Shown here piece after piece: positions 1 through 64,000 of a stretch of 64,000 nucleotides of DNA (its first letter is position 1; each line of letters begins with the position of its first letter). Made by a program: the position numbers and the translations under genes. The stretch spans positions 647,412-711,411 of the forward strand of contig CAWGFP010000009.1 of the NCBI GenBank assembly GCA_963821905.1, in the 5' to 3' direction. This DNA is from Thermoanaerobaculia bacterium (GTDB lineage: Bacteria > Acidobacteriota > Thermoanaerobaculia > Multivoradales > JAGPDF01). Below the pieces are notes generated by a model. It saw nothing but the letters and a program-made list of their open reading frames with translations. It searched no databases and was not told the DNA's origin.

Positions 1-29
1 TTTTCTTGCGTGCGAGGAAGCCGGTGGGT

Positions 30-478
30 ATGAACCCCGTCCTGCGGGAGGTGACGCTGACTCTCCCGATGGCCCCAGACATGGAGGTCGCGGCGTCCAA
101 GACCGCGACCGCCCTGGCGGAGTTCATGCGCATGAGCCCGGATAAAATCGACGAAGTGCGGCTGGCGGTGGTCGAGGCGTGCATCAACGCCTTCGAGCAC
201 AGCCATGCCCGCGACCACAAGGTCTACATCACCTTCGCGGTGATCGGGGACCGCGAGCCTGAGAAGCTCGAGATCCGCGTCGCACGACCAGGGCGTCGGG
301 TTCTCGGCCCGGGGACGTCGAGGAGCCGCGCATCGCGGAGAAGCTCAAGGCGGCGCGCAAGCGCGGCTGGGGCCTGAAGATCATCGAGGGCTTGATGGAC
401 GAGGTCGAGATCGATTCCGGAGCGGACGGCACCACGGTCGTGATGCGCAAGCTCACGATGAGGAGCAGGGAGCGATGA
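30..478 (+). CDS. RsbW/SpoIIAB-type anti-sigma-factor serine kinase (HATPase_c); two frame breaks as assembled
   Basis: ORF 6..377 reads MNPVLREVTLTLPMAPDMEVAASKTATALAEFMRMSPDKIDEVRLAVVEACINAFEHS..KVYITFAV..LEIRV. The expected continuation HDQGVGF and then DVEEPRIAEKLKAARKRGWGLKIIEGLMDEVEIDSGADGTTVVMRKLT lie in the other two frames, with breaks near 281 and 312. The stop overlaps the next start (ATGA at 475-478). Confidence 0.7.
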
Positions 479-836
479 CCGAGACGCTCAAGCTCAACGT
501 GGACCGCCGGGACGGCCTGGCGGTGATCTACACCGAGGGTTACATCAACAACCAGGGCGGCGAGGAGATCGCGCGCGCGGCCTACGAGCTCATCGGCGAG
601 GGCTATCGCAGGTGCTGCTGCTCAACCTGGCGGGCACCAAGATCGTCAACTCGATCGGCATCTCGATCCTGATCGAGATCATCGAGAAGATGCTCGAGAT
701 CGAGGGCAAGCTGGCCTTCTGCGACCTGACGCCGACGATCGAGAAGACCTTCCACATCATGGGCCTGGCGCAGTACGCGGCCATCTACCCGGACGAGGCG
801 GCGGCGGTCGACGGGCTCGCGCGTCTAGACGGGTAA
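475..836 (+). CDS. STAS-domain anti-sigma-factor antagonist (RsbV/SpoIIAA-like); one frame break
   Basis: ORFs 475..672 and 612..836 join into one STAS protein: MTETLKLNVDRRDGLAVIYTEGYINNQGGEEIARAAYELIGEGYR + VLLLNLAGTKIVNSIGISILIEIIEKMLEIEGKLAFCDLTPTIEKTFHIMGLAQYAAIY. There is an apparent 1-nt loss near 608 (cgcag where cgccag would keep frame). Confidence 0.75.
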
Positions 837-2449
837 TGGAACGAGACGGCCCCGCCGCTCGCACCGCCACGCTGGGAGGAGCTGCACAGCCTGGCTGCTG
901 CGCGACGCGACCGAGCGGCCGCTCTTCGACCGCCTGCTTGCGACGACTCGGGCCCGCGCCCATGGCGCGCGACTCGGCGGCCCTCTACCTCGACGCCGAG
1001 CGCGGCTTCGAGCGCGTGGTCGCGGATCGGCCGAGGGCATTCCGCTGCCGGCTCGCTCTACGCCGAGCCGCCGAGGCGACCTGGCGTACGCCCGCTTCGC
1101 CGGCGGCATGGCGGTCGTGCTGGGCGCCGCCGCGCAGCCGGCCGAGCGGCGCCGACGAAGCGCCGTTCCGGCTTGCTGGTCGCGCTCGCCGCCCGCGTGA
1201 GCACGTCTGCAAGCGCCAGCTCAAGCACCAGCGTTTCCAGGTCAACTATCGTGTCGTCGAGCTCGAGGCGCTCTACGAAGTGGGGCTCGCCGTCGCCGCG
1301 ACCCTCGACCTCGACCGGCTCTCGGAAGAGATCCTGCTGCGCGCCGTCTCGCTGCTCGACGCGCGCCGCGGCGCGCTCTATCTGCTTGCGGGCGAAGCGC
1401 TACCGGCTGGTGCGCACATCGGCGGCGACGCCGCGGCAGCTCGCGAGGCCGACTCCCGGCTCGCGGCGCTGCTCGCCGGCGAGAACCCGGGCCCGGTCGA
1501 CCTGCTGCCCGGCGCCCGCTACATCCTGTCGGCGTCCCGATCGCCGTCGACGACCAGCCCGCGCGGCCTGCTGGTGGTGGCCGACAAGGAGAGCCGCCGC
1601 GGGCGTCGGGCCGTTCGCCGCCGGCGACCGGCGCACGCTGGCGCTGTTCGCCAACCAGGCCGCGATCGCGCTCGAGAACGCGCGGCTCCACCAGCAGGCG
1701 CTGGAGAAGGAGCGGCTCGAGCGCGAGATGCACGCTCGCGGCCGAGATCCAGCGCAGATCCTGCCCAAGGGCGCTCCGGAGATGCCCGGCTACCAGATCG
1801 CCGGCTGGAATCGGCCGGCGCGACAGGTGGGCGGCGACTACTACGATTTCCTCGCAACTCGCCGAGCGGCCGCCTCGGCGCTCGTGGTCGGCGACGTCTC
1901 GGGCAAGGGCATCCCGGCGGCGCTGCTGGTGTCGACCCTCCACTCGGCGCTGCGCGCTGCTGCTCGACCGCACGAGGTCGGACCCGGCGCTCCTCGAGCA
2001 AGCTCAACCGCCACATCCTGGAGTCGAGCGATGCCGAACAAGTTCATCACCCTGCTGCTGGCCGAGCTCGAGCCGCAGAGCGGCAAGCTGCGTCTACGTC
2101 AACGCCGGGCACAATCCCGGCCTCCTGCTGCACGCCGACGACTCCGTGGAGACGCTCGAGTCGGGTGGACTGCCGCTCGGCCTGCTCGCCAACGCGACCT
2201 ATCGCGAAGGCTGTCTCGAGATCGAGGCCCGGCGACCTGCTCTGCCTCTACAGCGACGGAATCACCGAACAGTCAGCCGCGAGCGACGAGGAATTCGGCG
2301 TCGACCGGCTGTGGGAGGTGCTGCGTTCCCACCGGGCGCAGCCGCTCGGCGAGATCGTGCAGGCCATCGACGCGGCGGTAATAGGGTACGCGGCGGGCAG
2401 CCCGCAAGGGGACGATCAGACGATCGTGCTCATGCGGCGGGAAGCGTAG
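836..2449 (+). pseudogene. GAF-domain PP2C/SpoIIE-type serine phosphatase (RsbU-like); multiple frame breaks as assembled
   Basis: Recognisable pieces lie in three frames. GAF: VVELEALYEVGLAVAATLDLDRLSEEILLRAVSLLDARRGALYLL. Next: LLVVADKES..GDRRTLALFANQAAIALENARLHQQALEKERLERE. PP2C/SpoIIE: GYQIAGWNRPARQVGGDYYDF..ALVVGDVSGKGIPAALLVSTLHSALR; NKFITLLLAELEPQSGKL; YVNAGHNPGLLLHADDSVETLESGGLPLGLL; GDLLCLYSDGITEQ...GDDQTIVLMRREA. The N-terminal boundary is uncertain. Confidence 0.65.
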
Positions 2450-3761
2450 CCGTCGGGCGCACCGACCGCACCTCGTTCACCACCACCGCCGGCGTCACCA
2501 CGCCGCCCAGCATCAAGTCGTCGCCGCGCAACCGCGCGGCCGCGGATCCGATCGCTTCGAGCGCCGAAAAGACGCGCAGCAGGCTGTCCTCCCAGATCAG
2601 ATCCGGCAACGGGCCACCCAGGGCGCCGTTCTCGACCCGCCGCGCGCCGCGCAGCAAGGCGCGGAACTGCACGCGCTTGGAGTCGTGCACCTCGGGATGT
2701 TCCAGCCAACCGCCGAAGATGCCGCCGGCCGCGGCGGCCCCGAGGTCGGAATCGCCGCTCTCGCCGCAGCGCAAGAAGAGATTCTCGGCCCGCGCGTCGT
2801 CCCCGCCCGCGGCGTGCGCCGTGGGCAGCAGCCCGAGCATGGCCGCGTGGCGTTGGTCGAGCGCCGGGGTACGTGGTGTGCCGGCGGCGACGATCTCGAT
2901 CGGCCGCTTGGCGGTGCCCTCGAGATCGAAGGGAAACGGCAGGCCGGCGTTGTCCGTGGCGTCGTCGACCAAGGTCAGTTTGCGGTCGAAGACCTGCACG
3001 CCGAGATGCTCGCGCAGGAACGACGTGCCGTCACGGTAGGCGTGCGCCGTGAACGCGGTGCGATTGAGCAAGCGCAACAGGGTCGCCACCGCCTCCGGGC
3101 CCAGCCACAACGGCGCCGGCAGGTCGGGCAGTCGGGCGGGCTCCGCATCGACCGCGCGCGCCCGGGCGGTGGCGAAAACCGCTGCCGGGTCGATATCGCC
3201 CAGGCGGCGCGCCGCCGCCGCGGCCCAGCCGGCGCCGCTGCCGCGGCCGTGCCGGACCTCGAGATTCACTCCGCTCGAACGCGCGCTGCGCCGCAAGCCG
3301 CGGGCATTGACCACTGCAACGCTGCCCGAGCACCATTCGAGCCGCGCGGTTTCGCCGCCGCGGGCCAGGGGCTGCAGGAGGCGCCGTGCCCGCTGTCCGT
3401 CGAGGACCTCGATCTCGCCGTCGTGGATCGCCGGAGTGGCGATCGGGGTCGCGTCGCCGGGCAGGTGCGGCATTCCGGGCAGCGGAGCGTGAAACCTTGC
3501 CTGGGCCAGCGCCTGGCGGATCGCCGAGCCGAGCTCGGCCTCGCTTCCCCATACCGTGCGGTGGGTGCCCACCCGCCCGCGCTCTTCGACGCGTACCAGG
3601 ACGGTGCGATTGAAGCGCACGGCTTCCTCGCTCTTGGCGGCCCGGAGTGCTGCGCGGCCGCGGCGCCGCTCGAGGAAGACCAGCTCGGTTTCGTCGGCGG
3701 GGGAAGCGCCGAGGACGGCCTCGAGGCGCGCCAGCACCTCCTCGATCGCGAATGGCTGCAT
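2430..3761 (-). CDS. TldD/PmbA-family metalloprotease (modulator of DNA gyrase family)
   Basis: Intact ORF 2430..3881. The plausible start is MQPFAIEEVLARLEAVL at 3761 (cat at 3759-3761). The C-terminal half is family-like: GGIFGGWLEHPEVHDSKRVQFRALLRGARRVENGALGGPLPDLIWEDSLLRVFSALEAIGS...LGGVVTPAVVVNEV. It overlaps the 3' end of the convergent phosphatase gene by 20 nt. Confidence 0.75.
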   Translation of the reverse strand: MQPFAIEEVLARLEAVLGASPADETELVFLERRRGRAALRAAKSEEAVRFNRTVLVRVEERGRVGTHRTVWGSEAELGSAIRQALAQARFHAPLPGMPHLPGDATPIATPAIHDGEIEVLDGQRARRLLQPLARGGETARLEWCSGSVAVVNARGLRRSARSSGVNLEVRHGRGSGAGWAAAAARRLGDIDPAAVFATARARAVDAEPARLPDLPAPLWLGPEAVATLLRLLNRTAFTAHAYRDGTSFLREHLGVQVFDRKLTLVDDATDNAGLPFPFDLEGTAKRPIEIVAAGTPRTPALDQRHAAMLGLLPTAHAAGGDDARAENLFLRCGESGDSDLGAAAAGGIFGGWLEHPEVHDSKRVQFRALLRGARRVENGALGGPLPDLIWEDSLLRVFSALEAIGSAAARLRGDDLMLGGVVTPAVVVNEVRSVRPTATLPAA

Positions 3762-3883
3762 GTCGCGGGGCAGTATAGCCTTCGCACCGGCCTGTACCGG
3801 GCGGCTTGTACAGCCGGGCGCCGCGCTGGCACAATCGTTGCGCCTTTCGACCGCGCGAGGTGATATTGAAGCGAAACTCATTG

Positions 3884-5571
3884 ATGGCGTTGATGGTGAT
3901 GTCCGCTCTCCTGCCCCGCGCGTCCGGCGCCGAGGACAGGGGCGACCTCGTGCTGCGCAACGGCGTGTTCCACACGGTATCGGCTGCGGGCCGCGTTCAG
4001 GGCACCCTCGTCGCCCGTAACGGCCGGATTGCCTACCTCGGAGCGGATGCCGGGGCGGCCTCGCTGATCACCAAGCGAGCCCGGGTCATCGACCTCCGCG
4101 GCCGCACCGTGACCCCGGGGCTGATCGACGCGCATTCTCACCTCGCGGGTCTCGGCACCAAGCTGGTTTCGGCAGACCTTCGCGGCGTGGCTTCCCCGGC
4201 CGAGATGATCGAGCGCGCCCGGGAGGCGACGCGGGACCTGCCGCGTGACGCGTGGCTCCAGGGTCGCGGGTGGGACCAGAATCGCTGGACGGACAAGACA
4301 TTTCCCGACAACGCCGAGCTCAATCGAGCGTTCAGCGACCGGCCGGTCTGGCTGGTGAGAATCGACGGGCACGCCGGGTTCGCCAACGCCAGCGCGTTGG
4401 CGCTGGCCGGTGTGACCGCAGACCCCCGATCCGGCGGGCGGCCGGATCGTGCGCCGTCCGGACGGCCAGCCGACGGGCGTGCTGATCGACAACGCGATGG
4501 CCTTGGTGGAACAGAAGATCCCGCTGCCCGCGGCCCGCGAGCTGCGCCGCCAGATCAAGCTCGCCGCCGACCTCTGCCTGACCGTCGGCCTGACCACGGT
4601 CACCGACATGGGGATCGGCCGCGTGGTGGGTTCAGGAGCGGCGGAGCTCGAGGCGTACACCCAGGCGCGCGCCACCGGCGAACTGCCTTTGCGGGTCGCG
4701 GTCTTCCTCAACGGCGACGACCGGGCGCTGATCGAGCGCTGGTTTTCGCGTGGGCCGCTGATCGACCCCGAGGGCCTGCTCTACGTGCGCGGCGTCAAGC
4801 TCTACGCCGACGGCGCCCTGGGCAGCCGCGGCGCCGCCCTGCTCGAGCCCTACAGCGACGATCCGGCCAACGTCGGCCTCTGCTGGCGCGCCGAGCGACC
4901 ATCTCGCAAGGTGTCCTCGCGGCGCGCTCGACAGCGGCTTCCAGGTCGGCATCCACGCCATCGGCGACCGCGGCAACCTGGTGGCGCTCGACGCCATCGA
5001 GCGCGCCTTCGCCGGCCAGCCCCGGCCCGAGGCGCGCTTCCGGCTCGAGCACGCCCAGGTGATGCGCATGCAGGACATCGAGCGCATGGCGCGGCTCGGG
5101 CGTATCGCCTCGATGCAGCCGACCCACGCCACCTCCGACATGCCGTGGGCCGAAGCGCGCGTCGGGGCGCGCGCGGCTCGACGGCGCCTACGCCTGGCGC
5201 AAGGTGCTCGACGCCGGCGGCGCGCCTGGCGCTGGGCAGCGACTTCCCGGTCGAATCGGCGCGATCCGCGGCTCGGCCTCTACGCCGCGGTGACCCGGCA
5301 GGACCTGCACGGGCGAGCCCGACGGGCGGCTGGCTGCCGGGCGAGCGGCTGACCCGCGAGGAGGCGCTGCGCGGCTTCACCCTCGACGCCGCCTAGGTCG
5401 CTCTTTCTCGAGCGCGAGGTGGGTTCGCTCGAGGTCGGCAAGCGCGCCGATCTGGTGGTGTTCGCGCGCGACATCATGACCGTCGCCGAGCGGGAGATCC
5501 CGCGGCGCCGAGATCGACTCACCGTGGTCGACGGGCAAGGTCGTCATACGAGCGGGAGCAAGCGCCGATGA
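3884..5571 (+). pseudogene. Amidohydrolase-3 (YtcJ-like) metal-dependent hydrolase, exported; multiple frame breaks as assembled
   Basis: Signal-like N-terminus MALMVMSALLPRASGAED, then LVLRNGVFHTV..GRIAYLG..VIDLRGRTVTPGLIDAHSHL (HxH metal site). Later pieces lie in shifting frames (ORFs 3806..5062, 4449..5396, 4981..5352): VLIDNAMALVEQKIP...YVRGVKLYADGALGSRGAALLEPYSDDP, GFQVGIHAIGDRGN, FRLEHAQVM..IASMQPTHATSDMPWAE, VGSLEVGKRADLVVF. The 3' end is approximate. Confidence 0.65.
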
Positions 5572-6333
5572 AACGCATCCGCACCGGCGCTGACTCGCGC
5601 TGCTGCTAGCTCTCGCTGCGATCGATCGCCGTAGCGGCGCAGCAGGATCCCTTCGCCGCCGGCGCGCGCCAGCATGGTGGACGAGCAGATCGCGGCGGCG
5701 CGGGCGTCGAACGACACGAGCGTGCTCGACGCCATGCGCACGGTGCCGCGGCACCTGTTCGTGCCCGATGACGTCGCGCGCCGAGGCCTACGACGACCGG
5801 CCGCTGCCGATCGGCGAGGGGCAGACGATCTCGCAGCCCTACATCGTGGCGCTCATGACCTCGCTGCTCGAGCCTCGACGGCGAGCGAGAAGGTGCTCGA
5901 GATCGGCACCGGCTCCGGCTACCAGGCGGCGGTGCTGTCGCAGCTGGCGCGCGAGGTCTACACCATCGAGATCGTCGCGCCGCTCGGCGAGCAGGCGCAG
6001 CGCACGCTCGACGGGCTGGGCTACAAGAACGTCGCACGTGCGGATCGGCGACGGCTACAAGGGCTGGCCGGAGGCGGCGCCGTTCGACGCCATCATCGTC
6101 ACCGCCGCGCCGGAGAAGATCCCCGCAGCCGCTCATCGAGCAGCTCAAGGTCGGCGGCCGGATGGTGATCCCGGTGGGCAGCTTCCTTCAGGACTGACGT
6201 TGCTCACCAAGACGCCGACCGGCTTCACCAAGAAGAACGCTCGATGCCGGTGCGCTTCGTGCCGATGACCGGCGAAGTGCAGAACGGTCAGAAGCCGCCG
6301 TCGCAGAATCCCAACGAGCCGCTGCCCAACTAA
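5568..6333 (+). pseudogene. pcm: Protein-L-isoaspartate O-methyltransferase; multiple frame breaks as assembled
   Basis: Pieces in alternating frames (ORFs 5674..6168, 5768..6268): [25 protein letters not shown]; [29 protein letters not shown]; [29 protein letters not shown] (SAM-binding GxGxG); [24 protein letters not shown]; [16 protein letters not shown]; VRFVPMTGE...EPLPN stop at 6331-6333. The start at ATG 5568 is tentative. Confidence 0.7.
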
Positions 6334-6347
6334 CTAGACGAACCGGT

Positions 6348-6435
6348 TGTCATCCTGAGCGTAGCGAAGGATCTGGGCGGGGGGATGAGCGAGTAAGACC
6401 CCGCCCCCAGATCCTTCGCTTCGCTCAGGATGACA
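6348..6435. repeat. Long imperfect inverted repeat (REP-like hairpin) between convergent pcm and rmuC; possible bidirectional terminator or RNA-stability element
   Basis: Left arm 6348-6384 is tgtcatcctgagcgtagcgaaggatctgggcgggggg. The reverse complement of right arm 6399-6435 is tgtcatcctgagcgaagcgaaggatctgggggcgggg. About 34 of 37 positions pair, with a 14-nt loop (atgagcgagtaaga). No flanking U-tract on either strand. Confidence 0.8.
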
Positions 6436-6450
6436 GCCGACAGAGCTCGG

Positions 6451-7836
6451 CTACAAGTCCTCGCCGTTGTCCCCGCCCCCGAACAAATCCGCCTGACCTA
6501 CTTCCCGCGGCGCTGTCTCGAGCGGCTCGAGTTCCTCGATCTGCCGCCGGGACTGCGCCGAGACCTTGAGCTGATCGAGCCGTTGCGACATCGGCAACAG
6601 CCGCCGGTTGTAGGAGCCGATGGCGTCGTTGTAGGCGTCGAGCGCGGTTTGCAGTCCCTTGCCGACGCGTCCTAGGTCTTCGCTGAATTTGGCTGCGCGC
6701 TCGTACAACTGGCGCGCCACGTCGCCGATCAGGGCCGCGTTCTCGACCAGCGCGCTCTGCTGCCAATAGATCGCCACCGTGCGCAGGAGCGCCACCAGTG
6801 TCGAAGGCGTGGCGATCAACACCTTGTCGCGCAACGCGTGAAGCTGCAGATCAGGATCGTTGGCAAAGGCGGCCGAGAGCAGCGGGTCGCCGGGCAGGAA
6901 GAGCACCACGAGATCGACCTCGGCGCCGAGCTGGCCGGCGTAGTCTCGCCCGCTGAGCGTCTTGACGTGGCTGCGCAGGTCGCGGGCGTGGCGCTCGAGG
7001 GCGGCGCCGCGCAGCGCTTCATTGGTGGTCTCCGCCGCCTCGAGATAAGCGGCGAGCGGTGCCTTGGCGTCGACCGCGATGCGCCGCCCTCCCGGCAGAT
7101 GGACCACCATGTCCGGTCGGCCGCCCGCATCCTGAGTGACCTGGAGGTCGAAATCGCAATGCTCGCTCATGCCGGCGGCTTCGGCGACGTTGCGCAGCGC
7201 GATTTCGCCCCAGCGGCCGCGAACCTGCGAGCCGCGCAGGGCGGTCGACAGCGTGCTGGTGCGGTCGTTGAGCGCCGCGGTCGCCGTGGCGAGCGACTGC
7301 ACCTGTTCGGCGATCCGCGAGTAGGCGTCGACTCGTGAGCGCTCCATCTCGGCGGTCTTGCCATCCAGGCGGTCGAGGGTGTCGCGCAGCGGCGCCACCA
7401 GTGCGGCGATCGCGGCGCGGCGCTCGTCGAGGTCGCTCGCCGCCTCTGCGCGGCTGGTCGAGAGGCGCTCGCGAGCGAGGGCCAGGAACTGCTCGGTGTT
7501 GTCGTGCAGCACGCTCGCCGCCAGCTTGGCGAAGGCGTCCTCGATCTCCTTGCGGGAATGTTCGATGAAGGCGCGCTGCTCGGCCAGCGTGCTCTGGGCC
7601 TGCTCGAGCCGCTCGCGCGCCGCCGCCAGCTCGCGTCCGGCCTCCTCGGCACGCCGCCGCTCGCCGCCGAGCTCGCGCTCGACCGCCTGCCGGCGCTCGC
7701 GCTCGGCGGACGCCATCGCCTCGGCGGCGGCCAGGCGCGCCCCCTGACGCAGGCGGCGGAGGAGCGCCACCAGCCAGGCGACCAGAATTCCGGCGGCGAA
7801 GGCGGCGAGCGCGACGGCGACGAGAGTCGAGTTCAT
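6451..7836 (-). CDS. rmuC: DNA recombination protein RmuC
   Basis: Intact. The start MNSTLVAVALAAFAAGILVAWLV (TM anchor) is at 7836 within ORF 6451..8013. A long Ala/Glu/Arg coiled coil is followed by the RmuC core GRWGEIALRNVAEAAGMSEHCDFDLQV..PDMVVHLPGGRRIAVDAKAPL..DLVVLFLPGD..LIATPSTLVALLRTV. Confidence 0.9.
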   Translation of the reverse strand: MNSTLVAVALAAFAAGILVAWLVALLRRLRQGARLAAAEAMASAERERRQAVERELGGERRRAEEAGRELAAARERLEQAQSTLAEQRAFIEHSRKEIEDAFAKLAASVLHDNTEQFLALARERLSTSRAEAASDLDERRAAIAALVAPLRDTLDRLDGKTAEMERSRVDAYSRIAEQVQSLATATAALNDRTSTLSTALRGSQVRGRWGEIALRNVAEAAGMSEHCDFDLQVTQDAGGRPDMVVHLPGGRRIAVDAKAPLAAYLEAAETTNEALRGAALERHARDLRSHVKTLSGRDYAGQLGAEVDLVVLFLPGDPLLSAAFANDPDLQLHALRDKVLIATPSTLVALLRTVAIYWQQSALVENAALIGDVARQLYERAAKFSEDLGRVGKGLQTALDAYNDAIGSYNRRLLPMSQRLDQLKVSAQSRRQIEELEPLETAPREVGQADLFGGGDNGEDL

Positions 7837-7852
7837 GCGGACTCGAGTCTCC

Positions 7853-8884
7853 TTACGCCGCCGACGGCGGCGGGCGGCGCGACATGCCGAGCTTGACGAT
7901 CGTCGCGAGCAGCTGCGGATAGTGAATGCCGACCGACTCGGCCGCCGAGGCGAATTCCTCGCTCTGGGCGATCTCCGGGTTGGGGTTGGCCTCGAGGAAG
8001 TAGACCTCGCCATTGGCGCTCAGCCGGTAATCGAGCCGGCCGTAGCCCTCGAGGCCGAGCAACCGGTAGACGCGGCGGCTGGTGCGGAGGAGCTGCTGCT
8101 CGACGGCCGGCGGAAGTTCTTCCGCGGCGTGCTGCACGATTCCCCAGCGTCGCTGCGTGTCCGGGTTGTGCTTGACGTTGGCAGTCGCGATCGCGGCGGC
8201 ACCCGCCGGCAGGTTCTCGAAGCCCAGCTCCCACACCGGCAGGGTCTTCAACCGGTTGTTGCCGAGCAGGCAGACGTAGAGCTCGCGGCCTTCGATGAAC
8301 TGCTCGACCAGAGCGTCGGTGCCGATCGAATCATGGATGAACTGCACCCGTTCGACGAGCTTCTCGTCGCTGTCGACGATCGAAGCCTGCGCGATGCCGA
8401 CCGAGGCCTCCTGGCTGAGGCTCTTGACGATGAGCGGAAAGGACAACCGGGCCGGCCGCTTGACCTTGCGCCCGCGGGCGAAGACGGCGAAGGCCGGGAT
8501 GCGGATGCGATGGTAGGCGATCACCTTCTTGGCCAGACCTTTGTCCCGCGACAGCACCAGGCCGCGCGGACCGCAGCCCGTGTAGGAGGCCTGCAGCAGC
8601 TCGAGGAAGCTCACCACGTGGTGGTCGAACTCGACCATGCCGTGGAACTCCTCGAGCAGGTTGAAGAAGATGTGCGGCTGCCACTGCTGATGGAGGTCGC
8701 GGATCGGCCCGAGCTCGTCCTGCACTCCGAGCGGCTCGACCTCGTGGCCGAGGCCGCGCAGAGTCGAGACCACGTCGTACTCCGTCTTCCAGTCGTTGAT
8801 CTCTTTCTCGGAGTGGCCGTCGAGTGTCGGCGGCGGCACCAGGGTCGGATGCATGAGCACCGCGATACGCAGTTTCTTGGTCAC
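7853..8884 (-). CDS. ATP-grasp ligase of the D-alanine--D-alanine ligase family (substrate unknown)
   Basis: Intact 343 aa. MTKKLRIAVLMH..., FPLIVKSLSQEASVGI, LVEQFIEGRELYVCLLGN, GYGRLDYRLSANGEVYFLEANPNPEI (ATP-grasp Mg/ATP region). 16 nt upstream of rmuC, with a 4-nt overlap with the upstream gene. Confidence 0.8.
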   Translation of the reverse strand: MTKKLRIAVLMHPTLVPPPTLDGHSEKEINDWKTEYDVVSTLRGLGHEVEPLGVQDELGPIRDLHQQWQPHIFFNLLEEFHGMVEFDHHVVSFLELLQASYTGCGPRGLVLSRDKGLAKKVIAYHRIRIPAFAVFARGRKVKRPARLSFPLIVKSLSQEASVGIAQASIVDSDEKLVERVQFIHDSIGTDALVEQFIEGRELYVCLLGNNRLKTLPVWELGFENLPAGAAAIATANVKHNPDTQRRWGIVQHAAEELPPAVEQQLLRTSRRVYRLLGLEGYGRLDYRLSANGEVYFLEANPNPEIAQSEEFASAAESVGIHYPQLLATIVKLGMSRRPPPSAA

Positions 8885-9921
8885 AGCGCCACCCAGTTCT
8901 TGCGGCTGTAGTGGAAGTTGAGGGTCTTGACGGTGAGCAGCACGGCGAACTCGGTGCGCAGGCGGCGCTCCGGTCCGACGGCGCGCAGGCGCAGCTCACG
9001 GCAGCGGCCAATCATGTCCTTGAGCACCTGCTCGAGAGTGAACTCGTACTCGCCCGTCCAGCGCGACACCAGGCGGCGGATCTCGGTGCGGTTGCGGTGC
9101 AGGAAGGTCGAAGCGAGCTCGTGCTCGCGATGGCGCCTCTCCTCCGAGAACAGGCGCTTCAGATCGCCGTCGTAGGTGTCGGGGTAGTGCACGCTGTACT
9201 GCTCGCGCTTGGCGGTGTAGTGCTGGCGCAGCGTGGTGCGCAACTCCGACAGCGGCTCGATCTGGCGGCGGCTGCGCAGCGCCTGCGGCTCGGAGCCGAT
9301 CTCCTTCATCAGCTCGTGAACGTACTCGAGCTTGCGCAGCGCCGGCCAGCCCTTGTACCGGCGCCGCCACTGCCCCTCGGGCTTGCGCAGCCAGACCGCG
9401 AAGGTTTCGGCGAAGTCCTCGACCGGGTGGCTCTGGGCGTAGAACAGCCGCAGGTGCTGGACGAAGTCACGACTCGAAGGATTGGGCCGGTAGACGTCCG
9501 GGTACCTGCGCGTCGCGCTGCCGAACTGCCGCTGCCAGCGCGCCCGCCGGTGCAGGCGATAGGCGTGCTGAAGGGCGTGCCCGCATTCGTGGCGGAAGAT
9601 CTGCAAGCACTCTTCGCGCGAGCCGCCCTCGACCTCGAGCATCATCGAGCGCTCGAGCCGCATCAGCCGAGGGTGGGCGAGGTAGAAAGGGACCGCGAAC
9701 CCCGGCACCCGGTCGGGCGAGAAGAACTCGGCCGACAGCCACATGTGAGGACGAAAGCGCAGCCCGCGACGCTCGAGCTCGTGGTAGAGCTCGTCCTGGC
9801 ACTGCTCGAGCCAGGTGCCCTCGATGCGCAGCCCGAGCTCGTTGAAACGCAGGTCGAGAATCTCGTCCTGCCGCCAACGGGCCCAGACGTGCTTTCTGGA
9901 GCGCTGGTTGCCGTTGGCCAT
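8881..9921 (-). CDS. Putative zinc metallopeptidase-like protein (HExxH)
   Basis: Intact 346 aa. HExxH lies within EECLQIFRHECGHALQHAY, with a later conserved-looking HPVEDFAETFAVWL. The C-terminal half is a helical basic region. It overlaps the ATP-grasp gene by 4 nt. Confidence 0.65.
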   Translation of the reverse strand: MANGNQRSRKHVWARWRQDEILDLRFNELGLRIEGTWLEQCQDELYHELERRGLRFRPHMWLSAEFFSPDRVPGFAVPFYLAHPRLMRLERSMMLEVEGGSREECLQIFRHECGHALQHAYRLHRRARWQRQFGSATRRYPDVYRPNPSSRDFVQHLRLFYAQSHPVEDFAETFAVWLRKPEGQWRRRYKGWPALRKLEYVHELMKEIGSEPQALRSRRQIEPLSELRTTLRQHYTAKREQYSVHYPDTYDGDLKRLFSEERRHREHELASTFLHRNRTEIRRLVSRWTGEYEFTLEQVLKDMIGRCRELRLRAVGPERRLRTEFAVLLTVKTLNFHYSRKNWVAL

Positions 9922-9948
9922 CGCGCCGGAATCGTACCCCGGTTGGGG

Positions 9949-12183
9949 TTACTCGATGACGGGCATTGGCCGGTCGACTCGCCACCAGCGGCGGCGGGTC
10001 GGGAGGGTGCCCTTGCGGTAGAGCTCCTGTCGAGATCCGGCGCGGTGGGGGCCGGTGAGCAGGCCGGTTTCGGTCTGGACCCAGCGGACGAGGAGCCCGT
10101 CCGGGCGCTCGACCACCAAGGGTGCGCGGGCCGGCGCGGCGGCGGCCATGAAGTCGTGCCAGATCGGGCCTGCTGCCTGGGCGCCAGTCAGGCCTAGCCT
10201 GCCGCCGCCGTCGAGGCCCACCCAGACTGCGGTGACCACCGATCCCGCCTGCCCGGCGAACCACGCGTCGCGCAGCTCCGAGCTCGAGCCGGTCTTCGCC
10301 GCGACATCGAAACCGGGAATCCCTCCGGCCGCCGCCGTGCCGCTCTCGACGGCGCTGCGCAGCAGGTCGCGCACGATGTAGGTCGATTCCTCGCTCGCCA
10401 CGCGGCGCGAGTCGGCGCCCCTTCGGTCGACGCCGCGGCCGCCCGAGGTTTCGATGCGGCGCACCGGGAATGGCTCGAGCACGCGGCCGAGGGTCGAGAA
10501 CACCGTGTAGGCGCTCGCAACCTGCAGAGGGTTCGATTCCACCGCGCCGAGCACGAAGGCGGGCGGCGGGTCGCGGGGCAGCGCGAAGCCGGCGCGGGCG
10601 AAGGTCTCGGCGGTCGAGTCGAAGCCGCACCAGCGGGCGATGCGCACCGAGGGCACGTTGCGCGACTCAGCGAGCGCCTCACGCAGCAGCACCGGGCCGT
10701 GGAACTGGCGATCGAAATTCTCCGGCCGCCAACTGCCCGACGGCAGGTCGATGGTCAGCGGCTCGTCGGCGATCCGGCTCGAAGCGGTGAGCGGATCGCG
10801 GCGGCCGCAGCGTTCGATCGCCTCGAGCGCAACGAAGGGTTTGACCACAGAGCCCGGCTGCCGCTTGGCGCTGCGTACACGATCGAAGCCCGGCGCGGCG
10901 GGGTCGCCCCCGACGTAGGCGAGCACCTCGCCGGTCTGGCCATCGAGGGCGACGAGCGCGGCCTGGAGCTCGGTGCGCTGACGAGGGTAGGACTTGCGCA
11001 GTGCCTCGAGCCGTGCGGCCACAGCTCGCTCGGCGAGCCGCTGCAGCCAGGGGTCGAGCGTCGTCTCGACCAGATAGCCACGCCCCGCTCCGCCTTCGGC
11101 GGAGACTTCTTGCGCCACCCAGGCGACGAACTGTGGGGCCCCCGGCGCGCGCGGTGGCGAGAGCTTGGGTCCGAGACCCTGCGCTTTGGCGCGCGCCGCC
11201 TCGTCCTTGCTCGCCCAGCCCAGCTCCGCCATGCGCGACAGCACCCAGTCGCGCCGGGTGCGCAGAGCCGATGCCGCGCCGGTGGGGGAGAGTCGATTCG
11301 GTCCCTGGATCATCGCCGCGAGCGCCGCTGCCTCGGCGAGCGAAAGGCTCGTCGCCGGCTTGGAGAAGTAGACCCGCGATGCGGTGCCGATACCGTGCAC
11401 CGCGAGGCCGTCCACGTGCCCGAGGTAAACCGAATTGAGGTAGGCCTGCAGGATCTCGCGCTTGTCGTAGGAGGCTTCGAGGGCGAGCGCCCGCATCGCC
11501 TCCGACGCCTTGCGTCCCAGTGTCCGCTCGGGCCCGAGGTCGCGGTTCTTGATCAGCTGCTGCGTGATCGTCGAGCCGCCCTGAGCCACGCGCCCAGCCA
11601 TGAGGTTGCGCAGCGCCGCCCGTGCCACGGCCCGCGGGTCGACGCCGGTGTGCTCGAAGAATCGCGCATCCTCTGCGGCGAGCACCGGCCGCCAGACACG
11701 CTCGGGTAGTGAGTCGAGCGCGATCCGTGTGCGCACCGCGCGTCGCTCGGCGAGAGATTCAGCCAGCACCTCCGGCTCGAGCCAGGCGTCGCCCGGCTCT
11801 CGAATCGGGCGCCGCGAGCCATCCTGGAGTCGGAGTCCGACCACCGTTCCGCCGCGCCCGAGGTCGAGCCCGAACAGCGCCGCCGGCCGGTCCGCGCCGA
11901 AGGCGTGACAGCTCCGCCGGTAGACCCAGAACACTTCGTTGCCGTGGAAGTACTCCCCCTCGGCGGCCGGCCGGTTGTGGACGCGGCGGTAGCCGAGGCG
12001 CTCGAGCCGCTCTGGCAGCGCCAGATCGGCGACCCGCGCTCCAGCGGGAATGACGAAGGGTGCGGCGTAGACCCGGCTCTCGTTGCGTCCCAGCTCGGTT
12101 TCCAGGTCGCCGCCGGACGCGGCCGATCCGGTGAGCATTGCGAAAAGAAGGACGCGCGAGGCGAGAGGAATCCGGCAGGCCAA
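9949..12183 (-). CDS. Class A penicillin-binding protein (bifunctional glycosyltransferase GT51 / transpeptidase)
   Basis: Intact 744 aa. Signal/anchor MACRIPLASRVLLFAMLTGSAASG. GT51 motifs EDARFFEHTGVD, GGSTITQQLIKN, RKASEAMRALALE. Transpeptidase motifs GSVVKP (SxxK), SRN, KTGS. Confidence 0.9.
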   Translation of the reverse strand: MACRIPLASRVLLFAMLTGSAASGGDLETELGRNESRVYAAPFVIPAGARVADLALPERLERLGYRRVHNRPAAEGEYFHGNEVFWVYRRSCHAFGADRPAALFGLDLGRGGTVVGLRLQDGSRRPIREPGDAWLEPEVLAESLAERRAVRTRIALDSLPERVWRPVLAAEDARFFEHTGVDPRAVARAALRNLMAGRVAQGGSTITQQLIKNRDLGPERTLGRKASEAMRALALEASYDKREILQAYLNSVYLGHVDGLAVHGIGTASRVYFSKPATSLSLAEAAALAAMIQGPNRLSPTGAASALRTRRDWVLSRMAELGWASKDEAARAKAQGLGPKLSPPRAPGAPQFVAWVAQEVSAEGGAGRGYLVETTLDPWLQRLAERAVAARLEALRKSYPRQRTELQAALVALDGQTGEVLAYVGGDPAAPGFDRVRSAKRQPGSVVKPFVALEAIERCGRRDPLTASSRIADEPLTIDLPSGSWRPENFDRQFHGPVLLREALAESRNVPSVRIARWCGFDSTAETFARAGFALPRDPPPAFVLGAVESNPLQVASAYTVFSTLGRVLEPFPVRRIETSGGRGVDRRGADSRRVASEESTYIVRDLLRSAVESGTAAAGGIPGFDVAAKTGSSSELRDAWFAGQAGSVVTAVWVGLDGGGRLGLTGAQAAGPIWHDFMAAAAPARAPLVVERPDGLLVRWVQTETGLLTGPHRAGSRQELYRKGTLPTRRRWWRVDRPMPVIE

Positions 12184-12282
12184 CAGAGGCGAACTCTATC
12201 CCGCTTCAGCCGGCCGGCGCCCTACTCCGGCTGATATCCTCGCGCCGCACTTCTACAGCCATTCGTCCCAGGAGGTTGCGGC

Positions 12283-14757
12283 CTGAACATCGGCACCACC
12301 GTCTCGCGCTACAAGATCGTCTCCAAGCTCGGTGGCGGTGGCATGGGCGTGGTCTACGAGGCCGAGGACACCGAGCTCGGCCGGCACGTGGCGCTGAAGT
12401 TCCTGCCCGGAGGAGACCGCGGCGAGCCCCGAGGCGCTGGAGCGCTTCAAGCGCGAGGCTCGGGCGGCCTCGGCGCTCAACCATCCGCACATCTGCACCG
12501 TCTACGACATCGGCGTGCACGACGGCCAGCCGTTTCCTGGTCATGGAGCGGCTGCAGGGCCGGACGCTGAAGTACGCGATCGGCGGCAAGCCGATGCCGA
12601 TCGACAAGGTGTTGACCCTGGGCGAGCAGATCGCCGATGCGCTCGACGCGGCGCACCGCGCCGGCATCGTGCACCGCGATCTCAAACCGGCGAACATCTT
12701 CGTCACCGAGCGCGGCGAGGCGAAGGTGCTCGACTTCGGGCTGGCGAAGATGGCGACCGGAGATGGCGTCGTCGCGCCGGCCGCGGACATGCCGACGGCG
12801 ACGAGCGAGTTTCTGACCGAAGCCGGGCACGACGCTCGGCACGGTGGCCTACATGTCGCCGGAGCAGGCGCGGGGCGAGGCGGTCGACGCGCGAAGCGAT
12901 CTCTTCTCGCTCGGCGTCGTGCTCTACGAGATGGCGACCGGCCGGCTGCCGTTCGAGGGCGAGAGCCCGGCGGAGATCTTCGCGGCGATCCTGAGGAGCG
13001 AGCCCGCCGCCGCCGAGCCGGCGGAACCCGCAGGTCCCGGTCGAAGCTCGACGAGATCGTGCTCGAAGCGCTCGAGAAGGACCCGGCGCATGCGGTTCCA
13101 GACCGCGGCCGATCTGAGAAGCGGCCTCAAGCGTCTGCAGCGCGACGTGGGGCTGGCCGGAGCTTCGGTTGCGATGCACGGTGCAAGCTCTGCGCAGAAG
13201 GTCGCCGGCAGCTCGCGGCGCGGGCTCTGGATCGGTATCGCCGCGGCCGCGGCGCTCGCGCTGGTCGGATTCCTGCTATGGCGAGGCTCCTCACCGCGCG
13301 CGCAAGCTCCGGACGCCGCGTCAGCGGTCGCGGTGGCCCCGGACCGTTCGATCGCCGTGCTGCCGTTCGTCAACATGAGCGCCGACCAGGAGCAGGAGTA
13401 CTTCTCGGACGGCATCTCGGAGGAGCTTCTGAATCTGCTGGCGAAGATCCCCGAGCTGCGGGTCGCAGCGCGCACGTCGTCGTTCTCGTTCAAGGGAAAG
13501 GAGGTCGAACTGCCGGAGATCGCCCGGCAGCTCAACGTGGCGCACGTCCTCGAGGGTTCGGTGAGAAAGTCGGGCGACCAGTTGCGGATCACGGCGCAGC
13601 TCATCCATGCTGCCGACGGCTACCACGTCTGGTCGGAGAGCTACGACCGCAAGCTCGACGACGTCTTCGCCATCCAGGACGAGATCGCCGCCGACGTGGT
13701 GAGGCAGCTCCGGGTCACGCTGCTCGGCGATGCGCCCAAGGCACGCAGGACCGACCCCGAGGCCTACGCGCTCTACCTCCAGGCCGTCGCTCTCTCGCGA
13801 GAGGTCAGCACTGCGGCGCTCGAGAAGTCCGACGCGCTCCTGCGCAGAGCGCTCGAGATCGACCCCCGCTACGCCCCTGCCTGGGACGAGCTGGCGAACA
13901 ACTTCTTCAACAAGGTGAGCCTGGGCCCGCTGTCCACCGAGGAGGGGTTGGCTCGCGCCCGGGAGGCGGCTAAGAGAGCGGTCGACATCGATCCTGAGTA
14001 CGGCCCGGCCCATTCCACCCTCGGCTTGCTCGCAACTGTGGAAGGCGACTTCGCCGGCGCCGCGGGGCACTGCGAGCGCGCGCTGGCGCTGGATCCGGCG
14101 GACACGAGCGTGCTGCGAGCCAGCGCCCGCTTGCTCCTGTCGCTCGGCCGGCCGAGCGAGGCCCTGGCCCTCCTGGAAACCACCCTCCGACGCGATCCGC
14201 TGAACTCGCGTGTCCATACCGCGCTCGGTCGCACACGGCTCAAGGCTGGCCATTTCGATGCCTCGATCGAGTCATACCGGACGGCACTGAGCCTGAGCCC
14301 TGGAATGTCCCAGGCGCGCTACCAGATCGGTGTGGCGCTGCTCTTTCAGGGAAAGGCGCTCGAGGCGCTCGCGGAGTTCGAGCAGGAATCGAGCGACATC
14401 TGGCGTCGCCTCGCCCTGTCGATGGCCTACCACGCGCTGGGCCGGAAAGCCGAGTCCGACGCCGCGCTCGCCGAGCTGATTGCGAACCACGAGAAGGACT
14501 GGGCGTACAACATCTCTTACGTCCGTGCCTTCCGCGGCGAAGCCGACGAGGCCTTCGAGTGGCTCGACAAGGCCGTCGAATACCGCGATGCGGGACTTGC
14601 CGAGATCGTGACGGAGCAGCTCTTCAGCAACCTCCACGCCGACGCGCGCTGGTTACCGTTTCTGCGCAAGATCGGCATGGCGCCGGAGCAGTTGGCGAAG
14701 ATTCCCTTCAAAGTGACGCTGCCAAGAACAGCCCAGCCAGAGACTCGCCCCGAATGA
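12283..14757 (+). pseudogene. Membrane Ser/Thr protein kinase with extracytoplasmic TolB-N-like module and TPR repeats; kinase domain frame-broken as assembled
   Basis: Kinase motifs are spread over three frames between about 12400 and 13100: [33 protein letters not shown]; [29 protein letters not shown]; FLVMERLQG...[30 protein letters not shown]; [14 protein letters not shown]. From about 13100 the gene is intact (ORF 12844..14757): [21 protein letters not shown], then [28 protein letters not shown]...[16 protein letters not shown], then TPR repeats. The start codon is unresolved (no ATG/GTG in frame near the AGGAGG at 12269-12274). Confidence 0.75.
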
Positions 14758-14826
14758 TCGGCACCACCAAGGTGACGTTGCCGCAGTAGACGATCCCACC
14801 GCGGGCGCCGGCCGCCGGCGCGCAGC

Positions 14827-14857
14827 TTGACAAGACGAGCTGTATCTAGTGTACTAG
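14827..14857 (+). promoter_or_regulatory. Putative sigma70-type -35 box plus palindromic operator upstream of the GntR gene
   Basis: TTGACA at 14827-14832. A 12-bp near-palindrome CTAGTgtACTAG at 14846-14857 sits where the -10 should be. An additional inverted pair is GTGTAC (14849-54) / GTACAC (14866-71). The start codon GTG is at 14886. This stretch is locally AT-richer than its surroundings. Confidence 0.4.
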
Positions 14858-14885
14858 TGCAGGTGGTACACATAGGAACGGGCTC

Positions 14886-15281
14886 GTGCTCGAGCTGACG
14901 ACCGGCGATCCGCGGCCGCTCTTCCGCCAGATCGTGGACGGTATCCGCCGCCAGGTGGCCACCGGCGAGCTCGCCGAGGGCAGCCGGCTGCCCAGCGTGC
15001 GCGCCCTCGCCATGCAGCTGACCATCAATCCGAACACGGTGGCCAAGGCCTACGCCGAGCTGACCACCGAAGGGCTCATCGAGTCGTCCAAGGGCGTCGG
15101 AGTCTTCATCTCGGCGCGGCGCCAGCGCCTCAGCGCCGCCGAGCGGCGGCGCCGGCTCGACGAGGCGATCGAACAGCTGGTGAGCGCGGTGCTGCCGCTG
15201 GGCTACGACGTCGAGGAGATCGTCGACCGCGTGCGTCGCGAGCTCGAACCCCTCACCTCCCATGACCTCGAGAAACGGTAG
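14886..15281 (+). CDS. GntR-family (YtrA-like, short) transcriptional regulator
   Basis: Intact 131 aa. Winged-HTH LFRQIVDGIRRQVATGELAEGSRLPSVRALAMQLTINPNTVAKAYAELTTEGLIESSKGVGVFI, with a short helical C-terminus typical of the YtrA subfamily. An ABC ATPase follows. Confidence 0.85.
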   Translation: MLELTTGDPRPLFRQIVDGIRRQVATGELAEGSRLPSVRALAMQLTINPNTVAKAYAELTTEGLIESSKGVGVFISARRQRLSAAERRRRLDEAIEQLVSAVLPLGYDVEEIVDRVRRELEPLTSHDLEKR

Positions 15282-15285
15282 AACC

Positions 15286-16197
15286 ATGTCCTCCGACTTC
15301 GCCGTTGAAACTCACAACCTCGTCCGCCGCTTCGGCGGACGTGTAGCCGTCGACGACGTGACGCTTTGCATTCCGCCGGGCGGTATCCACGCTCTGGTGG
15401 GCCGCAACGGCGCCGGGAAATCGACGCTCTATCGCTTGCTGCTCGGCTTCCTGGCGCCTTCGAGCGGCGGCTGCCGCGTGCTCGGCGTGGATTCCGCCGC
15501 CCTGCCGCCGGCGGTTCGCGGCCGCGTCGGCTGCGTATACGAGAGTCATCCGCTGCCCGGGTGGCTGCGCGTCGAGGAGCTGCGCAGGATGCAGAGTGCG
15601 CTTCATTCGGGTTGGAGCGAGCCGACGTTTCGCGAGATTGCGAGCCACTTCCAGCTGCCCGCCGAAAAGTTTGTCCGCCAGCTATCGCGCGGTGAACGCG
15701 CCGGCCTCGCGCTAGCCCTGGCGGTGGCGGCGAGCCCCGAGCTCCTGTTGCTCGACGAACCGACGCTCGGCCTGGACGTGGTGGCGAGCCGTGCCTTTCT
15801 CGAGTCTCTGCTCTTCGCCGGCGAGCGCGAGCTGGGCACCATCGTCTACAGCTCGCACCAGATGGCCGAGGTCGAGCGCGTCGCGGATCGGTTGATCGTC
15901 CTCGACCGTGGCGCAGTGGTGGCGCAGTCGGCCCCCGACGAGTTGCGTTCGAGGATCACGGCCTGGTCGATCGACGAATGGCCGGGCGAACGAGGACCGG
16001 CGGCGATTCCGGGTCTGCTGGAGGGCCGCAGGATCGACGGCCAATTCAACATCATCGTGATCGATCAAGGCGAGGACTTCCCGCAGTGGCTCGAGGCCGA
16101 GGGCGGCCGCGGCATCGCCCCGGTGCCGCTCGGCTTCGAGCGCGCGATGGATGCCTTTCTCCAGGGCCAGGGCGCCGGGGCCGGGAGGGCACGCTGA
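15286..16197 (+). CDS. ABC transporter ATP-binding protein
   Basis: The start MSSDFAVETHNL is at 15286 within ORF 15262..16197. Walker A GRNGAGKST, signature LSRGERAGLAL, Walker B LLLLDEPT, H-loop SSHQM. Confidence 0.9.
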   Translation: MSSDFAVETHNLVRRFGGRVAVDDVTLCIPPGGIHALVGRNGAGKSTLYRLLLGFLAPSSGGCRVLGVDSAALPPAVRGRVGCVYESHPLPGWLRVEELRRMQSALHSGWSEPTFREIASHFQLPAEKFVRQLSRGERAGLALALAVAASPELLLLDEPTLGLDVVASRAFLESLLFAGERELGTIVYSSHQMAEVERVADRLIVLDRGAVVAQSAPDELRSRITAWSIDEWPGERGPAAIPGLLEGRRIDGQFNIIVIDQGEDFPQWLEAEGGRGIAPVPLGFERAMDAFLQGQGAGAGRAR

Positions 16198-17999
16198 TGC
16201 GCAACCTTCTGGTGAGCGAGTGGCGCCGTTTCCGCACGCCGGCGCTGCTCGGGGCGGCGGTTCACGCGCTCGTCCTCGGCGTCCTGGCGATCGCGGACGA
16301 GCTCTTCCTGCCGTCGCAGTCGAACTTGCTGCTGGCCGGCCTCGCATACGCGCTCGGCGGGCTGCTGCTGGGGTTGTACCAGATCGCGTCGTACCGGCGC
16401 AGCGACCTGTGGATGTTCCTGTTGCACCGGCCACTCGCGCCGCGGAGCATCTTCGCGGCCCTCGCCGGAGCGGCGGCCGCGGTGCTGGCGCTGGCGGTGG
16501 CGGTGCCGCTCGCCTTGGCGGCAGGGCTCTGCGCGCTAGGTGACGTCGGCGTCGATCCTCGCCACTTCCTGCTAGCACCGTACGCCTGGCTCTGCGCGCT
16601 GGCGTTCTACCTCGGCGGCTGCGTGATGGCGTTGACGCCCTGGCGAGGTGCGTTTCTGGTTGGCACGCTGGCGGTCGTCGGCCTGGCTCCGGCGCGTCTT
16701 GGCGCCGGCGTGTTCGTGCCGCTCGTCCTGGCGGTGCTCTGGCTGGGCTTGCTCGCGGCGGGCAGCTTGCGCGCCGATCTCTTCTCCACGCCGAAGGACA
16801 AACTGGTGACCGGGGCCGCCGCTGTGCCGGTGCTCTACGTGCTGTTCCTGGCCCTGTCGTTCGGCCTGCTCTTCGTCTACTCGGCGAGCGTCGCCTTCGT
16901 CGAGGAGGGATGGCGGAGCTTTTCGGCCCACTCTTGGAACGACTACTTCCCGGCCGGCAGCTATCCGCGGACCGGTTACCTCGAGCCGCACGAGGCACTG
17001 TCGCACGGGCTTGAGATGACGCCCGGCGCCCGACCGCTCGCTGCGGCACTCGCTGGGGCCGAGGTCGTCGAGATTGCTCCGCGTCGGTTCCCAATCGCAA
17101 AGCGGCACCAGCCGCTGTTCCTCGATCGCGATTCGGTGATCGCCGAGCGCGCAGCGCCGCGGCGCTGGGTCTTCCGTCACGACCGGATGGCTTTCGCCGG
17201 GCGCGACCTGCGCCGCGAGCAGACAATCGGCTGGGCCGATGACGCGGGCCGGCCGTTCGCTGAAACGCCCTACGTTTCGGGCGACCGTGAGCTGGTGACA
17301 CCGCATGCGGTCTATCGATTCGATGCCGATCAGCGACGAACCAGCTTGCGTTACACGCTGCCGGCGGGGGAGCGATTCGCCGGTCCGCCGCTCGCGCATG
17401 GCGACTTCGACGTCTTCCTGAGCGACCGCGCTCTCCATTTGTTCTCGCCCGGCACCCTGATCGACGGCTCCGTTGCCGCCGTGCCGATCGCGGTCGTGCC
17501 ATTCGAGGGACAGATCGACAACCTCGACCGCGCATTGGTGGCGCGAAACGGCGACGGCTACCTGGTGTCGTACCTGTTCGGACGGCGCAGCGAGCGCGAT
17601 CTACGCCCGGCTCGCCAGAGCGTCATGCGGGTGTCGCCGGCCGGAGCGGTCGAGGTCCTGGTCGATGCGCCTCTGTCGCCGGGCCTGCCGGCGTGGGCGC
17701 GCCACCGCGGTTTTCTGGTCTCACCCGCGCTCCAGACTGTCGACGATCTCCTTCGCTCCACGCTCTACGGCGCAGGCGCGCGAACCGGCCGCCTCTCCGA
17801 ACTGGTGACGCATCCGCCGCCTGTCTCCATTTTCGGCGGAGCGATGCTCGTTGCTGTCGTCGCGGCGGCCGCAACCTGGCGGCTGAGCGCCAAATGCGAT
17901 CTCACACCCGCGTCGCGTCGCGCCTGGACCATCGCCGCGCTGTTTCTCGGCCTGCCTGTTCCGTTCGGTCTCTTACTGTTGACCTCCCGTTCTTCCTGA
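16197..17999 (+). CDS. Polytopic membrane protein (putative ABC-2-like permease partner) with a large unassigned soluble domain
   Basis: The ATG at 16197-16199 overlaps the upstream TGA (16195-16197). There are about 6 hydrophobic helices in the first ~230 aa (e.g. ALLGAAVHALVLGVLAI, LLLAGLAYALGGLLLGLY, VFVPLVLAVLWLGLLAAG). About 330 aa follow with no motif I recognise. Two terminal helices are IFGGAMLVAVVAAAATW and AWTIAALFLGLPVPFGLLLL. Confidence 0.6.
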   Translation: MRNLLVSEWRRFRTPALLGAAVHALVLGVLAIADELFLPSQSNLLLAGLAYALGGLLLGLYQIASYRRSDLWMFLLHRPLAPRSIFAALAGAAAAVLALAVAVPLALAAGLCALGDVGVDPRHFLLAPYAWLCALAFYLGGCVMALTPWRGAFLVGTLAVVGLAPARLGAGVFVPLVLAVLWLGLLAAGSLRADLFSTPKDKLVTGAAAVPVLYVLFLALSFGLLFVYSASVAFVEEGWRSFSAHSWNDYFPAGSYPRTGYLEPHEALSHGLEMTPGARPLAAALAGAEVVEIAPRRFPIAKRHQPLFLDRDSVIAERAAPRRWVFRHDRMAFAGRDLRREQTIGWADDAGRPFAETPYVSGDRELVTPHAVYRFDADQRRTSLRYTLPAGERFAGPPLAHGDFDVFLSDRALHLFSPGTLIDGSVAAVPIAVVPFEGQIDNLDRALVARNGDGYLVSYLFGRRSERDLRPARQSVMRVSPAGAVEVLVDAPLSPGLPAWARHRGFLVSPALQTVDDLLRSTLYGAGARTGRLSELVTHPPPVSIFGGAMLVAVVAAAATWRLSAKCDLTPASRRAWTIAALFLGLPVPFGLLLLTSRSS

Positions 18000-18018
18000 C
18001 CTTCCTGCGGAGTCACTC

Positions 18019-18894
18019 ATGCTGCAACTGCTGGACCTCCAGAAGACCTATCCCAACGGCGTCCGCGCCCTCGCCGGCGTCACGCTCGAAATCGGCAACG
18101 GACTCTTCGGCCTTCTGGGGCCGAACGGCGCCGGCAAGTCGACGCTCATGCGGACCATCGCCACGCTGCAGGCCCCGGATTCCGGCCGCGTGCTGCTGGA
18201 CGGCCGCGACGCGCACCTCGACGCGCAGGCACACCGGCGCCGCCTCGGCTACCTGCCGCAGGAGCACGGCGTGTACCCTGGCGTCTCGGCGACCGATCTG
18301 CTCGACCACTTGGCGATCCTCAAGGGCATCACCGACCGAAGCGCTCGCCGCGAACAGGTGGCGGCCCTGCTCGAGCGCACCAACCTGTGGGCGCACCGCA
18401 AGAAGGCGGTGTCGACTTTCTCTGGCGGCATGCGGCGCCGGTTCGGCATCGCGCAGGCGCTGCTCGGCAGTCCACGGCTGGTGATCGTCGACGAGCCCAC
18501 CGCCGGCCTCGACCCGGAGGAGCGCCGCCGTTTTCACGAGCTCCTGGCGGAGACCGGCGAACAGTTGATCGTGCTGCTCTCGACTCACATCGTCGCCGAC
18601 GTCGAGGAGCTCTGTCCGCGCATGGCAATCCTTTTCGATGGCCGCGTGCTGCTCGAGGGCGAGCCGTCGCCGCTCATCGCCAGTCTGCGCGGCCGGGTGT
18701 GGAGCAAGGTCGTCGAGCGGCAGGAGGTCGCCGGCTACCGCGCCGCGCACCGCGTGCTGACGACGCGGCTCCAGGCGGGACGCACCGAAGTCCTGGTGCT
18801 CGCCGACCAAAGGCCGGAGCCCGCCTTCGTGCCGGTCGAGCCCGATCTCGAGGACGTCTATTTCTCGGTCCTGCCGGGCCGGCGGGCGGCGTGA
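18019..18894 (+). CDS. ABC transporter ATP-binding protein
   Basis: Intact 291 aa. Walker A GPNGAGKST, signature FSGGMRRRFGIAQAL, Walker B LVIVDEPTAGLD, H-loop STHIV. Confidence 0.9.
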   Translation: MLQLLDLQKTYPNGVRALAGVTLEIGNGLFGLLGPNGAGKSTLMRTIATLQAPDSGRVLLDGRDAHLDAQAHRRRLGYLPQEHGVYPGVSATDLLDHLAILKGITDRSARREQVAALLERTNLWAHRKKAVSTFSGGMRRRFGIAQALLGSPRLVIVDEPTAGLDPEERRRFHELLAETGEQLIVLLSTHIVADVEELCPRMAILFDGRVLLEGEPSPLIASLRGRVWSKVVERQEVAGYRAAHRVLTTRLQAGRTEVLVLADQRPEPAFVPVEPDLEDVYFSVLPGRRAA

Positions 18895-18899
18895 CGTCG

Positions 18900-21800
18900 A
18901 TGCTCGCAGGCTTGCTGCGCTTCGAATGGCGATATCAGACGCGCCGGCTCACCTTTGTGGCGGTGGCCGCATTCTTCGTCTTCATCGGCTTCTCGGTGGC
19001 GGCGACTGAGTTCGGTCCCAATGACATCCACATGAATTCGCCGTTTTCGATCGCCCAGTCGATCGGTCTGGCCTCGCTGGTGATCGTCCTGGCCGCCACC
19101 TTCTTCGCCGCTCAAGCCGCGCTGCGCGATTCCGAGCACCGCATGGCCGAGATCGTCTACTCGACCGCGATTACACGCCGGCAGTACGTCTTCGGGCGCT
19201 ATGCCGGTCTCACCGCCGCGGCGCTGACGGCTTTCTCGTTCGTCGTGCCGGGCATGCTCGCCGGCACCTACCTCGCGACTCACGACGAGACGAGCGTGGG
19301 AACTTTCCGGCTCGTGTCCTATCTCTGGCCTTTCGTCATCCTGGCGCTGCCCAACGTGCTGTTGGTGACGGCCCTCCTCTTCGCCCTCGCCTTGACCACG
19401 CGCAGCACGCTTGCCACCTATGTCGGCGGAGTCGTGTTGTACGTGGTGTACTGGGCCGCCGCCCTGCTCTCGGGTTCGCCGCTCATGGCCGGGACGTCGC
19501 CGCCGAGCGCGCGCGGCATGGCCATCGCGGCCGTGGCCGATCCTTTCGGTCTTTCGGCCTTCTTCGAGCAGACGCGCTACTGGACGGCGGCGGAGCGCGA
19601 AACGCGGTTGCTCGATCTCGGCGGCCATCTGCTGCTGAATCGGTTGCTCTGGCTGGCGCTGACGGCTGCGGTGCTGGCGGGGCTTTATCGGTGGTTCTCG
19701 TTCCGGCTACCGGCCGGCGCGCGCGGCGCCACGGAGGTCGAAGAGTCAACGTCGCAGGCGGTGCAGTTGAGGCCGGCCCCGGTGACTCGCGGAGCTCGGG
19801 CTGCGCTGGGCGCGTTGCTGAGCGCCACCGCCCGCGAGACGCGCCACGCCCTGCGCAGCTGGCCGCTCATCGCGTTGCTCGTCGGCTGGGTGGCGAACAT
19901 CGCGATCGAGCTGTCGCAGACCTTCGGCCATGCCGAGTTCGCGACCGCCATCCTGCCGGCCACCGCACTGGTGCGCGAGGAGCTGGCTCAGCCGCTTTCA
20001 TCTGTTCGGACTTCTGGTCCTGGTCTACTACGCCGCCGAGCTGGTCTGGCGGGAGCGCTCGGCGGGGATGCACGAGATCGTCGACGCGACCCCGGTCGCC
20101 AACGGGGTTCTGCTCGGCTCGAAGCTCGCCGCCCTCGGCATCGTGATCGTAGTCCTGGCCGCGGTCTCCACGGTCGCCGCCATGACCTTCCAGCTCCTCT
20201 CCGGCTGGACGCGCTTCGAGCCGTCGCTCTATGCCTCGCTGCTGGTCTTCGCCGGGCTGCCGCTGGCGCTGGTCGCGGTGCTCGTGGTCCTGGTGCAAAC
20301 GCTGGTGCCCAATCGCTACCTCGGCATCCTGCTCAGCGCGGCTACCGTCGTGTACTGGCATCTCGGCGCGTTCGGCGGCCCGCAGCATCCGCTGCTGCGT
20401 TACGCCGCGGCGCCCGAGGTGCCGTACTCGGACATCGCGGGGTTCGGTCCGGAGACGCTCTCGTTCGCTTGGTTCAGCGCCTACTGGGCCGCGTTCGCCT
20501 TGCTGCTGGCGGCCCTGGGCTGCGGTTTGTGGAGGCGGGGAACCGATTCCCGGCTGAGTGTCAGGTGGCGGACACTGCGGAGCGGTTGGAGCGCGCCGGC
20601 CCGGATCGTGGCGCTCGCGGCGGCCGTCGCCTGGATCGCGCTGGGCGGGCTGGTCTTCCGCCAGACCAATCGCTGGAACGCCTACCGTACGGCGGAAGAG
20701 GTCGAGCGCTGGAAGGCGGACTACGAGCGCACCTACCGGCGCGCCGAGACCGCTGCTCCAACCTACGCCGGTCGACGTGCGGTTGGAAGTCGACCTGTAT
20801 CCCGCGCAGCGGCGCTACGCGGTGCGGGGGAGCTACTCGCTCGAAAATCGAACCGAGAGCGCGATCGAGTCCTTGTGGGTGGTCGCTCGGCGCGACCTGT
20901 CTCGAATCGACCTTCGCGTCGCCGGGCGTCTGGCCGTGGAACAGGATGCCGTCTTCGGCACGCAGCGGTTCGCGCTGTCGCCGCCGCTCTCGCCCGGAGG
21001 GCGAGTGGCCCTCGACTTCGATCTGGAGGTGGTGCGCCGCGGCGCGGTGGCCGGGGATCCGGATCACGGCATCGTGCGCAACGGCAGCTTCCTGCTCAGC
21101 CACACCTCGCTGCCGACCATCGGCTACCGGCGAAGCTACGAGCTCGAGGACTCCGACGCTCGTCGCCGCCAGGGTCTGGCGCCGCGCGCGCGCAGCGCGA
21201 CGCTCGAAGAGGCCGCGGGCGCGGACCTGGGGGTCGCTCCGCCGGTGCTCTTCACCTTCGACGCCACGCTGACCACCGAGCCCGATCAGATCGCGCTCGC
21301 CCCGGGGGCGCTGGTCGAGAGCGGCGAGCGCAACGGACGCCGCTTCTTTCGCTACCGCTCGCCGGGCGCCGTCTCGCCGCTCCTCGCCTTCGTCTCCGGC
21401 CGCTATGCCGTCGTCCGCCGCGAGCACCACGGTGTCGCGCTCGAGGTCTATCACCATCCGGACCACGCCCAGAACGTGGAGGCGATGCTCGACGCCGCAG
21501 CGCGGGCGCTCGACTACTGCGTCGCGCAGTTCGGTCCCTACCCGCACGCCGAGCTGCGCATCGTCGAGGCGCCCTCCTCCTCGCCGATCGCCCAGCGCGG
21601 CACCGGCTTCGCGTTGCCCGGCACCATCTTCCTGCTGGAGCATCGCGGCTTCTTGACCGACCGCAGCGATGCCGAGCGGGTGGACATCGTCACCAAGCGA
21701 GTGGCGCACGAGGTGGCCCACCAGTGGTGGGGTCATCAGGTCTCGCCGGCCGCGCTGCCCGGCGCCTCGACGCTGGTCGAGAGCCTGGCGCGCTACACCG

Positions 21801-22480
21801 AGATGCGGGTGCTCGCCGAGCTTCACGGCGAGGCGTCGGTGGCCAGGCTCCTCGCTTTCGAGCTCGACCGCTACCTCGCCGGCCGCGCGGGCGGCGACGA
21901 AGTGCCGCTCACTGAGGTCGAGGACCAGGGCTACGTCTCCTACGCCAAGGGCGGCCTGGTGATGGCGGCGATTCGCGATCTGATCGGCGAGCCGGCGACC
22001 AACGCCGCCCTCCGCCGCTTGATCGATGACGTGCACGCCGGCAGGCAGCCGGACGCGAACGACCTGCTGACCTACCTGCTGGAGGCCGCGCCCGAAGAGG
22101 ATCACGCCCTGATCGAGCAGTGGCTGCGCGGCGTGGTGCTCTACGACCTGCGCGTCGCCGCCGCCAGCGGGACTGCCCTCGCCGGCGGCCGTCAACGAAT
22201 CGACCTGCGGGTCGAGGCGCGCAAGAGCGATGGCGGCGCGGAACACGAGCTTCCGATGAACGAGGAGATCGAGATCGCTCTCTATGCCGACGACCCCGGC
22301 GTTGACGGCCGCGGCGGTGAGCCGCTGCAGACCCGGCGCTATCGGCTGCGAGGCGCGACCGACCTCTCCTTCGAGGCCGACGGCAGGGCGCGCTACGTGC
22401 TGGTCGACCCCGATCTGCTGCGGATCGACAGAAACCGGGCCGACAACCTCCGGCCGATCGCACGCGTCACCGACCGCTGA
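18900..22480 (+). CDS. ABC-2-type permease fused to an M1-family zinc aminopeptidase domain; two frame breaks as assembled
   Basis: N-terminal half is polytopic: MLAGLLRFEWRYQTRRLTFVAVAAFFVFIGF..., with many helices through about 20700. C-terminal half is M1-like: LEVDLYPAQRRYAVRGSYSLENR..., with zinc site VAHEVAHQWWGH...VESLARY. The gene is assembled from ORFs 18387..21272, 19930..21915 and 20558..22480, with breaks near 19995 and 20755. The start is ATG 18900, or GTG 18891 overlapping the upstream stop. Confidence 0.8.
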
Positions 22481-22517
22481 CAGAGGAGGGTTGCGGACGG
22501 CCGCGGCGATCGCGGCC

Positions 22518-22523
22518 TATAAT
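22518..22523 (+). promoter_or_regulatory. Perfect TATAAT hexamer 8 nt upstream of the cupredoxin start codon (possible leaderless promoter)
   Basis: TATAAT at 22518-22523; GTG start at 22532. No Shine-Dalgarno lies between them, and I see no convincing -35 at 16-18 nt spacing. Confidence 0.3.
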
Positions 22524-22531
22524 CCGCGCCA

Positions 22532-23194
22532 GTGAACCCGCAACCCGCCGCGGCCGGCAGTCGTTGGCCAGTGGTGCTCACCGTCGGGCTGTTGACGGCC
22601 GGAGCGCTGCGCGGCGCCGCGGTCGAGGTCACGCTCCATCAATCCGACGGCGCACCCCTGGAGGGTGCGGTCCTGATGGTGCACCCGCTCCACGCGCCAC
22701 CGCTGCCGCCGCCGGAGCCGGCCACTATGGATCAGCGCGAGCAACGTTTCGTGCCCCACGTCCTTACGGTGCAGACCGGCGGCACGGTGCGTTTTCCGAA
22801 TTCCGACGCGGTCAGCCATCATGTCTATTCGTTCTCCCCGGCCAAGAAGTTCGAGCTGTTCCTCGCCAAGGGCGCGCCGGCGAAGGAAGTGGTGTTCGAC
22901 AAACCCGGCGTCGTCGCCCTGGGCTGCAACATCCACGACTGGATGCTGGCTTACGTTCTCGTCGCGGACACGCCGTACGTCGCGGTCACCGGCGCGAACG
23001 GTTCGGCGGCGGTGAACGGCTTGCCCGCTGGGCGCTATCGCCTGGAGGCTTGGCATCCGCGGCTGGTCGATCCGCCGGCGATGCTGCGCCGCGACGTCAG
23101 TCTCGATAGCGACAGCCACGAGAGTTGGAAGCTGCGGCTCGAAAAAGCGCTGCTGCCGGCTCGCGACCAGCGGCCCCGCTTCGTGGACTACTGA
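22532..23194 (+). CDS. Exported cupredoxin-like protein (family often annotated as methylamine utilization protein)
   Basis: Intact 220 aa. Signal peptide WPVVLTVGLLTAGALRGAAV. VRFPNSDAVSHHVYSF and LGCNIHDWM give a His...Cys-x2-His-x2-Met pattern like a type-1 copper site. The C-terminal AAVNGLPAGRYRLEAWH resembles a carboxypeptidase-regulatory-like beta sandwich. Confidence 0.75.
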   Translation: MNPQPAAAGSRWPVVLTVGLLTAGALRGAAVEVTLHQSDGAPLEGAVLMVHPLHAPPLPPPEPATMDQREQRFVPHVLTVQTGGTVRFPNSDAVSHHVYSFSPAKKFELFLAKGAPAKEVVFDKPGVVALGCNIHDWMLAYVLVADTPYVAVTGANGSAAVNGLPAGRYRLEAWHPRLVDPPAMLRRDVSLDSDSHESWKLRLEKALLPARDQRPRFVDY

Positions 23195-23195
23195 C

Positions 23196-25577
23196 ATGGC
23201 GGCGCGCTCTGCCTCGGCGCTGAGCTTGCAGAGTCGCATCTTCGCGCTCTTCCTGACCCTGCTGCTGGTCGTTCTCGGGGTCACTCTCTACACCGTCTCC
23301 CGCGCGACCTATCGCCACTCGATCGCGCGCGCCGAGGACGAGCTGGCGTACGGCCGACGCATCTTTCACGACAAGCTCGATGGCCGCCGCCGGGCTCTGG
23401 CGGAATCGGGGACCGCTCTCGCCAAGGAGGACGCCTTGCGCCAGGCCGTCTTCGCCGGCGGTGAAGATCGCGACTCGGTGACCGTGGCGCTCGACAATCA
23501 TCGCGCGCGCACCAGCGCCGGCCTCGCACTGCTGGTCGGCCTCGACGGGACGGTGCTGGCGGACACTTCCGACCGGCGCCGGGAGGGGCTGCTGTTCGCG
23601 TACCCCGATCTCCTGCGTGAGCCGGTCGACGCCGAAGCCGCTGCTCCTGCCTCGCGGATCGCCGAGCTCGGTGGCGTCGCCTACCAGCTGGTCGCGGTGC
23701 CCTATTACGTGCCGGTCAGCGCGCCGCGCCCCAGCCTCTGGCTGGTCCTGGGACGCGCCCTCGACGACGACTTCGCCACCGAGATGCAGCAGCTGATCGG
23801 CGCCGAGGTCGTGATCGTGCGCCGCGGCGCCGAGGCGCGCTGGCTCGCGGCTTCGCTCGCCGGCGCGGCCCGAGACAGTGTGGTGGAGCTCGCTGGCGGT
23901 GGCGAGACCGTGGCGGTGAAGCGTTTGGCGGGAGTCGAGATGCTGGTGCTGCCAGTTGCGTTGCCCGGGGCCGACGGTCTGACCGCCGTTCTGCTGCTGC
24001 CGACCGCAGCGGCCCTGCTCGATTACCGCCAGCTCTCCGGACGATTCGCGTTCGTGGCGCTCGGCGCCGCACTGCTCGCTTTGGTGGGCGCACTGGCTTT
24101 CGCCCGGGGCGTGGCACGACCCATCCACGCCCTGGGCGAGGCGGCGCGCCGGGTGGCGGCTGGCGACTACGCCGCCGAGCTGCCGCGCTCTGGAGCCGTC
24201 GAGATCGCCGCCTTGGCGCGCGACTTCGCGACCATGCAGCACGAGGTGCGGGCGCGCGAGGAGGCGATCGAGCGCCTGGCGTTCCATGACGAGCTCACCG
24301 GCTTGCCCAATCGCACCAGCTTCCGGCGCGAGCTCGAGCGCGGGGTCGCGCGGGCTGGGCGCGAACACGTGCACCTGGCAGTGGCGGTGCTCGATCTCGA
24401 TCGCTTCCGCGACATCAACGAGACGCTCGGCCATCATCTCGGCGACGGGCTGTTGCGCGAAGTCGGACAGCGCCTGCGGACCGTGGCCGGCGAGCGTGGC
24501 CTCAGCGCGGCGCGCCTGGGCGGCGACGAGTTCGGGCTGCTTTGGCCGGTGCCCGTGGTCAGCGAGGCTCCGGCGGCGGTCACCGCGGTGCGCGCCGCGC
24601 TGGAGCGCGAGATGGCGCTCGAGGATCTGCGTATCGACGTGCGGGCGAGCTGCGGGGTCGCCTTCTACCCCGACGACGGCAGCGACGCGGCGGCCCTCCT
24701 GCGCCGCGCCGAAGTGGCCATGTACTTCGCCAAGGAGCGGCGCCTCGGCTTCGCCTTCTACGATCCCTCGCAAGACCGCCATAGCGTGCAGCGCTTGAGC
24801 CTGGCCGGCGACCTCCATCGCGCGGTCGAGGCCGGGGCCTTGACCCTCGCCTTCCAGCCCAAGCTCGATCTGGGCAGCGGCCGCGTGCGCCAGGTCGAAG
24901 CCCTGCTGCGCTGGGATCATCCGCGGCTCGGCGCGGTGGCTCCGGCGGAGTTCATCCCCATCGCCGAGCAGACCGGCTTGATCCGCAAGATCACCGAATG
25001 GGTGCTGCGGGCGGCGCTGGAGCAGGCGGCCGAATGGCAGCGCCAGGGTTTGCCACTCACCGTGGCGGTCAACATCTCGGCGCTCGACCTGCACGACCGC
25101 GAGCTGCCCGCGCGGCTCCGCGCCCTGCTCGACGAGACCGGAGTGCCGGCCGAGCGGCTGGCGCTCGAGATCACCGAGAGTACAGTGATGGCGGAGCCCG
25201 AGATCGCGCGCCGCCTGCTCGACGAGGTGGCGGCGATGGGCACCACGGTGTGCGTCGACGATTTCGGCACCGGCTACTCCTCGCTCGCCCAGCTGCAGCG
25301 GCTGCCGGTGCAAGAGCTCAAGGTCGACAAGTCGTTCGTGATCGAGATGACGCGCTCCAAGGACCTCGCCCAGATCGTGCGCTCGACGATCGAGCTCGGC
25401 CACAACCTCGGCATGCGCGTGGTGGCGGAGGGCGTCGAATCGCGCGAGACGCTGGAAGCGTTGCGGGCCATGGGTTGCGATATGGCGCAGGGGTTCCACG
25501 TCAGCGCGCCGCTCGCCGCCGTCGAGCTGGCCGCCTGGCTGCGCAGTCCGGCGGCGCTCGAGGACCGTTCGGCGTGA
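23196..25577 (+). CDS. Membrane sensor diguanylate cyclase/phosphodiesterase (periplasmic sensor-HAMP-GGDEF-EAL)
   Basis: Intact 793 aa. TM1 IFALFLTLLLVVLGVTLY, a ~250-aa periplasmic region, TM2 FAFVALGAALLALVGALAF, HAMP ARPIHALGEAARRVAAGDY. GGDEF domain: HDELTGLPNR...RLGGDEFGLL. EAL domain: QVEALLRW, DDFGTGYSSL, ELKVDKSF. The start is 1 nt after the upstream stop (TGAcATG). Confidence 0.9.
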   Translation: MAARSASALSLQSRIFALFLTLLLVVLGVTLYTVSRATYRHSIARAEDELAYGRRIFHDKLDGRRRALAESGTALAKEDALRQAVFAGGEDRDSVTVALDNHRARTSAGLALLVGLDGTVLADTSDRRREGLLFAYPDLLREPVDAEAAAPASRIAELGGVAYQLVAVPYYVPVSAPRPSLWLVLGRALDDDFATEMQQLIGAEVVIVRRGAEARWLAASLAGAARDSVVELAGGGETVAVKRLAGVEMLVLPVALPGADGLTAVLLLPTAAALLDYRQLSGRFAFVALGAALLALVGALAFARGVARPIHALGEAARRVAAGDYAAELPRSGAVEIAALARDFATMQHEVRAREEAIERLAFHDELTGLPNRTSFRRELERGVARAGREHVHLAVAVLDLDRFRDINETLGHHLGDGLLREVGQRLRTVAGERGLSAARLGGDEFGLLWPVPVVSEAPAAVTAVRAALEREMALEDLRIDVRASCGVAFYPDDGSDAAALLRRAEVAMYFAKERRLGFAFYDPSQDRHSVQRLSLAGDLHRAVEAGALTLAFQPKLDLGSGRVRQVEALLRWDHPRLGAVAPAEFIPIAEQTGLIRKITEWVLRAALEQAAEWQRQGLPLTVAVNISALDLHDRELPARLRALLDETGVPAERLALEITESTVMAEPEIARRLLDEVAAMGTTVCVDDFGTGYSSLAQLQRLPVQELKVDKSFVIEMTRSKDLAQIVRSTIELGHNLGMRVVAEGVESRETLEALRAMGCDMAQGFHVSAPLAAVELAAWLRSPAALEDRSA

Positions 25578-26824
25578 GGTCTCGGAAACTCGCCATAGCG
25601 ATTCTGACGGCCGCAGTCGCAACCCCTTCATTTGGCGCCGAGCATCGGCTACACGGCTTGCTCGACCTGCGGGCGATCGCCGGCTTCGATGGAGTTTCGT
25701 GGCTCGACGCCGGCTTCGATCGGGCTCGCTTCAGCGACGATGACGATGCGGTGGTCCCTGGAGCGGTGCTGCTCGAGTACCAGGGACGATGGCTCCCGAC
25801 GCTCGAGGCGCGGCTGACGCTGGCGGGCTACGACGAGACCGGGCACACCGTCGACTTCACCGAGGCGTTCCTGGAGTACAACCCCGTGCCGCGCTCGGCC
25901 TGGCGGTTCAAGGCGAAGGGCGGCGTGTTCTACCCGCCGGTCTCGCTCGAGAACACCGCCGTCGGTTGGACCAGTCCCTACACCCTCAGCTTCTCGGCGA
26001 TCGACACCTGGATCGGCGAGGAGGTGAGAATCGCCGGCATCGAAGCCGCCGCGACCCACATGGGGCGCTTCACCGGCTCGGCGCACGACTGGACGGTGCT
26101 CGCTGCGGCGGTGCGCGGCAACGATCCTCTCGGCGCGCTGATCGCCTGGCGTGGCTTCGCGATTCACGATCGCCAGTCTCGCTGGCACGAGCACTTCCCG
26201 TTCGCCGACCTGCCGAACTTCGGCGACGATGGCTACTTCTCGCCGCAGGGAGCCTTCGAAGAGCCCTTCAAGGAGTTCGATAGGCGCACCGGCTACTACG
26301 CCGGAGTGAACTGGAACGCGTTCGACCGCTCACGGCTGCGCTATCTGCACTACGACAACCTGGCCGATCCGCTGGTGGTCGAAGACGGCCAGTGGGCCTG
26401 GCGTACACGCTTCGACCACCTCGGGTGGCAAGTCGTGCTGCCCGATGGCGCGGATCTGCTGGTGCAAGGGCTGTACGGCGACACCCGCATGGACGGCGGT
26501 GACGGCCCGCTGGTCTACAGCGACTTCGCCGCTGCCTACGCGCTCTGGAGCCGGGCCTGGGGACGGCACCGCTGGAGCGGGCGAGCCGATCTCTGGTCGG
26601 TCTCCGACCAGGACACCTCGCCCAACGATCCCAACCAGGAGCACGGCCACGCCTTCACCGCGGCGTACTTCTACACCCCACCGCCGATCTCACGCTTCGG
26701 CGGCTGGCGCGCAGGACTCGAGCTGCGCGCCCTAGAGAGCGACCGGCCTGCGCGCCGCATCCTCGGCGAGGACGCGCGGCGCAGCGAAACGACCCTCGAG
26801 GGCACGCTGCAGTGGACCTTCTGA
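25574..26824 (+). CDS. Outer-membrane beta-barrel protein (uncharacterised family)
   Basis: GTG 25574 overlaps the upstream stop (GTGA). Signal peptide RKLAIAILTAAVATPSFGAE. The sequence is aromatic-rich with an alternating pattern, and the C-terminal ...LEGTLQWTF ends in Phe as in OMP barrels. This is the real part of ORF 24998..26824. Confidence 0.7.
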   Translation: MRSRKLAIAILTAAVATPSFGAEHRLHGLLDLRAIAGFDGVSWLDAGFDRARFSDDDDAVVPGAVLLEYQGRWLPTLEARLTLAGYDETGHTVDFTEAFLEYNPVPRSAWRFKAKGGVFYPPVSLENTAVGWTSPYTLSFSAIDTWIGEEVRIAGIEAAATHMGRFTGSAHDWTVLAAAVRGNDPLGALIAWRGFAIHDRQSRWHEHFPFADLPNFGDDGYFSPQGAFEEPFKEFDRRTGYYAGVNWNAFDRSRLRYLHYDNLADPLVVEDGQWAWRTRFDHLGWQVVLPDGADLLVQGLYGDTRMDGGDGPLVYSDFAAAYALWSRAWGRHRWSGRADLWSVSDQDTSPNDPNQEHGHAFTAAYFYTPPPISRFGGWRAGLELRALESDRPARRILGEDARRSETTLEGTLQWTF

Positions 26825-26831
26825 GCCGGGG

Positions 26832-29186
26832 CTAGAAGCGGCTGGAAATCGACAGCCGCACCGCGCGCGGTGAGCCCGGCGTGATGTTGGTGTTGTTGTG
26901 CGCAGCGACGTAGTAGTCCTCGTCGAGCAGGTTCTCGACATTGACCTGGGCCCGCAGGCGCTGGCTGAAGTTGTAGAACAGCGCGGCGTCGAACCGGGTA
27001 ATGCCGGCAGGGTCACCAGGTTGTCGGTCGAGGTGAAGACGTCGCTCGCGGTAGATGAGGCCGAGTCCCGACACCCCAGCTCGGCGAGAAGTCGTAGCGG
27101 TTCCAGAGCGAGAACGAGTGCTCGGGCAGCTTGCGCCAGCGTCGCGCCGGCCTGCGCGGTGGCGGAGATCGACGCGTGATCTCGCCGTCCTGATAGGCGT
27201 AGCCGCCGGTCAAGGCTCCACGCCGCGCGTCAGCTGGCCGCTGAGGCCGAGCTCGACGCCGTCGGTGCGCTGCGCGTCGACCAGGATCGAGCGCGAGGGG
27301 TCGGCGGGTCCGGCACCACGACGTTGCTGCGGTCGAGGCGGTAGACGGCCGCCGTGAAGCCGAGGTCCGGGCGCAGAGTCCCACTTCGCGCCGAGCTCGT
27401 AGTTCGTGAACTCCTCCGGGTCGAGCGCGCTGGTTGGTCGGCGAGAGCGAGCGCGAGCTGCTCGCCGGCGCGCGGCAGGTAGGAAAGGCTGTAGCTGCCG
27501 TAGAGCGAGACCGGATCCGACCGGCTTGAAGATCAGGCCGACGCGCGGCGACACGCAGGCCGTCGTCGCTCGAGAGGTCGGTGCCGTTGCGGTGGTTGTC
27601 GAAGTCGACGTCGAAGCTGGTCGTAGCGCAGGCCGACCACCGCCTGCAAGCGCTGCGAGAAGCGTGACCTGGTCCTGCGCGTAGAGCGCGGCTACGGTCG
27701 CCACGCCGTGGTTGTCGGCATCGGTCGGCGCCCTGGCGGAACTCGACCGGCAGCGTCGGTCGTCGGCTCGGAGACGGCACCAGGACGCTGGTGACGGTCG
27801 GTCCGATCGCTGGTGAAGAAGCCGGTGTTGCGGAAGTTGTCGGTCTCCTGCCGGCCGAGCTCGGCGCCGGCGAGGAGCGTGTGCGCGAGGCGCCGGTGCG
27901 CGCGGTCGATCACCAGGTCGGTCTGGTTGAAGAGGTTCTGGCGCTGCGTGGCGTTGTTGTAGGCCGGAGATGCTCACCATCGTGCCGGCGGCGTTCACCG
28001 CGCCCGGGAAGACGTTCTGGTAGAACTTGTCGTAGTCCCCGTAGGTGAGCCGGTTGCGCAGGCTGAGCGTCACCGCTGAAGCTGTGCTCGAGCAGGCGCC
28101 GACACGGCGTGCACCGTGGCGTCGGAGTCGCTGCGGTCGGGGTCGCCGAAGAACGTCGCTGGATCGGTGTCGAGCGGCCGGCCGGCGAACGACGGGATGC
28201 CGCGGTCGGCGGTGCGGTCGTCGTGGAAGAACTCGTAGCCGGCGCGCAGCGTGGTCGCGGGCCCGAGCGCAAGGCGACGGTCGGGTTGGCGCCGTAGCGC
28301 TCGCGCTTCGACGCCGTCGCGGTACGAGTCCGGAGTCCTCGTAAACGCCGGTCGACCCGCGCCGCCAGCACTCGAAGTCAGGCGCCTGCCCGACGTCGGC
28401 GGTGGCGCGGCGGTTGTCCCACGAGCCGAGCTGCAGAGCTGAGCTCGCGCGTCTGACCCCAGTCGGCCTGGCGGGTCACGCGGTTGATCACGCCGCCCAC
28501 GCCGCCGCGGCCGAAGATCATGCGCGTTCGGGCCCTTCAGCGCCTCGACGCGCTCGACGTTGTAGAGGTCGCGGAAGTACTGCACGTCGTCGCGGACGCC
28601 GTCGACGAAGAAGTCGGAGGTCGAGCTGTTGCCGCGGAAGATCGGCGTGTCGCGGTTGCCCTCGCCCTGCGCCATGCCGACACCCGGCACGTAGCGCACG
28701 ACGTCGGCCATGCCCTGCATCCGCTGGTCGGCGATCAGCGTCGCCGGTGACCACGCTCACCGCCTGCGGCACGTCGCGCAGCGGGGTGGGGGTCTTGGTT
28801 GCGCTTCTCACCACCGGCACTTGATAAGGATCGGCCGCCTCGACGTCGATGCGCTCGGCGAAGCCCACGAGGTCGAGCACGTACGTTTCGTGCGCTGTAG
28901 CCGAAGTCACGGTCAGTGGCTGCGCAAGGCCGGTGAATCCGCTGGCCTCGATGGTCAGGGTGTAGATGCCCTCAGGGAGCTCGAGACGAAACCGGCCCGC
29001 AGAATTCGTCGCCGTGGAAGCAACGTCAGCCTCGACCTCCGGGCGGGCGGTTACCACGGCCCCCGGAACCGGCGAGTTGGTGGTGTCGACGACGTTTCCT
29101 TCTACCGGAGTCGCTGAGGCAAGGGCGGAGACCGCCAAGCAGGAGACCAACGTCGCTGCGGTCAACCATCGAGAAAGGCGAGACAT
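26832..29186 (-). pseudogene. TonB-dependent receptor with N-terminal carboxypeptidase-regulatory-like domain; many frame breaks as assembled
   Basis: N-terminus MSRLSRWLTAATLVSCLAVSALASA...GNVVDTTNSPVPGAVVTARP...GRFRLELPEGIYTLTIEASGF. Plug region: TPLRDVPQAVSVVTG, ADVVRYVPGVGMAQGEGNRDTPIFRGNSSTSDFFVDGVRDDVQYFRDLYNVERVEALKGPNA. Barrel pieces: LRNRLTYGDYDKFYQNVFPG, LDPEEFTNYELGAKWD, VDAQRTDGVELGLSGQLT. C-terminus: FYNFSQRLRAQVNVENLLDEDYYVAAHNNTNITPGSPRAVRLSISSRF. The pieces are scattered over all three minus frames (ORFs 26832..27074 to 28518..29288). Confidence 0.75.
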
Positions 29187-29229
29187 ATTCGAAACTCCCC
29201 CTTGGGTTTGTCGACCTTCGTAGTCCTTA

Positions 29230-29246
29230 TTGAGACGTATTCTCAA
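29230..29246 (-). promoter_or_regulatory. Palindromic Fur-box-like operator in the TonB-receptor promoter region
   Basis: The minus strand reads TTGAGAATACGTCTCAA (6-5-6 inverted repeat). The left half TGAGAAT resembles the Fur half-site TGATAAT. A TTGACA lies upstream on the minus strand (plus coordinates 29283-29288). The region is locally AT-richer. Confidence 0.3.
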
Positions 29247-29339
29247 CAGGTTACGAAGATACTGGACCGGGTTGGTACCTTTTGTCAACGGGGGTGACGC
29301 GGACCGCCGCGACGTTCGCCGCGGCGGCAGTCCAGCAAC

Positions 29340-30267
29340 TCAGTTCGACTTGCTCGAGCCGACGAGCTCGTCCCAGGTCTTGACCTTGGTTTCGCCGTCG
29401 AGGAACGGCAGCACGGTCGACGCGAGCTCGGGCGCAAGGAAGATGTCGTAGTGCGTGAGGTTGGGCAGGATCGCGAGCCGGTTCTGCGACATGTTCTCGC
29501 GCATCCAGCCGGCGTCCTTCAGGCCGCCGCCGAGCAGCTGGTAGAACTTGACCATGTGCTCGGGGCGGAACATGTCGCTGTCGCCGTAGACCAGCATGAC
29601 CGGCATCTTCAGCTTCGTCACGTCCGCCGACCAGTCGTAGGGCGTGCGCATCAGCTCGCCCATCTGGTCGAGCAGCGCGGGAAGTCCTCCGGCTTCGGCG
29701 CGACCGCCGACGTAGGACTTGTACATCGGCGTGTCCTTCATCGCCTCGGCCATCGCCGCGCCGACCTGCGCCTGCTGCGGCAGCATCTCGGGATAGAAGC
29801 CGTCCTGCGCGTAGCCGGCCGACACGAGCGCGAGCCGCCGCACCAGCGTCCGGGTGCTGCACCGCCAGGCGGAACGCCGACGCCGCCGCCCATCGAGTAG
29901 CCGAGCACGTCGACCTGCTCGATGGCCGAGCTGCCTTGACGAGCGCGGCCATGTCGTCGCCCATGTCGACGAGGCTAGATCGGCCGCTCGCCGAGCGCGG
30001 TGCGGCCGTGGCCCTGCAGGTCGACGCGCGATCACCTTGCGGCTCTTCGGCCAGCGCCGGCAGCACCGGGCCGAACATGTCGATCGAGCCGAGCCCGCCG
30101 TGCAGCAGCAGGAGCGGCTCGCCGCTGCCGTGGATCTCGTAGTAGTAGCGCAGGCCGTTGATCGACAGGTGGTCACCCTTCACATCATTGGAGGCGGCCG
30201 CGAGGCGAAGGGGCGCTGCGAGCAGCAGAGCGGTGACGGTCACGAGGGCGAAACGTCTAGAAGTCAT
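29340..30267 (-). pseudogene. Exported alpha/beta-fold hydrolase; several frame breaks as assembled
   Basis: ORF 29251..30267 gives MTSRRFALVTVTALLLAAPLRLAAA (signal) ...INGLRYYYEIHGSGEPLLLLHGGLGSIDMFGPVLPALAE. ORF 29340..30176 gives LVSAGYAQDGFYPEMLPQQ...MPVMLVYGDSDMFRPEHMVKFYQLLGG...LAILPNLTHYDIF. The nucleophile-elbow region (about 29870-30000) is unreadable in any single frame. Confidence 0.7.
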
Positions 30268-30424
30268 CGGTTCGGTCTCCTGGGGAGCGGGTCGTCTTCG
30301 GGGCTCCTACTTCGACGACGAACGGGCGGCCGAGGGATCGACATGCGCTCTGCTACAGTTTCGCTGGTCAACCGCCGAGATAGTCCCACGGGCAGCACTC
30401 ACCTCGTAGCCAACGAGAGGCCGC

Positions 30425-33132
30425 ATGATCGGATCGCGTCTAGGCCCGTACGAGATTACCGCCAAGCTAGGCGAAGGCGGCATGGGCGAGGTCTGGCGCG
30501 CGACCGACTCGCGGCTGCGGCGAGAGGTGGCGCTGAAGCTGTTGCCGCCGGCGTTCATTGGCCCGATCCCGAACGCCTCGCCCGCTTCGAGCGCGAGGCG
30601 CAGCTGCTGGCGCAACTGCATCACCCCAACGTGGCGTCGATCTTCGGTATCGAAGAGTCGAGCGGCGAGCGCGCGCTGGTCATGGAGCTGGTCCCCGGTC
30701 CGACGCTCGCCGAGCGTCTGGCGGCGGGCCCGATGCCGTTCGCCGAAGCGGCGCCGATCGCCGTGCAGATCGCGCAGGCGCTGGAAGCGGCACACGAGAA
30801 GGGCATCGTTCACCGCGATCTCAAACCGCAGAACATCAAGGCCGCGCCCGACGGCGCCGTGAAGGTACTCGACTTCGGCCTCGCCAAGGCGATGGACCCC
30901 GCTGGCACCGCTTCCGCCGCCGACCTGGCGCGTTCCCCCACGATGATGCAGTCGCCGACTCTGACCGCGGTCCACGGCACGCAACTCGGCGTGATCCTCG
31001 GCACGGCGGCCTACATGGCGCCCGAGCAGGCGCGCGGCGGGGCGGTCGACAAGCGGGCCGACATCTGGGCGTTCGGCGTGGTGCTCTACGAGATGCTTGC
31101 CGGCCGCTCGCTCTTCGCCGGCGAGACGGTGAGCGACACGCTCGCCGGCGTGCTCAAGACCGAGGTCGATTTCGCGCGCTTGCCGCCCACGGTTCCTTCG
31201 GGCGTTCGCCAGCTCCTGCGCCGTTGTCTGGAGCGCAATGCGAAGAACCGCTTGCACGACATCGCGGACGCGCGCATCGTGCTCGAGGACATCCTCGCCG
31301 GGCGAGGCGACGGCGACGCGGTGGCGGCTGCCTCTCTGCGGCCGGCGAGCCGCGGTTGGAAACTGGCCGCGCTGGCCCTCGTCGCTGGAGTGCTCGCCGG
31401 CGTCGTCGCCGCGCTGCTGTGGAGCAGCCGGAGCTCGGCCGAACCGCGGCCCTCGAAGCTCGCGCGCTTCGAGATCAGGGCACCGGAGAAATCCGGGATC
31501 ATTCCCGGCCTGGCGCTGTCGCCCGATGGCCGGCACTTGGCGTTCGTGGCCAGCGACGAAGTTGGTGAGCCAACGCTCTGGGTGCGACCGCTCGACTCTC
31601 TGGAAGCTCGCCAGCTGCCCGGCACCGAGGGCGCTCGCCTGCCTTTCTGGGCGCCGGACAGCCGGCGGATCGGCTTCTTTGCCCAGCGCACCCTCAAGTG
31701 GATCGACTCCCGCGGCGGCACCCCGCTCGATCTCGTGGCGACCCCTACGGTCCAGGATGTGCGCGGTGGCGCCTGGGGTGCGGACGACACGATCATCTAT
31801 TCGCCGGGCTTCGTCGGGCCGCTTCTCGCGATACCGGCGCGCGGCGGAGCGCCCATGCCGGCGACGGCGCTGCCTGCCGACGGCTCGCTGGGCACCATGC
31901 GCTTCCCGTCGTTTCTTCCCGACGGCCGCCGCTTCGTCTTCTACGCCTCGGCCGGCACTGGAACCGAGCCGGGGTCGATCCATCTCGGGCGGCTCGGCTC
32001 GTTGGAAACCAAGCTGCTCGGTCCCGCCACTTCGACTGCGGTTTTCGCGCCGCCCGGATATCTGGTCTACTGCCGCGGCGACGCGCTCGTCGCCCAGGCC
32101 TTCGACGATCGCCGTGAGGAGCTGGTGGGCGATCCCGTCCCTCTCGGCATCACGATGGGCGGCTCGGTCGCGGTATCCGGCCAGCGCTCGCTGGCCGCGG
32201 CGAGCGACGGCACCCTCGTCTATCGTTCCGACAAGCGCGGCGTGAGCGAAGTTGTGTGGGCCGACCGCAGTGGCAAGGTGCTGGAGTCGGTGACCGGCGT
32301 CGGCGACACCTGGCACTACGCTCCGCGGTTGTCGCCCGACGGGCGCTCGATGCTGGTCGCGCAGTACCAGAGCAACGGCAAGCTCGGGCAGTTCTGGGTG
32401 CACGACCTCGAGCGGCGCGTCGCCAGCCGCCTCGCCGCCGACGAAAGCGACAGCTACGTCGGTACCTGGCTGTGGCCCGACGGCCGCGAGGTGCTCTACA
32501 ACTGCGGCACCCATGGTGGCGGTGCCGCCGTCTGCCGTGTGGCCCTGGACCGCCCTGGCGAACGACGAATGTGGTCGGACTCCATGCAGTCCTCGCTGCC
32601 GGTCTCGTCGACCCGTGACGGGCGCCGCGTGCTCATCGAACAGAGCAACCCCGAAGGCCGCCTGTCGCTCTGGCTCGGTGATCTCGAGAGCGACGGCCCT
32701 CTCCAGCGCCTCACCCCGGAGGGCGTGGCGGAAGGCGCCGGCGATCTCTCTCCGGACGGCCGATGGCTCGCCTACATGTCCGATGCGGCGGGCGAGCTCG
32801 CAGTCTTCGTTCGGCGCCTGGACGGCAGCGGCGCGATCCGCATCTCTGCTACCGGCGGTACGCAGCCGGCCTGGCGAAGGGACGGCCGCGAGCTCTTCTA
32901 CGTGGATGCTCGGGGCCGGTTGGTCGCGGTGCCGATCACGTCCGGAGATGAGCTTCGTCCGGGCGCGCCGACCGTCCTCTTCGACGCGCGGCTCGAAGAA
33001 GCCGGCGATCGCCAGTACGACGTCTCGGCCGACGGCCAGCGATTCCTGCTCAACCGGCGGCTCGCAGCCGACGACGCGCCGCCGGTGGTGGTGCTCGGTT
33101 GGTCGGCGCTGATCGACACCGAGAGCCCCTGA
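30425..33132 (+). CDS. Membrane Ser/Thr protein kinase with extracytoplasmic TolB/PD40-like beta-propeller (ectodomain class 1); one frame break
   Basis: [77 protein letters not shown]. Repeated SPDGR / PDGRR motifs, ending [27 protein letters not shown]...[10 protein letters not shown]. The break near 30560 falls between ORF 30425..30862 and the real part of ORF 29854..33132. Confidence 0.85.
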
Positions 33133-33137
33133 AGCCG

Positions 33138-35027
33138 CTACTTCGGTGCCACGCCACTCCGTGGCGCGAATATGGCGCTGAGCCGGTCTGTAGTGCCCGG
33201 CTGGCGTTCGAGATGCGGGTAGACCGCCCCGCGTGTTGCAGGGACTTGCACCGTGGTGATCTCCCCTTGGCGATCGATACGGAGGCTCAGCGGGCGAGCA
33301 GCGGCTCGCGCGTCGGCAAGAGCACGAGCCAGCGCCTTCGCCGACCAGGCGCTTCCGTCGACACTGACGATCTTGGCGCCCGGCGCGAGTCCCGCCGCGA
33401 AGGCCGGCGAGTCGCGCACGATCTCGAGCAGCTTGCCGTCGTCGTTGGTGCGCAGCCCCAGCACCGCGCCCCAGTCGACCACATGACGTGACTTCTCACG
33501 GCCAACCATGAAGACGTTCGGCTGCGGGCCGTAGACGAGCTTCCAACCCGCCGCCTCGAGGCCGCGAACCGGCGCCGCGGGCTGCACGCGCGTGACGCGT
33601 TCGGCGAAGAATCCTCGCCAGTCGTGAGGTGCGATCTCGCCCAGCAGTGCGAGCACTTCCTCGAGATCGTAAGGCCGCACCGAGGGCGCGCCGCCGGGCT
33701 CGCCGGCGAAGCGCCGGCAGAAGTCGTCGAGCGAGCGGCGCTCTACGGTGAGCTCGCGCAGGCGCGCGTCGACTTCGAGCCAGATCAGCGCGCCTTCCTC
33801 GTAGTAGTCGAGCGGCCGGCGCATGGTGCTGCCGGCGCCGGGCGCATCGACGCCGAGCTGGACGCCGGTGGCGGTATCGACGAGCGGGCGCCAACTGCGG
33901 CCGGGGCGCGCGTCGCCGAGCTGGCTCGCCATCCAGGCCAGGTAGTCGCGCGTCGCCTCGGGCGCGCGAATGCCGGCGCGAGTCGAGAGCACGACGTCGC
34001 CGAGGTAGCGAGTCAGGCCCTCGTAGATCCAGAGCAGCTCCGCATCCATCGGGCGCTCGTACCCGCCGGTGACGAGGCCGGTGGGGCGGCGGTACTTGCC
34101 GTTCCATGAGTGAACGTACTCGTGCGGCAGGATGCGCAGCTCGGCGTGGCCCAGACCCTCGTCGGTGAACACCTTCGCCGGCAATCGGTTATCGCTCGAT
34201 TCCGGATGCTCCAGACCGTTGGGCTCGATCGCGTCGGTCAGCGTCACCAGCCAGGCGTAGCGCTGGAAATGGCGCGCGCCGAACAGCGCGTCGGCCTCGT
34301 CGACGACTCGTCGCAGCTGGTCGCGCCTCGCCTGCGGCACGGCGACATCGGCGGCGGCATCGGCCGCGACGCTGAGACGCACCGGAGTCGAGCCACCGGC
34401 AATGGGGTAGGAGTGGAAATGCCGGCCGGCGAGCAGAGGGGAGTCGACCAACGCGGTCAGCGAAACCGGCGCGAACTCCACCCGGTCGCCCTCGCGGCGC
34501 ACGATCTCGAGCGCGCTGTCGAACTCCCAGCCCTGCGGCAACGTCAGCGACGGACGGAATGTCGTGGTGTCGCTCGCCGCGCCCTGCGGCACCAAGACCT
34601 GCTGATTCCACAGCACCACCATGAGATGGGCGGTGGCATTGGGTCCTTCGCCGTAACCGCCGCCGAACGAGTCGGGCGGCGAGAGATAGTCGAACTCGGC
34701 CTCGACCGTGGCCGCGCCCGCGGGGACGGTGAGATGAAAGGCGAACATCTCCAGCGCGTCGCGACGCCACTCGAGCGGTCGGCCGCCGGCCGTGAAGCGA
34801 AGTCCCACCATCTGCTGGATCGGACCGGTGGGCGAGTGCTCGCCCGGGATCCACTTCGGATAGGTGAGCACGAGCGGCCCCGGCGTTACCGGCAAGGTGA
34901 GATGGCTGTGGAAGATCCCCTGGGTGGCGCGGCGGGCATCGACGTGCGCGGCGATCTCCGAGGCGACGGCGGGTGAGACCGCGCCGAGCGTCAGGAGCAA
35001 AGGGAACACATACCGCGCATGCTTCAT
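33138..35027 (-). CDS. M61-family glycyl aminopeptidase-like metalloprotease with C-terminal PDZ domain, exported
   Basis: Intact 629 aa. Signal MKHARYVFPLLLTLGAVSPAVAS. Zinc motif LPHEYVHSWNGKYRRP with downstream YEGLTRY. PDZ-like LEIVRDSPAFAAGLAPGAKIVSVDG. Confidence 0.85.
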   Translation of the reverse strand: MKHARYVFPLLLTLGAVSPAVASEIAAHVDARRATQGIFHSHLTLPVTPGPLVLTYPKWIPGEHSPTGPIQQMVGLRFTAGGRPLEWRRDALEMFAFHLTVPAGAATVEAEFDYLSPPDSFGGGYGEGPNATAHLMVVLWNQQVLVPQGAASDTTTFRPSLTLPQGWEFDSALEIVRREGDRVEFAPVSLTALVDSPLLAGRHFHSYPIAGGSTPVRLSVAADAAADVAVPQARRDQLRRVVDEADALFGARHFQRYAWLVTLTDAIEPNGLEHPESSDNRLPAKVFTDEGLGHAELRILPHEYVHSWNGKYRRPTGLVTGGYERPMDAELLWIYEGLTRYLGDVVLSTRAGIRAPEATRDYLAWMASQLGDARPGRSWRPLVDTATGVQLGVDAPGAGSTMRRPLDYYEEGALIWLEVDARLRELTVERRSLDDFCRRFAGEPGGAPSVRPYDLEEVLALLGEIAPHDWRGFFAERVTRVQPAAPVRGLEAAGWKLVYGPQPNVFMVGREKSRHVVDWGAVLGLRTNDDGKLLEIVRDSPAFAAGLAPGAKIVSVDGSAWSAKALARALADARAAARPLSLRIDRQGEITTVQVPATRGAVYPHLERQPGTTDRLSAIFAPRSGVAPK

Positions 35028-35101
35028 GACTGGGCCTCCGGGGAGCGCGGGAATGCTAGCACCGCGTCCCGCGTGACTTCGGCGCTGCTACAATCGCTTC
35101 G

Positions 35102-35956
35102 TTGACCCCTTCATCTCGTCTGAGCGCGGCCGCCAGCAATCTCAGCATCGACGTAGCCGGGCTTTCTCACACCGGGAACGTCCGGACCAACAACGAGGAT
35201 CACTTTCTGGTGCTCCGCGGCGGGCGCTATCTCGAAACGGTCTCCACCAACCTCCCGGCTGGCTCGCTCCCGGAGGATCCGGTAGGGCCTGGGATCGGGA
35301 TCACGGTCGCCGACGGCATGGGGGCCCATGCCGGTGGAGAGGTGGCGAGCATGCTAGCCACCACCACCTTGATCGAGCTGGTGCTGGCGGTGCCGGACTG
35401 GATCCTGCGGATCGACGAAACGACGATGGCGAAGGCCGAGCAGCTCGCAGTCGAACGCGTGCAGAAGACCCACGAGACGATTGTGGCGCGGGCGGCGGAA
35501 GATCCGCGCCTCTCCGGCATGGGCACGACGATGACGATCGCCGTGAGCCTCGGGCTCGACCTGCGGGTCCTCCACGTCGGCGATTCGCGCGCCTATGTCC
35601 TGCGCGACGGCCGTTTGGCGTCGCTCACCCACGACCACAGCTACGCGCAGCGGCTCCTCGACCAGGGCCGGGAGGAAGAGGTGGCGCGCCGCTTCCGCCA
35701 TCTCCTCACCCAATCTCTCGGCGGCAAGGATCCGCATCCGGAGGTGACCTACTGGCGCCTCGCCCCCGGCGACCGCCTGCTGGTCTGCACCGACGGGTTG
35801 ACCGACATGGTGGACGAGGCCACGATCGCCACCGAGCTCGGTCGCCACGCGCGAGCCAGCGCAGCCTGCCGGGGATTGGTGCGCCGGGCGCTCGACGCCG
35901 GCGGCGCCGACAACGTCACCGCGGCGGTGGCGATCTACTCGGCGCGCCGGCGCTGA
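35102..35956 (+). CDS. PP2C-family Ser/Thr protein phosphatase (Stp/PrpC-like)
   Basis: Intact 284 aa (TTG start). GNVRTNNEDHF, VADGMGAHAGGEVAS, MGTTMT, HVGDSRAYVL, LVCTDGLTD, GGADNVTA. The stop lies 7 nt from the convergent kinase A stop. Confidence 0.9.
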   Translation: MTPSSRLSAAASNLSIDVAGLSHTGNVRTNNEDHFLVLRGGRYLETVSTNLPAGSLPEDPVGPGIGITVADGMGAHAGGEVASMLATTTLIELVLAVPDWILRIDETTMAKAEQLAVERVQKTHETIVARAAEDPRLSGMGTTMTIAVSLGLDLRVLHVGDSRAYVLRDGRLASLTHDHSYAQRLLDQGREEEVARRFRHLLTQSLGGKDPHPEVTYWRLAPGDRLLVCTDGLTDMVDEATIATELGRHARASAACRGLVRRALDAGGADNVTAAVAIYSARRR

Positions 35957-35963
35957 CTTTCCT

Positions 35964-38206
35964 CTAGCTCGCGGAGTCTTGCTCCGGGAAGAGCGCCTCG
36001 AATTCGGGATCGCCGTGGAGCAGCGTCAGATCGGGATCTCGTCGCGCCCACTCGCCGCGTCGGTAGCCGGCGCGGTGCGCCTTCTTGATCGCGTCCATCC
36101 CGTCCGTCTTGCGCCCGAGCTTGCAGAAAACACAGGCCGCGTTGTAGTGCACGGAGGCCTCGTTCGGGCGCAGCACCATCGCGAAGCTCGCCTCGCGCAG
36201 AGCGTCGTCGACGCGCTGCTCGTCGGCGAAATCGGAGGCGAGCAGGATGCGCGCTCGCGCGTCCTCCGGGACCTGGCGCAGCTGGGCCTCCAACACCTGG
36301 ATACGGCGCAGGCGAACATTGCGCCGCTGCTCGAGCTTGCCGAGCGCCTTGAGCGCGTTGCCGATCGGCACGTAGACGTTGTAGTCCGCGCCGGCTTGCT
36401 CGAGCGCCTCCTCGGCGATGTCGCCACCTCCTGGTAGCGCCCCGATGAGAAAAGGGCGCGCAGCAAGAGGTAGTAGACGCCCTCGGTGTCGCGCTGCCGG
36501 GCGATGGCCTCGCGCGCCGTGGCCGCGACCTCGTCGTGATGGCCACCGAGGGCATAGAGGATCCAGGCCTGGGCCACCTGTGACCTCGGGCAGATCCGGC
36601 CGCAGCGTCGATCGCCCGCTCCGCGGCTTCGCGGGCCCGGCTCGAGCAGCGTCTGCTCGCTGCCGAAGGCGCCCTCGTACTGAGGCGCAGACGTTGGCGA
36701 TCGCGGCGTAGGCCAGGGCGAAGTTGGGATCCTGCGCGACCGCGTTCTCGAACATCTGGAGCGCGAACTCGAGATCCTGGCGGGTGAGCCGCCGCGCGTA
36801 GCTCTTGCCCTCGCAGGTAGAAGTCGTAGGCCTGCAGGTTGTCGGTCGGCTTGCCGGCGAGCGCCGCCTGCTCCTGCGGCGTCAGCGTGATGCGCAGCGC
36901 CTCGGCGATTTTCCGCGCGATCTCGTCCTGCACCTCGAAGACGTCCGCCATCTCGCGGTCGTAGCGCTCGGACCAGAGCAGCGAAGTCGGTCGCCGCGTC
37001 GACCAGCTGGGCGTTGATCCGCAGCCGGTTGCCGCGCGCGGCGGAGGCTGCCGGCGAGCACGCAAGCGGCGCCGCAGCTGCTGGCCGACCTGGGCCGGCG
37101 TCACCGGCTTGTCGCGGAACGGCAGGACCGTCGGGCGCGAGAACATCTTGAGGCCCTTGATCTTCGACAGCTCGGTGATGATGTCTTCGGTGATGCCGTC
37201 GCGGAAGTACTCGTCTTCCTTGGCGCCGCTCAGGTTCTCGAAGTAGAGCACCGCGACCGAACGCTCCGGCGCGCTCTCGGCCTTGCCCTTCGAGTCGGCC
37301 AGGACGGCGGCGCTGCGCGGCCGGAATCGAGATCGCGCTTGAGGCGCAGCAGGTCGGTCTTCAGCTCGGTCGCCGTCTGGTAGCGGAGGTTGCGGTCCTT
37401 CTCCAGCGCCTTGGCGACGATCCGGCCGAGAGTCCGGCGGGAGCCGCCGGGTTGAGCTCGGTGAGCGGCCGCGGGTCGCGGTTGAGGATCGCCTCGAAGA
37501 CCACCGCCTGCGTGTCGCCCGCGAAGGGCGGCGTGCCGGCCGCCATCTGGTAGAGCACCGTGCCGAGCGAGAAGAGGTCGGTGCGCGCGTCGGTGAGCTG
37601 GCCGCGCGCCTGCTCCGGCGACATGTAGTGCACCGTGCCCATCACCGTGCCGGCGACGGTCAGGTCGCCGCGCCCGGCGCGCGCGCCCTCGACCATGGTC
37701 TCGTCGCCGGGAAACCGCCGCGCGAGTCGATCTTCGCCAGGCCGAAGTCGAGGATCTTCACCTGGCCGCGCGGGCTGACGAACAGGTTGGCCGGCTTGAG
37801 GTCGCGGTGGACGATGCCCTTGGCGTGCGCCGACTCGAGCGCGTCGGCGATCTGGATCGCCAGCTCGAGCAGCACGCCGGTCTCCATCGGCCGCGCCGAG
37901 GCGCGCCGAGAGCGGCTCGCCCTCGAGCAGCTCCATGACGATGAAGTGCTGGCCCTCGTGCTGCTCGATCGCGTGCACGGTGCAGATGCCGGGATGATTG
38001 AGGGCGGAGGCCGCCCGTGCCTCACGCTGGAAGCGCTCGAGCATCGGCGCGTCGTGCAACAGGGTCTCGGAGAGGAACTTCAGCGCCACCTTGCGCCCGA
38101 GCTTCGAGTCTTCCGCTTCGTAAACCACGCCCATTCCGCCAGCGCCGAGCTGGCGCGCGATGCGGTAGTGCGAGACGGTCCTGCCGACCAGGGATTCCAT
38201 TGCCAT
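35964..38206 (-). pseudogene. Soluble Ser/Thr kinase-TolB-N-like module-TPR protein, tandem copy A; many frame breaks as assembled
   Basis: N-terminus [91 protein letters not shown] (ORF 37361..38335). Also [29 protein letters not shown] (ORF 37660..38025), [34 protein letters not shown]...[18 protein letters not shown] (ORF 35935..37251), and the TPR tail ...[53 protein letters not shown] (ORF 35964..36755). Confidence 0.75.
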
Positions 38207-38207
38207 C

Positions 38208-40439
38208 TCAGCCCTCGGCCTTCGCCGGGAACAGTTTCTCGAACTCTGGCTCGCCGCGCAGGACGGCGAGATCCGGATCGCGGCGGGCCCAGTCGGCGTC
38301 CCGGAAGCCGGCGCGCCAGGCCTTGGCGATGGCATCGATCGCCTCGGCTCTCTTGTCTAGCAGGCAGAAGGTGCAGGCGGCGTTGTACAGCACCGTGGCC
38401 TCGTTGGGGCGTAGCAACATGGCGAGGTTGGTCTCGCGCACGGCGTCATCCACCCGGCCTAGGCCGGCGTACTGCAACCCCAGGAGAATGCGCGCCCGCG
38501 CGTCTTCCGGCACCTCCAGCAAGTGGGCCTCGTGCACCTGGATCGAGCGCTGGCGGACGTTGTCGAGCGACTCCTGCTTACCCAGTTCGCCCAGCGCGTT
38601 CAGGATGGGAATGTAGATGTTGTAGTCGGTGCCGCTCGACTCGATCGCTTCCTCGGCCACCGCCTCGATCTGCGTGTAGTTACCGAGCAGGAACAGCACC
38701 CTGAGCAACAGGTAGTAGGCGCCCTCGGTATCGCGCCGGCGCGCGATCAACGCGCTGACGATCTGCCGGGCATCCTCGTACTCGCCCCGGGCGCAAAGTA
38801 TCCAGGCTTGGGCCATGCGCGCCTCCGGCAGCTCCGGCTGCAGGGCGTTTGCCTTCTCGGCGGCGACGCGGGCGCGATCGAGCCATGACGGAGTCCGTGT
38901 GTGATCGATGTAGACCTGTGCGGAGAGGTTGGCGATGGCGGCGTAAGCCAGCGCGAAATTGGGGTCCTCGGCGATCGCGTTCTCGTACATCTGGAGCGCG
39001 AACTCGGAATCCTGGCGCGTCTGGCGGCGGGCGTAGCTCTTGCCCTTGAGATAGAGGTCGTAGGCCTGCAGGCTCTCCGTCGGCCTGGCAGCGAGCTCCT
39101 TCTTTTCCTGCGGCGAGAGCTTGACGCGCAACGCCTCGGCGATCTTGCGCGCGATCTCGTCCTGGACCTCGAAGACGTCCTTCATCTCGCGGTCGTAGCG
39201 CTCCGACCAGACCGGATGGTCGGTCTCGGTGTCCACTAGCTGGGTATTGATCCGCAGGCGCTCGCCGGCGCGCCGCAGGCTACCCTCGAGCACGTAGGCG
39301 GCACCGATCTGCTGCGCGATCTGGGCCGTGGTCGCACCCTTGTCGCGAAAGGCCAGCACGGTCGAGCGCGAGTAGGTCTGGAGGCCTTCGATCTTCGACA
39401 GCTCGGTGATGATGTCCTCGGTGATGCCGTCGCGGAAGTACTCGTCCTCCTTGGCGCCCGAGAGGTTCTCGAAATAGAGCACCGCCACCGAGCGCCTGGC
39501 CGGGTTGACCGCCGATACGGATTGGCTTTTCGGCTCGGACACCCCGCTCGGCCGGCGCTCGCCCGCCTGAACGTCGCGCTTCAGGCGCAGCAGGTCGGTT
39601 TTCACCTCGGTTGCCGTCTGGTAGCGGAAGTTGCGGTCCTTCTCCAGCGCCTTGGCCAGGATCTGGCCGAGCGCCGGCGGCGCCGCGGGATTGAGCTCCA
39701 CTGGTGGACGCGGGTCGCGGTTCAGAATGGCGTCGAAGACCACCGCCTGGGTGTCACCCTCGAACGGCATGGCTCCGGTCGCCATCTGGTAGAGGAGCGC
39801 GCCGAAGCGAGAAGAGGTCGGTGCGCGCGTCGGTGAGCTGGCCGCGCGCCTGCTCCGGCGACATGTAGTGCACCGTGCCGAGCACCGTTCCCGCCACTGT
39901 CAGCTCCTCGCGCGCCGCCTGGTCGATGACCGTCTCGTCGCTCGGGGTCCGCGGGCTGTCGAACTTCGCCAGCCCGAAGTCGAGGATCTTCACCTGTCCC
40001 CGCGGTGAAATGAAGATGTTCGCCGGCTTCAGGTCGCGATGGACGATCCCCTTGGCGTGCGCCGACTCGAGCGCGTCGGCGATCTGGATGGCGAGCTCGA
40101 GAAGCGTGCTCATCTCCATCGGCTGCGGCCCGATGCGCGCCGCGAGCGGCTCGCCCTCGAGCAGCTCCATGACGATGAAGGAGCGTCCTTCGTGCTGCTC
40201 GATCGCGTGCACGGTGCAGATGCCGGGGTGGTTCAGCGCCGAGGCGGCGCGCGCCTCGCGCTGGAAGCGCTCGAGCATCGGCGCGTCCTGCTGAAGGCTC
40301 TCGGAGAGGAACTTCAGCGCCACGTCGGCGGCCGAGGTTGGCGTCCTCGGCCTCGTAGACCACGCCCATGCCGCCGCTGCCGAGGCGGCGGTGATCCGGT
40401 AGTGGGAGACCGTCTGCCGACCAGGGATTCGATCGCCAT
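38208..40439 (-). pseudogene. Soluble Ser/Thr kinase-TolB-N-like module-TPR protein, tandem copy B; frame breaks confined to the 5' 650 nt
   Basis: ORF 38208..39785 is an intact C-terminal 525 aa (...[35 protein letters not shown]..., TPRs, [27 protein letters not shown]). ORF 39754..40323 is the kinase core ([39 protein letters not shown]...[26 protein letters not shown]...[11 protein letters not shown]). The start MAIESLVGR is at 40439, and breaks lie near 39790 and between 40320 and 40420. Confidence 0.8.
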
Positions 40440-40440
40440 C

Positions 40441-42693
40441 TCAGCTCCCTGCCTTGGGTTCTGGATAGAGCTTCTCGAACTCCGGCTCGCCGTGGAGCAT
40501 CGCGAGGTCGGGGTCGCGGCGCGCCCAGTCGCGTCGCGGAAGCCGGCTCGCCATGCCTTGGCCAGCGCGTCCAAGGCCTCCGTCTTCCTGCCGAGCTTGC
40601 AGAAGGTGCAGGCGGCGTTGTAGAGCACCGTCGCCTCGTTGGGGCGCAGCGACCATCGCCAGGTCGGTCTCGCGCACGGCGTCCTCGCTCCGTCCCTCGT
40701 CGGCGTAGGCGATGGCCAGCAGGATGCGCGCGCGCGCGTCCTCGGGGACCTCCCGCAGGTGGGTCTCGAGGACCTGGATCTGGCGCTGCCGCATGTTCCG
40801 CAGCGCCTCCTGCTTGCCCAGCGCGCCGAGCGCGTTGGTGATCGGGACGTAGACGTTGTAGTCGGTGCCGCTCGACTCGATGGCCTGCGTCGGCGATGTC
40901 CGCCACCTCCTGGTACCGGCCGGCGGCGAACAGCGCAGCGCAGCAGCAGGTAGTAGGCGCCCTCGGTGTCGCGCTTGCGCGCGATCACCGGCGCACGAAA
41001 TCCGTCGCGCCTCCTCGTACTCGCCCCGGGCGTAGAGGATCCAGGCCTGCGCGATCTTCGCCTCGGGCAGCTCCGGCTGCAGAGCGCACCGCCTGCTCCG
41101 AGCCGCCCGGGCGCGCTCGATCCAGGTGTCCAGCTTGTCGTAGTTGTAGTGATACAGGGCGCAGACGTTGGCGATCGCCGCATAGGCGAGCGCGAAGCCC
41201 GGGTCCTGCGCCACCGCGTTCTCGAACATCTGCAGCGCGAACTCCGAGTCCTGCCGGGTCAGCCGGCGGGCGTAGCTCTTGCCGCTGCAGGTAGAGGTCG
41301 TAGGCCTGCAGGTTCTCGGTCGGCTTGGCGGCGAGCGCCTGCTTGCTCCTGCGGCGTCAGCGTGATGCGCAGCGCCTCGGCGATCTTGCGCGCGATCTCG
41401 TCCTGCACCTCGAAGACGTCCTTCATCTCGCGGTCGTAGCGCTCCGACCAGAGCGGGAAGTCGGTCTGCGTGTCGATGAGCTGGGCGTTGATTCGCAGCC
41501 GCTCGCCCGCGCGCCGCAGGCTGCCCGTCAGCACGCACGCCGGCCCGGAGCTGCTGGCCGATCTGGACCGCCGTCACCGGCTTGTCGCGGTAGGCGAGCA
41601 CGGTGGTGCGCGAGAAGATGTTCAGACCCTTGATCTTCGACAGCTCGGTGATGATGTCCTCGGTGATCCCGTCGCGGAAGTACTCGTCTTCCTTGACGCC
41701 CGACAGGTTCTCGAAGTAGAGCACCGCGACCGAGCGCTGGTCCTGGCCCGCCACCGCGCTGTCGGAGCGACCCTTCGAGTCGGAGAGCTCGGCCGCCCGG
41801 CGCCGGACCGAGCCGGTGTCGCGTTTGAGGCGCAGGAGATCGGTCTTCAACTCGGTGGCGCTCTGGTAGCGCAGGTTGCGGTCCTTCTCGAGCGCCTTCG
41901 CGAGGATCCGGCCGAGCGCCGGCGGCAGCGCCGGGTTGACCTCCACGAGCGGCTTCGGATCGCGGTTCAGGATGGCGTCGAAGACCACCGCCTGGGTGTC
42001 GCCCTGGAACGGCATCGAACCGGTCGCCATCTGGTAGAGCACCGTGCCGAACGAGAACAGGTCGGTGCGGGCGTCGGTCAGCTGGCCGCGCGCCTGCTCC
42101 GGCGACATGTAGTGCACCGTGCCGAGCACCGTACCAGCGACGGTCAGGTTCGTCCCGTCGAAGCGCTCGATCGCGGTGTCCGAGAGCGTCACGCCGGCGG
42201 CGGGGAGCGCGCGGTCGAACTTCGCCAGCCCGAAGTCGAGGATCTTCACCTGGCCGCTCGGCGAGACGAACAGGTTTGCCGGCTTGAGGTCGCGGTGCAC
42301 GATCCCCTTCGAGTGCGCCGACTCGAGCGCGTCGGCGATCTGGATCGCCAGGTCGAGCAGCTCGTCGATCTCGAACGGCTTGCGGCCCATCCGCTGCGCC
42401 AGCGTTTGGCCCTCGAGCAGCTCCATGACGATGAACGATCGCCCCTCGTGCTGCTCGATCGCGTGCACCGTGCAGATCCCGGGATGATTCAGCGACGACG
42501 CCGCGCGCGCTTCGCGCTGGAATCGCTCGAGCATCGGCGCGTCCTGCTGCAGCGCGTCGGAGAGGAACTTGAGCGCCACGCGGCGGCCCAGCCTCGAGTC
42601 CTCCGCCTCATAGACGACGCCCATGCCGCCGGCGCCCAATTGGCGTTCGATCCGGTAGTGCGAAACCGTCCTGCCGACCAGGGAGTCCGCCAT
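40441..42693 (-). pseudogene. Soluble Ser/Thr kinase-TolB-N-like module-TPR protein, tandem copy C; 3' half frame-broken as assembled
   Basis: Within ORF 40441..42789 the start [44 protein letters not shown] is at 42693. The kinase and the beginning of the module are intact ([61 protein letters not shown]). From about 41530 downstream, real TPR pieces ([79 protein letters not shown]) alternate with out-of-frame stretches. Confidence 0.8.
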
Positions 42694-42694
42694 G

Positions 42695-44932
42695 TCAGCT
42701 TCCCGCCTTGTTTTCGGGATAGAGCTTCTCGAACTCCGGATCCCCGTGGAGCGACGCGAGGTCGGGATCGCGGCGCGTCCAGTCGGCATCCTGGTAGCCG
42801 GCGTTCCAGGCTTTCTTCAGGGCTTCGATGGCTTCGCTCTTGCGGCCGAGGAAACAGAAGGTGCATGCCGCGTTGTAGAGCACGGTCGCTTCGTTCGGGC
42901 GCAGCACCATCGCCAGGTTCGCTTCCCGCACCGCGTCGTCCGGCCGTGCCTCCTCGGCATAGAGGCTGGCGAGCAGGATGCGGGCGCGCGCGTCCTCGGG
43001 AACCTCGCGCAGGTGGGTCTCGAGGGCTTGGATGAGCCGCAGCCGGATGTTGCGCGCTGCTTCCGGTTTGCCCAACGCGCCCAGGGCGTTGAGGATCGGC
43101 ACGTAGACGTTGTAGTCGGTGCCGCTCGCCTGGATGGCCTCCTCGGCGACTTCGGACACTTGCTGGTAGGAGCCCGAGCTGAAGAGCGCGCGCAGCAGGA
43201 GATAGTAGGCGCCTTCGCAGTCACGCTTGCGGGCGATCGCGGCCTTGACGATCCGCACCGCGTCTTCGTGCGCGCCACGCGCGTAAAGAGTCCACGCCTG
43301 AGAGACCAGGACTTCCGGGAGGTCGGGCGCCAGGGCGACGGCGCGCAGGGAGGCCGACTGCGCGCGGTCTATCCAGTCGGCGCCCAGCCCGGACCAGTAG
43401 TGCACGTGAGCGCAGCCGTTGGCGATCGCGGCGTAGGCGAGCGCGAAGCCGGGATCGAGCAGCACCGCGTTCTCGAACATCTGGAGCGCGAACTCCATGT
43501 CCTGGCGAGTCAATCGCCGGGCGTAGCTCCGGCCGCGCAGGTATAGATCGTAGGCCTGCAGGTTCTCGGTCGGCTTCTGGGCGAGCTCGGCCATCTCTTG
43601 CGGAGAGAGCGTGATGCGCAACGCGTCGGCGATCTTGTGGGCGATCTCGTCCTGGACCTCGAAGATGTCCGACATCTCGCGGTCGTAGCGCTCGGACCAG
43701 ACCGGGAAGCCAGTGGCGGCGTCGACCAGCTGGGTGTTGATGCGCAGGCGGTTGCCCGCCCGCCGCAGGCTGCCCTCGAGCGCGAAGTCGGCGCGCAGTT
43801 GCCCGCACACCTGGGCGGCGGTCACCTTCTGGTCGCGAAACGCCAGCACGGTGGTGCGCGGGAAGACGTTGAGGCCCTTGATCTTGGACAGGTCGGTGAG
43901 GATGTCCTCGGTGATGCCGTCGCGGAGGTACTCGTCTTCCTTGACCCCGGAAAGGTTCTCGAAATAGAGCACGGCGATGGAACGCTGCGAGCGCTTGGCC
44001 GTGCCGGATTTCGAATCAACCAGCGCCGCGGAGCTCGAGCGGACGCCTTCGAGCTTGCGCTTGAGGCGGAGAAGATCGGTCTTCAGCTCGGTCGCCGACT
44101 GGCAGCGCAGGCTGCGGTCCTTCTCGAGCGCCTTCTCCAGGATCTGGCCCAGGGCCGGCGGCAGAACGGGATTCACATCCGCCAGCGGCCGAGGGTCGCG
44201 GTTGAGGATCGCCTCGAACACCACCGCCTGGGTGTCGCCCTCGAAGGGCGGTGAGCCGGTCGCCATCTGGTAGAGCACGGCGCCGAGCGAGAACAAGTCG
44301 GTGCGCGCGTCGGTGAGCTGGCCGCGGGCCTGCTCCGGCGACATGTAGTGGATGGTGCCGAGCACCGTGCCGGCGACCGTGAGGTCGCCGCCGCTGGCAT
44401 GCGCCACGCCCGCCGCGACGGTCTCGTCGTTGGCGCTTCGCGCGCGGTCGATCTTCGCCAGGCCGAAGTCGAGGATCTTCACCTGACCTCGCGGATTGAT
44501 GAAAATGTTGGCCGGCTTCAAGTCGCGGTGCACGATCCCCTTGGCGTGCGCCGATTCGAGCGCGTCGGCTATCTGGATGGCGATGTCGAGGAGCGTCCCC
44601 ATTTCCATCGGCTGCGGACCGATGCGCGCCGCGAGCGGCTCGCCTTCCAGCAGCTCCATGACGATGAACGACTGCCCCTCGTGCTGTTCGATGGCGTGGA
44701 CGGTGCAGATGCCGGGATGGTTGAGTGCCGAGGCGGCGCGCGCCTCGCGCTGGAAACGCTCCAGCATCGGCGCGTCCTGCTGCAGGCCGTCCGAGAGGAA
44801 CTTGACCGCGACCCGGCGGTCGAGGCGCGAGTCCTCGGCCTCGTAAACCACGCCCATGCCGCCCTGTCCTAGTCGCCGGACGATCCGATAATGCGAGAAA
44901 GTCCGGCCGGCCAGGGAATTCGAATTTGACAC
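42695..44932 (-). CDS. Soluble Ser/Thr kinase-TolB-N-like module-TPR protein, tandem copy D (intact reference copy)
   Basis: Intact 745 aa. GTG start at 44932 with GGAGGA 5-6 nt upstream. [52 protein letters not shown]. No hydrophobic TM segment. [37 protein letters not shown]...[21 protein letters not shown] region to [28 protein letters not shown]. Confidence 0.9.
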
Positions 44933-44955
44933 GTATTTCCTCCGCGCGACGGATG

Positions 44956-44977
44956 ATTCCGAGCAGAAATTCCGAGC
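44956..44977. promoter_or_regulatory. 9-bp direct repeat ATTCCGAGC x2 (13-nt period) in the divergent kinase control region
   Basis: ATTCCGAGC occurs at 44956-44964 and 44969-44977, which is 24-45 nt upstream of the kinase D start on the opposite strand. It lies inside the 206-bp, comparatively AT-richer intergenic region 44933-45138. Confidence 0.35.
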
Positions 44978-45138
44978 CGTTGAACAGTACCACCGGCAAA
45001 CCCGGGAGACATCGATAGGTGCGCACTAAAACAAGCATGGAGCGGGGTGGACCAAGGTCCTAGCGCCTCGTCCCACTGCCTGGACGATGTAGACTGCCAA
45101 CACCGCTGTTATTTGCCGTTCGCGGCTAAGGGGGTCGG

Positions 45139-47842
45139 TTGCCGCAGGACCTCGTCGGTCGGTCCATCGCGCACTACCGCATCACCGGCCAGCTCGGCCA
45201 GGGCGGCATGGGTGAGGTCTACCGCGCCCGGGACACCAAGCTCGAGCGCGACGTGGCGATCAAGGTGCTGCCGGCGGGGCTGGCGCAAGATGGTGAGCGC
45301 TTGCAGCGCTTCGAGCGCGAGGCGCACCTCCTCGCTTCACTCAACCATCCGCACATCGCAGCCATCCACGGCGTCGAGGACGTGGAGGGCACCAAGGCCT
45401 TGATCCTCGAACTGGTCGAGGGCCCGACGCTTGCCGAGCGGTTGGAGCACGGGGCGTTGCCGCTGGCGGAGAGCGTCGCCATCGCGCGGCGGATCGCGGA
45501 GGCGCTCGAGGCGGCGCACGCCAAGGGGATCGTGCATCGCGATCTCAAGCCGCAGAACGTCAAGGCGCCTCTCGACGGCCGGGTGAAGGTGCTCGATTTC
45601 GGGCTCGCCAAGGCGCTGGATCCGATCGCGGGCGGCTCGTCCGCGGCCTCGCAGCTTGCGCATTCGCCGACCATCACGGTGGGCGCGACGTTGCAGGGCG
45701 TGATTCTCGGCACCGCGGCGTACATGTCACCCGAGCAGGCCAAGGGGCTGCCGGTCGACAAGCGTACGGACATTTGGTCGCTCGGGGTGCTGCTGCTCGA
45801 GATGCTCACCGGCAAGCGGGTGTTCGACGGCGACACCGTGACCGAAACGCTCGCCGCCGTCCTGCGGGCCGAGATCCCGCTCGGCGAGCTGCCCGCGGGA
45901 ACACCGGGCTCGATCCGCCGCTTGCTGCGCCGCTGTCTCGAGCGCGACCCGCGCGAACCGGCTGCACGACGTCGCCGACGTGCGCATCGTGCTCGCGGAC
46001 CTCGAGGCGGGACGTTCCGACGACTCCCTGCCGGCGGCCGTTGCGGCGAGTGCGGGCCGCCCGCGCTCGCGGTCTCTGCTCGCGGTTCTCGCTCTCGCAC
46101 TGGTGGCAGCGGCGTTCGCCGCAGGTTGGGCGCTTCGCCGGCCGCCGGCGCGCCCGGCGCCCGCCATCGCAGACGAGGCCGTCGTGCGCAAGGTGACCTT
46201 CGAGCCGGGGCTCGAGGCGGAGCCATCCTTTTCGCCCGACGGCAACTATCTCGCCTACACCACGAATGCGCGCGGCTCGCTCGACATCGCCGTCTTGCCG
46301 GTCGGCGGCGGCCAGGTACGCTACCTCGCCGATTCCCCGGCGGACGAAGCCCAGCCGGCCTGGTCGCCGGACGGCACCCGCGTCGCCTTTACCGCCGCGC
46401 GCGAGGACTCGGGCCGGCTCCGGCCGCTCGGCGGGTTGGGGGTGTTGACGCCGTTTGTACAGGGACACGGCGGCGACATCTTCCTGATTCCAGCGCCGGG
46501 AGGGACACGCGTGCGGCTGGTCGACCGCGCCAGCTATCCGACCTGGTCGCCGGACGGCCAACAGGTCGCCTTCATGAGCGATCGCGGCGGCCAGTGGGAT
46601 ATCTGGCGTATCGCGGCGCGTGGCGGTGAGCCGGCGCCGGTGGTGGAGGACGAGGAGATCGACTATCACCCGGCCTGGTCGCCGGACGGGCGCTGGATCG
46701 CCTTCGCTTCGGGTCCCGGGTTGCGCGTGGCCCCAGCAGACGGCAGTGCCGCGGCGCGGCTTTTGGTTGCGGCGGGCTCTGCGGTCCTTTCGCCGAGCTG
46801 GTCGGCCGACGGCCGCTGGCTCTATTTTTCGTGGAACCGGACCAGCTCCAAGGCGAGCCTCTGGCGCCTCGAGTTCCGGCCGGACGGCTCCGCAGCGTCA
46901 ACACCCGAGCGGATCTCGCTGGGTGGGCAGAGCGATGTCGATCTGGCGATCGGCGCCGGTGGACGGCGGCTCGCCTGGAGCCGGGCCGAATTCGCGCCCG
47001 ATCTTTGGGAGCTGGAGCGAGCGAGCGGCGAGCTGCGCCAGTTGACCGCCACCAGCAGTGGCGAGGACTACCCGCATCTCAACCCAGACGGCCGCTTGTT
47101 GGTCCATACCTCCGACCGCGCTGGGCGTGTCGGCATCTGGGTTCTCGACCGGCAGGACGGGACGCTGGAAGCAATGACGCCGCCCGAGCTCGGCGCGGGT
47201 AGCCCGCGCTGGTCTCCGGACGGGCGCGCGGTGGCCTATAGCTCTGCCGACGAGGCGGACCACGGAAGAGCGGTCGTCCAGGAGCGCGGCGGGCTCACGG
47301 CACGGGTGTTGTCGAGGACGCCGAGGGCCGGCGACGTGGTGTCCGGTCCGCAATGGTCCCGCGACGGGGGACGAATCGTCTTCGTGCGCGGCTCGCCGGG
47401 TCATGGACAGGAGCTCGTGGTGACGAATCTCACCGGTGGCGAAACGGTGCTGGCTAGTTTCCCCGAGGAAGCGAACGCGGCCTTCCCCTGCTTTCTCGGC
47501 AAGTCGACCGTCGTTTACCAACAGGAGACCGGTGGCGAGCCTCGGCAGATCTGGTCGATTCCCGCTGCCGGCGGGGAACCGCGGCAGCTGACCCACGGCA
47601 CGGACGAGCTCTCCCATCCCCAGGGCTCGCCGCTCGATGACGACGAGATACTGGTGGTGATCGATCACAAGAACGTCGCCATCGTGTCGGCGTCGCGAGG
47701 CGACGTGACCCTGCTCACCGACTTCGACGATTCGACCGTCATGGTGGACTACCCGAGCTGGTCCGCCGACGGCCGGCGAATCGAGTTCAGTCTCACCCGC
47801 AAGGTCGGCGATCTCTTCCTGCTGGAGAATCCGTCGCCGTGA
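45139..47842 (+). CDS. Membrane Ser/Thr kinase with TolB/PD40 beta-propeller ectodomain (array gene E, ectodomain class 3); one frame break
   Basis: TTG start after [60 protein letters not shown]. The break near 45955 reads [40 protein letters not shown]. Propeller: [84 protein letters not shown] (ORFs 45139..46629 + 45980..47842). Confidence 0.85.
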
Positions 47843-50593
47843 TCGGTTCCCGGCTCGGACCTTACGAGATCACCGCCAAGCTGGGCGAGGGCGGGATGGG
47901 GGAGGTCTATCGGGCCACCGACTCGAAGCTCAAGCGCGAGGTGGCGATCAAGGTGCTGCCGGCGGCGTTCACCGCCGATCCAGAGCGCCTGGCGCGCTTC
48001 GAGCGCGAGGCGCAGGTGCTGGCGGCGCTCAACCATCCCGCACATCGCGGCGATCTACGGCGTCGAGGAGACCGACGGCGACCAAGGCGCTGGTGCTGGA
48101 GCTGGTCGAGGGCGAGACGCTCGCGGACGCGCCTCGCCCGCGGGCCGCTGCCGATCGACGAGGCGCTCGCCATCGCCCGCCAGATCGCCGAGGCGCTCGA
48201 AGCGGCGCACGAGAAGGGCATCGTCCACCGCGACCTCAAGCCCGCGAACGTCAAGCTGACCGCCGACGGCACCGTCAAGGTGCTCGACTTCGGGCTGGCC
48301 AAGGCGTTGGAGCCCGCGCGCTCGCTCCGTCGCTCTCGCCGTCGGCCTCGCCGACGCTCATGCATTCGCCGACGCTCACCGCCGCCGGCACGCAGCTCGG
48401 GGTGATCCTGGGCACCGCGGCCTACATGGCGCCGGAGCAGGCGCGAGGCGGCCGCGGTCGACAAGCGGGCCGACATCTGGGCTTTCGGCGTGGTGCTCTA
48501 CGAGATGCTCACCGGCGAGCGCGCTCTTCGCCGGCGAGACGGTCAGCGACACCCTCGCCGGCGTGCTCAAGAGCGAGATCGACTGGTCGCGCGGCTGCCG
48601 GCCGACGACGCCGGCGCGCGCTGCGCCGCTCGTGCGGCGCTGCCTCGAGCGCAATCCGAAGAACCGCCTGCACGACATCGCCGACGCCCGCATCGTGCTC
48701 GACGAGATCGCGCGCGGCGCGCGTCGGCGAGGCCGCCGCCGTGCCGTCCCCGACCGGCATCGAGCGCCGCGCACCGTCGCGGCGATCGCCGCCGTCGCCG
48801 CGTTGGTCGCTCGTCGCTCGGCTGGCTCGCTGCCGGCCCGGCTTCGGCGACCGCGCCGCCGGCCGCGAGCGCGCGCTGGGCGCTCGCGCTGCCCGACGGC
48901 GTACGCCGTTTTCGGCCGTGGAAGTCCCGCAGCTCGCGATCTCGCCGGACGGCCGGCTGCAGGTCGCGGTGGTCGTCCGACGCGAGCCGGCAGTGCACGC
49001 GTCTCCTGCTGCGCTCGACGCGACGATCTTGCGCCGCGCTTCATGCCCGCGACCGAGCGGCGCCGCGACGCCCTTCTTCTCGCCGGACGGCGCCTGGATC
49101 GGATTCTTCCACGACAACGCGCTGTGGCAAGATCGCCGGTGGCCGGCGGCGCGCCGGTCCACCTCGCAGACGCCTCGACGCAGACCCGCGGCGCCACGTG
49201 GAGCCGCGACGGCTTCATCTACTACGTGCCGGACTTCGCGGTCGGCGCTGTCGCGCGTCTCGCAGAACGGCGGCACGCCGACGCCGCGTGACGCGCCTCG
49301 AGAGGCGCGCGACGAGCGCACCCACCGCTGGCCGCAGGCGCATGCCCGGACGGCAGCGCCGTGCTCTTCACCTGCGACAGCTAGGCCTCGACCGAGTTCT
49401 ACGACGACGCGCGCATCGAGGCGGTGCGGCCGGCGACCGGCGAACGCACGGTGCTGCTCGAGAACGCCAGCATGGCGCGCTACGTCCGCCGACGCGGCAT
49501 CTGGTCTTCGCCCGCGGCGGCTCGCTCTACGCCGTCGCTCTCGATCCGCGGGCGCTCACGGTGCACCGGCGCGCCGGTGCTGGTGGCGCAGGACGTGGCG
49601 ACCGACGAGGGCTCGGGCGCGGTGCAGTTCGCGACGTCGGCGAGCGGCGCACGGCCTGTGGGCGCCCGGCGATAGCTCCGGCGTCGACGCTCGTGTTGTG
49701 GGTCGATCGCCACGGCGCCGAAACCGCGGTCGGCAGTGCCGGAGGCGCCCTACAACGAGACGGCATTGTCCCCCGACGGCAAACGGGTCGCTGCTGGTCG
49801 GCGGCGAGGGCAGGCGTCGCCGATCTGTGGGTGGTCGACCTGGAACGCGGAGCGCTCAGCCGCCTGACCAACGGCGAGGTCGGTCGCCAGCCCGGTGTGG
49901 ATCCCCGGACGGCCGGCAGCATCGCCTACGCGCTGCGCGCGGCGAACCGCCGAATGGCAGTTGGCGCTCCGCGCGGCCGACGGCAGCCGCGATGCCGAGA
50001 ATGCCTCGCTCGCCGGAGCGCGTCCGCTCACGCCTACCGACTCACGCTGGCCGAGCGCCCTCATCTACAGCACCGATCCAAGCCCGACGGCTCTGGCGTC
50101 GACCTCTACCGGCTGCCGCTCGACGGCGATCGCCAGCCCGAGCTCCTCCTCGGCGGACCGTTCAGCAAGGACGAGGCCGTGGTTTCGCCAGACGGTCGCT
50201 GGCTCGCCTACACCTCGAACGAGAGCGGCGCCCCGAGCGTCTTCGTGCGGCCCTATCCCGCGGGCGACGGACGCTGGCAGATCTCGACCCCGGTGCGGCG
50301 TCGAGCCGCGCTGGAGCCACGGCGGACGGGAGCTGTTCTATCGCGAGGCGGCGTCGCTCTATCGCGTGGCGGTCGACACCAGGAGCGGGTTCTCGGCCGC
50401 CCGCCCCGAGCGCCTGCTCGATCGCGTCGGGAAGCGCGTCGGCGTCCACACCTACTCATTGTCGCCGGACGACAGCCGGATCTTCACCAGACGCACACGA
50501 GAGGCGGCCGAGGCCACCGTTCGCGTCCTCCATTTCGAGCAGGGGTTTGCGCGCCGGCTCGACGCGCTGACCCGCGAGGGCCGCGCGCCGTGA
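47839..50593 (+). pseudogene. Membrane Ser/Thr kinase with beta-propeller ectodomain (array gene F, class 1); many frame breaks as assembled
   Basis: GTG 47839 overlaps the E stop (GTGA). [67 protein letters not shown] is followed by fragments in all frames: [122 protein letters not shown], ending [23 protein letters not shown]. Confidence 0.75.
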
Positions 50594-53203
50594 CCCTGGC
50601 GCCGGGTACCCGGCTTGGACCCTATGAGGTCACCGCCAAGCTGGGAGAAGGCGGGATGGGGGAGGTGTATCGGGCCACCGACTCGAAATTCAAGCGCGAG
50701 GTGGCGATCAAGGTCCTGCCGGCGGCGTTCACTGAGGACAAAGAGCGCCTGCAGCGCTTCGAGCGCGAGGCGCAGCTCCTGGCGCAGCTTCACCATCCGC
50801 ACATCGCTTCGATTTTCGGGCTCGAGGAGTCGGGCGGCGTGCGCGCTCTGGTCATGGAGCTGGTGGACGGGCCCACCCTGAGCGAGCATCTGGCCCAAGG
50901 GGCGCTGCCGCTCGATGAGGCGCTCGCGATCGCCCGCCAGATCGCCGAGGCGCTCGAAGCGGCGCACGAGAAGGGCATCGTCCACCGCGACTTGAAGCCA
51001 CAGAACATCAAGTTGGCGCTCGACGGCTCGGTGAAGGTGCTCGACTTCGGGCTCGCCAAGGCGATGGACGCCGCCAGCTCGTCGGTTGTTGTCGACCCGG
51101 CGCGCTCGCCGACCATCATGAATTCGCCGACCCTCACCGCGGCCGGCACGCGGCTCGGCATGATCCTCGGGACCGCCGCCTACATGGCGCCCGAGCAGGC
51201 CAAGGGAGCGGCGGTCGACAAGCGCGCCGACATTTGGGCTTTCGGGGTGGTGTTGTTCGAGATGTTGAGCGGCCGGCGTCTGTTTTCCGGTGACAGCGCG
51301 CCGGAAACGCTTGCCGAGGTGCTCAAGGCGCCGATCCCGCTCGAGGATCTGGCCGATGTGGCCCCGGCCGCCATCCGCCAGCTGGTCGGGCGCTGCCTTG
51401 AACGGAACCCGAAGAACCGACTGCATGACATCGCCGACGCCCGCATCGTGCTCGATGACGTGATCCGCGGCGTCGGCGCGGGCGATCTGGAAGGCGCGAG
51501 TGCGTCCCGCGGCGGTGTCTCGCGGCGCGAGCTCGTGGCCTGGGTCGGACTTGCCGCGAGTGCGCTCGCTCTCGGCCTGTTCGCGTGGCGGCGCCCGGAA
51601 GTGCCGCCGCCCAGCGTGCCTCGATTCACCAAGATCACCTACGCGCCCCAGTTCATTTCCAACGCACGCTTCGCGCCCGACGGCCGGACGGTGATCTTGA
51701 GTGCGGCGCTGCAAGGCAACGACAGTGCGCTGTTCGTCCGTCGCCCCGAGGATCCGCAACCGCGCGTTCTCGGCAGGTCCGACCTCCAGCTGCTGGCGGT
51801 TTCCTCGAAGGGGGAGGTCGCGCTGCTCACCGGCGCGCATTACTGGGTGCATCGCACCTATCTGGGAACGCTCGCCCGCATGCCGATCGCGGAAGCGTCG
51901 CCGCGCGAGATTCTCGAGGACGTCACCGCGGCCGACTGGTCTCCCGACGGCGCCGAGCTGGCGGTCATCCGGCAGGTCGAGGGCAAGAGTCGCCTCGAAT
52001 ACCCGGTCGGCAAGACGCTCGCGGAATCGAACGGCTATCTGAGCGACGTGCGGGTGTCCCCCAAGGGCGACCGCATCGCCTTCATGCCGCACGCCTTCGC
52101 CAACGACAACCGGGGTCCGGTGGTGGTGGTCGACCGCGCGGGGGCGGAGATCACGCGATCGCCCGAGTATTGGGGCACCGAAGGGATCGCTTGGTCCGCC
52201 GACGGCGAGACGGTGCTCTTTTCGGCGTCGGCCAGAGGGGACGACTACTCGATTCTCGCTCTCGCCATGGACGGAACGACGCGGGATGTGCTCACCGCGC
52301 CGGCGAGACTTTTCTTGCACGATACGTCCGCGGACGGGAAGCTGCTGCTCTCGACCAGCGAAGAACGCGCCGGCGTGTTCGCTCTGCTGCCCGGCGCGAC
52401 CGGCGAGCGCGAGTTGCCTTGGCTCGACCAGTCCTCCTGGCCGGTTCTGTCGCGAGACGGGCGGAGCCTGATCTTCGGCGATGAAACCGCTCTGTCAGGC
52501 CATCTGTACTCGGTTTTCTATCGCGCCGCCGACGGTTCGCCGCCGGTGCGGCTGGGCGACGGCTTCGGGAGCGACCTTTCCCTGACGGCACCGCGGTGGT
52601 GGCGGTAGTCATGGACAATCCGCCTCGAATGATGATCTATCCGACCGGGCCCGGGGAACCTCGTGACATCTCGGTCGCCGGGTTGGTGGCTTACGAGTAC
52701 GAATCGGCGCGTTTCCTGCGCGACGGACAGAGCGTTGCGGTGTGCGGCACCGACTCCGGCCAGATCTCGCGCTGCTGGCTGCGCGATCTCGCCGGCGGCG
52801 AGGCGCGGGCCGTGACGCCGCCGGGCACTCGCCGAGGCAGGGTCTCCCCGGACGGTACTGCGGTCGTGGCGCGCGGACCGGACGGGCGTTATCGACGCTA
52901 CGCGATCGACTCGCAGAGCATCGGCGACGGCGTCCCAGTCGATGGCCTCGACATGCGGGACGAGATTGGCGGGTGGAGCGCCGACGGCCGATCTCTCATC
53001 GTCTATCGCTCGGCGGAGATTCCCGCGCGCGTCGATCGCCTCGACCTCGCGAGCGGTCGGCGGACCGCGCTGCGCGAGCTGGCGCCCGCCGACCGGGCCG
53101 GGGTGGTCAGCATCGAAGGCATCTCGTTCTCGGTGGACGAGAAGTTCTACGCCTACGGGGTCATGCGCAAGGCCGGCAATCTCTTCGCCGTCGAGGGTGT
53201 GCG

Positions 53204-53207
<4 letters not shown>
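50590..53207 (+). CDS. Membrane Ser/Thr kinase with beta-propeller-like ectodomain (array gene G, class 2); one frame break
   Basis: GTG 50590 overlaps the F stop (GTGA). [76 protein letters not shown]. Ectodomain [15 protein letters not shown]...[10 protein letters not shown]...[10 protein letters not shown]...[10 protein letters not shown]. The single break at about 52580 is a CCC run where LSPDG needs CCCC, and it joins the real part of ORF 48490..52608 to ORF 52596..53207. Confidence 0.85.
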
Positions 53208-55810
<2,603 letters not shown>

Positions 55811-55853
55811 GCCAGCTTCCGGGCGCCGCCGGCCACGTTGAGGCGATCCGCCC

Positions 55854-58520
55854 GTGACTCTCGCGCCGGGCATCCGCCTCGGCTCCTACGAGATCACCGC
55901 CAAGCTGGGCGAGGGCGGCATGGGGGAGGTCTATCGCGCGACGCGACACGCGGCTGAAGCGCGAGGTGGCGATCAAGGTGCTGCCGGCGGCGTTCACCGC
56001 GCGACCCGGAGCGCCTCGCGCGCTTCGAGCGCGAGGCGCAGCTCGCTGGCGCAGCTGCACCATCCGAACATCGCCTCGATCTACGGGCTCGAAGGAGTCC
56101 GGGCGGCACGCGCTGCGCTGGTGATGGAGCTGGTCGACGGGCGAGACGCTGCGCGGAGCGACTGGCGCGCGGGCCGCTGCCGCTCGACGAGGCGCTCGCC
56201 GATCGCGCGGCAGATCGCCGAGGCGCTCGAGGCGGCGCACGAGCAGGGGCATCGTCCATCGCGACCTGAAGCCCGCGAACGTCAAGGTTCGCGCCGACGG
56301 CACGGTGAAGGTGCTCGACTTCGGCCTCGCCAAGGCGATGGACCCGGCCGCGGATCGGCCGCGATCCGCGAGCCGCGAGCTCATGAACTCGCCGACGCTC
56401 ACGCAGCCCGCGGGCACCGCAGATCGGCGTGATCCTCGGCACCGCGGCCTACATGGCGCCCGAGCAGGCGCGCGGGCAGGCCGTCGACAAGCGCGCCGAC
56501 ATCTGGGCGTTCGGCGTCGTGCTCTACGAGATGCTGACCGGCACGCGCGCTGTTCGACGGCGAGACGGTCACCGACGTGCTCGCGGCGGTGCTGCACGCG
56601 CGAGCTCGACTGGCGGCGCTGCCGGCCGAGCACGCCGCGCGCGCTGCGGCGCGCTCGCTCGCGCGCTGCCTCGAGCGCGATCCGCGAGCAGCGCCTGCGC
56701 GACATCGGCGAGGCGCGCAGTTGCGCTCGAGCGAGATCGTGAGCGCATCCCAGGCGGAGTCGGTCGTGGCGCCGCGTCGCGGAGCGTCGCGCTGGCGCTC
56801 GCCGTGGCGGCCGCTGCGGGAATCGCCGCGGCCGTTGGAATTCTGGCGCTCGCCGGCGGCTGCGTCTCGCCGAGCGGGAGCTCCGCGCAAGGCAGCGCGA
56901 GGGCGGCGCCGCGTCGGACGGAGATCCTGCGGCCGCGCGGTCGTCGATTCGTCGAACGCCGCGATCTCGCCGGACGGCAGCGAGGTCATCGCCTACGACA
57001 CGACGCGTCGAAGCCGGCGCTCCTGCGCCGCTCACTCGAGAGCTTCGAGATCCGCGCGATTCCAGGCTCTGAGAGCTCTTACAACTCCTTTCTACTCTCC
57101 CGACGGCCGCTCCATCGGCTTTTTCAGCGGCCGCCAGATCTCTTCTCGATCTCACGGCTCACCGGCGCCGCTTGCGAGGCGGACGGCTCGCCGCCGGAAG
57201 CTGGGGTGAGGACGGCACGATCGTGTTCTCGAGCCAGCCGCCGTGGGGCGGTCTCGCGGCTGGTCTTTGGCGGGTGCCGCGGCGGGCGGCGATGCCGTAC
57301 GGCTCACCACGGTCGACGCCGCGAAAGGCGAGCGTCAGCACGTCTATCGCAAGTCTGCCGACGGACGCAACGTGCTCTTCACCGTCGCAGCCAGGCCAAG
57401 GACATCGCCGTCGTGCGCCGGCCGGCGGCGCTCGCGAACCGTTCTGGCAACTCGCTCGCGGGCGTTTCGTGCGCTCGGGGCATCTCGCATACTGGGACGA
57501 GCTGCGGGGACGGCTCTCGGCTGTTCGCTTCGATCTCCAGCGCATGTCAACTGTCGGCACACCGGTCGAGCTCGGATCGAGCTGAACACCACCGGGGACA
57601 CCATCGTTTCGTACGACGTCTCGACAACGGCACCTGATCTACTCGTTCGGCGGCATGTTCGGCGGCGACTTCGTGATCGACATCGTCGATCGCGCAGGCC
57701 AGCGGACTCCGGTTGTCGAAGAGCGCGCCTCGTGGGTCACCGCTGTCGCCCAGTGGCGCCAGCTGCTGTTGCGGAGGTCGGCCAGCCGACTGCTCGCTCT
57801 GGCTGTTCGATCTCGACCGGCGCTCTCTCGCCGCCTCGGTCTCGACGGCGATCTCCACAACCGCTCTGGCTGTCGGATGGCGAGCGTTTCCTGATCAGCC
57901 GGGACCGTCCGACAAGAGGTTCCGCCAGGTCTTCGAGCAGCGGCTCGACGGCGGCGCCGCGCTCGAGCGGGCTTTCGCGACCGATTCGGCACGGTCGCCG
58001 ATCCGCTTCGCCGGACGGGCGCTTCGTCGCGATCACCCACGAGGACCGGCGCGATCGCAACGACATCATGGTCTACGACCGGCTGAGCAGTGAGACGAAC
58101 CGTTCCTCACCAGCGAGTACGACGAAGACACCGGCGTTCTCACCGGACGGGAGCCTGCTCGCCACGCCGCGAACGATGGGCGGAGCGAGATCTACGTGCG
58201 GCCGTCCCGGGCCAGGCGGCAGTACTCGGTCTCGAACCATGGCGGCACCGGACCGGTCTGGTCGCGCGACGGCCGCGAGCTCTTCTACGCCGCAGGCGAC
58301 AGATGATGCGGGTCGCGATCGAGCGCGCGCCGCGCTTCTCGGCGAGCGCTCCGCGATCTCTTAGAGCCCGGACTTCGCGGGAACGGCCGGCAACTACGAC
58401 GTCTGCCGGACGGCGGCGGCTTCGTCATCGTGCGCCGCGGTGCGGAACGCCGTCGACGCGCACGCTGCGCGTCGTCTTCGACTGGTTCGCGAGTCGAGCG
58501 TTGGCGCAGCGGTCAGATGA
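55854..58520 (+). pseudogene. Membrane Ser/Thr kinase with beta-propeller ectodomain (array gene I, class 1); many frame breaks as assembled
   Basis: GTG 55854 lies 43 nt after the H stop. [30 protein letters not shown] is followed by fragments: [154 protein letters not shown]. The stop is assigned to the TGA at 58518-58520 (ATGA overlap with J), which is tentative. Confidence 0.7.
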
Positions 58521-61196
58521 CGTCACGCGGTCAGCTCGGTTAGAGATCACGAGCTGGGCGAGGGCGGCATGGGGGTCTACGGCGCGGACTCGCGGCTCGG
58601 CCGCGAGGTGGCGATCAAGGTGCTGCCGGCGGCCCTGGCGCGCGACGCCGAAGCGCTCCAGCGTTTCGAGGCCGAGGCGCGCGCGGTGGCGGCGCTCTCG
58701 CATCCCAACATTCTCTCGATCTTCGATTTCGGCACGGTGGGGGAGACCGCCTTCGCGGTCACCGAGCTCCTGGACGGCCAGACCCTGCGCGAACAACTGG
58801 AGGGTGGTCCGTTGCCGGTGCGCAAGCTGCTCGACCTCGGCGCGCAGATCGCGCGGGGTCTCGCCGCGGCGCACGAGCGCGGCATCGTGCATCGCGATCT
58901 CAAGCCCGCGAATCTCTTCTTGACCCGCGACGGCCGCGTGAAGATCCTCGACTTCGGTCTCGCCAAGCAGGAGGTTCCAGGGGCTGGCGCCGGGGCGCCG
59001 ACGATAGGACCGGCGACCGCGCCGGGCACGGTGCTCGGAACGGTGGGCTACATGTCGCCCGAGCAGGTGCGTGGCGAGCCGGCCGATGCGCGTTCCGATC
59101 TCTTCTCGCTCGGCGCGGTGCTCTACGAGATGGCGACCGGCCGGCGCGCCTTCGAGCGCGCGACGTCGGCCGAGACGATGACCGCGATCCTGCGCGAGGA
59201 GCCGGAAGGGCTCGAAACGTCGAGCACGCTCTTGCCGCCGGCGCTGCAGCGGATCGTTCATCATTGCCTGGAGAAGAATCCTCGCGAGCGGTTCCGCTCC
59301 GCGGAGGACCTGGCTTTCGCGCTCGACAGCCTGGCCGGCGGCGCGACGTCTTCGGCGAGCGCCATGGCCGCGCCGGTGCACACCCCGAGCCGCGGATCGC
59401 GCGTCTGGGTGCTCGCGGCGGTCGCGCTGCTGACGGCGGCCGCCGCGTTCTTCGCCGGCCGTGCCAGCCGCACCGCGACCAAGGCATCCACCGCCGTCCT
59501 CCCGCCGGTCGCGGCCGCTTTCCAGCAACTGACGGACTTCCGCGGTGTCGAATCGAACCCGACGCTGTCGCCAGACGGCAAGGACGTCGTCTACGTGAGC
59601 GACGGCAGCGGCAACCTCGACATCTACCGGCTGCGGGTCGGTGGCGGCAAGGCGACGCTGCTGACCGCCGACAGCCCCGCCGACGATTCGATGCCTGCCA
59701 TCTCCCCGGACGGCGAACGCATCGCGTTTCGCTCGGAACGCGATGGTGGCGGGATCTTCGTCATGGGCGCGACCGGCGAGTCGGTTCGGCGGCTCACCGA
59801 TTTCGGCTACGACCCCAGCTGGTCACCGGACGGCCGCGAGATCGTGGTCGCGGGCGGGGTGGCCAATTACCCCACCGATCTTTCGGCCAGCGCCACCGAC
59901 CTTACGGCGGTTGAGGTCGAGACCGGCAACCGTCGTGTGCTCGGCAAGGGCATCAACGCGATGCGGCCTCGCTGGTCGCCCCACGGCCAGCGCATCGCCT
60001 TCTGGACCCGCCGCGCCCCGAGCGGCCAGCGCGACATCTTCACCGTCGCCGCCGACGGCTCCCAGGCGAGCGCGGCGCCGACAGACGTCACGAACGACAG
60101 CGCTCTCGACTGGAGCCCTGCCTGGACACCCGACGGCAGCGCGCTCTATTTTTCGAGCAACCGCGGTGGCACCATGAACCTTTGGCGAGTGCCCATCGAC
60201 GAGGCGAGCGGCCAACCTTCGGGCGAGGCGCGGCCGATGACGGCGCCCGCGGCCTATTGCGCCGAGTTGAGCTTCGCCAACGATGGGCGCCGTTTCGCGT
60301 ACGCCACGCTGGACTGGCGCAGCCGACTGGTCCGGGCGCCCTTCGATCCGCGCGCTCTTCAATTGAGCGGCCCGCCCCAAACCGCTTTCGAGACGGGCAG
60401 GCCGGTGCGCGACCATCAGTTGTCGCCCGACGGCAAGTCGATCGTCTTGACCCAGATCGGCGCCCAGGAAGACATCGCGGTGGCGCGGGTCGACGGCAGC
60501 GGCTATGTGCGGCTGACCGATGACAAGGCGCGCGACCGCGGCCCCAGTTGGGCGCCGGACGGCAAGGAGATCCTTTTCTATTCCGACCGGGCTGGCGGCT
60601 ATGAGCTCTGGCTGATTCGTCCCGACGGCAGCGGACTCCGTCAGCTCACCCATCAAGGCAACGGGTCGACCAACTTCCCGCAATGGGCGCCCGACGGATC
60701 GCAGATCGCGTTCACTTCGTTCGGCATCGGCTGGCACCTGCTCGACATGCGGTCGCCGGGCGAGCCTGCGCAACCACGCTTGCAGCCGGCCGTGGCTGGC
60801 GACGCGGATTTCTGGCCGCTTTCGTGGACTCGGGACAGCGCGCGGATCGCCGGCCTGGCGGTGCAACGGGACGGCCGTGCGCGAGGCATTGTCGTGTACG
60901 ACGTGGCCAGCCAGACCTACGCGCCGGCGCTCACCGAGCCGATCCGATTCGCCTGGGCCAAATGGCTGGGCGACAGCCGCCATTTGGTAGTGCGCCGCGA
61001 GCGCGGCATCACCCTTGTCGACACGACGACGCATCAAGTGAATCCGCTGGTTTCGGTCGGCGGTTACTGGATTGGTTCGAGCCTCGACGTCTCGTCGGAC
61101 GACCGCTGGATCACCTGGACCGAGACCGCCACCGAGGGCGATCTCTGGCTGGCCGACCTCGATTCGGCCGGTGCCGGGACCAGCAAGGTGAAATAG
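58517..61196 (+). CDS. Membrane Ser/Thr kinase with TolB/PD40 beta-propeller ectodomain (array gene J, class 3; different kinase subtype); frame breaks only in the first ~50 nt
   Basis: ORF 58569..61196 is intact: [68 protein letters not shown]. Propeller: PTLSPDGKDVVY, PAISPDGERIAF, PSWSPDGREIVV, PRWSPHGQRIAF, PAWTPDGSALYF, HQLSPDGKSIVL, PSWAPDGKEILF, PQWAPDGSQIAF. The upstream ATG 58517 (MTSRGQLG..EITS.LGEGG) needs two frame corrections near 58535-58555. Confidence 0.8.
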
Positions 61197-61211
61197 CGTC
61201 GGCGCCGCCGA

Positions 61212-62144
61212 TCAGGGCAGGGTCACCGCGATCGTGGTCACGCCGATTGCCGCGTCTCGACCGATGCCGACCCAACGTTTTCGCTGCGGCTCGCCGGGCA
61301 CCGGCAGCTCGAAGTAACGCCCCTTCGGATCTCGCACCACCCGGTTGTTGCTCATCGGCTGCATCGCCGCCGTCATCGCTTCCGTCATCTGTTGCATCAG
61401 CTCGGCCATCTTCTGGGAATCGGTGACGCCCTCCATCTTTTCGGTGATGGCGGTGACCGCGCTCATGTCGACCTCCATGGAAGACTTGGCCAACACTTCA
61501 TCGGCGCCCACCGTCTTGCTTCCCTTTGCGACCGCCGCGACCACCTTCTCGAGCGGATCCGCGGTGGTGAAGACCGCGAGGGTGGCGTCGCTCATCGAGA
61601 AGCGGTAGCTCGCCGCGTACTCGGGCAAGCCGAGCTCGGGGAGCGTGCGCGGGGTCTCGGGCATCACTTGCGCGGCCCATTCATCCCCTTCGAAGGCCTC
61701 GTAGTCGTTTCTCACCCATGGCGCGCTCCCGCGCCAGGCGAGCACCGCGGCGAGCCGTGGTCGATTGCTGGCGCTGGCCACCTGGTTGGCGAAGAAGCGG
61801 ACCGCTGGGCTGCGATGGTCGAGCGCCAGGAGCACCGCTTCTTCGTCCTCCGCGCTGTCGGCGCGCTGCATCTGCTGAAGGCCGAAGGTGGCGAGGAAGG
61901 GAAACTCCGCGCCCACCGCGACCCGCAGCACGTCGCGGTCGATCGTTTGCTCGAGCCCGGCCAGCTCGCGCAGGTCGGCGAGCAGGCGGATCTCGAGCTC
62001 ACGCCGCAAGTAGCCGCAGTCGGCGCCCGCCGCGACTCCGGCGCATTCGCTCTCGAAGCGGCCGGCGAGGGCCTCGTCGTCGAGGGTTGAAGGCGGAGTA
62101 CGGATGGTCACCGCCAGAAGCAGCAGCGCTGAGAGCACGTTCAT
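61212..62144 (-). CDS. Exported hypothetical protein with a methionine-rich segment
   Basis: Intact 310 aa. N-terminal signal-like MNVLSALLLLAVTI. I recognise no family motif. There are 9 Met in about 43 aa (SSMEVDMSAVTAITEKMEGVTDSQKMAELMQQMTEAMTAAMQPM). 4-nt overlap with the upstream gene. Confidence 0.6.
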   Translation of the reverse strand: MNVLSALLLLAVTIRTPPSTLDDEALAGRFESECAGVAAGADCGYLRRELEIRLLADLRELAGLEQTIDRDVLRVAVGAEFPFLATFGLQQMQRADSAEDEEAVLLALDHRSPAVRFFANQVASASNRPRLAAVLAWRGSAPWVRNDYEAFEGDEWAAQVMPETPRTLPELGLPEYAASYRFSMSDATLAVFTTADPLEKVVAAVAKGSKTVGADEVLAKSSMEVDMSAVTAITEKMEGVTDSQKMAELMQQMTEAMTAAMQPMSNNRVVRDPKGRYFELPVPGEPQRKRWVGIGRDAAIGVTTIAVTLP

Positions 62145-62893
62145 CGCTTGGTCTCCTTCCCGAGTGCTGCCGCCTTGCGCTTCGCCTTGTCCTTGAGATC
62201 CTGGATCTGCTCCTGGGTCGGCACCACCTCACGGCGGCCGTTCTTGAACTTTCTCGTCGAGCCCTTCCATCCGCAGTCGCGGGCGAGACTGGCGATCTCG
62301 CGGCGCAGCGTCTGCACGCCCTTGGCGTAGGCGTCGCGGTCCTCCTCGAGGTAGTTCCTGGGTTGCAGGAGCGAGAGGCCGCTTTTCTCCCTGGCCCAAC
62401 GCTGGCGGCAGCGCTCCTGATGCAGCTTCTCGTGGTCGATGAGGAACTCGGAGAAGGCGGAGCACTCGGCAGCCCGGATCTCCTCCTCGGTGATCGGCAC
62501 TGGATCCGGTTGCGTACCGTCCGCGTTCTTGGGCAGGAATTTGACCAGCCCGCACCCCTTGTCCATGAAGTTCGTCCCGAAGGCCGGCGCGGCGCCGCCG
62601 CGCGACGCCGGTCCCGTCCCCGAGTCGCCCACTCGTTGCGCGCTCCTGCCGTTGTTGTACTGGTTGAGCCGCCATTGCAGCCGGTCGCTGATGTCCTGCT
62701 TGGATTGGAACTCGTCCTCGACCGGCGTCTTCGACTTCAGGTACTCGTCGGCCAGCTCGCGCAGCTTCTCCTGCTCCATCAGCTCCTGGAACAGGCGCGG
62801 CAGATCCTTGCAATCACATGGGTTGAAGGCGCCGACGGCGCCCTGGGAGGGCGCGACGAGCGCCAGGAGAAGCAGTGGCATCGAAGGGATCAT
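62141..62893 (-). CDS. Exported hypothetical protein, Cys-containing, with an HExxH motif
   Basis: Intact 250 aa. Signal MIPSMPLLLLALVAPSQGA. Six Cys (NPCDC, KGCG, AECS, ERCR, RDCG). HEKLH sits within SEFLIDHEKLHQERC. The composition is Lys/Glu/Gln-rich, unlike its neighbours, and the C-terminal tail is basic. Confidence 0.6.
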   Translation of the reverse strand: MIPSMPLLLLALVAPSQGAVGAFNPCDCKDLPRLFQELMEQEKLRELADEYLKSKTPVEDEFQSKQDISDRLQWRLNQYNNGRSAQRVGDSGTGPASRGGAAPAFGTNFMDKGCGLVKFLPKNADGTQPDPVPITEEEIRAAECSAFSEFLIDHEKLHQERCRQRWAREKSGLSLLQPRNYLEEDRDAYAKGVQTLRREIASLARDCGWKGSTRKFKNGRREVVPTQEQIQDLKDKAKRKAAALGKETKR

Positions 62894-62903
62894 CGGGTCT
62901 CCC

Positions 62904-64000
62904 TCATTTCGGATCGGCCCCGTAGCCGAGGGCCAGAGCCATCAAGTTCTCCGCGGCAAGCGCGTCGTGTGGCGCTAGCTCCAGCACCTGCCGGAAGGCG
63001 GCGCGCGCGGGAGCGGGCTCGTCGTGTTCCCAATAAGCCATGCCGAGGTTGTTCCAGGCGCGTACGCTCGCCGGGGCCTTCGCCGTAGCGTCGCGCCAGA
63101 GAGTGCGGGAGTCCCGCCAGACTTCGACACGAGCGATGGTGGCGCGGAAGCCGGCCACGATCAGCGCCGACGCGAGAACTGCCATCGCAAGACGCGAGCG
63201 TGGCCGCGCCGCGGCCCAACGGCGCGCGACCTCGGCTGCGGCGCCGAGCGCCAGCGCCGGTCCGACCCAGGGCAGATAGAGCGAGCGCTCGCTGGTCGGA
63301 TCGAGCTTCCAGAGCAGCGAGTGGCTCGGCGCCAGCGCGACCAGCGGCCAGAGGAGCGCCAGCGAAAACGCGGGGTAGCGCCGCGCCAGCGCCAGCCCGC
63401 TGCCGACCGCAGCAACGACGAGCGTCGCGCCGATCGCCACCGCCGGCGTTGTCGGAGCGACCGGAGCGTGCTCGACCGAAAGCGCGCCGGGGCGTATCCA
63501 GAGTGAGAGGAGGCCAGGCAGCACGGCCAGATTCGCTGACAGCGACTTCCATGGACCGGAAGTCTCGAGAGAGAACTCCAGAAGTGAGCGCAGGCGGCCG
63601 GAGCTCAGCGCTGCGATGGCCGCGAGGCCCAATGCGGCCGCGTGCGCGAGCAGGAGCGGACGCGCGCTTCTCGTGCGGGGTTCCGGGCGCGTCAGCTCCC
63701 AGACGACGACCAGCAGCGGAAAGATGAGCGCCACTTCTTTCACCGCCACGGCCGCGACGAAGAGGGCCAGCGAGAGGGCGAGGTGCCGCCAGCGGCTCGG
63801 AGCCTCGTCCGTCGCCGCCGCGCGGTCGTGCGCGAGTAACGCGGCGAGCAACAACAGGGTCGACAGGCTGGCGCTCCGTCCCGAGACATAAGCCACGGCC
63901 TCGGCCTGCGCCGGCTGCAGCGCGAAGGCGAGCGCCGCCGCCGTCGCGCCGACCGGCCCGGCGTTGCGCCGGCGCGCCAGGGCAAACACGGCGCAGACGC
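62904..64000 (-). CDS. Polytopic membrane protein with C-terminal TPR domain (PMT/TMTC-like glycosyltransferase architecture), 5' end outside the window
   Basis: ORF 62904..63989 continues to the window edge. It has multiple hydrophobic helices (LSTLLLLAALLA, LALSLALFVAAVAV, ALIFPLLVVVWEL, AIGATLVVAAVGSGLAL, FSLALLWPLVALA, LAMAVLASALIVAGF). The TPR-like tail is WRDATAKAPASVRAWNNLGMAYWEHDEPAPARAAFRQVLELAPHDALAAENL. Confidence 0.65.
   Translation of the reverse strand, partial: VCAVFALARRRNAGPVGATAAALAFALQPAQAEAVAYVSGRSASLSTLLLLAALLAHDRAAATDEAPSRWRHLALSLALFVAAVAVKEVALIFPLLVVVWELTRPEPRTRSARPLLLAHAAALGLAAIAALSSGRLRSLLEFSLETSGPWKSLSANLAVLPGLLSLWIRPGALSVEHAPVAPTTPAVAIGATLVVAAVGSGLALARRYPAFSLALLWPLVALAPSHSLLWKLDPTSERSLYLPWVGPALALGAAAEVARRWAAARPRSRLAMAVLASALIVAGFRATIARVEVWRDSRTLWRDATAKAPASVRAWNNLGMAYWEHDEPAPARAAFRQVLELAPHDALAAENLMALALGYGADPK

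Follow-up and report, generated by a model that had tools for sequence, protein, structure and literature searches.

A tandem array of propeller receptor kinases with incongruent kinase and sensor histories in a Thermoanaerobaculia bacterium, a probable case of domain-limited concerted evolution

PknD of Mycobacterium tuberculosis is composed of an N-terminal cytoplasmic Hanks-type kinase, a TM helix, and an outside beta-propeller sensor (PMC1847690), and the same architecture is shared by genes of the window analysed here, the whole stretch of 64,000 nucleotides from a Thermoanaerobaculia bacterium. However, PknD carries one six-bladed NHL-type propeller and is encoded by a single gene, whereas the genes described here would encode a ~12-blade TolB/PD40-type double propeller and occur in arrays of 20–30. 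TolB, which two of the three ectodomain classes of this locus (A and B) match by sequence and by Pfam PD40 (PF07676), differs from them in that it is soluble, belongs to the Tol-Pal system, and has a single propeller and no kinase. Myxobacteria and the planctomycetotal 'Ca. Uabimicrobium' also encode numerous membrane kinases whose periplasmic parts are propellers or TPR domains, and the species-specific clades in the Pkinase trees of these expanded kinomes were interpreted as the result of 'duplication and/or recombination' (PMC11032199). Domain-limited concerted evolution is also known, in which, as in the present locus, paralogues resemble each other more than orthologues do in a single part of the gene and the recognition part remains distinct, but the known cases involve 2–3 copies in other gene families and phyla, whereas ~20–30 tandem genes are involved here and the homogenisation is old and partial.

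An earlier note on this DNA had claimed six co-oriented receptor kinase genes at 45139–61196 (E to J; Table 1), and this was upheld by the open reading frames and by a genome-wide kinase scan, in which all six genes were recovered. The PF00069 (Pkinase) score was 174.5 bits for H and 143 bits for J against a cut-off of 31.7, and the motifs HRDLKP[QA]N and VK[VI]LDFGLAK were found in all six kinases, which are thus predicted to be Hanks-type Ser/Thr kinases; the HRD motif of F and I is HRDLKPAN, and not HRDLKPQN as previously given. The G-loop is GEGGMGEVY, with GQGGMGEVY in E and a region shortened by indels in J. Judging from the sequence, each protein would comprise a cytoplasmic Hanks-type kinase followed by a single TM helix and, on the periplasmic side, a double beta-propeller of the TolB/PD40 type (~550–600 aa); in H, the kinase domain is assigned to residues 10–276 and the TM helix to about residues 305–327. 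The TGA stop of E is overlapped by the GTG start of F (GTGA), and GTGA overlaps are also present at the F/G and G/H junctions. All six genes belong to a larger tandem array of about 30, most of it in one orientation and some of it translationally coupled, that extends beyond the window: contig C9 carries more than 20 further co-oriented receptor kinases (C-numbers in locus names denote contigs). The window's own genome (G000), which is of a soil type, contains 93 kinase loci, and tandem arrays of the same family were found in two related genomes, with 14 intact genes in G020 and 25 in G006.

Table 1. Receptor kinase genes and identical runs in the window (positions of the window; domain assignments are predictions).
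Feature	Position	Strand	Description
Gene E	45139..47842	+	Ser/Thr kinase, one TM helix, class A canonical PD40 double-propeller ectodomain; 1 frameshift, near 45956
Gene F	47839..50593	+	Receptor kinase, class B (K30-type) propeller ectodomain; 24 frameshifts
Gene G	50590..53207	+	Receptor kinase, class H propeller ectodomain; 1 frameshift, near 52581
Gene H	53204..55810	+	868 aa, class H ectodomain (Pfam)
Gene I	55854..58364	+	Receptor kinase, class B ectodomain; 20 frameshifts
Gene J	58517..61196	+	Receptor kinase of different kinase subtype, class A canonical PD40 ectodomain
K30	30431..33132	+	Distant class B receptor kinase; 1 frameshift in N-terminal kinase part
63-nt run, F copy	48172..48234	+	Identical to 50929–50991 in G
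63-nt run, G copy	50929..50991	+	Also within 62-nt identity to C9_722153p, outside the window
42-nt run	50758..50799 (G)	+	Identical to 53366–53407 in H

H was the sole gene of the six with an intact frame. The frameshifts of the other genes, located by frameshift-tolerant alignment, were insertion-biased and without a link to homopolymers; the first ~80 nt of J are out of frame, with indels, before an intact frame from 58569, and the error block of I runs on into the start of J. Because rpoB in the same assembly is also split into two frames, the frameshifts are, on indirect evidence, most likely assembly indels, and those of F and I most likely represent such errors and not gene decay. The assembly (4.2 Mb, 16 contigs) has a CheckM completeness of 55% compared with 88–100% in most relatives, and seeming pseudogenes in it are most likely indel errors, which should serve as a warning to its users. 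The sequences of F and I were used after frameshift correction and are approximate.

The ectodomains of the six genes form three similarity groups, as had been proposed, with bit scores of 131 for E–J (class A), ~102 for F–I (class B), and 221–234 for G–H (class H) compared with 54 or less between groups. The description of these groups as unrelated did not hold, since profile–profile comparison by hhalign shows homology between A and B (E=5e-56, 491 columns), between A and H (E=7e-24, 464 columns), and between B and H (E=1e-10, only 141 columns). Classes A, B, and H are thus homologous, and all are predicted double beta-propellers of the TolB/PD40 type. The Pfam PD40 match of E (1.3e-57) reached 191 bits over seven stretches, that of J 165 bits over six, that of K30 67 bits, and that of H 22.6 bits, which is barely over the cut-off of 20.9. 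Classes A and B also had sequence matches to TolB structures, with E-values down to 6e-18. No PDB entry was matched directly by the class H sequence, whose link to TolB is suggested by profiles and by fold prediction: the H ectodomain as modelled by AF2 (pLDDT 85.8, pTM 0.80) is all-beta with ~46 strands, and its best PDB matches are double-propeller proteins, at low TM-scores of 0.3–0.4.

E and J, and likewise F and I, had been regarded as pairs; they share their classes but are not mutual nearest relatives by ectodomain bit score. The nearest relatives of F are C9_711842p and C6_14710m (600+ bits), with which, together with g06_1331245p, it clusters at a support of 100 in the ectodomain trees, that of J is C9_722153p (375 bits), and that of E is C11_506952p; in other genomes, E and J correspond to different orthologues. 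The mirror order of the classes (3-1-2-2-1-3) had been stated not to be a simple segmental duplication. An inverted or mirror segmental duplication was also considered for this order and rejected, because the only closest-relative partners are G and H; the chance of a mirror order is 6.7% for the six genes alone and 5.1% within the 22-gene array when G and H are treated as a single unit. The mirror order is a coincidence without mechanistic meaning.

Separate phylogenies of the kinase and ectodomain segments, proposed earlier as a check, were constructed by a quick search under LG+G4 and were strongly incongruent, confirming that kinase subtype does not track ectodomain class. In the kinase tree, 21 class B genes fall into one clade (support 99) with four of class A and the two of class H. 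E shares this clade with F to I, as its kinase subtype had implied, and J lies in a separate clade with class A and TPR-linked kinases, in agreement with its proposed proximity to the TPR kinases. The ectodomain tree is split between class A and class B with a support of 99, and J forms a subclade there with loci 722153, 749857, 518992, and 766583 (support 100). When the genome label was mapped on the three-genome trees, 13 changes were required for the kinases, a number as low being obtained in 0 of 200 shuffles, and 33 for the ectodomains, as many as expected at random. Since the ectodomains of the same genes do not cluster by genome, the kinase pattern is not due to compositional bias across the genome. 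Furthermore, a single clade (support 96) unites 25 kinases from G006 and G020 whose ectodomains span classes A, B, and H, and the kinases of five adjacent C6 genes in G000 form a clade (support 99) with ectodomains from different orthogroups.

AU tests, in which the groups were named post hoc after inspection of the trees, gave rejections in both directions. The kinase data rejected a clade of H with its ectodomain orthologue g20_385760p (53% identity; delta lnL 66, p=0.009), a clade of K30 with its ectodomain orthologue g20_400882p (delta lnL 77, p=0.011), and the ectodomain subfamily of J (delta lnL 223, p=2e-49), and the ectodomain data rejected the G020 kinase clade (delta lnL 1261), the five-gene C6 kinase clade (delta lnL 541), and the 25-gene clade of G006 and G020 (delta lnL 3283). 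The ectodomains are one-to-one orthologues across the three genomes, and the kinases group by genome or array position.

Divergence values showed the same pattern along the genes. In 11 of 13 genes, the kinase was nearer to the best same-genome paralogue (71–82% identity) than to that of the orthologue defined by the ectodomain (49–73%), whereas ectodomain identity was reversed, being 26–37% to that paralogue and 36–61% to the orthologue. The identity to the paralogue exceeded that to the orthologue at alignment columns 0–260, and the relation was inverted past about column 280, in the linker and TM segment, the switch point being the end of the kinase domain; the N-lobe and the catalytic loop were the most homogenised part of the G020 kinases. 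Kinase dS was 0.79–0.98 between orthologues and, between paralogues, had a median of 0.67 (minimum 0.46) in G020 and 0.78 (minimum 0.57) in G000, a modest gap, with dS compressed by strong codon bias. Paralogue dS values of 0.5–0.8 indicate that homogenisation is old and patchy and not ongoing and complete. The sensors, which had been called diversifying, do diverge faster (dN/dS of ~0.3–0.75 compared with ~0.2–0.3 in the kinase), and the term applies to them only in this sense and not as a claim of positive selection. The difference between the kinases of E and J, which had been cited for module exchange, is not evidence of recent exchange: E is matched in both halves by its orthologue g20_359050p and J by g06_1260629p, and the two kinase types are old, since in both cases an orthologue from another genus combines that kinase type with that ectodomain.

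We consider it probable, at roughly 0.8, that this is an old duplicated array in which the sensor halves were inherited vertically and the kinase halves were partly homogenised by gene conversion between neighbours. Whole-gene duplication would have built the array before the compared genera separated, and the ectodomain-coding 3' two-thirds would have been kept as distinct vertical lineages since then, with repeated partial homogenisation of the kinase-coding 5' ~850 nt in most members. The putative mechanism is short-tract, non-reciprocal homologous recombination among array neighbours, and its limitation may be passive: the kinase DNA, at 70–80% identity and with exact runs of ~25–110 nt, could seed recombination, and from the juxtamembrane linker on the DNA may be too diverged to do so. 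As exceptions to this pattern, E and J, at the edges of the six-gene block, would have retained their own kinase lineages. The gene conversion or module shuffling suggested in the earlier note is thus retained as to a homogenised kinase cassette with separate sensors, and not as to the mirror order, the unrelated classes, or the exchange between E and J.

Since the tree incongruence is symmetric and topology alone fits kinase conversion or ectodomain replacement, the kinases might instead record the true genealogy, that of recent lineage-specific tandem duplications, with old ectodomains recombined in behind them. Two genes would suit such an exchange of sensor cassettes, g06_1268746p of G006, which seems to combine a J-type kinase with a class H ectodomain, and g20_372749p of G020, in which an array-type kinase seems to be followed by a C-terminal part matching the C-terminal region of the window's TPR kinase. 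We nevertheless regard this explanation as unlikely, as it needs dozens of precise replacements, each keeping one-to-one ectodomain orthology, and must keep a partly collinear gene order (716739-719450-...-727549 in G000 and 365427-369993-...-378233 in G020). Moreover, the kinase similarity is graded and patchy, and tracts of 60–110 nt suit short conversion better than the exchange of whole halves.

The two exact repeats that had been reported were both confirmed and are maximal (Table 1), but their value as evidence of recombination differs. Under a site-heterogeneity null, the 63-nt run had P=3.3e-4 per pair and 0.11 family-wise over 351 pairs, which is only suggestive, and the 42-nt run had P=0.027 per pair, which is not significant, the run being no longer than chance permits. 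The 63-nt run encodes a 21-aa peptide leading into the HRD catalytic-loop motif, and because the seven loci encoding this same peptide differ by a median of five synonymous sites, zero difference among 21 pairs is not extreme. Two other runs, of 108 nt (P<2.5e-6) and 62 nt (P=1.5e-5), went beyond the null, and run lengths were at p<0.01 in 25 of 351 pairs compared with 3.5 expected. The PHI test was significant for the G020 kinases (p<0.001, z=-5.5) and not significant for the 13 intact array kinases of G000 (p=0.13). It might be argued that recombination played no part and that the pattern was produced by strong purifying selection combined with codon and amino-acid biases specific to each genome, with identical runs arising by chance; the null results for the 42-nt run and for PHI in G000, the very high GC3, and the fact that the 63-nt run falls within the domain's best-conserved peptide would agree with this. 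Such an account appears still less probable than sensor exchange, given that the ectodomains of the same genes are at the random level in genome label, that paralogue dS is lower than orthologue dS, that PHI is significant in G020, that the AU test on kinase data rejects orthologue pairing, and that the C6 neighbours form a kinase clade despite their different ectodomain orthogroups. That polishing or consensus with reads mapped to the wrong paralogue gave false kinase identity is very improbable even in an assembly with many evident errors, as the decisive pattern is also present in the two independent, better assemblies of G020 and G006, random indel errors reduce identity, and the runs are short with differing flanking sequences.

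The array represents a new example of domain-limited concerted evolution. Compared with the expanded kinomes described above, species-specific kinase clades are here set against the sensor-half orthology of the same genes, a test that was not found in the literature searched, and it is the cross-species orthology of the sensors that indicates concerted evolution rather than recent duplication. The array also provides a clean natural system for domain-confined recombination: dozens of genes are available from three genomes, and the boundary, at the juxtamembrane linker, is sharp. As a more speculative and rather doubtful extension, kinase homogeneity might be upheld by selection because ~20–30 different propeller sensors have to act through a common output. 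If so, this output could be, for example, shared substrates or cross-phosphorylating heterodimers, compatibility would be preserved by conversion of the kinase halves, and the array would be one combinatorial receptor repertoire, comparable, in bacteria, to clustered protocadherins or to the receptor-kinase clusters of plants. More broadly, species-specific clades of bacterial kinases are usually read as recent lineage-specific kinome expansions. In this array, they would have arisen by concerted evolution, because the sensor halves show that the array is older than the genera, and trees built from kinase domains only can therefore give wrong dates and wrong counts for expansions in Acidobacteriota, and possibly also in Myxobacteria and Planctomycetota.

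All six receptor Ser/Thr kinase genes, E to J, that the earlier note had read as a co-oriented set at 45139-61196 were found there; the window is G000:C9:647412-711411, from a source assembly of 4.22 Mb (16 contigs, 70% GC). In each gene product, a Pkinase domain at the N terminus is followed by a hydrophobic transmembrane (TM) segment and a C-terminal part of about 550-600 aa with PD40 repeats, and the function read from these domains would be that of a propeller sensor in the periplasm with kinase output in the cytoplasm. This architecture is like that of the PknD-type receptor kinases, from which the genes differ by their TolB/PD40 double propeller. GTGA overlaps (start GTG over stop TGA) at E/F (47839-47842), F/G (50590-50593), and G/H (53204-53207) suggest translational coupling inside one operon, and the intergenic gaps are 43 nt at H/I and about 150 nt at I/J. 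The genome of the window (G000) has 93 kinase loci, and E to J are the first of 22 receptor kinases in a co-oriented series, which reaches the contig end with the class order ABHHBA BBBABBBTBBBBA ABB. An additional five-gene kinase cluster is present on contig C6.

Receptor kinase genes of the window and of the rest of G000, with frameshift counts from the tolerant aligner and ectodomain orthologues in two related genomes (g20_, G020; g06_, G006)
Gene	Position in window	Strand	Description	Frameshifts	Ectodomain orthologue
E	45139-47842	+	co-oriented kinase gene	1	g20_359050p
F	47839-50593	+	co-oriented kinase gene	24	g06_1331245p (F group)
G	50590-53207	+	co-oriented kinase gene	1	
H	53204-55810	+	co-oriented kinase gene		g20_385760p
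I	55854-58364	+	co-oriented kinase gene	20	
J	58517-61196	+	co-oriented kinase gene		g06_1260629p
K30	30431-33132	+	distant class B receptor kinase	1	g20_400882p
716739			G000 gene		g20_365427p
741678			G000 gene		g06_1323241p
722153			G000 gene		g06_1334134p
749857			G000 gene		g20_363625p
C6_22960m			G000 gene		g06_1263628p

BLAST of the corrected ectodomains recovered the three groups noticed earlier, namely E and J (class A, canonical PD40), F, I, and K30 (class B), and G and H (class H). The groups proved homologous over their whole length by hhalign (A-B, E=5e-56; A-H, E=7e-24; B-H, E=1e-10), and the view that the ectodomain classes of F and G are unrelated had to be given up. Classes A and B matched TolB structures. 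Class H had no sequence match in the PDB, and its model was a confidently predicted all-beta double propeller (pLDDT 85.8, pTM 0.80), the best fold matches of which were double-propeller proteins. Three unrelated folds were rejected on the hhalign homology and on the predicted class H model with its fold matches. By ectodomain, G and H alone are each other's nearest relatives, E/J and F/I merely sharing a class; the nearest relatives by BLAST were C9_711842p and C6_14710m for F and C9_722153p for J. An inverted duplication as the origin of the mirror order was rejected, as the chance probability of the order is 6.7% for the six genes alone and 5.1% in the array with G and H held as one tandem unit, and the order is without mechanistic content because the partners are not nearest relatives.

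The kinase and ectodomain trees within G000 are incongruent, in line with the independence of kinase modules and ectodomains that had been proposed. The kinase tree has an array-type clade, supported at 99, that holds 21 class B genes, both class H genes, and, from class A, E, C9_722153p, C9_749857p, and C6_22960m. J falls in another clade, which also includes C9_766583p, the contig C11 genes of class A, and several TPR-linked kinases; the assignment of the E kinase to the type of F to I and of the J kinase nearer to the TPR kinases was therefore correct. On the ectodomain tree, classes A and B are split with a support of 99, and J is joined with 722153, 749857, 518992, and 766583 with a support of 100. 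In AU tests, the kinase data rejected the J ectodomain subfamily (delta lnL 223) and class A monophyly (delta lnL 210), and the ectodomain data rejected two kinase clades, that of C6 (delta lnL 541) and the J-type one (delta lnL 273); the groups were chosen post hoc from the trees and the p-values are hence descriptive, although the likelihood differences are nevertheless large. The five-gene C6 cluster (G000:C6:12006-23832), which lies outside the window, has kinases that group as a single clade (support 99) and ectodomains from four orthogroups, one of them class A, a pattern which points to local homogenisation between neighbours.

The two halves were also compared with those of tandemly arrayed members of this gene family in G020 (C11:359-434 kb, 14 intact genes) and G006 (C2:1.26-1.36 Mb, 25), which belong to the same family as the genome of the window and to another genus; another genome, G003, was left out as the third because its contig ends inside the gene. 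On the three-genome ectodomain tree, the genome label takes 33 changes, no improvement on random labelling, and there is strong support for many one-to-one pairs. The label takes just 13 changes on the kinase tree, a value as low being found in 0 of 200 shuffles, and 25 kinases of G006 and G020, with ectodomains of classes A, B, and H, form a single clade (support 96), which costs 3283 lnL units when forced on the ectodomain data. For 11 of the 13 genes, the kinase was closer to a same-genome paralogue (71-82% identity) than to the kinase of the ectodomain-defined orthologue (49-73%), and in the ectodomain half the order was reversed. The exceptions were E and J, whose orthologues match in both halves, with a kinase identity of 76%, indicating that their differing kinase types are old. 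Whole-half swaps also seem to have occurred in these relatives, at g06_1268746p (G006:C2:1268746, L108), which has a class H ectodomain and a J-type kinase, and at g20_372749p (G020:C11:372749, L013), which has an array-type kinase and a C-terminal part matching the C-terminal region of the TPR-kinases of the window.

When class B sequences were aligned over their full length, identity to the best paralogue exceeded that to the orthologue over columns 0-260 (kinase domain), and the relation flipped from about column 280 (linker and TM segment), most clearly in columns 480-580. Kinase dS was 0.79-0.98 between orthologues, compared with paralogue medians of 0.67 (G020) and 0.78 (G000), indicating that homogenisation has been partial and largely old, with no recent sweep. 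The PHI test detected recombination among the G020 kinases (p<0.001) and none in the set of 13 intact kinases from G000 (p=0.13).

The exact repeats of 63 nt (F-G) and 42 nt (G-H) reported earlier as a sign of conversion are both present and maximal. The median longest run over 351 pairs of array-type kinases was 26 nt, and F-G ranked second to a pair outside the window with 108 nt. Under a null that keeps the divergence of each pair and the variability of each column, the F-G run had a P per pair of 3.3e-4 (family-wise 0.11) and the G-H run one of 0.027, which was not significant family-wise; the values were 1.5e-5 (family-wise 0.005) for the 62 nt shared by G and C9_722153p and <2.5e-6 (family-wise significant) for the 108 nt. 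The peptide of the 63-nt run is identical in seven loci, among which there are 0-9 synonymous differences (median 5). It is therefore plausible that the F-G run is a short conversion tract, which alone is no proof, and the 42-nt run does not go beyond chance. The two genes with the 108-nt identity, C9_724858p and C9_730231p (G000:C9:724858-731076), share it in their kinase parts, which are 79% identical overall; among single candidates for a conversion tract in G000, it is the strongest.

Among E to J, only H has an intact open frame; frameshifts were counted with a purpose-written frameshift-tolerant protein-to-DNA aligner guided for each gene by the closest intact paralogue. The first approximately 80 nt of J are out of frame. 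A compensating frameshift pair placed in the linker of G at a low aligner penalty was spurious, and a higher penalty was used. We read the frameshifts as probable assembly indels because other loci are also hit (about one third of the 93 kinase loci, some with 7-12 events, and other genes in the window), rpoB is broken into two overlapping frames near residue 893-924 (G000:C8:145064-149300, outside the window), CheckM completeness is 55% versus 88-100% in most relatives, the events are biased to insertions, and the error block of I continues into the start of J. The events lie at ordinary sites and not at homopolymers, where nanopore errors typically sit, and homopolymer errors were rejected as their source. 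The dense blocks at 47839-50593 (F) and 55854-58600 (I into the start of J), next to genes with 0-1 events, suggest poor-consensus stretches of a long-read assembly. F and I as real pseudogenes at mirror positions were rejected as the main reading on these grounds, with heavy blocks present in many unrelated kinase loci; after correction, F and I contain only one stop each and closely resemble intact paralogues. In a TPR-linked kinase (40441-42789, minus strand), a stretch within the open 782-aa frame is out of frame relative to its neighbour (42695-44932), implying two compensating frameshifts and, hence, that open frames in this 70% GC genome are no proof of correct sequence. The glycine-rich loop of J (58569-58600) reads GEGGMGVY instead of the longer family form GEGGMGEVY, and the residues after it depart from the family as well, probably through a further indel; ATP binding would be impaired if the change were real.

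Earlier work has described both large kinomes equipped with propeller or TPR sensors and species-specific clades of kinases, with a general remark on "duplication and/or recombination" (PMC11032199), and a survey of concerted evolution in prokaryotes calls it rare (PMC6053082). Apart from that remark and that survey, we found no earlier account of bacterial Ser/Thr kinase arrays evolving in concert and, in the literature searched, no report of a domain-limited form of such evolution in a bacterial receptor-kinase array. The data show incongruent trees, a closer resemblance between paralogues than between orthologues that is limited to the kinase half, a boundary that maps to the linker and TM segment, and more long exact runs than expected. 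These features probably reflect RecA-type short-tract gene conversion between tandem copies, which would be passively confined to the part in which identity is still sufficient to seed recombination.
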